A stretch of DNA of 64,000 bases from Callorhinchus milii (taxonomy: Eukaryota). The DNA lies in contig NW_024704743.1 in the NCBI RefSeq assembly GCF_018977255.1, forward strand, positions 8,930,001 through 8,994,000, read 5' to 3'. Position 1 is the first letter of the stretch. Every line of letters begins with the position of its first letter. Positions 1 through 64,000 of this stretch are shown here, one piece after another. A program made the translations under genes and the position numbers. The notes under the pieces were generated by a model, which did not search any database, was not told where the DNA came from, and saw only the letters and a program-made list of their open reading frames with translations.

Positions 1-343
1 GGGGGCGAGCTATCCGGGGGGGGGGGGCGAGCTATCCCGGGGGGGGGGGCGAGCTATCCCGGGGGGGGGGGGGCGAGCTATCCCGGGGGGGGGCGAGCTA
101 TCCCGGGGAGGGGGGGCGAGCTATCCCGGGGGGGGGGGGGGGCGAGCTATCCGGGGGGGGGGGGGGGCGAGCTATCCGGGGGGGGGCGAGCTATCCCGGG
201 GGGGGGCGAGCTATCCCGGGGGGGGGGGGGGCGAGCTATCCCGGGGGGGGGGGGGCGAGCTATCCCGGGGGGGGGCGAGCTATCCCGGGGGGGGGGGCGA
301 GCTATCCCGGGGGGGGGAGCTATCCCGGGGGGGGGGGGGGGGG
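1..343. repeat. Tandem minisatellite (G)n-CGAGCTATCC(C)-(G)n, ~20-27 bp unit, runs off the window start
   Basis: Near-invariant core CGAGCTATCC repeated about 15 times, separated by G homopolymers of variable length. Confidence 0.95.
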
Positions 344-475
344 TTGGGGTGTGGAGGGGCACAGCACCGGTTGAGTGAGTTTCATTCATTTCATCATCAA
401 TCGCATCGTCCCCAGAAGCCATGAAGGAAAAGCGGCTCCGGACCGTCCTACTCCCGGGGACAGTGGGCACCAGGA

Positions 476-2082
476 GCCCCACACACAGCCCCCCCCCCCA
501 CACAGCCCCCCCCCCACACACACAGCCCCCCCCCCACACACACAGCCCCCCGCCCACACACAGCCCCCCCCCCACACACAGCCCCCCCCCACACACACAG
601 CCCCCCCCCACACAGCCCCCCCACACACAGCCCCCCCCCCACACACACAGCCCCCCCCCCACACACAGCCCCCCCCCCACACACAGCCCCCCCCCACACA
701 CAGCCCCCCCCCCACACACACACAGCCCCCCCCACACACAGCCCCCCCCCCACACACAGCCCCCCCCACACACACAGCCCCCCCCCACACACAGCCCCCC
801 CCCACACACACAGCCCCCCCCACACACACAGCCCCCCCCCCCACACACACAGCCCCCCCCACACACACACAGCCCCCCCCCACACACACACAGCCCCCCC
901 CCCCACACAGCCCCCCCCCCCACACACACCCCCCCCCCACACACACACAGCCCCCCCACCACACCCCCCCCCACACACACAGCCCCCCCCCACACACACA
1001 CAGCCCCCCCCCCACACACACAGCCCCCCCACACACACAGGCCCCCCCACACACACACAGCCCCCCCCCCACACACACACAGGCCCCCCCCACACACAGC
1101 CCCCCCCCACACACAGCCCCCCCCCCACACACACACAGCCCCCCCCCCACACACACACAGCCCCCCCCCACACACACAGCCCCCCCCCCACCACACACAG
1201 CCCCCCCCCCCACACACACAGCCCCCCCCCCCACACACACACAGCCCCCCCCACACACACACAGCCCCCCCCCACACACACACAGCCCCCCCCCCACACA
1301 CACACAGCCCCCCCCCCACACACACACACAGCCCCCCCCCCACACACACACACAGCCCCCCCACACACACACACAGCCCCCCCACACACACACACAGCCC
1401 CCCCCACACACACACACAGCCCCCCCCCACACACACACACAGCCCCCCCCCACACACACACACAGCCCCCCCCCCACACACACACACAGCCCCCCCCCCA
1501 CACAGCCCCCCACCACACACAGCCCCCCACACACACAGCCCCCCCACACACACACACACAGCCCCCCCCTACACACACACAGCCCCCCCCCCCCCACACA
1601 CACAGCCCCCCCCACAGCCCCCCCACCACACACAGGCCCCCCCACACACACACACAGGCCCCCCCACACAGCCCCCCCCCACACACACAGCCCCCCCCCA
1701 CACACACACAGCCCCCCCACACACACAGCCCCCCCCCACACAGCCCCCCACCACACAGCCCCCCCCACACACACACACAGCCCCCCCCACACACACACAG
1801 CCCCCCCCACACACACACACAGCCCCCCCCACACAGCCCCCCCCCACAGCCCCCCCCCACACACACAGCCCCCCCCCACACACACACACACAGCCCCCCC
1901 CCACACAGCCCCCCCACACACACAGCCCCCCCCACATAGCCCCCCCCACACAGCCCCCCACACACAGCCCCCCCCACACAGCCCCTCCACACACAGCCCC
2001 CCCACACACAGCCCCCCCCACACACAGCCCCCCCCCACACACATACAGCCCCCCCCCCACACACACGCAGACACACAGCCCC
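476..2082. repeat. Compound minisatellite (CA)n-G-(C)n
   Basis: Continuous ACAC(AC)nAGCCCCC(C)n units over ~1.6 kb. This repeat generates the long low-complexity ORFs in the track. Confidence 0.95.
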
Positions 2083-2087
2083 AAACA

Positions 2088-2462
2088 CTCCCTCCCTGCC
2101 TGCCTCCCTCCCTCCCTTGCCTGCCTCCCTCCCTCCCTGCCTTGCCTGCCCTCCCTACCTTGCCTACCTGCCCTCCCTCCCTCCCTCCCTCCCTGCCTGC
2201 CTTGCCTGCCTGCCTCCCTCCCTCCCTCCCCTCCCTTGCCCTCCCTCCCTTGCCTGCCTCCCTCCCCTCCCTCCCTGCCTTGCCTGCCTGCCTGCCTCCC
2301 TCCCCTCCCTCCCTCCCTCCCTCCCTGCCTTGCCTCCCTCCCCCTCCCTCCCTCCCTGCCTTGCCTGCCTGCCTGCCTCCCTCCCTGCCTCCCTGCCTGC
2401 CTGCCTGCCTGCCTCCCTCCCTCCCTGCCTCCCTCCCTGCCTGCCTGCCTCCCTCCCTCCCT

Positions 2463-2495
<33 letters not shown>

Positions 2496-2500
2496 CCTGC
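2088..2500. repeat. Pyrimidine-rich (CCCT/CCTG)n microsatellite
   Basis: Interspersed CCCT, CCTG and CCTTG units. Confidence 0.95.
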
Positions 2501-2718
2501 AACAATGCAATGTGTGTATGACCTTAAAGAACACATTCCACTGTAAATCGATGGTATTTTTGATCCTCTTCTACTTTTTACCCATATTTTCTCTGGATTC
2601 ATTTGCATGTCTTTTTGATCACCCACCCACCCCCACCCCACACAAAAACCCCCATCTTTATGGGAGGGGAAGGGAGGGTTTGCTCAACCGCCTTCTACAG
2701 AACTTGGAACAGTCACAA

Positions 2719-2750
2719 CCAGTTCCAATACGGGCCAACAGGAGGCGCCC
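2719..2750 (+). promoter_or_regulatory. Candidate CTCF binding site with upstream module
   Basis: GGCCAACAGGAGGCGCC (2733-2749) resembles the CTCF core CCASYAGRKGGCRS. It is preceded after a short spacer by CAGTTCC, resembling the ZF9-11 upstream motif. Motif match only. Confidence 0.55.
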
Positions 2751-5076
2751 CACGCCAGGTCTACTGTACAATCGATGCAGTTATACGTGTGTGTGATAGT
2801 CAATACTGTGCTAACACATTGTGAACAATAACATGTTTGAGATGGCTACTGTGTACAGCAGGAGATGAATTTATTTTGGCATTTTATGACAATTCTGCTG
2901 GAAGCCTCAAATTAAATTCCTACCAATTACTTACCATGTAATGGCTGTTAACTAGTAGCTTATAAAGTGTCAATATATTTTACTCTCATGTGAAATATGA
3001 TAAGGTGCCATCAATGGTTTGTTCTGCCTATACTCTTGCAATACAGTAGTAGCGATTTATCATTTACATTTCAATAACAATGTTAATACCTTCTTTAAAT
3101 AGACATGGTTTAGCTGGATTTTTCTCGTTATGTTTTGTCAGGTTGGCTCAGTTAATTTGCGCTTGGAAATGTCTATTCAATGACACAGTGAATATTTTTT
3201 TGTAAGGCTTTCCCCCAAGATGTACCTTGTGAAACATAACAATATCTGTCCTGTTTATCTGAGGTGATACAACAAAGATTACATTCAGTATTCAGAATTT
3301 TTTTGTTGCACGATAGGCACGATCACAGCCACAAAAAAGACATGTTAATTTTTTGGGGGGTCAGCCAGATGTCTGACACATGTGGAAACCCATCACTATA
3401 GTTAAGCGTATTCGAAACAGACAGAGGTCCACATATGCATGCCACTTATTCATGGAAATTTTCCTGTGCCTGGAATGGAATGTGCACTCTCTCCCTGGAG
3501 GGACACACCCTACTCTGCTTTATTCCTGGAAAGTATTAGACACAGGTTGGCATGAGCCAAGCCTTGAGGACCCCAGAGTGTTTGTTGTGGGTATTTCTGT
3601 TGTTTAACTAGTTAGTTGCCATTGCAAGTTCTGTCATAGAATCATACAGCACAGAAGGAGGCCATTTGGCCTATCGTGTCTTTGCAAAGAGCTATCCAAA
3701 TCAATCCATTTCCCCTACTCTCTCCCCATAGCCCTGCAAACATGCCCTCCCCAAATAATTATCTACTTCTCTCTTAAAAGTTGTTATTGAATCGGCTTCC
3801 ACCAATGCATTCCAGATCCGAACAACGCACTGTGTGAAAAGATTTCTTCTCACCACCCGTTTGTTTCTTTTAACAACTTTTTAAATCGGTGTCCTCCTCA
3901 CTTTTCCTAGCTTTGTATCATCTGTAAATTTGGAAATTGTACCACCCCCTATATCAAATCCAGGTCATTTGTTATAGATCAGAAACAGCAGTGGTCCCAA
4001 TACCGACTCCTGGGGGACACCACTGCACATTTCCTTCCAGTCAGAAAAACAACCGTTCACCACCCTCTGCTTTCTGTCTCCCAGCCAGTTCTGTATTCAT
4101 GCTGCCACTGTCCCTTTAATACTGTGGGCTTCTATTTTGCTTACAAGTCTCTTATGTGGCACTTTATCAAATGCCTTTTGAAAATCCATATAAACTACAT
4201 TAACTGCACAACCTTTATCCACCCTCTCCATTACTTCATCAAAAAACTCTATCAAGTTTGTTGAACACGATTTGCCTTTAAGAAACCCATGTTGACTGTC
4301 CTTTATTAACCCATATTTTTCTAAGTGAAAATTTATTTTGTCCCGGACTATAGTCTCGAGAAGTTTCCCCACTACTGACATTAGGCTGACTGGCCTGTAG
4401 TTCCCAGGTTTATCCTTCTGTCCCTTTTCCTACAGGGGAGTAACATTTGCAACCCTCCAGTCATCTGGCATCACTCCAGTGTCCAAGGAGGATTGAAAGA
4501 TTGTGGCCAGAGCCTCCGTTATTTCCACCCTTATTTCTCTCAGTAACCTAGGATGCATCCTGTCCAGCCCGGGTGACTTACTTACCTTGAGCACTGTCAA
4601 CCTTTTTAATATCTCCTCTCGGTTTATTCTTATCCAATTTCTCTACCCTCTCCTCCGATAACGTGGCATTGGCTGCATCATCTACTTTTGCCAAGACAGA
4701 TGCTAAATATTCTTCCATGCCCTCTGCCTTCACAAGAAGAATTCCTCTTTGGTCCCTAATTGGACCCACCTTACCTTTAAATAACCTTTTATTCTTTTTA
4801 TACTTATAAAATACATTAGGGTTCCCTTTTTATGTTACCCACTAAACTTTTCTCATACAATCTCTTTGCCCCTCTTATTTCCTTTTTCAGTTCTCCTCGG
4901 TGCTTTCTATATTCTATTTGATTATCTTCTGTATTTTGGACATGACATTTATCATAAGCCTCCTTTTTCCGTTGTATTTTAATCACAATTTCCTTAGTCA
5001 TCCAGAGAGGTTTGGATGCCCTACCTTTCCCCTTTGTGGGAATGTATTTTTTCTGTCCCGGAACTATCTCCTCCTT

Positions 5077-5286
5077 AATGATAATAATAATAATCCTTGC
5101 ATTTGATATAGCGCTTTTCACGTCGGGAGGACGTCCCAAAGCGCTTCACAGAACACACTGTAAAGTGAATTGACTGTATATTTGCGGGCGAACGCGGCAG
5201 CCAATTGCGCACAGCAATGTCCCACAATCACTCGTAGATTGAAAATGACCAATTTATTATTGTTTTGGGTTTTTGGAGGGATTATG
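5077..5286 (-). mobile_element. 5'-truncated tRNA-derived DeuSINE (family A) inserted in CR1
   Basis: Deu-like GTGGGACATTGCTGTGCGCAATTGGCTGCCGCG and (ATT)n tail on the minus strand. Confidence 0.85.
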
Positions 5287-6212
5287 GAGGAACCTTTAAG
5301 GTTTCCCATTTCTCGTTAGCTGTTTTACCTGCCAATCTTTCTTTACAGTCCACTTTGGTTAGGTCCCTTTCTAACTCACTGAAATTAGCCTTCTTCCAGT
5401 TGAGTATCTTCACCTTTGATTGTTTCTTGTCCCTTTCAATAAGTACTGTAAATCTAACGATGTTGCGATCACTGTTGCCCAGATACTCTCCTACTGAAAC
5501 CTGCTCCACTTGCCCCACTTCGTTCCACAGAACTACATCCAGGACTGCTTGGGTTGGAAAGTTATCCTACACACATTTCAAGAATCCTTCCCTCTCCTTG
5601 CCCTTTATACTGTTATTTTGTCACTTTATGATAGGATAATTGAAGTCCCCATTATCACTACTCTATTGGTTTTGCATCTTTCTGAAATCTGTTTGCAGAT
5701 TTGCTCATCTATCTCCATTTGGTGGTTTATAGTATACACCTAACAGAGTAACAGCTCCTTTTCTGCTCCTTAATTCTAACCAAATAGGTTCTGTTTTTGG
5801 ACCTTCTAGCACATCGGCCCTTTCCAGGGCCATATCCGTGTCTTTAATCAACATTGCCACAACCCCTCCTTTTTTCTTTCCCTATCCCTCCTGAATACAT
5901 TGTAGCCAGGAATATTCAGCTCCCATTCCTGCCCTTGTTTGAGCCAAGTCTCCGTTATTGCCACTGCATCATAACCCCGTGTGGCAACTTGAGCCGCAGC
6001 TCACCAATCTTATTTGTCACACTCCGTGCATTTACGCACATGCACTCCAAGACCGACTGCGCTGCATTTCTCTCCTGTCTAATCCCTCTTTTCTCTGGAC
6101 TACTTCTTATTACATTACTATTCGTCTCTCCCAGCCCTCTATGTAACTTGTTTCTCTTCCCTGATCCTACATCCTGATTCCCTTCCCCCCTCAAAATTTG
6201 TTTAAACCTTTA

Positions 6213-6532
6213 TAATAATATAATAATAATAATCCTTGCATTGGATACAGTGCTTTTCACATCTGCTAGATGTCTCAAAGCGCTTCACAGAATATGCTGT
6301 AAAGTGAATCGACTGTATATTTGTGGCGAAGCATGGCACAGCAGTGTCCCACAAACAGTCGTGGATTGAAGTGACCAATTTTATTATTGTATTTTTTCTT
6401 GAGGGATTATTACCGGGCGTGTGGAGTAAGGAAACTTGCTCAAGGTTTCAATCTACTGAGAATTAAACCCAGGTTTCTTGCTTGCGAGGCGAATGCCCTA
6501 TATTCATGGGTTTGATCCTGCTACAGGACTCC
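6213..6532 (-). mobile_element. Family A SINE, short variant, inserted at the CR1 ORF1/ORF2 junction
   Basis: GGAGTCCTGTAGC head, B-box-like GGTTTAATTC, Deu domain and (ATT)n tail. Confidence 0.85.
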
Positions 6533-7019
6533 TGCTGTGGGGAAAATTTAACGCTTTCCCACAGCACCAGTTAACCTCCCTGGAAGGACATTGGTCCCAG
6601 CCATGTTCAGGTGTAACCTCGTACAGGTCCACCTGCCCCTGAACTGGTCCCAATGTTTCAGTAACCTGAAGCCCTCCCTTCTACAGACATGCATTCATGT
6701 GTTTGATCCTGCTGTTTTGATACTTACTTACATGAGGCACTGGGAGTAATCCAGAGATCACTACCTTTGAGCTCCTATTCTTTAGCTGTTACCCTGGCTT
6801 CTGATATTCTCCTTGTAGGATCTCAGCCCTTTTTTTCCCTAAATCATGGATCCCAACGTGGAGCACGACTTCTGTGGAATGTTTTACACCTGTTCCGTTA
6901 TGTCTTCAACCCTGGCACAGAGAGGCAAGCTGTCTGGCAAGCTTCTCGTTGTTTGCCAATTGTGTGGTCCACCCCTCCAATTCCTGCTGTTGAGCCAGAC
7001 TGACAGGTCCGTTATCAGC

Positions 7020-7245
7020 AGTAGCTTGGATTACTGGAACTCTCTGGACTTCCAGCTTGGAGACCCTCAGATTCTCCTCCTCCCACGTCTCCTTCAAGAT
7101 CTACCCGTCTCTTTGACTGCGTCTTTGGTCATCCGTCCCTTCCCCACCTCCTCGACTCCCACCCCCAGCTTGGGTGGAAGCCAATTCTGTCAAGCACCTT
7201 GGGACATCCTTCTGACGTGAAAGGTGCCATATAAAAGTAAATTTA
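7020..7245 (+). mobile_element. L2 LINE 3' fragment
   Basis: Tail TTGGGACATCCTTCTGACGTGAAAGGTGCCATATAAA matches the other L2 copies in the window. Confidence 0.7.
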
Positions 7246-7911
7246 GATTGTATCGTATTGCAGACCCACTTGTCGCCAACCTACTGAGATCACCACAGAG
7301 AACTAACTCAATTGTGAAATTCCACTTCCAGGCACATCACCTTAAAACCAGCTCAGTGCTGAATAGGCTCCACTTTTCTTCACTTAGGACAAAGGTGTAA
7401 CTGAGGCCTGATGGATTTGACATAGAAATACTTGCAAAACGTGTATAATACCAACAGGCAAATTACAGATTTTCCATAGCCAATTGGTTACTGTAAGGAT
7501 TGTACTGAAAGTTAAAATTCTTATAGGTCATCTCTGAACTGTGAAGAAGAGTTGCTTAAATTATTCCACTAGTTCTGGTGCAGGAATTGATGGTTAAAGA
7601 AAGTACTTACATTTTTATAGTCTTGATTATACACCTTGTCATGATTATACACCTCAAAGTACTTTACAGTAATGTAATGACTGTAAGGGCAAATACAAAC
7701 AGTATTTATGTGAGACATTAGAAAAAAATCCCCTCACATTTCAAATAGTTTCAAGAGATCTTTAATGTGCACCAGTTAGGCAGGACCTCAGCTTTAAAAT
7801 TTAATTCAAAACATATCACATCTGAGTATATTGTTCTCCCTGATTTGGGACGGGGGTAAACCCACATCCTCCTATACCAGATATGTGTTGAACTAGGTAA
7901 CTCTGCATTTA

Positions 7912-8360
7912 AAATAATAATAATAATCCTTGCATTTGATACAGTACATTATCATGTTGACAAAATGTCTGATAGAATTTCACAGAATTTACTGTAAGTA
8001 TAGTGACTGTATTTTGCAGGGGAATACAATGGCCAATTGTGCACAGCAATGTCCCATAAACAGCCACAAAGTGAATGACTAATTTTATCTGCATAATACT
8101 TGTTGGCTGGGACACTATGAGAAACATCAGGTTTCTTTATGCAATCTATGCGATCTTTAACATTCACCTTCATAAACAGATGAGACCTTGATTTAACATT
8201 TCACCCAAAGGATAATGATAACTTCCAATAATGCAGTGCTCCCCCAACACTGTACTGGATTATGAGTCTGGATTATGAGCTCAAAAATCCCAACGTGGAG
8301 CTTGAACTCACAACCTTCTGACTCAGAGGCAAGCGTGTTACTGCCTGATCCAGGCTGACT
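7912..8360 (-). mobile_element. Older DeuSINE (family B, SacSINE1/AmnSINE-like), near full length
   Basis: tRNA-like head (..GCCTCTGAGTCAGAAGGTTGTGAGTTCAAG), body, Deu domain and (ATT)n tail. Confidence 0.75.
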
Positions 8361-8759
8361 CTATTTGTAACCCCAATTACACTCCAGGCAAAGATTCAAT
8401 GTGTCACTGAGAAATCTATAGCAGGAAATTTAAATTGCACTACAAGTCCCCAATCACACTGTAACAGGGAGTGTGTCCGAGATAAAAAGAGCTTTATACG
8501 TGCATAACTCAGTGCATGATGAGAACTCCACTACCTCGTGCCAAATGATGATTAATTTTCAAAGTACATGTCTTGCGTTCGGCTTTCCAATAATATTTTT
8601 AAAAAATGAACAACAATGCTAATAGACCAGCCAAGAACATTTTGGTGTCATTCATTTTAGTTTCAATGTTTGCTTTGAATTGTCTGCCACCATTTGCATT
8701 GATTTAATTCCAAAACCACTAATGGGATATTAACAGGAGCTATACTACAATTTTTGCAT

Positions 8760-9108
8760 CATAATAATAATAATCCTTGCATTTGATATAGAGCCATATC
8801 ATGTCTCAAAGAGTTTACAGAATATACTCTAAAGTAAATTGACTGTGTATTTTGTGGGAGAAATGCGACAGCCAATAGTGTCCCATAAACAGTTGTGGAT
8901 TAAGTGAGGAAATTTTTTTTTGGAAGGGATTATTATCACTCGAAAGCGATCCATCAATAGACTAACATTTGGGTTCCTATTTAATGCTTAGGTAAACAGA
9001 GGTTTGTGGAATAAGGAAACTTGCCTAATGTTTTGTCCTGCACGGGAATCAAATCCAGGTCCTCTTGCTTGAGAGGCGAGTGCTTTAACCAATATGTTAC
9101 AGGACTCC
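8760..9108 (-). mobile_element. Family A SINE, long variant
   Basis: Head GGAGTCCTGTAAC..GGTTAAAGCACTCGCCTCTCAAGC, internal CTCTGTTTACCTAAGCA segment and tail. Confidence 0.85.
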
Positions 9109-10959
9109 TTGGTTGATGCACTCCATTTGTAGTAACTTTGGCTGTTTTACTTCAAGCATCGATGCTTGTCAAGCAATAATCTGGAAAACAACTGAAGGTT
9201 CTTTTGGATGTTATTGGGTTAATATAGAATGGAAATCTTAGGTCATCATGAATAATTATCTTAGTTATTTTATCTGGGGCATTTATTTTATCTGGTGGAT
9301 CATTCACTTCAGGAGCATTTTTCAGATATTTGATGTACACAAAATTGGCTGCCATATCCATCTGCAAATGCAGTTACTACACTTTACAGAAAACTTTGTA
9401 AAGCTTTTAGAGACATATTGATTAAATGAAGTGCTAAGTCAAGTGCAAGCACTGAATCCTAATATTATTACTGTTGTTCTAATAATAATAATCCTTGCAT
9501 TTGATATAGCATTTTTCACATCTTCTAGACGTCTCAAAGAGCTTCACAGAATATGCTGTAAAGTGAATTGACTGTATATTTGTGGGCGAAATAATAATAT
9601 TAAACAAATATTCTGTTACTGGATGGATCTAGACTTTTTGGGATCATTTATATTGCTGGCATTGACGTGTAGGCTTTTTGTAGGCTCCATCATTCTGCAG
9701 AAGTCTTACATTCTCCACAAGCCTTTTAGGCTGTTTTCACCATTTCTTTGCTGTAGTCACTTCAGATGTGACTGCGAAGCCAAAAGGCTGATTGTTTGCA
9801 ATGATAAAAAACAGCTTCAAACTCTTACCGGAGAGAGTTGGTGGCAATTTTGTGGTTGTACACTTTTCTTAACAGAGATATTGTAGTCTGTATTACATGG
9901 TATTGTTTATAATGGAATCTCTCACTGTAAAGACGCTACGAAAAGTTTGGCATTTTTAGTATGATGAACTCTTTAACTAGGTCTTTCCAATACATTCCAT
10001 TTGACTACTTCTCTACCTGTAATGATATATTGCGATGGAATGATAATAATAATCCTTGCATTTGATATAGCACCTTATCATTTGATGACCATTATTACCT
10101 AGAAACCACTCTCATTTATACACAGGTACTGTTCCCCACTTGTCTATAGACATTTCTGTAGAGGGTGGTGCCATCGATGGGATAACATCATCACTTTTGC
10201 TGACATTATTGATACAGATAAGAAACAGAACAAGCATGTTTGCCTAAGGGACTCTTTCAAAGGTGTTACAAAAAAGAAGCATCTATTTAAACTACTGTTG
10301 TTCGTTCTGAGCAAGTCAAGTAGCTCCTATTTAACTTAACAGTTTATTAGCTATTGCACTCATTGTGAAATGTCTAAGCCTCTTTTATGTTATTTGTAAT
10401 TGTGCATGATCTCAGCTCAATTCAGAGTAGCAGAAAAGCTAATGATATATATTGCATCAATCACAATTCAGCAACATAATCAGACTGATTCTTTAGACAA
10501 TTTATTTAAGTGCTAGACCAATCTTCACTGTCCCTCTGTATAAGAAGCAGAGATGTATCATTTTGCAACATCATACACATATTAAATAAAATCCCAAGAG
10601 ACTGAAAAGGATTTGAAGAAGAAAATGAATAGGAGATAGTAAACACATTGAACAACTATTTCCTGTTTTTTTTAACCAAAGGATACAAAAATCTTACCAT
10701 CTAAATTAAATCAATTTGGCTGCTGGTTTCTCCCACAAAATACACAGTCACTACACTTTACAGTATATTCTGTGAGGCGCTTTGAGACTTCTCAACTATG
10801 TACTAAGGTGCTATATCAACTGCAAGAGTTATTATTATTATTATATTATTAACATCTAATATGCAGCAAATATTGTTTGAGCTTTAGGACTTTGTCATAA
10901 GTGAGTCTGATATTCTAAATGGGGGTCAAGGGGCTGAAAACCAACAAATGAACAAATGA

Positions 10960-11735
10960 ATGTGACAAATGAACTGTACCTCATGGTAATTGGAGAGATG
11001 AGGCAAGAGATTTGTGTATCATAGACAGATATTATGAGGGAGTCAATCAGCACTGGTAGGATTTCAACAGACTGGTTCCCATAGTCAAGCAAGGTGAAAG
11101 GGCCATACCTGGCCACTGCAGACTTATTAGCCCTGACCTCAATAATTGGAAAACGTATTAAATGAATCATCATAAGTAAAATAGAAGGTTATCAGTATGA
11201 AAATAACCCATTAAATGGCAGCTAACATGCATAGATTCAGAAGGGGTTGATCTTGTCTGAATAACTTCATACAATTTTTTAATAATATTATTAAAATAAT
11301 AATAATATAATTTTAGGATGGTAAGATCCCAACTTGACTGTGGGAAGTCATATGATATAGTATCGACTTCAAGAAGATCTACAAGAATGACTCATTTACA
11401 AATTGTTGTCACTAGAATTAAGGATATGGATTAGCAATTGACAGAAAGAAACAGAGGGCAATTATTTGGGGAAAGTATTCAGGCAGGCTGCCTCAGAATG
11501 CATAGCTACCCAGCCCCCACCCCGTTCCTTATATATAATAACGATCTGGGTTTTGCAATCCCAAAGTAACGTAAATAGATTTGAAGATGACACTAAGTTG
11601 AGGGAACAATGAAATTAGAAGAATCAGCCAAGATCTTACAAAGAGAGCTTGATACAATACGCATATCGGCTGATGACTGGTAAATTAAATTCAATACATT
11701 CAAATGCAAAATAGTGAAAATAGGAAGTAAAAATA
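10960..11735 (+). mobile_element. Old CR1 RT fragment
   Basis: Degraded CR1 RT motifs, e.g. TTTGAAGATGACACTAAGTTG (FADDTKL-like) and the AAATTCAATAC..AAATGCAAA (KFN..KCK) segment. Confidence 0.6.
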
Positions 11736-12006
11736 AAAGGCAGATCCTTGCATTCATCTGTATTGAACTTCATTTAGTAGTCATCAGTCAAATAAGTTGA
11801 GTTCACAATGTTGCAGTTAATATCTGTGCAGAATAATTTGATTATAAACAACAGTACCAACCCTCTCCAAGTAAATGTATACAGATACAAATAATCAAAT
11901 GGGTCTGATCAGACCATAGAACCAAGAAACTTACTACACAGCACAGAAGAAGGTCATTTGGTCCATTGTGGCCGTACTGGTTCTTTGAAACATCATAGTT
12001 GAACAG

Positions 12007-12627
12007 AATAACAACAACAATAAGATTACATTTGTATAGCGCCTTTCACGTCAGGAGGACGTTCCAAGGCACTGGACAGTCTACAGCATTTCAGACCTGA
12101 GCTGGGGGTGAGAGGGGAGGGGAAGGGGGGTGAGGCGGGACTTGAAGGAGGCTAAGGAGGGGGTGAGGCGGAGTGATTGGGGGATGGAATTCCAGAGGTT
12201 GGGGGCAGAGTGGCTGAAGGCTCTCCCGGTAATGGTGGGGCGGGTGAGTCTGGGGACGTGGATCAGGCCAGAGCCGGCTGAGCAGAGGGAGTGGGCGGGT
12301 TGGTACGGGGTTAGGAGGTCACAGAGGTAGGGTGGGGCGAGGCCATGGAGGGCTTTGTAGGTGAGAACCAGGATCTTGAACTGGATCCTCTGAAGGATAG
12401 GGAGCCAATGGAGTTGGGCGAGAGTGGGGGAGGTGGGGTCACAGAGTTTGGTGCGGAAGAGATACGGGCTGCAGAGTTCTGGATTATCTGCAGCCTGTGG
12501 AGGGAGGAGTTGGGAAGGCCGACAAACAGGGTATTTACATAGTCGAGCCTGGAGGTGATGAAGGCATGAACAAGTGTTTCAGTGGCCTGAGGGGTGGGGC
12601 AGTGGCGAGTCGGGCGATGTTACGGAA
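12007..12627 (-). mobile_element. L2 LINE 3' fragment
   Basis: Minus strand reads AFITSRLDY-like coding sequence, followed by the L2 tail and (GTT)n. Confidence 0.85.
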
Positions 12628-13716
12628 TAAATAAGTGGATGACCATTACCATCATGTTATAGGCATAACTGTTTATTTTGTATTTGAATGATCAATGTGC
12701 ATGTGATCAACCTCAAATTACAATTGATCCCACACTCATTATGCTTGTTAAGCTTGTTATTTCCACAAAATAATCAAAATACTATACACTCTTAGTACAA
12801 GATCAATGCAGATAAGAGTTCAACTTTGAATTTCCTTGGGATTATGTCCTTTTTTTGGTGTGCAGTTCATTAAAAGATTCTCAAATTGTTTTCACTGTGA
12901 ATTCATTAAGAAATGTGCTCATTCGTAACAATTCCTAATTTAAGTCTCCATGTGCACAATCTCTGTAAATTCATTATTACAGATTCTTATGTTTTTATCA
13001 AGACTGGAAATTGAAAGCTAGCAGGATAAGTGTGGACAGAGATGGTCAGAGATTGTCAAATTCTGCTGGGACCAAGGAAGTGTGGAAAATAACCAAACCA
13101 TAGTGAAACATGAAGAACTTGGGGATAGAATGCTTCCCCATTGACTTAGAATGGGGGAACGACCACCTGTGCTTTTACTAAATTACTTTAGGGCAGGAGA
13201 GAAAGAAATTGTACAGAACCTTCCTTCAGGAGAATAAATAATTGAAGTAAAAGTCTGCGATAGGGTAGATTGCACATGTCCTGAGGGCTTGCTATTTATT
13301 TCATTCTATCTTATGTTCTTGTGTTGTTTGTTGTGAACATGTGGCTGAATCTCATACTGTGATCAGGTATAAAGAGCTGTGAGTTATTTACTGCACTTGG
13401 AGTCTGGAGTCAAATCTGTCACCTTTTGGCCTCAGACTTGGTCAAGACTACGAAGTACAAGATTCCTATCAAGCCAGGTCTACCCGAAACAAATTGCTTG
13501 CCCTTTTGGCAAGAAAGGAAAATGTATGCCTTTGCCTGAGAGTTTGATATCAATGTAAGATTATCATACAAAGGAGGCATTTGGTACATTTGTGATGGTC
13601 AAAATAAATCATGCAACAAAATGACCTGATTTGATCAGTAAAACTCCTAGCATTTCATATACAGTTTGGATTGTGTTGTACAAATCAAACCAACATTATA
13701 ATACGTTCATATAAAA

Positions 13717-14025
13717 AATAATAATAATCCTTGCATTTGAAATAGTGCCTTATCACGTCGTCGCGATAAGTGCTTCAAAGTGCTTCACAGGATATACTGT
13801 AAAGTACAATGATTGATATTTTGTGGGCGAAACGCAACAGCCAGTTGGACACAGCAATATCTTCAAACAGCTATGGAGTGAGTGATCAAGTTTTTCTGTG
13901 GGATTGTTGGCCAGGACACTGGGAGAAACTCCCTTCTTTTTTCGAATAGTGCCATGGGATCTTTCAGGTTCACCTGGGCAGGCAGATGGGACTTCGGTTT
14001 AATGTCTCATCTGAAGTACAGCGAC
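13717..14025 (-). mobile_element. Family B DeuSINE, 5'-truncated
   Basis: GATCCCATGGCACTATTCGAA body, Deu domain and (ATT)n tail. Confidence 0.75.
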
Positions 14026-14339
14026 TTTTGGAATATTTATGTTAGCCAAAATAAAAATTCTAGTAACAAAACATCCTGATTTGATTTTGTTGAAACATAT
14101 GAATAAGTCCATTGTTCACAATAAAAGATTTAATAAATCATCTCGTAACAATATTTAAAGTAATTTCACATATCATTATAGTGTAATGATTTCTGTAGAC
14201 AATTTTTTTTACATTTAACTTTTTATTTCTGCTGTTTTAGTTTTCTCACATTTAATGTTCTCCTCATTTCTTCACACTAACGACATGTTGTTCAGGTCCA
14301 AAACATCAATGAGCTCTGGGATTTTGATTTTAAAGGATA

Positions 14340-15620
14340 GAAATGTTACATTGGCCAAAGGATCTGAAAAACAATCCCTGGGGAGAGATGCATTGTACCC
14401 TCAGGATACTTAGAGAAACAAGGAAGCAAGCAAAAAAAAGAGATAGAGTAACATTAGATACATACGACTGCCCTCAATACCTGGAAAACAAATGGAATTA
14501 TTGGAATCAAAATAGGTTAGCTTTAAATGGACTGTGAGAAGTCTCATTAAATATTGTACCTACACTTCCCCGAAAGCTTATAATGTACCCCCATGAGAGG
14601 CTGCTATGCCACATGACAGGTGACATGCAACCTACGATAAGCAAGGGTAAAACAGGGACACAAAGTAGTAACTGGCTAAAGGGAAGGAAGAAGAGAATAG
14701 TTGTAAGAGGAGTTAGGTCAAAATGGTGGAAGTCATTGACTAAGGTGTCTCAGAAGTCTGTGCACAGAACCCCCTCCTGGTCCTATTATATTTAAGTGAC
14801 CTGGAGTTGCAGATGCAGTGCAAGATAGTTACATTTACAGATGACACTAAGCTTGGGGTATTGTGGAATCAAAGGCAGTAGCCAAGATCTTACAAAGTGA
14901 GCTCAACAAGTAAGGCATGGACTAATCTCTAACATATGAAGTTCAATACAGATAGCACTTATAGGAGGTAAAAATAGATGATACACGTAATCCATGAATA
15001 GGATAGAATTTACCAAAGAGAATAGTTTAAAATGACTTAGGAGAATTAATTGACTCATTCCATGTTCAAACAGTGTGAGGCAGCAATACATTAATATAGC
15101 AACTTTCATGTTGGGAGGGTACCTGAAACCGCTCCAGAGTGTTAAATGGGCACTCGAACCGGGTGTGGGAACCAAGGGGAGAGGGAAGTATGACCAAAAG
15201 CATGGTCGAAGAAATACGCTTTAAATAGAGGGACTCCAATGGAGTTCCAGAGGGTAAAGAATGACTGAAAGCCCACTCGCCAATGGTGGGGCGGATAGAG
15301 CGGGGGACATGCAGCACGCCGGTTCTCGTTGTACATAAAGTGAACAGAATGCTGAGCTCCATTGCCAAATCAGTTGAGTTTAGGCTATACAGTACTCTGA
15401 TTGGATCACACATGGATTTCTGTGTGCAGTTGTGTTCACTGTGGTTTAAGGGGCTGCACAGGCTTGGGGGCAGCCAGGAAAAGAGTAATGAGGTTGATCT
15501 CTGGCATTAGAGGGAAGAGCTATGGTTCTTCAGCCTCAAAAAGCGATGTCGCAGCAGGGATCTTATAAAGGTGTATAAGATGATTCTGAGTGAGAGAAAT
15601 TAAATCTTGAACATAAGTAA
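14340..15620 (+). mobile_element. Old CR1 ORF2 fragments interrupted by a minus-strand L2 piece (~15125-15325)
   Basis: NWLKGRKKRIVV, TTTACAGATGACACTAAG (F.DDTK) and LYSTLI..H...CVQ motifs. Confidence 0.6.
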
Positions 15621-15984
15621 CATGCCTAGGGGCCGCTATTGACATTACTTGCAGTTTTATTGACTGCTTGTATTGCTCTGCAGAGGGATTGATGGAGTTT
15701 ACACGGGTATGGCCAAATGCAGTTTCTGAGCAAGTTTTATTGGCACCTGTATTGCTGCTATAATTCATTACGGAAGGAGAGAGATGTTTTGTTAGTGGTT
15801 GCTCGAATGCTATGGAATACACATGTTGTGATTCTGGAGGGATTATACTAGGTTTGACTAGCCTGGCCAGCTAAATGCTGACAACATTTTGATATTGGTG
15901 CTTGGAGGGGGGAGGGGAGGAGGATTGCCACAGCAAGATGTCCGATGAGGAACTCCAATAGTTAGCCTGGAGTTAACTGTTAAC

Positions 15985-16243
15985 GCCCAGCCCGTCCCAC
16001 CATTGGCGGTCGGGCCTTCAACCTCTCTGCCCCCACCCTCTGGAACTCCATCCCACAGTCCCTCCTTGCCTCCTTCAAGGCACGTCTCTTCGACTACACC
16101 TTTGGTCACCCTCTTATCCCTACCCTCCCTGTCCTCCACCCCTGTTGACCTCAACTCCCAGCTCGGGTCCAAATCCCTGACTGTCCAGAGCCTTGGGACG
16201 TCCTCCTGACGTGAAAGGCACTATGCAAATTAACTTGTTGTTG
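15985..16243 (+). mobile_element. L2 3' end
   Basis: CCTTGGGACGTCCTCCTGACGTGAAAGGCACTATG tail followed by (GTT)n. Confidence 0.8.
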
Positions 16244-17116
16244 GGGGGAAACACTCTGAAGATGGTTTTATCTAGGAATCCCTGCTGGTGCCAGAGGAAT
16301 GGAACATTCTGGGCGAGGAATCAAGGTTAGACAATAATTGATTTTGGCGTGGGTAGGAACTGTGTTTCAACGAGGAGCAAGTAAGAAAGGTGATGGCCTT
16401 ACTGGAGGTGTTCCATACATATGGCTGCTTGTATTAGTCAATTAAGACTGCTCTATTTCTTGTATAAAACTGGCTGGCTCCTAATGTTATTCCTTCAGCA
16501 GACTAGTTCCTTCTGCAATACTTATAGACACACAGTACTACAATGGGACAAAAGGACACAGATCCAAGCTTGTGAAGAACAATTTTAGGACACCAAGAAG
16601 TATTTATAAAAGACAAATAAATTTACACTTATACAGTGCATTCCAAGCCAGGAGATCAACAACAACAGCAACAACAAATTACATTTGTGAGGTGCTTTTC
16701 ATGTCCAAAGGACATCACAAAGCCCTGGAGAGTTAGGGATTTGGACCCGAGCAAAGGGTTGGGATTAGGAGGAGTGGAGAGCAGAGACATACTAAAGCAC
16801 TTGACAATTCTGGCTGGGCACCAGAGCTGAGGGTGGTGAGGAGGGCAAGCTTACCTTAAAAGAGGGCAGAGAGGGAGTAAAAGGATAGGAAGGAGGACAG
16901 TAAGACACAGTTTTAGTTAACAGCTGGAATGTGTTACCAGGAAGGATGCTTGAGACCAGGGCATTGGACTTATTTAAGAAACAGTTGGTTGCTGCAATGG
17001 AAAGATGACAGGCTGGAAGAATATTCTGGAAGAATAAATTCCAATGGGTTCAATAGCTTATTTTTAAATACAAACTCCTCTTTTGATATTGTGAATTGTA
17101 GAAACTGTGTGCATAG

Positions 17117-17762
17117 TCTGGATCAGTTGGTAGTACTCTCACCTCTGCGTCAGAAGGTTGTGAGTTCAAGCCCACATCAGGACTTTGATCTCACATAGTC
17201 TAAGCTCGGGTAGTCCAACCTTTTGGCTGCTGAGCGCCGGATGCCCTATTGAGGAAAGTCCGCTGGCCGCATAAGCAATATATTTGCGTTTTCCTTCCAG
17301 AAACGTAACAACATTTATGGGTTATGGAGAGAATGGGTGAGCCAGATGAAATGGAAGAGGTGGAGCCAGATGAAATCGGCCCGCGGGCTGCCAGTTGGAA
17401 CACTTTGGTCTAGGTTGAATGTAGTGCTGTGGATGTGCTTTTCTGCTGGAGATGCCGTCCTTCAGATAAGATGTTAAACCAAGGCTCTGTCTGCCTCTTC
17501 AGATGGATGATAAAGATGCTATGGCACTATTGAAAAAGAGAAAGGACTTTCTCTCAGTGTCCTGGCCAAAAATTCTCCCAATTAAATTGGTCATTCACTT
17601 CATGAATGTTTATGGGACATTGCTATGTGCAAATTTGCTGCTGCATTCACCTAAAAAAGAATTAGTCACTACACTTTATAGGAAATCTTGTGAAGTGCTT
17701 TGAGATGTCCTCTTGACATGAAAGGCATAATATCAAATGCAAGGATTTCTTTATTATTTATT
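17117..17762 (+). mobile_element. Family B DeuSINE, full length, interrupted by a MITE
   Basis: A/B-box head TGGATCAGTTGGTAGTACTC..GAGTTCAAGCCC, body, Deu domain and tail. Confidence 0.8.
17206..17407. mobile_element. hAT (Charlie/MER45-like) non-autonomous element
   Basis: Degenerate TIRs (GGGTAGTCCAACC..GTTGGAACACTTTG), subterminal GGCCCGCGGGC, and an imperfect 8-bp TSD GTCTAAGC/GTCTAGGT resembling the NTCTAGAN target preference. Confidence 0.7.
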
Positions 17763-18935
17763 TGGGTGACAATATGCAAAAAAAACACTTTGGTTGTTGT
17801 TGATTGAAAGAGAAAGCAGAAAGGAAAAAATTCAAGGCTGCCATATTTTTGATCAAAAGAAAAAGCTGGTTAGATATGCAGTGGAACTATTAATTAATAT
17901 GAAATAGCATTCCCGTTTGGATTATGAATAACATCTACCCTAGACTTTTCTCTACATACATTAAAGATTAATCTGATGCGAAAGATACACTATTCAGCAA
18001 TTTAAGAAAGAGATTCTGTCTGCTAAATCGTAGCTGACATTTTTACCAGAGACTGTTGCTTTCAGTGACACTGATCTGAACCTAGTACATAATAATCCTT
18101 GGAATGATTTTTTCTCCATTTATATTAATATATCAAAATTAGTTCACTTAATTGGCTTCCAGCAAATTTATAGGAATACTGTAACAATGTTTCATTGTAT
18201 AAATTGCCATTGCCAGATACTTTTGAAGAACACACATACACCTCTGCTCATTTAATTACAATTCTACAACCCAAATGCAATTTAAAGCAAGTATTTTAGC
18301 AAAGGTAAAGGGTTAAAATACAAATGCCATTCACATTAAGTGCAGGAATATTGGATTGAATTCCCTACAGTGATAACTTAGCATTGGTAAAGATATGTAT
18401 AATGCAATCAGTGTACTTACATCCCTGTTATAAATTACAGTGGTTAAGTAGAGCCACAATATTTATTTATTCAACAGCAGAGCTGTAATACCAGTACTAC
18501 CCATTGTTTATTTAAGACTTTAGGCAGCTCTTTGTACATCCATCTTAATTATAACTTTCCCATTCTTTTTCTCAGACTTTCTTCTCTGAAGCTTTCCTTT
18601 CACATTCAAGCAATTTACTCTTATCATTCACTCCTGTTTTATCTCTCGTGGATGTCCCAGTACAGTGCTCTGCTATTAAGTGTATAACTGATTTTCTACA
18701 TTTGGTAGACTTTTATCAGTAGTATATGCTTAGAGTTGTAGATATTTAGTCCAACAGGACATCTATTTGAAACGCACTGTTTTATATTTATATTTTACGT
18801 ACGACAGAACTGCTTGGAGCTGAGTGTGATCGTGATACTGATTATACTCCATTCATGCATTATATGTGTTGACAGTTAACCTTTCCAGTGCCACAGGAGA
18901 TTTTATTTGCCCAATTTAGGTAGGATGAAATGCAA

Positions 18936-19347
18936 TATAATAATCCTTGGATTTAATGCTGCACCTTATCATGTTGTTGAGACATCTCGAAGCGCTTCAC
19001 AGAATTTAACTGAGGTTTAGGAGCATTTGTAGGCAAATGAGGTAGCCAATTGGTGATGTCCCACAAAGAGACATGAAATGAATGATCAGTTTTATTTGGA
19101 GGATTGTTGGCTAGGACGGCAGGAGAAATTTTCTTCTCTATTCTAATAGTGCCACGGATCCATCCATGGATTTTAACATCCATCTGAACAGGTAGATGGG
19201 CTTCAGTTTAACGTCTTATCTGAAGATGGACACCCCAGCACTGCATTCAGATGTCAGCCTAGACTTGTAAGTTCAAAGTCGCAACGTAGGGCTTGAACTC
19301 ACAATCTTCTGACTTAGAGGCAAAAGTGCTCGCAAATGAGCCAGGCT
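18936..19347 (-). mobile_element. Family B DeuSINE
   Basis: Same head, body and tail as 7912-8360. Confidence 0.75.
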
Positions 19348-19450
19348 TTCTTCACTGGAATGAAAAGATATAGAATATTCTTATAGTGACAATAAGGATA
19401 GAGGGGTAAAAAGTACAATGTGTCATATGTTAACAACAATGGTGCGAATT

Positions 19451-21513
19451 ACAACAATAACAACAAAATTACAATTGTATAGCGCGTTTCACATTGGGAG
19501 GACGTCCCAAGGCACTAGACAGACAGAGGTTCGGACCCGAGCTGGGGGTCGGGGTCGGGGACGGTGGAGGACGGGGGGGGAAGCAGGGAGATTGAAAGCA
19601 CGGTCGAAGAGCAGGGTCTTGAGATGGGTCTTGAAAGTGGCAACGGAGGGGGTGAGGCAGAGAGACTGCGGGATGGAGTTCCAGAGGGTAGGGGCAGAGT
19701 GGCAGAAGGCCCGCCTACCAATAGTGGGACTAGCTTAGTAAGGTGGAGTGTGCAACCATGGATGGTGATGCTGTCAGCGCCTGAGGTGAGGAGGCGCTGA
19801 TGGGAGCCAATTAGGAGAGCGTCGGTCTTGTTGACATTCAACTGAAGAAAGTTAGCTCTCATCCAGAATTTGATGTCCAACGGTCATTCTATCAGCAGTG
19901 GTGCTGGAGTTAAAGGTGGAGGCTGAGAGGTAGAGTTGGGTGTCATCCGCATACATGTGGAAATTGACCCCATGTCTGTGGATGATGTCATCAAGAGGGA
20001 GCACATAGATATTGAAGAGGAGGGATCAAGGACAGAGCCCTGATGAATGCCACACAAGACGGGGTGGGGGTTAGAGGAGAAGCCATTTTTGGAGATGAAG
20101 TGGAGGCGGTGCGAAAGGTATGATCTGAACCAGTCAAGGACAGAGCCGTGAAGGTTGAGATGAGAGGAGAGGCAGTGGATGAGGATAGAGTGGTTGACGA
20201 TGTCAAAGGCTGTAGTGAGGTCAAGGAGGACGAGGAGGCAGAGTGAGCCCTGGTCGCAGATGGACAAAATGTCCTTTGTCACTATGACCAAGGCTGTTTC
20301 TGTGTCGTGGGCAGCACAAAATCCAATGGAGGGGTTCATGAACGGATTGGCAGGAGAGGAAGGAGCAAAGATGAGAAGCAACAACTCATTCCAGGACCTT
20401 GGAGAGGAAAGGGAGTTTGGAGATGGGGTGGTAGTTTGAGATTAGAGATGTGTCCAGGGAGAGTTTTTTAAGGATAGGACTGATGACAGCGTTTTTTAAT
20501 GGAGTGAGAACAGTACCAGAGCACAGAGAGAGGTTTATGATGTCAGTGAGTAGAGGGGCAAGGAGGTGGATCTGGGAGATAAGACGAGGGGTAGGGATAA
20601 GGTCAAGGGAGCAGGTGGTCAGTTTCATGCGGGTTGTAATGGTGATGAGAGAGGAAGGGGAGACAAATTCAAAGGTGTGGAGGGAGGGATGGGAAAGGGC
20701 CGGGGTAGGAGGGGGCGATGAGGTAGCAGCTGAGCAGATTCCCTTGACTTTGGATTTGAGGAAGTCCAGCATCGCCTCGTGGTTAGCATTTGAGGTGAGG
20801 ATGGGCGAGGCATGAGAGAGTGGGTGAAGGAGCCGGTTCGTGATGGACAAGAGAAGCCTGGGGTTGTACTTAGCCTCCAAGATTGTCTTGTAGAATGATG
20901 ATTTAGCGGAGCCAAGGGTGGAGCGGTAGTATTTGATATGGTCCAACCAGATCTGCCAATGGACAGTTAAGTTTGATTTAAACCAGGTGCACTCAATGGC
21001 ACGCACCTGTGCTTTAAAGGAGCAGAGGTGGCTGGTGTACCATGGTGACTTACATGAATAGGAGATGGTTCAGGAAGAGAGGGGAGCAAGGGAATCAAGA
21101 GTGGAGGAGAGGGAGCTGTGGAGAAGAGTGACCGAGGGGGATAGGTCATTGCGGGAGGAAGCCCAGAGGGGAAGGAGTTCAGATGATTCCAAGGCAGCCG
21201 AGAAGGAGGGAGGGAGAGATTATTTTCCAGAGGTGGTAGGAGATGGAGGTGGGTTGGTTGGCAATGGATAGAGGGATTGAGGAGTTAAGGGGGATGAAGT
21301 GATGGTCCGAGACGGTGAGGCCCCGAGTGATCACCAGTTCGAGGGGGTGACCGTGTACGTGAGAGGTGGAGTGGATGTGGAGGGAGTGATTGAGGGAGGA
21401 AAAGTCAGCAGAGGTAGAGCAGGATGGAGTGAAGTGAAGTTTGAAGTTGCCTAGGATGAGGAGGCATTCGGAGCAGAGGGAGAGGGAAGATAAGAGGGTG
21501 GAGATGTCAGGGA
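19451..21513 (-). mobile_element. L2 LINE with long ORF2 remnant (EN end, linker, RT) and 3' tail; internal deletion near 19730
   Basis: [67 protein letters not shown] (GTCATCCGCATACATGTG at ~19942) and [14 protein letters not shown]. Confidence 0.92.
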
Positions 21514-21624
21514 TTAAGGTGGGGGAAGGCTTGGGGGGGCAATAGCTAATAAGAATTTTGAGGAAATGGTTGAAGGGGTGATAAAGGATAAGGTGCTCAA
21601 AGGAAGGGAAGGTTCCAAAGGAGT

Positions 21625-22920
21625 AATAACAACAACAACAGCAAAGTTACATTTATAGAGCGCATTTAATGTTGGGAGGACATCCCAAAGCGCTGAACAG
21701 TCAGGTGTCAGGGCCCGAGCATGGGAGAGGGGTGGGGGAAGGCAGAGAGGTGGGAGTGCCAACAAAGGCACGATCGAAGAGAAGGGTCTTAAGATCAGCC
21801 TTGAAGGAGGCAAGGGAGGAAGAAAAGAGACACTGAAAGCCTGGCCACTGATGGTAGGACAGGTCAGGCGGGAGACATGGAGCAGACCGGAGCCCACTGA
21901 ACGGATGGAGTGGGCAGGTTGGTAGAGAGTCAGCAGGTCAGAGAGGTAGGAGGGGCCAAGGCCATGGATGGCCTTGAAAGTGAGGACGAGGATCTTGAAC
22001 TCGATCCTCTGGGGGATGGGGAGCCAGTGGAGTCGGGCGAGGGTGGGAGTGATGGGAGCTGCAGAGTTGGGAAGGCCGATAAGGAGGGAGTTTCGAGTTT
22101 CCGTAATCGAGCCTTAATGTGATGAATGCGTGGGTGAGGATTTCGGCAACCTGAGGGGTGAGGCAGTGCCGGTCATGGCGCGGATGTGGGGGCGAAAGGT
22201 CAGTTCAGGGTCAAACAAGACACCTAGGTTCCTGACTGGCTTAGTGAGGGTGAGTGTGCAGCCGTGGAGGCTGATGCTGCAAGTACCCGAGGTGCGGAGG
22301 CGCTGGTGTGAGCCAATCAGGAGGGCCTCGGTCTTGCTGATATTGAGTTGGAGAAAGTTGTCCCTCGTCCAGGACTTGATGTTGGACAGGCAGTCGGTCA
22401 GGACGCCAGTAATCCTGGAGTTGAGGGTGGAAGCAAAGTGATAGAGTTAGGTGTCATCCACATACATGTGGAAATTTATGGATAGGCCGAGCAGGGACCA
22501 GGAGATGAGAGCCACACAGCCATGGCAGTTAGGCCATGGGGTATGATGGAAGGTGTGGCCAGGTGGTGTGGCCTCTGTCAGGGGGAAGGTGTCGCCTGGA
22601 GTGATTCAGGTTTCAGTGAGGGCAAGAATGTCGATGTTTTCATCGCTGATGAGGTCTGGGATGGTGAGTGTTTTGTTGGAGAGGAAACGGACATTTTGTT
22701 GACCGGTGTGGATGGGACAGTTGGTGGGGGAATGTGGAGGGCGAGGGTGGGGAGGACCGATGGAAGGTTGGGATATGGATCAGGGAAGAGAGGTTGGCCC
22801 CCGTGGTCTGGGACTGGTGAGCCTTGCGGTGAGAATGGGGTATAGGACAGTCAGAGTGGTTGAATTAACACATGTGTTTGGGGTTGGGGACAGTGGGGAG
22901 CAGGGGGAAACAACTTACAC
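21625..22920 (-). mobile_element. L2 LINE, fragmented (3' tail, RT C-terminus, upstream piece)
   Basis: L2 tail and (GTT)n at 21625-21700; NFLQLN.SKTEA region ~22330; HMYVDDT ~22450. Confidence 0.85.
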
Positions 22921-25769
22921 TTAAACGCCAACATGCTTTGGCCTTGTGGTTCATGGATCATGACTTTGAATGTCTGGTTATCACAATACTAGCTTAACTA
23001 AATAAAAAGTTAGAGTTGATTTGCCTTCTGTGAGGTGCAAGCGCACCATGTGGTCTAGAAAACTTCTGGGCATAATGCTTGGAAAGGATGAGATGGGGTG
23101 GAGGGGTTGCAATCAGCTGAAGTGTTAATTGTCATCCGGTCATCTTTTTCAACATTATTTTTCGATTTGTTGTTAATTAGCACATCACCCATAATAATAA
23201 TCGTTGTATTATAATAAAATTAAGAATAATAATCCTTCCACAGTCTTCTGACTCAGAGGTAACAGTGCTACCAGCTGTATCAGGCTGATCTCTGGCTCTA
23301 TTGACTGCAAAATTATAACTGAATAGAATTATTCTTTGATATTACAGACTAAGACAGGCTTCCATAAAATAAATGGCAAAAGGGTGAGCTTCAAAACCAC
23401 TGTTAACTTAACAAGTGCAGACTGCTTTACATTAATCCCTTGTGAAAAACAAGCAGCTTATTCATATTTTCTCTGTATATTTGTCCTCTCACTTTCTCTT
23501 GTCCACGTTTACTTTTCTCTTTCTTACATCATCCATCTCTGTAGATGTGGCTGGAAGTGTTCATAATCATTTTGCTTTTTCATAATTCTTATAATGTATC
23601 ATGAATGAATAGAGAAACAATTATTGCTTTCACCAGGCCATTAATTCATGTGTTACATTTTTTCTTCAGAACGTTAAGGGGATTATTTATCTCAAAGCTT
23701 ACCATTGATTGATCGTTCTAATTAGACCCATAACTGAGATGGTGAATGGTTCTGTAACTTTGTCTACATATTTCTGAAACCACTTTGGATCTCAGCCAGG
23801 TGGCAGTTCATTGCTAAGATAACCTATATATGTCTTGGCAGATGTGGAGGTTAGTAATGTCTGAAACTCAAATGAGCTCTCTCATTAGACTCATTTCTTG
23901 GAGTACTCTTCTAACAAGTCCACCTGAATAAATGACTAAGGATCCTTCTACAACTGTGAAACATTCACACCTGGCTTCATTATCTAAAGAGATCACTTCA
24001 AAGAGTGCTATCAAATCTCAGCTCAACTAAAGAGTTTGGGAGAACTTAGAAAGACTATAAGCACCAACGCAAGTAACTACAGGTTGCAGATTACAGTCAT
24101 GTAATGGCATAAACCAAGAAAAGGCAACTGTGCCCATCCAGCCCACTTCATTATGATGTTCACCCAATGCACTCTTGTTTCCACAGGAGAATTATGAGAG
24201 ATCCAGAGATCTAAGATGATAAAAGAAAGCCCAGAATATTCATCCATCATTCTTCTTTGCTATTTAATCCTGGCCTCCTTCCTTCCACACACAGTCGTTC
24301 TTAATTTCCCCCAACACCAGCCCTGCAAAAATCATTGTGTCTTGTGCAACATTTGTTAATATCAATCAGCACCTATCCTATCTTATCCTATCTTTATATA
24401 CAATACTGTTTTTAAGCAGATACATTTTGATTTTTTTTGAAGAAGTCAGTCAAAGCAATATCAATTGATCTTGTCCATCAGATCACAAGAGAGGTTTGGA
24501 TAAAAAAAGCCCTTCAGGCATTTGATCTCAGCCTTCCAGACCTTTACACCATGCCTGACCATCCTACCTACTGTCCTTCCAATACAGCATCAAGCTGCTT
24601 CTTAAATATGTCCAGAGTCCTGGCTTACACTACCCTACCTAGTGAAGGAGAGTGCTGAGAACACTACAGGAATGAGCTATGAGCAACAATTAGACAAGCT
24701 AAGGCTCTACATTTTGACATTTCAAAGCAGACCATCTAGAGGCATATACAATGTTCACTATGGGTACGGGCACTGCATATGTTGATTTGTTTCTTACATT
24801 AATGTATCCTTGCAGCATTAAACAGATGTAAGCACTCCACAGAAACCTCTCCCAGTGAGGTTCAACTATAACGTGTCAATGTGGAATAAACATTTTGCAG
24901 TGACGCCTGTCGCACACATAAATACTTTGTTGCTCGACTAATGGCACAAATATACTTTTAACGCTCTGGATGACCTTTTCTTTTAACCAGCTCATAATAA
25001 TTTACAGCAGGCATTTATAAATTACTTTATTATTTCAGCCTAGCTCAGTTGATAGCACATTTGCCTCTGAGTCAAGAGTTGTGGGTTCAAGTCTCATATC
25101 GGGGCTGAGCTTACACTCCAATGCAATTGTGATGATGGTGATGTCATGGTCAAGGTGTCTGCAAACTCATCTGAATGGTGCCTCATTGTGTGTTATTTCC
25201 ACTCTGCAGGTGGTAGAAATGCCTCATCGTCTGCAAGAGCATTGCTTTGCTGTTTGCCTCACTGTCTGTTATTTCTCACTGTCTGATATTTCCACCCTAC
25301 AGGTGGTAAGAACATTTGCCTTCCTTTTGGTTAGCACTATCTCAGTCAATTTCAATTTGTGAGAATGTTCTTGTCTTGTATGAATGGGGCCTGATGTGCA
25401 TGGAGAATGACTGCCTGTCAGAACATGGCTTTTTGTAAATGTCAGAACATGTGAACAAAAGTATAAACAGTAGGCATTTGAACAGGGCAGGTTCAGTTGT
25501 ATTTGTAGGGACTTTTAACAAGAAGTTGGTCAGCTTGGTCACTTGGCTAAAACCATAAATGCTTTTATGTATTATGACTCTGACTTAATTTAGGGCTTTG
25601 GGGTATCGTCATATGTTATGCTTGTGGCCAATAAATATTTGAAATTTATTTTAAGTAGTCCATATTTTAATTCATTAATATAAACGGGATACTGTTTTTT
25701 GTCCTCCTGACTATAGTCACTGAGAGATTGGGTACAAATTACCCAGCTCCGTGACACAATGCTAGGGGG

Positions 25770-26022
25770 AGCATTTTTTGAGGTATCATCCTTTGAATGA
25801 GATATTAAACTAAAGTCCCGTCTTATTGTTCAGGTGGGTGTGAAAGATCCCATGGCACTGGAAGTTTCTCCTGGTTTCCTAGTTAACAATTCCCCACATA
25901 AAATTGATCACTCACTTCACAGTTGTTTGTGGGACATGGCTGTGTACAAATTGGTTGCCACATTCACGTACAAAATACACAGTCACTAAACTTTACAGTG
26001 AATCAATCCTGTGAACTGCTTT
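25770..26022 (+). mobile_element. Family B DeuSINE (host of a nested SINE and CR1; resumes ~27160-27190)
   Basis: GATCCCATGGCACT body and Deu domain. Confidence 0.7.
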
Positions 26023-26043
26023 ATTTTTAATAGTCCTTACATT

Positions 26044-27062
26044 GTCATCAGACTGGGAAAATGTTACCAGTGGAATTCCACAAGAGTCTGTTTTGGGATC
26101 TCTTTTGTTTAATGTATTTATAAATGATCTGGAACTAGGAATCACAAGCACAGTGGCTAAGTTTGCAGATGACACCAAGCTAATGAAGATGGTAGATTGC
26201 GAAGCTGAACAAGATAGATTACAGGAGGATTTGAACATACCTGGGAATTGGGCAGATCAGTGGCAGATGAAATTCAATGTGGAGAAATGTAAAGTACTTT
26301 ACACAGGAACAAATATTCCTGGAAGTGACTATTATTTGAATGGAAGGAAAATAATATGTATGGAAAATGAAAAGGACTTGGGGGCCCTGATTGACCATAA
26401 ATTGAAGCTCTCCCAACAATGCTCTGTGGCAGTGATTAAAGCAAACCAGATGGTGGTGTATCAAAAATCAATAGCAAGCCAAAATAGTGGGGTAATCCTA
26501 CCACTGTATAAATCATTGGTGAGACCGTATTTTGAGTACTGTGTACAGTTCTGGTCACCGCAGTACAAAAAGGATATTGGAGAAATCGAGAAGATACAGA
26601 GGAGAGCAACCAAATTGATTGAAGGAATGGAAGGACTGGACAATCAGGAGAAGTAAATTGGGCATGTTCAAGCTGGAAAAAAAGATTGAGAGGCGACATG
26701 ATTGCTGTCTTTAAGTTTCTAAAGGGGCAAGACAATATAGATCATGACAGGCTGTTTCAACTTGTCCAGAATAGTAAAACCAGAGGACACGGCCTGTGAT
26801 TGAAGGGGGTAAATTCAGAACTAATCTACACAAACACTATTTCAGTGAGAGAATAGTGAACCTATGGAACAGGCTCCCTAGGGAGACGGTTGAAGCAGGA
26901 AGTGTTGATTCTTTCAAACACAGATTAGATAGTTTTCTTTTAGGAAATAATATTATGGTGTATAGTACATAGGTAGTGTGGGCAACATGTGCCTGCGACC
27001 GCCAGGAAGGTGAATTAGATGGACCTTTGTCTTTTTCGTCTAGCATTTCTTATGTTCTTATG
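26044..27062 (+). mobile_element. 5'-truncated CR1 (RT C-terminus plus 3' UTR), second CR1 family
   Basis: ORF 26042-26656: SGIPQESVLGSLLFNVFINDL..KFADDTKL..WQMKFNVEKCKV; tail TTCTTATGTTCTTATG; 6-bp TSD TACATT at 26038-26043 and 27063-27068. Confidence 0.92.
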
Positions 27063-28870
27063 TACATTTGATATAGTACCTTATCATACCATTGAGATGT
27101 CTCAAAGCGTATGACAGAATATACTGTAAAGTGAATTGACTGTATATTTTGTGGGCGAAACTCTTTGAGACGTTTCAAATGTAAGTTTTATTGTATATTG
27201 AGCATATGTTAATTTAGTGATACATTCCATTTTTATTACATCATATGTGCCAGTGGTTGGGGTGGGGGGGGAAAGAGGAATATAAATTTACTTCTGACAC
27301 ACCCAGGGAACATTCAAAGTAATAAATATTGAATGCGTCACTAAATTGACCCCAATTTATCTTATGTATGGAAAAGTAGCAAAGTCCTGTCATGAAAATT
27401 AATTATTGAGTCCATCTTGTAATTTATTTTGTTATTATTTCCCTTACCTTTTTCTTTTCTCACAGAGTTCAACTTAGAGATGTATGTCCAGATCTTTAAT
27501 ATAGAATTGGACAGTGTTATAACACAGAGGGAGAGTATGCAGTCCTTCATGTTTGTACTGGGACCAGTTCTCTCACTTGAGCCATCAACTCTTATTCCTG
27601 TCCTATGCTCTTTCCATGTATTCCAATTTAATTTGTCGCAAGAGCCCTATAACACCCTGGAGCCATCATCCAGTAGCCTAGGGATACTGGGCTTCTAATC
27701 TTCATTCCTCCTAACAGGAAAGCACTCTAACCTTCTTTTCTACTGTTCCCTGGGCACCAACAAAAGTTGCTCCATCCCAACCCACCAAATCAATTTTAAT
27801 TTCTCTTTCCTGTAGCTCTGCACTTCTGCACTTTCTTTTTTGTTTGCCTTATGTTTGCACTTGATGTCTTTCTTTTCATTCACTTCCATTTCTCTATTTT
27901 CCATATTTTTGTCCATTTGTTTTCTCTCATTTCCCTCTTTCCCTCTTTCTTTATAATAAAATAATGATAGTGTTCCTTGCATTTGATATGATTTATTTTG
28001 TGTCAGGAGGACATCTCAACAATAACAACAGGTTGCATTTATGCAGCGCCTTTCTCACCGGATGACATGCCGGAACATTGTATAGTGACAGGATTAGATT
28101 CCAAGTCAGTGAGAAGCGGAAGGGGGCAGGCCATAGGTGTGGCTGAAGAAATAGGTCTTACCATGGGAATTAATAATAAGGTGGAGGAATTGAGGCAGGG
28201 TGTTCCAAAGCACTTCTCACTTCACAGGATATACTATAAAGTATAGTGACTGTGTACTTGGTCGACTGTGTATTTCTCATTCTTGCTTGATATCCTTCTG
28301 CATTATTCCTTCCGACGCTCCAATTTATTGCTTCTTGCACCTCTTGGTCCCCGGCATTGCCCATATTCCAGAGCAATCTAGGGAGATACCAGACAGAGAA
28401 GTGGGATGGTCTCTGGGTGGCACAAAGATCTAATTGAATGGTCAAAGAGGTGTTGCAATGTAACTTGTCTCAGGGGAAATGAATGGTGTGTGAGACTGGA
28501 CTAACAGTGTAAGAATTGCCTGGGAAAGATCGGGGTGGCAGCTGTAGCACAGAAGAAAAAAACAAAAGTACACTAGATGTATAAGCACAGTTATTTTTAT
28601 CTTGGCCTGTTGTTTGTTTTTAAATATCGAACTGGAATAAGGCCACAGTATTACTCCAAGCTGAGTAAAACTTTTGCTTGGACCACCCAGACACATTGTG
28701 CTCTGGCAGCCTCTTCCTATTCTCAATAAATATGGCACATGACATCCCCAGTTCAGTAGCCTCCACCAACAGTGGTAAATAAGTATATATTCCACAAAGG
28801 AATAACATGCAAATGCTGAATATGTTGGTCACAGGTGAGAGTCCATTGTAAAACCTTTGAAACCCTAAAG

Positions 28871-29340
28871 CAGTGGTACCAATTTCTATATAACCCGAGT
28901 CTACATTACGGTATATCATATCTCCATGAAGAGGGTGGTGAGAATGTGGAACTCACTGTTGGAGGCTATGGTTGAAACAAATGGCATCAAAGAATTTAAG
29001 AGAAAACATGATCCATATATGAGGGAAAAGGGATTAGAAGGGTATTGGACAGAGGAATAGGAGAGATGGGGCTCATGTGGAGTATAAATACTGGTATGAA
29101 TTAGTTGAGATGAATGACCTAGTTCTACACTGTAGCATTCTATGGTCACCTTTATGGTCAGCCAAAATATATATTTTGGATTGAATATTTCTTGATTTAT
29201 GCCATAAAAATCACGAGAAACTGAAAATACAACACCGATCAAACTTGGACTTACCCAGACTCTTGTGAATGTTCAGGTGGCCGCTTCTTGACGGCCCCGA
29301 GGCCAGGTCTGACCTACGGGCCACAGGTTGGTCACCACTG
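28871..29340. mobile_element. hAT-like MITE containing a CR1 3' fragment (~28920-29145, +)
   Basis: TIRs CAGTGGTACCAA..TTGGTCACCACTG and subterminal CGGGCCACAGG. TSD is not convincingly preserved. Confidence 0.55.
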
Positions 29341-29631
29341 CTATACAACAACAACAACTTTAGCATTTATGTAGCCCCCTTCACATGTGTGGCATCTCAG
29401 AGTGCATATAGTAGTGGAGTTTGACACTGAGCAGGGGAGAGGGGGAGGTAACCGTCAATGTGTTCTACATAATTCTAATCAATGAAACTCAATAGATGGC
29501 ACTAATCTTAGAAGCTCAGGGAAGTTCTTCTGAGCTCATTGATAAATTTGGGATTATTTAGAAAGATATAAACACCAGCACATGCTTGTTTTCATGCTGC
29601 GATGTTCTCTGAAATCCTACATAATAAATTT

Positions 29632-29984
29632 AATAATAATAATACTAATCCTTGCATTTGATATAGCACCTTATCACGTCTTTGAGACACCTCAAAGAGC
29701 TTCAAAGAACATACTGTAAAGTGAATTGACTGTATATTTTTATGGGTGAAACACAGCAGCCAATTGCGTACAGTCGTGGATTGAGTGACCAATCTTTTTT
29801 TAAGGAATTATTACCTCCAGAAAAGCGATCCGCTAATTGACGAACATCCAGGTTCCTACTTACTGCTAGATAAACAGAGGCGTGTGAAGTTAGGAAACTT
29901 GCCCAACATTTCGCTCTGCTAGAAATCAAATCTGGATCTCTCGCTTACAAGGCGAGTGCTCTAACTACTGAGCTACAGGATTCC
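29632..29984 (-). mobile_element. Family A SINE, long variant, full length
   Basis: GGAATCCTGTAGCTCAGTAGTTAGAGCACTCGCC head (A box), body, Deu domain and (ATT)n tail. Confidence 0.9.
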
Positions 29985-30474
29985 ACATTTAACAAATTTC
30001 TTTGGCATTACCGAATTTCTGAAACATTTCCACGTTTTAGAAATAATTACACATTTCTTCACAATAAATCTGCTCAGACATGTTGCAAATTATTCCCAAC
30101 TGTTTTGCAATAGCTTTCCTTTCATCCTGGTATATTGTATCTGTTTATTGAAAGAGTGGAAGCCAGAATATACTAAACAATATTATAAATTCAGGTTTTT
30201 GTGTCTGGAAGGGAAAGGATAATAATAATACAGTAATATAATAATCTTTGCATTTGTAATGATCATTAAAATCTAATATTATAGTGTTATTTGAACTACT
30301 GTGGAGAACAATTTACAATATGAACAGCAATTTTCACAAAGAAGAACATTTCAAAGTACTTCACATAATCTGAAATCCCTCTGCCTCACCCTTCTCTCTC
30401 TACATTCAAAACTTAAAAAAGAATCTCTCTTCCCACTGCCTAATGATACAGTGCTTTCCTTTCAGGTTAGGAGT

Positions 30475-30792
30475 AATAATAATAATCCTTGCATTTGATA
30501 CAGCACCTTATCACATCGTTGAGACGTCTCAAAACCCTTCACAGAATACTGTAAAGTGGATTGACTGTGTATTTTGTGGGTGGAACATGACAGCCAATTG
30601 CTCACAACAGTGTCCCACAAACAGTCGTGGATTTTTTTTGAGGGATTATTACTCCTGGAAAGCGATCCACCAATTGACTAACAACCAGGTTCCTACTTTA
30701 CTGCTAAGTAAACAGGGGCATGTAAGGTGAAGAAACTTGCCTAAGGTTTCGCCATGCCCGGGAATCGAGCCTGGGTAATGTCGCTTGCTCTA
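30475..30792 (-). mobile_element. Family A SINE, long variant
   Basis: Aligns by eye to 29632-29984. Confidence 0.85.
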
Positions 30793-32931
30793 CCAATTCC
30801 CTGTTAAGGGTAGTAATTGTAGGCAAATCCACCTAATATTATGGTTAATATTGCAGCCAGCCTGGACTGTACTGGATCTATTATCCAATATCATCTATTC
30901 TCTATTGTTTCCGTGGTTACCTGTGGGCACTAAATAAATGAGTGAGTGAATAATTTGGATATTGCAGTCACGCCTGATATAATACATTTTAAATAAATTT
31001 TAAGATAGATTTATCAGAAGCAGCTACACCATCTATTAATTGTGGAGATATAGTACAGAAAATTTCTTAGAGAATTTTTCTGCTTTTAAACATTTTTTTT
31101 GTCGGAAAGAGAATGTGAAATACTGAATATAGTCCAATGGGTTTTTGACCTCTGAAAACATAGGCAAAGATGACCATTGAGATGAAACAGTGCAGTGTTA
31201 TTTGATCTACTGTGGAGAATATGCTACAATAATAAGACTAACAATTTGTACTAAAATAGCATCTTTCAGATAGAACATCTCAAGGAGAAAAGTTCAAAGT
31301 TTCACCCTTTAAATCCCTCCATGGTCTTGCCCCACCCTAAATCTGCGATCTCCATTCCGTCTTGGGAGGAGGTAATTTTTTGGGTCAGCCAGGTGTCTGA
31401 CACATGTGGAAATCCATCATCATACTTAAGAGTATCCAAACCAAACTGCGATTTCCATGCATCCCACCTCCACATGGGAATGAAGCAGGATCTACTTGCT
31501 GGTCTCCCCAGCTCCACCATTCACAAAATCCAACTGCCGTATAGCTACCCGTACCAATTTTGAGTGAGGAAAGGGAGAGGTTGTTAACATTGGTTAGTCG
31601 GTGGTAGTGGGGTGGGGTGGTGGTGGGGAAGTGGAGAGAAGCAACAGCTGGGTATACAGTGATATTGTACGGATGAGGGGTCAAGGGAGCAGGTAGTGGG
31701 TTTTGTGCGAGAGATGAGGGAGGAGAGAGATGAAGGGGAACAGGGTCAAAGGTGTGGTGGAGGATGTGAAAGCAACGGAAGAGGGGGAGATTGGAGAAGT
31801 GCAGTGGTGGAGGCAGCTGAGAGGAGCTTGTTTTAGACAGCTAAATAAAAGAACTGCATCAGGGAAAAGAAGAGGAGTTCTCAGTAACTAGTTACTGCTG
31901 CACCCACAGGGTTGGTCATTAGATGACAACGTGTGATTTGTGTAGCACCAATTGCGTGCTTGAAACAGTAAGCAATTGGTACTGCTGGTGGGTAAAGGGA
32001 CTGGAGAAGACATTACAATCTCTCACAATTAAATTGCTAGGTATTTCTTATAAAGTTCCACATCAGTCGAAAGGTTGACACCTTGGAGGGTGTACTTCTC
32101 TCTAATAGGACTTATTTGGATTCCTGTATTACCTGATAAAGATAGCTGGACATCTTATTAGACAGAAGCAAATAACAGCTACACAGTCTTGTTTCGGAAA
32201 CATCTTTGGGGAGCTGCTATAAATAGAAGAAAATGCATAACACATAGAGTGTCAAGTGTAAGGACGGCTTCATCAATTATTAGTTACCTGGATAATCTGA
32301 GACAATCACATTACAAGGTTCTAGCAGTCAAGCATAACCTGAAATCATGGAGACTGTTTGTACAGAACTGTGGTGTCAGGGGGTGGCTTAGTACCTTTAT
32401 ACTAGTCTCCTGGGTAAAATAGAGAAAGGAGGAATCATATGCAACACCTCTCTTGCACTCCATGATCAGGTCAGGGCACAAAGCATCGTGATGAGGTGGG
32501 TCAGCTGTAGAGGGATTTAAACTAACATAAAAGGAGTGTGCCAAGCATGTTTGGAGTTTACATTTTTCGCATGTGTCTTGAGGGAGATTTGTGACCACAT
32601 TTTTCCTGTGGGAAATGTAACAGCGATTGAGATTCTATAGGCAATGACTTTGCTGCTGCTGAAAATGTAGCTGCCAAGTTAGGGCATGGAAGAAAGTCAA
32701 ACAAATAAGATCATTTTACAAAACAACTTAGCAAGATTGGAGTGCTATATGCAAGTAAATCCTTTTTGTAGATACACAAAATATGTGACTAAATGTACTG
32801 TATGTATTGGCAACCAGTCCACATTGCTGAGCCAAATAGAGTTCAGCAGGTCTGGATTGGGACACACATAACTACCATTTTCCATGATTAGAGGAAAATC
32901 TGTATACACTTGCACAACAACTTGGATTTAT

Positions 32932-33200
32932 ACAACAACAACAATTTGCATATATATAACATCTTCGGGAGGATGTTGCAATGCCCTTCAAACTGCTGAC
33001 GGATAGGCTGACGTAGGCGTAGATGAGTGGGAGGGGGAAGTGGCCAAAATAAAAGATAGAATTTGAGATGGATTTTGAAGGTGAAGAGAGAGGGACCAGC
33101 CGGAGGGATTTGGGGATAGGGTTCCAGACAACAGAGTAGAATGACTGAAAGCTCATTCCCAATTGTGGGGCAGAGTCGGCGAGGGGATGGGGGAGGTGGG
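32932..33200 (-). mobile_element. L2 3' fragment
   Basis: (CAA)n followed by L2-type tail and 3' region. Confidence 0.65.
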
Positions 33201-35700
33201 GGGAGTGGAGTGTGAAGTTGGCCAGTGAATGCTAAATGGAGAAATGGAGACAATGGCTGTTGCAGTATGGTGTTTAGAGCACCTTCTATTTAACATTTTT
33301 CACAAAGGATGGTAGTTTTAACTGTAAAGGGGAGATCAGTATTGGTGTTTAATCACAAATTTATTTAAATGATTGTTTTGCATTTAAGTTAAGAGGAGAC
33401 CATTGTAAGCAACAATAACGACATGTGGTTGAATAATGAATTGAGCTCTATTGATTCAATCATAATAAAATAATCCTTAATTTGGTGTAGCATCTTTCAG
33501 GTCGATAGATTGTTCCAAACTATGTGTTTTGTGGGCAGCCAATTTATGCACAGCAATATCCGATAATCAGCCAAGAAGTGAATGACTAATTTTGTTTTGG
33601 GGGTTTGTTACTGGGTCAGCATTTGAGCGATACATCAGGACCTAAGCTGGGTTATGTAAGTCTATTAGAATTTAACAGTCACTGAAACATCTTCCTCCCT
33701 CTCTTCCTCTATTTAATATTTGCCTTTAAAGTACACAACCACTAAATAACTTTACAGTAAATCTTGTGAATTATTTTGAGATATTCTTCTGACATGAATG
33801 GTGTTATATCAAAAGGGAATTCGATATTTATTTAAAAAATTGCAAGATTACGGCGGGAGAGTGTGGGAGTGGGACTAGTTGGATAGTTCTTTCAAAGAGC
33901 CGCACAGGCATAATGGGACGAATGGCCTTCTCTGTGCTATAGGATTCTATGATTCTATGAAATGCCAGGAATATTATTTGAAACTGGTAGCTCTAGCTAA
34001 TTATTGACCAATTTGTTTGAATTGAGAAGGTGGTGGAGATGAAATGTCAGAGTAACACATTGGTGTTCAACACATTGTCCCACAGAATAGAAGAATGGGT
34101 TTACACTTAACATTTCTAACATGTTTACAATCTCAGCAATGCTAGTGTGGAGCGAGGAGGATGGGAAAATTATACAGAGATGGGGAATTTCTCTCCAGAG
34201 AGGATGGAAAACTGAAGGTTGAATAATTCTGAAACACACCAACATTGCACTTCTCAGGGTCTGATGTGAGAGCTACATTGGCAGAAAACTAAGCAAAGGT
34301 GACCTTCCTACACTCCTGGTTAGGGACAGTGTGTGCTGCATGGAATCCAAACAGAGCTGTATTGCCGATGGATGGAAGAAAAAAGTGTAAACAAGTCTGC
34401 AGTTGTTGCATTGCATTATGACGATAGCAGCAATAACGAGGAAAGCAAAAGTCCATAATTCACTGAGGCTTTCCTTTGACATATGCCACGACAATTAGCT
34501 TGTTCCATTACAGCAGAAGTCAGAGCTAATGGATACATACATGACTGTCTTTGATTTGGTGATGCCTCAGGCATCGTCTCATCCAAAGTCACTTGGGTTC
34601 CTTGTCTTTAGAATAAAGAAGTCTGTCTCAATGAAGCATGCACTCCCTCACCTACTGACCCACTGGCCTAGTTCTGGGTCAGCAAAGGTTGAGCTTCAGA
34701 GTTCAATAATACATCTTTGGATTTGAAACATGCAGATTCCTTAAGGTGCATGAGAATCTCTATCTTCACCAAAGTTATACCTTTGTCTCTCAAGAAAGCA
34801 GAAACTATTTACAAAATCAGCTAAGAACAAAATTATAGGATTTATTGGTTAATCATTCAGATGCCCCTATAATTCAAAGAAATATTCTGGTTTTATTTTT
34901 CTTTCAATTTTATTTCCGGTTTACTCCTACATATGAGCTACAATTCTGTTCTGTGTGCAGCTGTGCTTCAGACTACCCAGCTCCAAGTACTGGGAACAAT
35001 AATAATTGTTGCATTTGACACAATGCCTTTCACATCAGAGGATGTCTTAAAGGTTTTTAGAGGGTTAACCGTAAAAATAAAGAACAATAATCCTTGCATT
35101 TGACATAGCGCCTTAGCACGTCTTCGAGACTTCTCAAAGGGCTTCATAGAATATACCATAAAGTGAATTGACTGTATATTTTGTGGGCGAAATTGAAATT
35201 CTATAGTCATATAAATTCTATAACCGTAAAGCGTAGTGACTGTGTATTTCTGTAGGCAAACATTACATCTCCAATCAAAGGAGAACATACAGAAGCAGGG
35301 TTTATGTTTGACAGTTCTGGAGTGAGTAATCTCTCCTGCAAGGTGTAAAAGAAGGAAAGTGGGTGGGGGGGTCCTTTGAGGGGATGGCGGACAGGGAGTC
35401 ACCCTAGATGCCTGTGGCCACACAACAGGAATGGCAGTTGTTAGAAGCCAGGGCAAATTTGACACAAAAATGTGTATTGGAATACTACTGAAATGGAACT
35501 CACTATAGCTGCGTCGCTCACCAGTATGAGACAGGTGTATGGTGAGTAATACAGCAACTTACAAAGGGTGTGAGTGAGTGTGTTGCCACCACCCACCACA
35601 CCACAGCCAGGAAACACACACACAATTAGACTTTGAACACTAACCCCGCCAGATGGTAGCTTCAACAGAATTGCTTAGCGCTGTGCATACCAACCAAGGT

Positions 35701-36167
35701 ATAATAATAAAATAATAATAATCCTTGCATTTGATATAGCACCTTTCACATCTTCTAGAGTCTCAAAGCGCTTCACAGAAAAAACTGTAAAGTGAATTTG
35801 TGGGCGAAATGCGGCAGCCAATTGTGCACAACAGTGTCCCACGAACAGTCATGGATTGAGTGACCAAATTATTCTTTTTAACTTTTTTTCTTGAGGGATT
35901 ATTATCAGGCATGTGAAGTAAGGAAACTTGCCCAAGGTTTCGACCAGGAAGGAATCAACAACAACACCAACAACAACAACAACTTGCACTTATATAGCAC
36001 CCTCCACGCTTGATCGCTCTGAGATACTACCCTGTGTGAAGTGCAAGTTGCTGTTGTTGTTGATCGAACCCAGGTCAAATCAATTAATTAATTTATGCTT
36101 TGCCTCATAATCGAACTCGGGTCGCTTCCTTGTGAGGGGAGTGCTCTAACCACTGAGCTACAGGACT
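35701..36167 (-). mobile_element. Family A SINE, short variant, with a palindromic insertion in the head
   Basis: Tail at 35701, head AGTCCTGTAGCTCAGTGGTTAGAGCAC at ~36167, interrupted at ~35956-36110. Confidence 0.85.
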
Positions 36168-37639
36168 TTAGGTAGCCACTAAATCGCAGACTTAACAACT
36201 TGCACTTAAATACTGTAAGGCCTGATACATGGAATGAATGTCTTCAAGCACTACATAAGAACATTTGCTCCGAATACACAGTCTATATAATACCTTCCAG
36301 CAGCCAGCACCCCGGTTCTCACAGCTTTGTCATGAGGTTTTTGATGAACATTGACGTGACTTGGCCATAAGCAACTCCATTACCTAAGCAGTAAAGGAAG
36401 GTCTGTACTATTAGGTTTAGTGTGGCTGACCTTAAAGCTGTCAGCAGTTGCCCAAGAAGAAATCACAAGATCACAAAATTAGTTTGGATAAAGTAGGGCC
36501 TTTGGCCGATTCCATCTCATCCTTTTAGATTATCCATCCATCCTCTCATTACGCCCCAAACATGAATTGGTACCCATATAATCTAGGCTGACTCTCCAGT
36601 TCAGTGCTGTGGTGCGCTGGATTATTGGAGGTCCAATCCTTCAGATGAGACATTACACTGAAGCTCTGTCTGCCGGTTCAGGTAGACTTCAAAGATCCCC
36701 TTGGACTGTTCAAAAACCTCCAACCCCAACCCATCTAGAGGCCTGCTGAAAAAATGAATGAGAACACATTCAACCAACACAAGAAAATATGAGTGGTGAA
36801 CAGCCCTGGGACATGAACTGCTGACATTTTGGTTGGGAAGCTAAGTGCTCAATTATGTTAGCTACTAAGTGGACTACTTTGTTTTGTAATACTCAGAAAA
36901 CTCATAGCATTTATCAATAAGGTCCAGAATAGAGTAAAGAGCAAATCAAGAAAATTGTACTGCAAAGCAATAACTGCTGCAAAACCAGTTTATATAAAAC
37001 TTTCATTTGCATTCTTATTAAATTACTAAATGATTATACAATGAATAAACCCATCCTGTAAAGCAGAAGTATTTACCACAGAAAAAGAATGCATTTTATT
37101 TGAAAATCATATGCTTTCCTTCCTATTATTTGATGTTTCTAATCAACCCTGTATATACGTTAGGTGATATAGTACAACAGTGTAGATATATTTTTAAATG
37201 GCATGTATCTGGTATTATATATACAGCACATCATTGTTCATGCATTTAGGGATTTTACGTACATGGCATGAACATGATAGACTAACCAGTCATATCAGGT
37301 CATTAATAACCATTCAGAGTTCAAGATAAAGGTTGGTCATTACTTTTGAGAACTATTAATGATGACAACTTCATTGACATTTTATCATATTGTATTTCAA
37401 CCATGTATAAATATTATTGATAAATACTGCGTTTGGTAAAAGCTATTTATCAGGACAAAGAGCAAATCCAGAAAACCATATTACTCTGCCACAGCTGTTG
37501 CTGAACCATTGCAAAGCAGGTTAAGCTTTTATTTAAAGTCCTTATTAAGTAAAACATGATATAAACATTCTGTTCTATAGGATCAACGCATTAAAATTAA
37601 TTCCTTCTTTTTTTGTCCCACAGCTTCCCTTATAAATTA

Positions 37640-37958
37640 ATAATTGTTCTGTTTGATATAGCGTCTTATCACGTCAAAACATCTCAAAGGGCCTCACGCA
37701 GTTTTTCTGTGAAGCATAATGATGGTATAATCGCAGGTGAGTTCGGCAGCCAATTTGTGCACAGCAATGTCCCACAAACAGCCATGAAGTGAATGATCAT
37801 TTTTTTATCTGGGGGATAATTGGCCAGGACACTGGTAGAAAGTCCCTTCCCTTTTTAAATAGTGCCATGGGATCTTTATTAACATGAACACGCAGATTGA
37901 ACCTCGGTTTAACATCTCATCCGAAGGATGGTGCCTCCGACAATGCAATGCTCCCCCA
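37640..37958 (-). mobile_element. Family B DeuSINE fragment
   Basis: Deu domain and AGTGCCATGGGATCTTT body. Confidence 0.75.
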
Positions 37959-39839
37959 GGCCCTAGGCACAAGTTAGGAAATGGATGGAAATGCTGCTCA
38001 GTAAGATTCTTTTCAGCTTTGCAAAAACACCCACAATGAAAATACTGCTCAAACCCCGCTTCATTACCATCCGCCTGCACTAAGCTGGCTACAACCTCCT
38101 GCACATCCCTCATCCCCTCTGCTCCACCATCAGTGGGTGTGCTTTCAGCCACCACACTCCAAAACTATTGAACTCTCTGCTTCAATCCCTCCGCCTTGCA
38201 TCCTCCTTGCCCATTTCAGATTCATCCATAAAATATACAGTCAATTCACTTTACAATATATTCAGTATATTGCAGTATATACAGTGAAGCGCTTTGAGAA
38301 TTCTCGAAGTTGTGATAAGGCACTATATCAAATGCAAGGATATTATTATTATTATTATTCAGATCACACCTAAAAACCTTCCTCTTTGATTGTGCCTCTG
38401 ATCACCTCCCCTTTCTCCCAGGCTCAACGTCAAGCTTTGCCGCTATTAAGCGCACCCATCGTGAAGAGTGCTATATAATTGTAACTTGTTGTTGTTGAAG
38501 GCAATAAACTTTGCAGCTCATTTAATAGCTGCACTTTCCTTCAGTTTAATAAAATAAGAATCAGCTCCATATTGCCGAAGGTACGATCGATCAGAAAATC
38601 CACTCGCAGAGTGTCACGGCATCCTGCTTTGCCAATATTTGTGAACTCCATGGTGCTGTAATATGTTGGGGAGCTGCTGCCTGGAATTTCAGTGTTAGAC
38701 ACCTGTGGTGTTACATGCTGCCGTACCTTCAATGGTCTCCAAGTGTAACTTATGGAGTTCACACATCAAGTGGTTGCAACTGTGCGAAAGCACGGTGAGA
38801 GGCTCTGCATATCGAATAAATCCACTCCTAAATGATGAGAGACAACGGGACATTTAGTGAATTTATAGACTAAATGGATCAAATTTGTAAAACTTTCAGT
38901 GGGACAGTGAATTCACTTGATGTCTTCCTGTCTCCAATTGTTGCTGAACATGTTAATCAGATACAGTACCTAGCAACCATCACCGGTACCTGTGCAGTAT
39001 TTTGCAAATACTATTCTCTTCTCTGTCTGAATCCAATACTCCTCACATTCACTTACAGTTACTGTTTTTCCCACAAGTGGAGACTAAAGTGGGAGATTCT
39101 AAAGTGCCTGAGATCTGCATTCTGTCCACACCCCTGCACTGAGCCCATTATTGTTTTTTTGGGACTTGCAGTGAAATAAAACCGTATTTGGGATTTACTG
39201 AACACAAAGCTAAGATAATATTTGGCTGCTGACTTCACGTTTCTCCTGATGGTTAAAGTCAGGAAATGCCGAGCTGCCTGCTGAGCAATACATTATTAAT
39301 GTCTGATGGATTCTGTTCCGTGCCATTGCAGAGTCCGTGATCTGCACAGCAGCTGTCTGAGAGCCAGACTTCTTTCCCCTCTTAGTCATCATTCCAAAAA
39401 AGGGTGCAGAACACCATTGTTAGCTTTCAGCACCACATCCTTTATAATGAATCACACACCCAGCATCCTCCGACATATAAAATAATTTAAAGAGAATTAG
39501 CTTTTTGCCAATGGCAAAGAAGAGATGAATGATGCATTATTTTCTAACAGTTGGATCGGGACAGAAGATTGCATGAAATTATTACATCTCAATTCAAAGT
39601 GCTATCTATAAGACATGTTCTTTTATATAAATTACCATGGAAGCAAATTGCAATTCATTTCAAAGTTCTGTTTTTTTCCTGCTTGAAACAAACTTCTGGC
39701 CTATTGGCTTTCTAAACCATGTCTTTTCTTTGCTGAATGCCCATTTTTGCTGAAAGTCTGTGCTATGATTTGCAGCTGAAAGTCTATGCGTTTGATGAAT
39801 CCTAACAAGTATTTGGCACTCTGTGGTGTGGTTTACAAA

Positions 39840-40198
39840 TGATAATAATCATCCTTGCATTTAATATAGCACCTTTTCACATTGTTGTGACGTCTCAAAG
39901 CGCTGTCTCAGATTATATTGTAAACTGAATTGACTGTATATTTTGTGGGCAAAGCGCAGCAGTCCCACCAATAGTCGTAGATTGAATCATCAAATTATTA
40001 TTTATTTATTTTGAAGAGATTATTACCGCTGGAAAAGTGAACCGCCAATCGACTAACATCCGGGTTCCTACTTACGGCTAGGTAAACAGAGGCGTGTGGA
40101 GTAAGAAAACTTGCCTAAGGTCACGCCCCGGCCGGGAATCAAATTCATGTCCTCTCGCTTGCGAGGCGAGTACTCTAACCAATATGTTATAGGACTCC
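39840..40198 (-). mobile_element. Family A SINE, long variant, full length
   Basis: GGAGTCCTATAAC head, CGCCTCTGTTTACCTAGC segment and tail. Confidence 0.88.
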
Positions 40199-41344
40199 AT
40201 GATGCAGGCTGATACAGATTGTTTTGCATCACAATACTTAAGTTGGGTACCTAGCAAATGGAAAGTATGACTGAGAAATTCATCCCATATGGTTCCCTCC
40301 ATTATCTGCCTGGCTCCAATCTGATCAATTGGCGACCAATACATTACATTTAGATAGTGCCTTTCAGGACGAGAGAACATCTCAAGGAGCTTTACCCTGC
40401 TGGCTGAGCGCTCAAGCCAGTAGGTGGGCCCACTAGTCAACGCTGACACCTGAACACAGTATTTAATTTATGTTTGCTGTAGCAATGTATCTCAAAAGCC
40501 CTAACATGCAAAATCAGCTAATTATTAAACAAGTCAAAGGTCATTAATTGGAAGTTGGAACCATTTGCCACTCAATCCCACAACAGTTAATAGTAACACG
40601 GAAAACCCGATAAGCAAGAAAAACATGTTGCAGAGGGGTTTTTCAATTAACCAAATGCAGCTTAAAAATGATCAAACCTCGTTCAAACTCAAATGAAATA
40701 TCAATAAAAATGTTACACTGAAAGTTCTTCCATTACTGAAGGTTGTAGAACTCATATTAATTCCAGATACATTCTACCTGAGGCATTGTGCATGAGAAAT
40801 TCACTCACTGTCTATAACCTTTAGTAAATGACAATTTTTTCTCATAATATGTACTTTTCAAAGGAGGAGAGGTCAATGAATATCTTCAGGCCAATTAGAT
40901 TTTAAACACCTGACTGTAGCTTTTTATATCATTTCAATTACACACAGTGCCAATGGACTTAACCTGTTAAATACTATTAGGTAAATAGTCGTGGCCTGAA
41001 ATTTCTCATGGTCTTGCCCTCATAATTATTCTCTTCAAATTTAAAGCCATGCAGAATTGTGGAAAATGTGTGCAGCTAATTTCCACACAGAAATGTCCCA
41101 CAAATAGCTATGAAAACACATGACCAATGTTACCTGGGGGGTTGTTGGCTAGGACTTCTCATATTTTAAGACAACTGTCTGGGTAAGTCCTTGAGAGATT
41201 TGTTTTCTATTTAGTAGAGGGTCCGAACACAGATTTTAACATCTAAAGACTGAAGAGACCTGTCTAAATGATCCCAGATTTATCATTGACTACAAAAAAA
41301 ACACTGAGCTACTAAGACTAATGGCAACTTTTGCATTAATTAGA

Positions 41345-41680
41345 ATTACTAGAATGCTACAGGGCGGAATTAGATGTTTTAGCCCAAATCTTCCATGCTG
41401 GTGTTTATACTCTACAGGAGCTTCCACTGCTCTATTCCCTTTTCCCTTCATGTATGTATCAAGTTTCCACTTAAATATGTCAATGTTTTCTGCTTCAATC
41501 AGCAATGACTTTCATATTCTCACCACTCTGCGTAGAGACGTTTATTTTAAACTCTCGTTTAGATCATTTACTAGCTGTCTTATAGCTGCCCCATTGCTTT
41601 GAACTCACCAATAAGTGGAAACAATCCTCTCATGATTTTAAATACCTCTATCAGGTCTTCTCTCGATTGTCTCCTCTTGA
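41345..41680 (-). mobile_element. CR1 3' fragment
   Basis: EAENIDIFKWKLDTYM C-terminus and (ATTCTA)-like tail. Confidence 0.7.
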
Positions 41681-43089
41681 TATCACCATCTTCTAAATAT
41701 TGATAGTCAGAGATTTATTTTGTGCTGAGAATTCTACTTAATCCATGGAGTACTCAATCCGCCCTGCCACCTTATATCCTTCCCTAGGATTGATAGAACA
41801 ATGATATGTCCAATTTGATTTGGGGATTTTCCTTTGCTCCTTGGCGATGTTACCTCTCGAACCATCTATAGCTCATGTATCAGCTACAAGCTCAAATCTT
41901 CATTGTAATGCTCTAAACATGCACTGTTCTCAATTACTTTTTTTATTATTCCACCTTTTTTTTAACAAAACTATTTTTAGTGAGCATTAAATCACTCCTT
42001 TACATCTGCAATAGGTTGGTCTGTAAGTGTTACCACAAAGGTTTTATTCTTGAATGAATGAATCATGAAAATACCCAGATTCCAAAGGGTTGTATTGCTA
42101 AATTGAAGTAACAAGCTAGAAGTTGAAGGGAATTTTCGAATACAGAATGTACTAATTTCTTAATACAGGCCATTGCTTCCAATTGAGAAAATACTCCTTG
42201 GTTAGCTCCTATGTGTCTGGAGCTTCCTTCTGGAAACTAGTATTGTATTTATACATCCGAAATTCAGCTCTACTCCAAGATAATACAATGTTTTACTGTT
42301 TCATTTTGACATGAAATAAAATATCACACAATCCTTAGATATACAGCTTATATATTTGAACGATTTTTTCCCCATTGCACAATATTTATACTGGGACAAT
42401 GGTAAACACATTCACAAATTAAATTAATCCTAGCAAGTCAATATTGGTATCCAGTAGATGAGAGAGTCACCATTTAGTTGAAAAGAGAAGGGATTTTCTT
42501 CCGATGTCAACAGATAAAATTATTCATTCTCCTCATGTTTGTAGGACATTGTGTCCAAGTTGGCTGCTGCGTTTGCCTACAAAATACACAGTCACTACAC
42601 TTTACAGTAAATCCTGTTATCTTTATTCATTAAAGCTGGCTGAGAAGACTTCCTACCACAAGATAGTTTATCAGCATGCTTGACTTTGCAATTTCAGGTA
42701 TTTTGAAGTATAAATGTTTGGGGCTTAATGTGCCACTCAGTGCAAATTTTCAAAAAAATGGAAAATAAATGCTAGATTAGACTTGTGTCTGTGACTCCCA
42801 GGATGTGTGGGTGGGGTTTACCTTAAAAGAATGGACGTTGTGGAAGAAGAGGCTTTGATGATCCTATTGGCAGTTTCTTGTTCAATGCGTTCTTTGTTCT
42901 TCCCCTTAAGTGTTTTAATGAATTTTATTTATACAAAAAAAGTATATTACCACAAAAATGGACATTGGTGGGGAACTTCCAGAGGTATTTTAAATGTTAA
43001 ATGAGAAAGTAAACCCATCACAATATTTTCAGTAGGACAGTAGGACAAGAACAAACAGACTCAGGATGCTTTAAAAGCAATTTTAGGAC

Positions 43090-43770
43090 AAACAACAACA
43101 ACATCATCTTATATCGTGCCCCTCATACAGGGTAGCATCCCAGAGTGCTTGACAGTGGCGAAGCACAACTCCGAGCCAGGGGGAGGGGGAAATGACTGTA
43201 GGCACAGTTGAATAGGAAGGTCTTCAGGCATGACCTGAAAATGGGGCAAGGTGGAGGGATAGAGGAAGGGTATTCCAGAGTTTCGGGGCATTGTGGCTGA
43301 AAGCACAGCTACCACTGGTAGAATTGAGGGCACAAGGGAAATGCAGAAAACCAGAGGTAGCTGTTAGCACGGTTAAGGATAGAGGTGGGACTTGAAAAAT
43401 GGAAGAGAGCGCAGGTGGAGGGATTGAAGGAGAGTGTTCCAGAGTTTCGGGGCATAGTGGCTGAAAGCACGACCTCCGATGGTGGGGAAGAGGTCGCAAG
43501 GATGCGAGGGATGAGCAGGTGGCCAGTGCCAGTTGGATTGGGGAGTGAGGAGGTCATAGAGATAGGGAGTGAAGGGATTTGAACACGAGTGTGAGGATCT
43601 TGAGGTTGATCTGTTTGGTGATGGGGAGCCAGTGGAGCTTAGCCAGAACTGGTGAGATGTGGGTATGGAGTTTGTTCCGGGTCAGTATGTGGGCGGCAGA
43701 GTTTTGAATGAGCTGGATCTTTTGAATAGTGGAGCTGGGGAGATCAGCGAGGAGTACGTTTGAGTAATGC
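43090..43770 (-). mobile_element. L2 3' fragment with an internal duplicated module
   Basis: ORF 43554-43892: IQKIQLIQNSAAHILT..HISPVLAKLHWLPI, typical of the L2 ORF2 C-terminus. Confidence 0.85.
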
Positions 43771-44463
43771 AGGCGGGAGGTGCATTTGGGGCAAGATACA
43801 GTCGGAGGCAGGCAATGTGGTATTCCAGAATACCAATGAGAAGCATTTTCCCTTCCAGAATGATGCCCTGGCTTGGCGTCAGGCTCCACCACTGTATAGC
43901 GCTCTGAGACACTGCCCTGCGTGAGGAGCGCTATATAAATCCAAGTAGTTGTTTGTTGTTGTTGATCAAATGGGGACCAAGGGTCGTTTTCATCTGAATC
44001 TCTCGTATGTAGTTTTCTATGTTTCTGTTACAAGTGAGAGGAGATTTGTTCCGATAATTTGGAACAACTGTTAAGTGTTTGATAGGATGGGAAGAAAAGG
44101 TGCTTCATTGGTATTTAAACCTGATCCCGGGTCTTAAATGGTGCAGAGTCCTAGTCATGATATATCCCAAAAACTAGAAGACTGAGAACAACAAATCTTA
44201 TTGCGAGCATAGGTAGAGGGCTTACAACTCTGGAATTTGAACTCCAAACCACAAGGTTGTTAAACAAGGTTCTTGAAATCTATATATACATAATGCATCC
44301 TTTGCTGATACTCCCAGTGTGGAGAATGGGATTTTTGAGGAAAGTATTCACTATTCATTAATAAATACTTTTTATAATATTTATAAGTATGCATTAATAT
44401 ATTACATATTTGTAAATATTTAAAATATAGATATATTTATTTACTAATACTATTTACTATTGT

Positions 44464-44772
44464 GGAGTCCTGTAGCTCAGTGTTTAGAGCACTTGCCTTG
44501 CGAGTGAGACACCTAGGTTAAATTCCAGGCAGGCGAAACCTTGGGCAAGTTTCCTTACTCCACATGCCTAATGATAATCCCTCCAAAAACAAAAACTATA
44601 ATAAATTGGTCATTTTTAATCCACAACGCTTTGTGGGATGCTGCTGTGCGCAATTGGCTGCGCATTTTGCCCACAAATATACAGTCAATTCACTTTACAG
44701 CATATTCCGTGAAGCGCTTTGAGACATCTAGAAGACGTGAAAAGCGTTATATCAAATGCAAGGATTATTATT
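44464..44772 (+). mobile_element. Family A SINE, short variant, full length
   Basis: GGAGTCCTGTAGCTCAGTGTTTAGAGCAC (A box), GGTTAAATTCC (B box), CCTTGGGCAAGTTTCC, Deu domain and (ATT)n tail. Confidence 0.9.
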
Positions 44773-46064
44773 AGTAGTAGTAGTAATTACTATTACCCAG
44801 GGTGAATAGTAATGATCTGTGATTAGAATCATAGAAAAAGGTCACTCAGCCCATCGAGAATGCACCAATTCTCAGAGCAAAATGTTCATTCAATTCCACT
44901 GCCCTATCCCATCATCGTTCCCCTTCAAGCCTTTATCTACCAGATACCTATTTGCTTCCCTCCTGAAACCAAGTCTGCCTCTACTGTCTCGCTTGGCAGG
45001 GCCATTCCACATCCCAACAAATCTCTGAGCGAAAACAATTCTCCTGAGTTCCTCAGGGAAATAATACATTGTTATCTGGGGTTTTGATGACTGACTCATT
45101 CGGATTCAGGATCTATGTATACAAATAGTCCCTCAGGAGACTCAGTAAGTATGGACAATTGTAAGTGATGTTTGGAAGCAGGGGATTTAATGGATTGAAT
45201 GGCCTTTTCACATCTTGCACATTTTAGGTTCCTATGGCACTAAGAGCACTGGTGATATCTCCTTCCTGAAGAATTATTATGTGCAGATTGACAGGGCACA
45301 GATGCTTCGATTGCTACTGCAGGCTTTCCCAGCTGCTGAAATTACTTTATAAAACGTAGAGATAGGAACGAGCACCAACAGCTGAATAATAACCATATTA
45401 TCTGAATGGAAATAACAGCCTTAAATTGCTTAAATGCAGGCAAAACTCTGAGACAACAGGAACTGGAAACAGCTGGGAATTCTGTCATCTATTTAATATT
45501 TTACAGCAGATTTGTTTGTGTAAATGTGGCACAAAGTGGCAGGTGTAGCGATTTTCCTGAATTTAGTTAATGCATTTTTTTATTGCACTCATGCTGAATA
45601 TAACAAATCAATTGCTTGCATTCAGTGTGCATACGTGTCTGATAGATGGACGCACTGACTTATTTGAAGTCCATATAATGCTGGTTATTTTGGCACAAAA
45701 CAATCAATCTTGTGTTAAAAACAAAATGCAGTCTATTCAGGTAGATGTTAAAGATCTTGTGGCACTATTTAAATGGAGAAGGGAGTTTCCCCCAGTGTCC
45801 TGGCGAACAATCCCCCAAATAAAATGGCTGTTTGTGAGACATTGCTGTGAGCAAATTGGCTGACATGTTTGGCTACAAAATACACAATACCATACTTAAC
45901 AGTATATCAATTTGAAGCACTTTGAGACATCTTCCTCACACGAAAGGTGCTGGATAAAATGCAGGAATTGTAGGGTTTAGATTGCCGTGACCTTTGAATC
46001 TATCAGTAAAGAGGGTTCTGTTCATACAGAAATCTTATGGCCAACTATTGGCAATACAATAACC

Positions 46065-46550
46065 ACAAATAACATTTATATGGTGCCTTTCACGTCAAAG
46101 GATGTCCCAAGGTATTGGATAGTCCAGAGATTTTACCCAAGCTGGGGGTTGGATTTGGGAGGGGTGGGGGCAATGGGTAGGGATGGGAAAATGACTGAAG
46201 GTGAGGTCAAAGAGGAAGGTCTTCAAACGGGCCTTGAAAGAGACGAGGGAAGGGTGAGGCAAAGGGACTGTGGGATGGAGTTCCAGAGATTGAAGACAGA
46301 AATGCTGAAGGTCAGACCGCTGATGGTGCAGTGGACAGGACAGGAGCCATGAACAAGGCCAGTTCCTTACTGAGTAGAGGGAGTGGGCAGGATGGTAAGG
46401 TTTTAGAAGATCACAGAGATAGGGTGGGGCACCGTGGAGGGGTTTAAAAGTGAGGATGAGGATCTCGAATGTGATCCTCTGGGGGATTAGGGAGCCAGTG
46501 CAGCTGGACGAGGATGGGAGTGATAGGCTCATGGAACCTGGTGCAAGAAA
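46065..46550 (-). mobile_element. L2 3' fragment
   Basis: IPQRITFEILILTFKPLHG.PPYLCDLL..SFKARLKTFLF. Confidence 0.85.
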
Positions 46551-47854
46551 GGAAACAAGCTACAAAATACAATAGAATCAAAGAAATTTTAGCCTACTAC
46601 GAGGCCATTCATTCTTTCCCTAGAACCTTTCATGTTATCGCTCTTCAAATGTTTAACTAATTTTTTTTCAAATGTTGTTATGGTCTCAGCCTTAGCAATG
46701 AATGAGGAATGATCCTTTTCCCTAACCTATAAGTGGGCAAGGAAGAGCTCTGAAAGACAATGATTCTCAAATCAAGGAAACTGGCTGATCTGTAAATACA
46801 CTGGCAGGGTGATAAAGGCAAAGGCTGTATCAGTAAAATTAATGCAGTGTGGTTAATTTACCTGGGAGATTGCTGGGCGGGACTACTTCTTTTTCAAATA
46901 GTGTCACAGCAACTTTAACATATACTTGTAGAGGCAGACAGGACCTCTGGCAATACCAACTCAGCTATGCTGACACCTAACAGATCCCGAAGGAGATGAG
47001 TAACTGCTAGAAAAGATTATTCTTTTCAACCTAATTTTAATGACAGGATAGTCACTAAGTAGCTTTTCATACTGTAGTATGTGTGGACATTCGTAGGCTT
47101 AATATGTAGTGAAATCATTACTTTTATTTCTCAATTGGGAAGGCCATGAATGAATGAACGGGCCACAAATGGGTGCTCCTTTTCATTATGTGTGTGCACG
47201 TTTTAAATATAGTTATTATAAAATATTAACACTGGAACTGAGCATTATAAAGACACAGACAATGCCTCTAATAGATGTTGGTGTCTTCTCAATAATGTTT
47301 ATAATAATAATCCTTACATTTTGATATAGTGCCTTATCATGTCATTGAGACGTCTCAAAGCGCTTCACAGATTATAGTGTTTGCCTCTCGACCTGTACAG
47401 AGGCATAATACTGCAATTTTCTATGGCAAGGTGGCCTGCTTGAGTGAGGCTGGATGAACACTCAGTATCTAGGTCACACAGAAATTACAGTGGTGCTTGG
47501 TGCCATTCTGCTGCTAGATATTTCTGAAACAAGTTTCGACTTTAATAACAGGTTCATCTGATTGTGAAATAACAAGCATGGAACAATTCAGTTTACAGCA
47601 GTATGCTTTTTGGTTAAAAAAGTAACAGATATACTTTCCGGATTACACAGCTTCAGCAAATCAATAAAAAGTGTCTCAGGCATAAATGAGAAACATAAGA
47701 GGCATTTTCAAGTTGTGCTTAACTGTCATTTAGGTTTGGTCTGAGGGGCTGGTGGAAAAACTGGTTTATTTGTTTTCTGGAAGAGCTTTGTGAATCAGTT
47801 GCTTATTGGAAGCAAGCAATAAACAATGAGTGGAGTTCTGTAGTGAATTGGTGT

Positions 47855-48223
47855 GGAGTCCAATAGCATAGTGGTTAGACCACTCTGCTCGCAAGTGAGA
47901 GGACCCAGGTTCGATTCCCAAGCAGAGCAAAACCATAGGCAAGTTTCCTTACTCCACACACCTGTTTACCCAGCAGTATGTCGGAACCCGGTTATTAGTT
48001 GATTGACCAATTGCTTTCCGGGAGTAATAATCCCCCACCTTCACCCAAAAAAAGTGGTCACTCAATCCACGACTGTTTGGGGTCATTACTGTGCGCAACT
48101 GGCTGCCGTGTTTCACCCACAAAATACACAGCTAATTCACTTTTGAATATATTCTGTGAAGTACTTTGAGACATCTCAAAAACGTGATAAGGCGCTACAT
48201 CAAATGCAAGAATTATTATTATT
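47855..48223 (+). mobile_element. Family A SINE, long variant, full length
   Basis: GGAGTCCAATAGCATAGTGGTTAG head, perfect B box GGTTCGATTCC, and tail. Confidence 0.9.
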
Positions 48224-49669
48224 ATGGGTGTGGTAATCCTTGCTGAAAAAGCAGTGGAAAGCTTATCAATCAGTGCTTGCAATGGTAAAATTCAGCCAGC
48301 ATCTCTGGGTCAAAGTATTATTGTTTCAAGCTGTTGTTTCAATATTGTTGTCTCAAAGTGGGGACTTTGAGTTCACAGTCTACATTAACACTCCAATGCA
48401 TTGTATTGATAAAGATGCCGTCCATTGGATGAAATCTTAAACCAAGATTCCAAATTATTTGTTCAGGAATTTAAAGATCCCGTGACTCTATTTGAAAACA
48501 GAAGAGAGTTTGCCCTGGCCAACAATCTCCCAGATAAATTGATCATTCGCTTCAGCGCTGTTTGAGGGATTTTGCTGTGTGAAAATACAGTCACTTCAAT
48601 TCATAGCAATTACGTGTGCAACACTTTGAGATGCTTCAACATTATATGGGCTGTATCAAATGCAAAGCTTATTATTAACCCTTCCTTATCAGGTAAGCGC
48701 TTATTTGTGTTCTGTTGCAACCAGTAAGTTCTATTTCCTTCTCTCAGCTAGCATAGGCTCCTTTGCATCACCATCAATGGCCATGGCTTCAACCACTTAA
48801 TCTCTGGAATTCTCTGTTTCAATCCTTTTGCCTTGCCCCTTTCATTATCAATGTTCTAATCCCAATTTAAGACCTATCTATAAATGCAATTTGTTGTTTT
48901 GGTTGTTGACCACGCTTATGGTCATCTTTACTTTCCATTTCTCCCTTGCTTGGCAATTGATCCCATCCACTGTGCAGCTCTCCAAGATACTATCCTGTGT
49001 GAAGGGTGCTATATATATCTGTAAGTTATTCTACTTTATTACCTGCTGACAAGATTGATAAAAAATAATTACTGCCAACTGAAGCACTGTCATTCAATCC
49101 CATTTGCTCTTTCAATGTAATAGTATAAGAATTGAATTTGTTTATGGGAAGAGATAAAATATTTATTATGAGACAGGCAAGCGACTGAAATGATGTCACA
49201 ATGGATCAATATTTCCACTTAAGTAAAATATCAATCTTATTTGAATTCAAGCAAAAATATTGCTTCTGTCTGGACTTCAATTATCCCCTCCCTTGCTCCC
49301 TCGCTCCCTCCCTCCCTTCACTAACACACAAAGGAACCAGTAATTAATGGGACTTTGCTCCATCCATTGCCTGTTCCTTGAGGAGCAAACTTTTTTTCCC
49401 TCTGAAAATCAAGGATGAATTCCTCAATAAAATCTTCAAAGTCAGTAAACAACAGCTGTGCTATTGATTGACCCATTACTGAGTAGAGGAAAAAAAACTT
49501 CAATTCAAAATTTAGGGGCAGCGATACACAAATACCACTTAATCCTTGTGCTTGTGAAACTTCTACATATTTCGGAACAAAATATTTCTGTTTAACTGCA
49601 GAGGAATGCAGCAAGGAACTAACATGAGTCAGTCCATCAAGCTTGATCCATGAACTCACAAAGTCTAAG

Positions 49670-50020
49670 ATTATATTTCAATGCAGTGCTGGGGGATTGT
49701 TGCGTCATTGGAGATGCTGCACTTTGGATGAAATATTAAACCAAGGTCCTGTCTACCTTTTCAGGTGGATGTTAAAGATCCATGGCACTATTTGAAAATG
49801 GGAGTTCCCCCGGTGTCCCGTCGATAATCCTCTCCCCCACCAATATTCAATGTTTATTTATTCATAGCTGTATGTGGGACATTGCTGTGTGCGATTGGGC
49901 TGCCACTTTTGCATACAGATTCAGCTATTCCACTTCACAGTAAATCCTGCGAAACATTTTGAGACATCCTCCCAACGTGAAAGGCGCTATACCAAATGTA
50001 AGGATTATTATATTATTATA
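49670..50020 (+). mobile_element. Family B DeuSINE, 5'-truncated
   Basis: Body, Deu domain and (ATT)n tail. Confidence 0.75.
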
Positions 50021-50185
50021 ACCTTTGTCCTATTTGATATTTTGTTCATTACTTCCAATCCTTTTCTCAACCCAAACTCACTCCCCTCTACTCTGCTGAG
50101 CTAGGAATCAATCTAGTTCCTCTTTGAGTTTTTTAGTTGAACCAGAAGTGAATGCACTAGTTTCACATCCAGAGTATCTCTCTAA

Positions 50186-50849
50186 GTGCTTCCCTCACGC
50201 TGCTGAAACACTGGTCGACGCCTTTATCACCTCAAGGCTGGACTATGGGAACTCTCTCCTCGCCGGCCTTCCCGGCACCTCCCTCCACAAGCTGCAGGTC
50301 ATTCAGAACTCTGCAGCTCGTGTACTGTCCCGCACCAGGCTTCGGGACCACATCACTCCCACCCTCGCTCGCCTCCACTGGCTCCCCATCCCCCAGAGGA
50401 TTGAATTCAAGATCCTCATCCTCACCTACAAGGCCATTCATGACCTTGCTCCCTCCTACCTCTCCGACCTACTATCCCCCTACTTACCTGCCCGTACCCT
50501 CCGTTCCTCTGGCTCCGGTCTGCTCCACATCCCCCGCCCCAACCGCCCTACCATCGGTGGCCGGGCCTTCAGCCTCTCAGCCCCTAGGCTCTGGAACTCC
50601 ATCCCCCAGTGCCTTCGCCTTGCTTCCTCCCTTTCCTCCTTCAAGGCCGGTCTCAAGACCTTTCTCTTTGACCGTGCCTTCAGCTCCCCTCTCGACTCTC
50701 TACCCCCTCCTCGCTCCCTCCCTTCCCTGCCCTCACCCTGACCATTTTCCCCCTGCTCGGGTCCTGACCCAACTGTCCAGCGCCTTGGGACGTCCTCCCG
50801 ATGTGAAAGGCGTCGATAAATGAAATCTTGTTGTTGTTGTTGTTGTTGT
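50186..50849 (+). mobile_element. Young 5'-truncated L2 with an uninterrupted ORF2 C-terminal frame
   Basis: AETLVDAFITSRLDYGNSLLAGLP..LQVIQNSAARVL..HITPTLARLHWLPIPQRIEFKILILTYKA..FKAGLKTFLF with no stops; (GTT)n tail; CpGs retained. Confidence 0.95.
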
Positions 50850-51094
50850 TCCCAGGATACGCTGTTCAGTTTAGCAACTGTATATTTGCTCCAATGGTTC
50901 AGTCACTTAAAGTATTCAGACCCTTGGAACTATTTGTCCTCATTATACAAATCCTATTTGTGTGGCATTCTTCATGGCTGTTGGGAAACTGCTGTGCATA
51001 AATTGGTTGTCTCGTCCACCCACAAAATACACAGCTGCAACACTGTAGCATATCACTTCCTCCAGAAGTGAAAGACACTATATCAAATATAATA

Positions 51095-51590
51095 CAATAC
51101 AAAATTACATTTGTATAGCGCCTTTCACATCAGGAGGATGTCCCAAGGCGCTGGACTGTCAGGGATTTGGACCTGAGCCGGGGGTCAGGATCAGGGAGAT
51201 GTGGAGGGCAGGGAGGTTAGGAGAGTGGCCAAAGGCTCGGTCGAAGAGGAGGGTTTTGAGATTCACTTTGAAGGAAGCAAGGGAGGGAGCAAGGCAACGA
51301 GAATGTGGGATGGAATTCTATAGAGTGGGGCGGAAAGGCTGAAGACCCGGCTGCCGATGGTGTGGCGGATTGGATGGGAGTCGTGGAGAATGCCAGAGCC
51401 TGCTGAGTGGAGGAAGCGGATAGGTTGATATGGGTCAGCAGGTCACAGAGGTAGGGAAGGGCAAGGCCTTGGAGGGCGTTGAAGGCAAGGGTAAAGATTT
51501 TGAACTTCATCGTCTGGGGGATGGGGAGCCAGCGGAGCCGGGCAAGGTGGGGGTGATGGGATCACGGAGTCTGGTGCGGGAGAGGAAATG
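51095..51590 (-). mobile_element. L2 3' fragment
   Basis: KFKIFTLAFNALQGLALPYLCDLL and L2 tail. Confidence 0.85.
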
Positions 51591-51710
51591 AGCTCTCATG
51601 AGAGGACATAATTGTTATAATTACTGTATTATCATTATTATTTTAATAATCCTTGCAATATGATATAGTGTGTTATCTCATAACAAATTGTCACACCGCA
51701 ATGTCCCACA

Positions 51711-52645
51711 AACAACAACGTTAACAAGATTACATTTGTATAGCGCCTTTCACGTCGGGAAGACATCCCAAGGCGCTAAACAGAGTACAGCATTTCAGAC
51801 CCGAGCTGGGGTAGGGGGGGGAGAAGGGAGGGGAGGGGAAGGAGGGTGGCCGATGGCATGGTCAAAGAGGAGGGTCTTGAGGTGGTACTTGAAGGAGGCT
51901 AAGGAGGGGGCGAGTCAGAGTGACTGGGGGATGGAATTCCAGACGTTGAGGGCAGAGTGGCTGAAGGCTCTCCCGCCAATGGTGGCATGGGTGGGTCGGG
52001 GGACATGGAGCAGGCCAGAGCCGGCTGAGCGGAGGGAACGGGTGGGTTGTTAAGGGGTTAGGAGGTCGCAGAGGTAGGGTGGGGCGAGGCCATGGAGGGC
52101 TTTGTAGGTGAGGACCAGGATCTTGAACTGGATCCCCTGAAGGATAGGGAGCTAATGGAGCCGGGCGAGAATGGGGGAGATCGGGTCACGGAGTTTGGTG
52201 CGGGAGAGGACACGGGCTGCAGAGTTCTGGATTATCTGCAGCCTGCGGTGGGAGGAGTTGGGAAGGCCGCCAAGCAGGGAGTTTGCATAGTCGAGCCTGG
52301 AGGTGATGAAAGCATGAACAAGAGTTTCAGCGGCCTGAGGGGTGAGGTAGTGGTGGAGTCGGGCGATTTACAGAGGTGAGGGAAGGCAGAGTGGGTCATG
52401 GCTTGAATGTGGGAGAGAAAAGACAGTTTGAGGGTCGAACAAGACACCGAGGTTCCTGACTGGCTGGTGAGTTGAAGTGTGAAATCATGGAGGTTGATGC
52501 TGCCAGAGCCTGAGGTGCTGAGGCGCTGAGGTGCCAATCAGGAGGGCTACAGTCTTGTTCACATTCAACTGTAGGAAATTTGCCCTCATCCAGGACTTGA
52601 TGTCCGACAGGATGTCAGGACAGCAGTGGTCCTGGAGTTGAACAG
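51711..52645 (-). mobile_element. L2 3' fragment (same subfamily as 12007-12627)
   Basis: [19 protein letters not shown]; long near-identical stretches shared with 12007-12627. Confidence 0.9.
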
Positions 52646-52771
52646 TCTTGAAGTGAATGTATCGTTTTATCTGGGAGATTGTTGGCCAGGACATTGGGTG
52701 AAACTCCTTTCTATTTTTGAATTGTGCCATGGTTTCTTTAATATTCACTTGAACAGGCAGTGAATGTGTAC

Positions 52772-53450
52772 CATAGAATTATACTGCACAGAAGGAGGCC
52801 ATTCAGCCCATCATGTCTGTGCCGGCTCTTTGGAAAGAGCCATCCAATTCAATCCCACTGCCCTGCTCTCTCCACATAGCTCTGCAAACTTGTCCTCCCC
52901 AAATACGTATCTACTTCTCTCTTAAGAGTTGTTATCGAATCGACTTACATCACCCTTTCAGGCAATGCATTCCAGTTCCGAACAACTCACTGTGTGGAAA
53001 CATTTCTCCTCACTTCCCCTCTGTTTCTTTTAACAACTGTTTTAAATCAGTGTCCTCAACCCATCCACCAGTGGGAAATAGTTTCTCTTTGTTCATCCTA
53101 TTGAATCCCCTCATAATTTTGAAAACTTCAATTAAGTCTCCTCTTAACCTTTTCTGCACCAAGGAAAATAGTTCCAACTTCTCTAGCCTCTCCTGATAAT
53201 TGAAGTCCCTCATTCCTGGTACCATCCTGGTAGATATCTTTTGCCCCTTCTCCAATCCCTTAACAATGCCTTCCTAAAGTGTGGTGCCCAGAACTGAACT
53301 CTAGCTGAGGCCTAACCAGTGTTTTATAAAGGTTCATCATAACTTCCTGACTTTTGTATTCTATGCTCCTATTTATAAAGCCTAGTATGCTTTTTAAACA
53401 GCTTTATCTACCTGTCCTGGCACGTTCAAAGATTTATTTATTGTATAATG
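52772..53450 (-). mobile_element. CR1 3' fragment (same family as 3635-6995)
   Basis: TRMVPGMRDFNYQERLEKLELFSL..RLRGDLIEVFKIM; 3' UTR matches 3635-3890. Confidence 0.9.
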
Positions 53451-54214
53451 TCTCATTTGAATCTCTGGAAATGTAGCCCTCCCCCAGCCCTGTACTGGAG
53501 CGTCAGCCTGAGCCCTAACCCATGAGCTCAAAGACACAACATGAGATATGGCAACTGTAGAACATCTATTGAGTTTCTTAATATGCTGTAGTGACACAGA
53601 TCCTTGCTTAGGCACAGTTTATTCCCTATAGCATTTAGCCTTCTGGTTATGCCCAGTTACCCTTCATAGTGATCTATCCATTGTACCATTATCCCATTAT
53701 GGATCAATAATCTAATTGATATAAACCTCTGACAAGTCTGTCAGTCAGACGTCTGAAGAATCACTTATCAATTGGAAACAGCAGCGATCAGTATTCGGAA
53801 TCAGGGCATTATTCATGGCTGTTTACTGCTGCGTTTCCCAACGCAAAATGAACCAGTGAGCATTATAAGATAAACATTGTATCTTACAAGTTACTAAGCA
53901 TTGCTTTGAACTGAAATGACTGCAGCGGAGAAACTATATTACCTTACACTGTGTAATAACAAAATTTCCCCACTATGATAGCATCAGATAGAGATTGGCC
54001 ACCTCCTGCCAGGATTTTGACAGCCATAATCAATCAAATGATCGCAAACGATATCAAGCTAATCCTATTGTGGATCCCCATGGAAACTGGACTGATTGAC
54101 ACATGGGCTGATAACATTTGATCTGGATATGAATACCTTTAGTTGCCAGATACTTTGACCCATATCGTGTTTGCTCTACACAGCACAAACTTCAGACGAA
54201 TGCTCAGTTCTCTT

Positions 54215-55205
54215 TGTCTACGAATAGATCAACTTCAAAGTCCTCACCTTCATATATAAAATCCCTTCACCTCCGAGCACCTCCATACCTCTCTGATCTG
54301 CTCGTACCTCATTCCTCTGCTCATGCCCTACCCACAGCTAAAACAAGCCTGCTGCACATCCCATCCCCTCCAAGCCACCAACAATGGCCAAAACTTTAGC
54401 CACTATGCCCCTAACATCTGGAACTCTCAGCCTCTATCCCATCACTTCTCTTCCTCTCTACCTGTCTTTACTGGTCAATCTAAAACTTACCTATTTGCTT
54501 CCAAACTCTGCCTCCACCCTGAACTCCAGGACTACTGGCGTTCTGACCGACTGCCTATCCGACATCAAGTACTGGACGAGGGACAACTTTCTCCAACTCA
54601 ACGTCAGCAAGACTGAGGCCCTCCTGATTGGCTCGCGCCAGTGCCTCCGCACCTCAGGCCTTGGCAGCATCAGCCTCCACGGCTGCACACTCAACCTCAC
54701 TAAGCCAGTCAGGAACTTGGAAGTTTTGTTTGACCCTGAATTGTCCTTTCTCCCCCACATCTGCACCATGGCCGGCACTGCCTACCACCACCTCCGCAAT
54801 ATTGCCAGACTCCGCCACTGCCTCACTCCTCAGGCTGCCGAAACCCTCACCCATGCATTCGTCACATCAAGGCTCGATTATGGAAACTCCCTCCTCATCA
54901 GCCTTCCCAGATTATCTAAAATTCTGCAGCTCGTGTACTCTCACGCACCAGGCTCTGTGACCCCATCACTCCCACCCTCGCCCGACTCCACTGTCTTTGC
55001 CTCGCTTCCTCCCTTGCCTCCTTCAAGGCCGGTCTTAAGATCCTTGTCTTCGATTGTGCCTTTGGTCTCCCTCTTACGTCTCTGCCTTCCCTCACCCCTA
55101 TACCACCCCTCCCCCACGCTAGGGGCCCGACACTTGACTGTTCAGCACTTTGGGATGACCTCCCGGCGTGAAAGGCGCTCTATAAATGTAATTTTGTTGT
55201 TATTT
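54215..55205 (+). mobile_element. Two adjacent L2 fragments (older ~54215-54500, younger ~54505-55205)
   Basis: DCLSDIKYWTRDNFLQLNVSKTEALLIG..AETLTHAFVTSRLDYGNSLL and L2 tail. Confidence 0.88.
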
Positions 55206-55804
55206 GACTGTGCCCCATGTCATTTCCCTTTCCCCCTTCTCCCTTTATCTACATTCTACCCCACCTTTGTGAAGCACTTTGAGACATTAAAACACTTAAA
55301 ACACTTAATTAAAATTAAATGAATTGATTAAAATGTAATTAATTGAAGGCAACTAGAAATGCAAGTTGTTGTTGGGTGTGAGTTTAATTTGTGGTATTGT
55401 AGACTTAACCTAATACACAGAATGGAATTAAAGGGACACAATACCATGTAATTTTATTTTACATAAAACAAAGCTTCCAGATTACTAATCACACGGAAAG
55501 GATATCCTGGTTCCTAGCACCTTGCTTTTGCCTTCATGTGATTTGCAATTGAGGTAATGCAAACTTGTTCTTCATTGATAGACAGAGCAGGATTTCTACC
55601 CAACAATCCTCCAAGTAACTTTCGCCATTCACTTCTTGACTGTTTGTGGGATTTTGTTGTGTGCAACTTGGCTGCCACAAATCCACAGTCACTAAACTAA
55701 TACATCTTGTGAAGTGCTTTGAGACATTTCAATAACTTGATAAAACACTGTATTAAATGCAAGGTGTATTATTGTTAGTAGTAGTATTATTTGGATTCAT
55801 GTAG

Positions 55805-56105
55805 TGCAAGCGAGAGGACCCAGTTCGATTGCTGGATGGGGCGAAGCCTTAGGCAAGTTTCCCTACCCCAAAAATCTCTATTTATCCAGCAATCAGTAGG
55901 AACCCAGTTGTTAGTTGATTGGCAGATCACTTACCGGGGGTAATAGTCCCTTCAATAAAAAATGTGATCACTCAATCCATGACTGTGCATTTGGCTGTGC
56001 AATTGGCTGTGCGTTTCACCCACAATTCACTTTACAGTACATTCTGTGAAGCGTTTTGAAACGTCTCAACGATATAACAAGGTGCTACATCAAACTCAAA
56101 CTATT
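55805..56105 (+). mobile_element. Family A SINE, long variant
   Basis: GCAAGCGAGAGGACCCAGTTCGATT head remnant, body and tail. Confidence 0.8.
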
Positions 56106-57682
56106 ATACAGTAAGTGTTTTGGTGCCTTCCTGGCACTTTCATTGGTTATCTAGGAATGCCAAGTAATTTTATGTAGAAATAAACTTTTAAATAGCTTCC
56201 AGAGCCCTTCAAAAGCCCTTCAGAAACCCAGAGAACACTTCAGAGAATCCAGAAATCAAAGGTCAAAAGATGTCTTTTGAAGTGTGAGTGAGCTGATAGA
56301 ATAAGGATTCATTTCTTAACAGCAGCAGCTGTGTACTATAACACTTGTTTACTTTATTGACAATCCACTACTTTGAGTGAATGTATAAGCATATTCAGAC
56401 AAATGTGCTATTAGAAGAAAGATATAATTGGAAGCCACAGTTCAGACATTTACTGCATTAAACCTTAGCAATTACAGCAAATAGGTATAGAGCAACAAAA
56501 CACTGTACAGGCGAGTGAAATTATGTTTATTTCATTATTAGCTAGCTATATTTATTAGGTTTTTGCAAATGTTTTGGTATCTATGGTAACACTATCATCA
56601 TAGCTATGATAGTAGAGTTACCATAGGTACTGAATTTCAGTAGGGGGTGGGGTGGTGGGGGGTGTGGTGGTTTAGCTGAAATTTTAGTACCGGAATAGAA
56701 AGAAATGCTGAGCACTGAATTTATTTACCTCGCTCCCTCCCTTCTTCAACTTTCTGCCCTGAGGTTTCCTCCACTTCTTTGTTTGTTTCCTAGCTTGTGA
56801 ATCCTTAAATATTTATACCTTTCTGCGAAATTCAGGCATGAAAGCCAGAGTCCTGGACTGACGCTAAGTAGGCTGTCAACAATCTTGAATGTTAAATGAA
56901 TCTGATCTGTTGGTCCATCAAGGCATCATATCCAACTCCCTCAAAAGATTCCCTAACTGTAAAACAAAAAATAAATAATCCTTGTACTTAATATATCATA
57001 TTTCACATCAAGAGGACGGCTTCACAGGATATAGTGTAACGTGCAGTTACTGCACATTTTAGCTGCCGCCCCGAGCCGACCCAAGTCTCTCCCACTGAAA
57101 ATGCTCCCCCTTCTATTCCCCACTCTCCGCTAGTTCTTTTCTCCCACCCACTCCTCGCCTTTTCTCTCTCCTGGAAGCCATCACTGCCTTCCTTTGCTGC
57201 AGGCTGGTTAATTTCCAAGTGTTCTGGGATGCTATTCTCTATGAGGGTCACTTTATAAATGAAAGTTGTTATATTGTGTAGGTGATCACAGCAGCCAACC
57301 TGTGCACAAATTTCGTCCCACAAAATTCGTGAAGTGAATCATCAATTTTATTTGGGGGAATATTGGCTAGGCTACCAGGAGAGTGAATAATGCCACGGAA
57401 TCTTTAACGTTCATTTGAACAGGCAGATGTTAAACCTCTCATCCAATAGGGTTAATCATTGAATTAGTCCCACAATGAAACATTACGCAATTCTTTTCTT
57501 TTACTGCTGACAGAACAGTCAATTTAGTTACAAGAAAAGATAGGATAACATTATGCACTACCTTAGCAGTTTGTGGATAAAAAACAAATGAAGAATAACA
57601 ACCTAAGACTTATATTTAGACTGTTGGCTTTGCTGCAGTCCAAAAGTAAAATAAACCACGTACCCTCAAGAAAAGACCTTGT

Positions 57683-58036
57683 GGAATCCTGCAGCTTAGT
57701 GGTTCGCGACAGAACCTGCATTTGATTCTGAGCAGGGCGTAACCTTGGGTAAGATTCCTTATTTGACGCACCTCTGTTTATCAAGCAGTAAGTAGGAACT
57801 GGTTATTAGTCAATTGGCGGATCGCTTTTCCAGGGGTAATAATTCCTTAAAAAAATTAACAAGAATAATTATTTGGTCACTTAATCCACTCCTGTACACT
57901 CCTGTGCACAATTGGCTGCTGCGTTTCGCCCATAAAACATACAGTCAATTCGCTTTTCAGTATATTCTTTGAAGCGCTTTGAGACATCTAGAAGATGTGA
58001 TAAGGCGCTATATCAAATGCAAAGGTTATTATTATA
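57683..58036 (+). mobile_element. Family A SINE, long variant
   Basis: GGAATCCTGCAGCTTAGTGGTT head, CCTCTGTTTATCAAGCAGT segment and tail. Confidence 0.85.
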
Positions 58037-60402
58037 ACATGGGAACTGGCCATTCAGCCCATTAAGCTTGTTGAGTTTTATTAGATCGTGGCAGATTTTT
58101 AAAATTTTATTTCCATTGCTTTTCTCCGCAATCCTTCATTATATTTCCTTTTTTCCCATAGTAACTTAGAAAAGTAACCACAGAGCTGTCTCGTGCACCA
58201 ACAGACAATAAGAACACAAGACTGTGAGAGGTCTGGAAAGAAGCAGCCTGCCATTCTCTCAGCTCAGGAACACTGTGCCTAACAAAGGGATCAAAGGGAG
58301 GAAAATGCATTTAAAATGGGGCATTTTGTATCCAAGCTTCCCCTTCATTACTGGTGTTTAAAGGAAAATACACATTCGTACTTGTTTTCAAACCATTGTT
58401 TTAAAATTCATTACTCGTAAAAAAAACATATTTACAATTTACTTTTGCTGCAAATTTTCCTTGTTTGAGCTTATCTATTATAATGCATTTTAATCGATAT
58501 CTGTGTCTTATGTCATATACAAAATGTTCTTTATAAGCACATTAAATGGAACGACAAAATCATTACTGCACTTTTCATAGCTAGAGATCAACAGATAGGC
58601 AGCAGAGTGTTTGCAAGGTTGTAATACAATACATGGTTTGCATGATACCATAACTCAGAATACATATGCTTCTGTAGGAAGCTGTATGAACTGGTTGTGT
58701 CAACTAATCTCAGTTGGTAGCACTCTGGCACTCTTGTGTATTGGTCAGCAGATCATTGGTTCAAATTTTACTTCAAGCTTTGAGCTTGCAGTCTTGGCTG
58801 ACACCCCAGGTCAGTTCTGGGGGAAGTGCTGCAATGTCAGAGATGAGTGAGTCCTTTGCATGAAACGATAAATTACTGTCTGCCTGTTCAGTGGATGTTG
58901 AAGGTCCTAAGGCAGTTTTCAAAAAGTGAAGGGAGTTTGTCATAATGCTGTGTTAAATAATCCTCCAGATTATTGTGCAAATTGACTGCTGTGTTTGTGT
59001 ACAATTACGTAATCACTATATTTGAAGCGAGGTGGGGTGGAGGAGAGCTCCTCAGGGTCAGTTTAGAACAGGAAGATACCCTTCCCCAAGAAGTTTGGCT
59101 TCTCAGGACCTTTTGTGTCTAATTTTACAAAATTATTTGTAAGAGATTGAATCATGTGGAACACAGAAACAGTATTTCTCCTGGTATCCTGAGCAAAAAT
59201 CCCCCAAATAAAATTGATCATTCACTTCATGGCTGTTTGAGTGACATTGATGTGCACAAATTGGCGGCAGCATTCGCGCACAAAACACACACAGTCACTC
59301 CACTTTACAATATAGGGTATGATCCTATGAAGCGCTTTGAGATATCCTCCTGATGTGAAAGGAGCAATACCAAATCTAATATTTTTTGCAGAGTCCAACC
59401 TTCATTTCCGCAATTATGAAAGGAAGTACAATGTTAGTGTATGAGGAGTCAGCAGAGTGAAAGGCAGTCAAACCACATTTTCTGCAAGTCTCAGCATTAT
59501 GTCACACCAGTGATGGGGAGAGCTGTATCCCCTTTTACATCAGACTGTACTAATCACCATCTGGACTTTCCCAGGGCATCATTCAGCCTCCCTCAGGCTG
59601 TGTACGGTTTGTACAAAGCAGGTTCAAGGACTGTAGAGATCCAAGGTTTTCACCCACACTTGTATTTTTCCCCCTCTAAATAAATATGCTCCTAAAATGC
59701 ATGTTGAAAAATGTGGCTAGGATTGTTAATAAGGTTTTATTTACATCTTCATAATCCTTTGAGGATGCAGCAGCTTCTCAGCACAGGCTTTGACTGGAAC
59801 CATCAGCAATGCTCATATAAAATCCGCTCCTGAAAGGTGCTGACAGAGGAGGTTGTGTAAATCATTGAAAAGCAGTCAAAATGTCACCAGAAGGAAGTAA
59901 CAAGAGACATACCAGTGGGCCTGGAAAGCTAAAGGGTTCAGTCTTCAAAAACCTAGTGTTGTTTTTCTTCTGCAGCATTTGCTCGACCTTTTTCCATGCT
60001 TTTTACATGATTCTTTTTTTACTTGTGGCTTTCTATTGCTCCTGGGTATTTTTCCATAAAGATAACATGGGGGGAATATATCACCATAAACAAAATATTT
60101 ATATTTTCTTTCATGAAGAAATTGATATGTTGAACGGTCAGATCATTTTTAAGAGGAATGCCCTGAAGGGTTATCTTTTTGGCCAGCCAGGTGTTTAACA
60201 TATGCGGAAACCTATCACCATTAAGAGTATCAATCCAAATAGAGATGTGTATGGAACTGAAGTGAGGCTCTAAGGGTGAATGGAACATATGTACGTTTCT
60301 AAGTATGGTTGGATAGATTTCAGTCTTTTATGAGAATATAGTTTTGGGAGGTTTAATTAAATTTATTCTATGTATATATATATCTGGCGAAATATTATTG
60401 TA

Positions 60403-60572
60403 ATGATAACAATTCTTGCATTTGATATAGCACCTTATCACATCACTGAGATGTCTCGAAACCATTTCACAATAGATGCTGTAAAGTGACAATATGTATT
60501 TGTGAGTGAAATGCGGCAGCCAATTTGCACACAGCAGTGTCCCTCAAACAGCCATGGAGTAAGTGACCAATT
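60403..60572 (-). mobile_element. DeuSINE 3' fragment
   Basis: Tail and Deu domain. Confidence 0.75.
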
Positions 60573-60794
60573 TTCAGCACTTGGAAGGCATTTTTCCTCA
60601 ATCCTACTAGATGAAGCTATAATTTTGTTATTTGGCCATTGCATTCTTGATGCTGGCGGTTTTATACTGTCACTGGTGTTTGTTTCGGTGCCAGAATTAT
60701 ATTCTGGAACCAAAACAAATTAATACTGGAATTATATTCTGGCACCTAAAGAATACTTGTATATATTATCGGCAGTATTTGGCAGTTCAATAAA

Positions 60795-60926
60795 TGTTTC
60801 GCCCACAAAATATACAGTCAATTCACTTTACAGTTTATTCTGTGAAGCGCTTTGAGGCATCTCAAAAATGTAATAAGGCACTATATCAAATGCAAGGATT
60901 ATTATTATTGTTATTATTATTATTAT
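60795..60926 (+). mobile_element. Family A SINE 3' fragment
   Basis: TACAGTCAATTCACTTTACAG..AAATGCAAGG(ATT)n. Confidence 0.8.
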
Positions 60927-61999
60927 ATGTAGCAATATGATGTTGGAAGCCCAGATTTGCTTCCTGCTCTACATTATGCTTGCCCATATACAGAACACTG
61001 CATTTGGTTGTTTTACTCAATATCATTAAAGATCTGCTTGCACGAATTTAATAGTAACTTTAAATATGGCTTGTTCAAAAACTCCAGTCCTGAGAGCTTT
61101 GAGTGGACCTCACACAGCAGGGGGGTACAGTGCAATTGATAACCATCACATTTATACTACTTTAGTGCAAATGACATTGAACTTGAAACTACTACACTAG
61201 GCCCAGTGTAACTCATCAAAATCATGATAATTTGTTGGCAAACATGAAGTCCAGTATGAACAAAATGAGAACAATCTCTGCAAAGGAATATGACCTAAAT
61301 CCATACATTTCCTTATATCTTTTATAGCTGCTATTTGGTGCAGAACACCAGGAATTGGAACATTTGGTGCATCTGGAAAATCTCAGAAAATGCTGTAAGT
61401 ATTTGTATTTCTAGCCAGAGATCTTTGCTTTGGAGTAGTTCCATAGGCTTTTATTTTATGGACTCTAGACTGTTGCTCCTTCATTGCAACCTAGAACTTC
61501 CTGTCTCCAATCCTTTATTTAGTTGAACTTTTCTTCTATGTAAATGCAATAATCCTTACATTTGATACAGTGTCTTTCACGTCAGAAAGATATATAAAAG
61601 CATTTCCCAGGATGTAAATTAATAATCCTTTCATTCAACATAGCACCTTATCATTTCGTTGAGACATCTCAAAACCCTTCACAGAACAAAGTGTAGTGAC
61701 TGGGTGTATTTTGTGGGTGAACTTGGCAGCAAAATGGGGCACAGCAATGTCCCACAAACAGCCAAGGAGCGAGTGACCAATTTTATTTGGGGGTTTGTTG
61801 GCTAGGACGCTGGAGAAACTCTCTTATAGAGCTTTAATATATAACTACCCGTTGCAGCTTCGCTTATAACCAAAGGATCCAATATGGAATGTAGATTGAT
61901 ACACATGCAGACACACAGACAAACATTTTGTCTTTATAGATACTCAGCTGGGAGGACTCCTGGGGGAGGACTCCTTTTGGGAGAACTCAGGGGAGGTGG

Positions 62000-63233
62000 C
62001 TACGATGAATTGATGGCAGAGATCTTTTGTACGTAGAAGGATGTTGTAATCGTCTTCACATTGCATCAACCTGTGTGCATAAAAAGCCAAGCAGACACCT
62101 TTTGTCAGGCTTTGACTGTCCAGTGCTGAGATTTGTTTGCCATAATATAATACTAATAATAATAATAATCCTTGCATTTGAATTAGTGCTTTTCATGTCT
62201 TCTAGATGTCTAAAAGCACTTCACAGAATATACTGTAAAGTGAATTGACTGTATATTTGTGGGTGAAACACAGCAGCCACTGAGCTACAAGACTCCACAT
62301 CTGGAAATGGTAGCCACCTTCATCATGTGGATATAAGATTGGGTTCTGGAGGGCATTGTATGCCCTGTTAGTCTCACATACTTGTTTGAATTTATTGATT
62401 TGATGCTGCAACACAATGTCGCTTACCATGTACTTCACCCACAATCTGGATGGCTGCTTCGTCAGTAGTTGGTGCATTATACCTACCTTCGCTCATGATG
62501 GCCAGCAGGTGTCTTGTCTGCATGGATGATTATTCTATATTCTTCTGCAGTCATTCTTTCCATTGCAGACACGGAGCTCGTGACGTATGTGAACTGTTGT
62601 GAAGCATTTCTTGCAGATTTAGTATGACAGCTTTGTTCAACCCCAGAACATTGCTTCAACACTGCATGGCTTGTTCTTCTCAGTTCGTCATGAAGTAGAC
62701 CTGTAAGAATTTTGGCGACTCATTAGGCAAATGTTTAAAGATCCTGATAAGTGATACACTTTGCCTTACACTTTATATATTGGCATATAGCCTGGCTCTT
62801 TAATTTCTCTAGTTGCTCCAAAAGAGGTCACCTGGAAACATGAATTGTATTTCCTAATGTTTGCTAGAAAAGGCTAGAATCACTTGATGTGCCATCCAGC
62901 AGACTTTTCAGGGATTCAGGTGGCTCTGTGAGCAACACATAGAAAGAACTTCTTTTGCCCATTTCTTGGCTCCACAATGGGCACAACCGTTTGACATACT
63001 CCAATATGATGGGCGCCGTCTGATTCGAAGTCTCTGCCTGGATCATTGTTGAGCGCAACTAAATGGAGTGACCTCTGCTGCTGGGCATCATTTTGCTGTG
63101 CTTTTGCATCTTTTTCAGCATTCAAGTCCAGCCATGCTGTTCTTTGTTCTTCAGTTTCATTTAATCGGCCTTCTTTCTTTTGTCTTGCATTTTTATTTGT
63201 CCTTCAAAAGCTTGATTTTCCCTTCTTAGGCAT
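62000..63233 (-). pseudogene. Helitron Rep/helicase N-terminal region, disrupted by frameshifts, stops and a SINE
   Basis: Manual translation from ATG 63233: MPKKGKSS..ETEEQR..IG/MSNGCAHCGAKKWAKEVLSMCCSQ/EPPESLKSLLDG..F/LANIRKYNSCFQVTSFGA..KV*GKVYHLSGSL/PKFLQVYFM..HADKTPAGHHERR/YNAPTTDEAAIQIVGE..DIVL..ETNRAYNALQNPIL..GYHF [SINE] AFYAHRLMQ..NILLR..LCHQFIV. These motifs are in the canonical order of animal Helitron RepHel upstream of the Rep core. Confidence 0.9.
62143..62296 (-). mobile_element. Family A SINE, internally deleted, inserted in the Helitron ORF
   Basis: First ~20 nt of head (GGAGTCTTGTAGCTCAGTGG) joined directly to the Deu end and tail. Confidence 0.85.
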
Positions 63234-63262
63234 CTTCCCTTAAGATTAAGAAAATGTGCTAT

Positions 63263-63387
63263 TGGGAGGACTCGTGTGGGAGGACTCCTGTTGGGAGGAC
63301 TGAGTGGGAAAACTCAGTGGAAGGACTCCTGTCGGTAGGACTTAGAGGGAGGACTCCTGGTTGGGAGGACTCCTGTTGGGAGGACTG
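63263..63387. repeat. GGGAGGACTCCTG-type minisatellite, ~9 units (3-4 more at 61950-61996)
   Basis: Direct reading of 13-16 bp units. Confidence 0.9.
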
Positions 63388-63880
63388 TAGCTCCCATGAC
63401 AATCTGAAAAAACTGACATACATTTGTTGCAGAATATATTATTATAGATATATCTCTTTAGAAGGGTGTGTACTTTCCTCTGTCTTGACTTTGTTGCAGA
63501 ATACCATGCATACCTCATATTTTGGGGCTTAATTAAACTGTTTTTTAAATATAGCTCATCAATGATAGAAGATCTCAGAAAAAAAGCCCATGCCACTTCT
63601 CCATGCAAGACCTTTCAGATGAGATATAAATCATGTCTCTACATCAATCGGTTATTGTGTTATTGGCAAAAACACAGACACAGACATACACACACAGACA
63701 CTTTGTCCTTATTAGTACAGATGATAATATAACTTTAATTATCATGTTGGTAGACACATGTAACAGTACATGTGATACGAGTTTATAGTGGAGCTCAGTT
63801 TAGGGATGTTTTCTATCTGGGACATTGCTTTAAGAAAATTGGCTGCTGTGTTTGCCTTCAAATTACAGCCATTGCACTGA

Positions 63881-64000
63881 ATAATATAATCCTTGCATTT
63901 GATATAGCACCTTATCATGTTGTGGAGATGTCTCGAAGCGCTTCATAGGATATACTGTAAAGTGGTTTTGACTATGTGTTTTGTGGGTGAAACACGGCAG
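63881..64000 (-). mobile_element. DeuSINE 3' end running off the window
   Basis: AATCCTTGCATTTGATATAGCACCTTATC tail. Confidence 0.8.

What the first reader, a model, noticed from the sequence alone, without database searches (positions are those of the whole stretch)
61845..63721. Hidden Helitron RepHel fossil in a LINE/SINE-dominated genome
Seen: about 350 codons of Helitron-type protein can be reassembled across frameshifts on the minus strand, including the Zn-finger CxxCxAxKW..MCC, NIRKYNSCFQVTSFGA, GKVYH, YNAPT, DIVL, GYHF and HQFIV. The ORF track shows only uninformative pieces. The ORF stops just before the Rep catalytic core, and the helicase is absent. Known: Helitrons are patchily distributed in vertebrates and have documented horizontal transfers. 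Inference: this may be an uncatalogued family, possibly of horizontal origin.
Basis: partly seen in the sequence, partly recalled or inferred. Interest (0 to 1): 0.7.

Follow-up and report, generated by a model that had tools for sequence, protein, structure and literature searches.

The report
Decayed rolling-circle transposon (Helitron) remnant
This is a dead, internally deleted copy of an old multi-copy rolling-circle transposon (Helitron) in what is probably a chimaera (ghost-shark) genome; such elements are already catalogued in cartilaginous fishes and no horizontal-transfer donor was found, so it is ordinary.

Summary
On the minus strand, 63233-62001 encodes residues 1-387 of a ~1,460-aa Helitron1 RepHel protein (44% identity, about 8 frameshifts and 5 stops), split by a SINE. 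The Rep catalytic motifs and helicase are absent. The limits 63721 (A|TC) and 61845 (TAG|T) align with the ends of intact relatives; the 3' hairpin looks CpG-decayed. The last 96 bp start with a second 5'-end motif, so the copy looks composite. Public runs of three labelled organisms hold many copies about 13-15% diverged, as much within as between organisms: an old burst, inherited since. The SINEs point to a holocephalan host (inferred). Repbase already lists Helitron-1_CM (elephant shark) and two skate families, per a paper's supplement. I could not compare sequences, so identity is untested (~55%). The best of 297 relatives is only 45% identical, the tree position is unresolved, and grouping with frog/lizard Helitrons is rejected. 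Horizontal origin is possible but has no donor. Verdict: a real, ordinary fossil of a known kind.

The parts
61845..63721 (-). Whole non-autonomous, internally deleted Helitron1-derived element (1,877 bp with the nested SINE), between an A and a T
63670..63721 (-). 5' terminus: A|TC start, A-rich stretch, TG-rich microsatellite, as in intact relatives
   Evidence: sequence; alignment with 5'-type motifs of L002, L006, L026, L050, L057, L071
63262..63387 (-). 14/15-nt minisatellite block upstream of the start codon
   Evidence: TRF period 15, 8.7 copies; family D1
62297..63233 (-). Decayed RepHel ORF, part 1: start codon, charged STPR-like stretch, zinc-finger-like CxxC..CC, NIRKYNS block, YNAPT, GYHF
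   Evidence: STPRs PF21107 E 8.6e-4, below the curated cut-off
62932..62985 (-). CxxC...CC zinc-finger-like motif of the RepHel N-terminus
62143..62296 (-). Nested SINE, internally deleted: ~19 nt of tRNA-derived head joined to the ~137-nt shared tail
62001..62142 (-). Decayed RepHel ORF, part 2, ending at HQFIV (first ~28 residues of Helitron_like_N); breakpoint of the internal deletion
61949..61993 (-). Second copy of the minisatellite block (87% to 63263-63307), fused to the ORF breakpoint; shared by many other copies
   Evidence: (D2); other letter at 61963 in 51-97 contigs per run
61845..61940 (-). 96-bp terminal module: second A|TC 5'-end motif plus 3' end; a mini-Helitron or an acquired terminal module
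   Evidence: score 33 against the 5' end, 0 of 2,473 window tiles as high; 85% over 40 nt to the start of L026, E 0.001
61845..61868 (-). 3' terminus: decayed hairpin around GCGAAGC and terminal GTAG|T in place of CTAG|T
   Evidence: aligns with 3' ends of 9 intact relatives; no significant fold on its own (z 0.38)

Best explanation
A dead, non-autonomous deletion derivative of an animal Helitron1 (HLE1) family that amplified long ago in a chimaera-like lineage, probably the family Repbase calls Helitron-1_CM or a sister of it. Mechanism: an autonomous master made RepHel; the HUH nuclease nicks at the 5' TC, the Pif1 helicase displaces one strand up to the hairpin-CTAG signal, and the strand inserts between A and T with no target duplication (established Helitron1 biology; PMC11417382, PMC2997563). 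This copy lost everything from just inside Helitron_like_N to the end of the helicase but kept both cis ends, so it could be moved in trans (inferred). Its 3' end comes from a 96-bp module with its own 5'-type start, as expected of composite or end-bypass transposition (inferred; precedent PMC4224331). After insertion it decayed (about 8 frameshifts, 5 stops, CpG loss in the hairpin) and received a SINE (shown). It has no present coding function. Shown: homology, truncation, ends like relatives' ends, many related copies in four runs, copy-specific decay. Inferred: host taxon (~85%), identity with Helitron-1_CM (~55%), age, trans-mobilisation.
For: Homology and truncation. Ends. Multi-copy: summed contig depth over single-copy depth in X1 is about 13-62 on ORF bins, ~2,200 on a 5' bin and ~3,300 on the 3' bin; X8 3-21, ~400, ~720; X13 4-28, ~460, ~560; X14 0-9, ~140, ~210 (unit depths chosen by me, order of magnitude only). 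Old and shared: 26 of the 32 listed pieces lie on the element and differ from this copy by 12.9% (X1, the best holder), 12.9% (X8), 14.4% (X13), 15.2% (X14), while X8's contig on the unique flank shows 9 listed substitutions in ~170 nt. Decay is copy-specific: the majority letters of other copies change 20 codons, 15 toward the residue of 60 intact relatives, 3 away, 2 silent; other copies carry extra bases at 62874, 62731 and 62584-62592, near three frameshifts. Host: tRNA-headed SINEs, one with a TGC (Ala) anticodon loop, 34 tail matches in 64 kb, fitting tRNA-Ala CmiSINEs and ~521,000 SINE copies in C. milii (PMC5499810); contig totals 0.89-1.05 Gb for X1, X8, X13 fit ~1-Gb holocephalan assemblies (PMC12952989). 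Catalogue.
Against: No genome is held: no direct copy count, consensus or empty site. The 3' end reads GTAG, not CTRR, and the hairpin is not a significant fold. No host gene was found among 130 ORFs scanned, so the taxon rests on SINEs and genome size. The second SINE head read TGT, not TGC. The CORE-like segment behind the SINE head is recalled, not tested.
Confidence: 0.85

Rival explanations
1. The family entered the chimaera lineage by horizontal transfer from an invertebrate, independently of skate and tetrapod Helitrons, then burst and was inherited. This concerns origin only and is compatible with the best explanation.
For: Nearest named relatives are invertebrate (spider, rotifers, hookworms, mites, Hydra, octopus). 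A clade with Anolis and Ascaphus proteins is rejected (AU p=0.0002). Copies differ by only ~13-15%, i.e. one amplification wave. PMC9004415 found no Helitron fossils older than the amphibian/amniote split. Transfers of Helitrons into vertebrates are documented (PMC2997563, PMC12001565).
Against: No donor: best 45% protein among 297, 67% DNA over 368 nt among 80 loci. The fossil sits on a long branch (0.66-0.81) with no supported sister in four trees. Skate, ray and shark HLE1 elements exist and were not in my trees. The AU group was named after I had seen earlier trees, and non-monophyly also follows from old paralogous lineages.
Confidence: 0.45
2. Vertical descent from a Helitron1 lineage already present in the ancestor of cartilaginous fishes, with a later revival in chimaeras.
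For: HLE1 families are listed for elephant shark and thorny skate, and found in 4 of 8 elasmobranch genomes. PMC4350176 treats Helitrons as present in most vertebrates and lost in birds. The long isolated branch fits long separate descent.
Against: Untested, since no elasmobranch sequence was obtained. Elasmobranch presence is uneven: 1 copy in white shark, none detected in 4 of 8.
Confidence: 0.4
3. A family distinct from Helitron-1_CM and absent from Repbase/Dfam (for example confined to another chimaera family).
For: Host species not determined; no close protein in 15 billion-scale collections; nothing like it in this scan's earlier notes.
Against: Only one C. milii Helitron protein is listed (2 rows, Rep and Hel) in a genome poor in DNA transposons (PMC6817897), and this family is abundant in four runs. 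Decayed families are not expected in predicted-protein collections.
Confidence: 0.45
4. A domesticated host gene made from the RepHel N-terminus.
For: The kept part begins at the start codon and includes a zinc-finger-like motif.
Against: About 8 frameshifts, 5 stops and a SINE inside the frame; this copy's own changes hit residues kept in 88-100% of relatives at 8 codons; CpG observed/expected 0.36 against 0.34 for the window.
Confidence: 0.02

Closest known systems
Helitron1 / HLE1, animal clade (intact examples P0012, P0014 Centruroides, P0189; HELIANO subgroup f is the likely place, untested)
   Same: Collinear RepHel N-terminus (41-45% identity), 5' TC, A|T site, 3' hairpin-type end, microsatellite behind the 5' end, excess of ends over coding parts.
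   Different: No Rep motifs or helicase; frame broken; terminal CTAG reads GTAG; second 5'-type motif 96 bp from the 3' end; no relative above 45% blastp identity.
Repbase Helitron-1_CM (Callorhinchus milii)
   Same: Same class (HLE1) and, by inference, same host group.
   Different: The Repbase entry has Rep and Hel; this copy has neither. Sequence identity not testable here: only the name was seen, in a supplement table.
Repbase Helitron-1_AmRa and Helitron-2_AmRa (Amblyraja radiata) and HELIANO HLE1 of skates and rays
   Same: HLE1 in cartilaginous fishes.
   Different: Elasmobranch hosts; sequences not obtained; relationship unknown.
Horizontally transferred families Heligloria (PMC2997563) and Heli1Xen1 (PMC12001565)
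   Same: Helitron1 in vertebrates, spread mostly as non-autonomous copies.
   Different: Those show 80-98% DNA identity across distant hosts, or transfer within ~11 My; here no distant host exceeds 67% over 368 nt.
Composite Helitrons such as HelibatN539 (PMC4224331)
   Same: 5' end of one unit combined with the 3' end of a downstream unit.
   Different: No captured host gene seen here; the parent arrangement was not observed.

Membership tests
Helitron1 (HLE1) | Homology to RepHel | tested here: met
   Residues 1-387 of P0012, 44%
Helitron1 (HLE1) | 5' TC terminus | tested here: met
   TC at 63721; aligns with 5'-type motifs of 6 relative loci
Helitron1 (HLE1) | Insertion between A and T | tested here: met
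   A at 63722 and T at 61844 on the minus strand; empty site not seen
Helitron1 (HLE1) | Subterminal 3' hairpin | tested here: inconclusive
   No significant fold (z 0.38; 126 of 200 shuffles as good), but aligns with hairpins of 9 relatives, differences at CpG sites
Helitron1 (HLE1) | 3' CTRR terminus | tested here: not met
   Reads GTAG|T, one base from CTAG|T and in register with relatives. Filed as a decayed derivative, not an intact member
Helitron1 (HLE1) | Dispersed multi-copy family with non-autonomous excess | tested here: met
   Many distinct contigs in 4 of 4 runs laid, ends far deeper than ORF; rough; 0 further copies in this window
Autonomous Helitron1 | HUH Rep catalytic motifs | tested here: not met
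   Homology ends ~80 residues before the Rep match
Autonomous Helitron1 | Pif1 helicase | tested here: not met
   No hit for P0012 residues 388-1460 in the window at E<=0.01
Autonomous Helitron1 | Open reading frame | tested here: not met
   8 frameshifts, 5 stops, nested SINE
HLE2 / Helentron | Short terminal inverted repeats and T|T insertion | tested here: not met
   None of 18 inverted pairs joins the two ends; site is A|T
Helitron-1_CM (Repbase) | >=80% identity to the consensus at ends and inside | not testable with these tools
   No Repbase/Dfam; only the name seen
Helitron-1_CM (Repbase) | Host is C. milii or a holocephalan | tested here: inconclusive
Horizontally transferred Helitron (PMC2997563 criteria) | >80% DNA identity over >400 bp to an element of a distant host | tested here: not met
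   Best 67% over 368 nt among 80 metagenome loci; eukaryote assemblies not searchable, so not a full test

The most novel reading that the evidence does not exclude
An uncatalogued, deep-branching Helitron1 lineage with no close relative in current protein collections that jumped from an unsampled invertebrate into chimaeras, independently of skate and tetrapod Helitrons, and spread as thousands of short composite copies built on a 96-bp mini-Helitron: a datable DNA-transposon invasion of one of the slowest-evolving, most DNA-transposon-poor vertebrate genomes.
Probability: 0.2. Interest if true: 0.4.

Novelty: already known. Interest (0 to 1): 0.18.

Why it matters
Little as it stands: Helitron1 elements are on record in elephant shark, skates and rays, and deleted non-autonomous copies are their usual form. 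The label 'already known' refers to the kind and its presence in this lineage; whether this exact family is catalogued is untested (~55% yes). If the novel case held, it would add one dated invasion of a retroelement-dominated vertebrate genome, and the shared copies could serve as presence/absence markers and a neutral clock for chimaera phylogeny.

Tried and rejected
Own-genome search: no genome held. RNA evidence: no RNA holder listed, no evidence either way; small word shares of runs X5-X20 were not used except for X8, X13 and X14, which were laid. Bin 63666-63756 shows almost no cover because the tool skips the repeat there: not read as absence. Pfam on the fossil's pieces: only a sub-threshold STPRs match; the HQFIV piece did not hit Helitron_like_N. 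Host exons: none among 130 ORFs scanned, of 252 listed as mostly unique; only 3 RVT_1 pieces. ARAGORN found 0 tRNAs; Rfam found 2 SINE heads. Fragment alignments A2 and A3 were misaligned and dropped. Locus scans with A4 did not run; the viral collection was not scanned. The 88-row careful tree did not finish, so its quick tree was read; 4 near-duplicate rows were left out there, and rows for searches were picked by score or by having a name. The quick tree's grouping with the Araneus protein (SH 95) was not recovered and is rejected. A 13-nt inverted repeat at the deletion junction (I13) may be chance; not pursued. Without the TG microsatellite, the likeness of the two 5'-type motifs is weaker (9 of 2,473 tiles as high). 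Earlier scan notes: 3 look-ups, nothing. Paper searches found no paper describing a chimaera Helitron family or its transfer; the library lacks most subscription papers and Repbase Reports. Supplements of PMC5499810 (SINE consensus) could not be read and bear on the host call; figures (PMC4350176 Fig. 3, PMC11417382 Fig. 8) were not visible.

Full report
Observation. One unbroken-frame piece of 45 residues (62870-62736, one stop read as X) matched 16 of 20 candidates among 5.8 billion proteins, best E 7.6e-12. Full-length hits P0012, P0014 and P0015 carry Helitron_like_N and PIF1. tblastn laid P0012 residues 1-387 of 1,460 on 63233-62001 and found nothing for the rest anywhere in the window at E<=0.01. 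A frameshift-aware alignment with the SINE left out gave 156 of 358 identical, 8 frameshifts and 5 stops. The fossil keeps about 28 residues of Helitron_like_N and ends about 80 residues before the Rep motifs.

Anatomy. The element starts with TC after an A at 63721 and ends TAG before a T at 61845. I fetched 80 metagenome loci of intact relatives. The window's 5' end aligns with 5'-type motifs of six of them. Its 3' end aligns with nine 3' ends, with C-to-T and G-to-A differences at the hairpin's CpG sites, six bases missing and GTAG for CTAG. These loci were picked by a motif scan of my own. On its own the hairpin does not fold better than shuffles (z 0.38). A 14/15-nt minisatellite lies before the start codon (63262-63387) and again right after the ORF breakpoint (61949-61993, 87% alike). 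At 61940 a second A|TC motif begins. It matches the 5' end better than any of 2,473 window tiles (9 tiles do as well without the microsatellite) and matches the start of locus L026 at 85% over 40 nt. The last 96 bp thus look like a mini-Helitron or an acquired terminal module, as in the composite bat elements of PMC4224331 (passages read). The nested SINE is about 19 nt of head joined to a tail.

Family. No genome is held and the window has no second copy. I laid contigs of four public runs at 80% likeness: X1 (organism A, best holder, possibly the source), X8 (B), X13 (C) and X14 (no label). Summed depth over single-copy depth is about 13-62 on ORF bins, 2,200 on a 5' bin and 3,300 on the 3' bin in X1, with the same shape at lower values in the other three. 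The tool warns that this is not copy number, and I chose the unit depths, so read it as tens of coding remnants and hundreds to thousands of ends. Of 32 listed pieces, 26 lie on the element (6 SINE or flank rows dropped). They differ from this copy by 12.9% (X1), 12.9% (X8), 14.4% (X13) and 15.2% (X14). X8's one contig on the unique flank shows 9 listed substitutions in about 170 nt, a lower bound of about 5%. So the copies differ as much within organism A as between organisms, and the burst probably predates their split (inference). No listed piece spans an insertion junction in B or C, so orthology of this insertion is not shown. Of 40 variant rows shown (of 714), 22 fall in the ORF region and 21 in my nine pieces. 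They change 20 codons: 15 toward the residue of 60 intact relatives (8 to a residue kept in 88-100%), 3 away, 2 silent. Other copies have extra bases near three frameshifts. The lesions are therefore this copy's own, and the master was coding. Half of 13-15% at the rate of 1.0-1.1e-3 per site per My in PMC5499810 gives roughly 60-75 My. This is uncorrected and censored at 80% identity; the slower rate quoted in that paper would give over 400 My.

Host. No host gene was found among 130 ORFs scanned. The SINE heads are tRNA-derived; one has a TGC (Ala) loop, the other TGT. Tails match 34 times in 64 kb. PMC5499810 (parts 1-2 of 6 read; supplement unavailable) describes tRNA-Ala CmiSINEs absent from the shark and skate genomes tested, and 302,861 plus 218,294 SINE copies in C. 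milii: about one per 1.9 kb on a ~1-Gb assembly (PMC12952989, passages). Contig totals of X1, X8 and X13 are 0.89-1.05 Gb. A CORE-like segment behind the head is my recall, not a test. I put a holocephalan host at about 85%; the species is not determined.

Relatives and origin. A no-index search found 351 representatives at E<=0.001, none under 1e-30; a profile search added full-length proteins. Of 297 proteins hit, the best are 45% identical by blastp and 53% over aligned columns. Named ones come from spiders, mites, scorpions, rotifers, hookworms, insects, Hydra, octopus, a frog (Ascaphus) and a lizard (Anolis). In four trees the fossil has a long branch (0.66-0.81) and no supported sister. 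A clade with the frog and lizard proteins is rejected (AU p=0.0002; group named after earlier trees were seen). The best DNA match among the 80 loci is 67% over 368 nt. Published transfers show 80-98% (PMC2997563, parts 1-2 of 5 read) or dates under 11 My (PMC12001565, abstract and passages). Recent transfer from a sampled donor is thus not supported. An old transfer (~45%) and vertical descent within cartilaginous fishes (~40%) cannot be told apart without skate sequences. PMC9004415 (passages) found no Helitron fossils older than the amphibian/amniote split, which leans weakly to later entry.

What is known. PMC11417382 (passages, section 23, supplement searches and part 1 of 111) defines HLE1 by 5' TC, 3' hairpin with CTRR and A|T insertion. 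Its Table S1 lists Repbase Helitron-1_CM from C. milii with Rep and Hel, and Helitron-1/2_AmRa from thorny skate. Its Table S10 reports HLE1 in 4 of 8 chondrichthyan genomes (11,154; 4,818; 1,651; 1 copies); no holocephalan was among the 8. PMC4350176 (passages and section 16) names birds as the lineage that lost Helitrons. PMC6817897 (passages) notes very few DNA transposons in elephant shark. I saw only the name Helitron-1_CM; a full-text search for it found no main text. I put identity with it at about 55%. Ten searches found no paper on a chimaera Helitron family or its transfer, within a library that lacks most subscription papers.

Verdict. It is a real, dead, internally deleted and probably composite Helitron1 derivative from an old multi-copy family. 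It works like any non-autonomous Helitron1. It fails the tests for an autonomous member and the literal CTRR test, so I file it as a decayed derivative. The kind and its presence in cartilaginous fishes are known; family-level novelty and horizontal origin remain open. Interest 0.18.

Noticed in passing
window 61845-61940 (-): A 96-bp module with its own A|TC 5'-type start and the 3' end; the deepest-covered bin lying wholly in Helitron-derived DNA in all four runs, so perhaps a free-standing mini-Helitron family.
   Followed up: partly
window 62143-62296 (-): The nested SINE is a head-tail fusion lacking its middle; a full-length relative lies at 44463-44790.
   Followed up: partly
window 1-2500: About 2.5 kb of strongly skewed simple repeats (GC 0.74, GC skew -0.54, AT skew 0.77 in the first 2 kb) giving long spurious ORFs.
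   Followed up: no
window 4097-4429 (-), 19884-21069 (-), 26015-26656 (+), 50100-50741 (+), 54342-55322 (+): LINE reverse-transcriptase remnants; three pieces hit RVT_1; CR1/L2 labels are recalled.
   Followed up: no
L026:4 and 389; L002:337 and 466: Two intact relatives also show two 5'-type motifs in tandem upstream of the ORF, so doubled 5' ends occur in this clade.
   Followed up: no
window 61994-62006 and 62307-62319: A 13-nt inverted repeat with one arm at the deletion breakpoint (I13); template switch or chance.
   Followed up: no
proteins P0220, P0171, P0230, P0243, P0254, P0195, P0203: Anolis and Ascaphus Helitron proteins form a clade (SH 98) next to hookworm (Ancylostoma) proteins; a possible parasite-linked transfer, unrelated to this window.
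   Followed up: no
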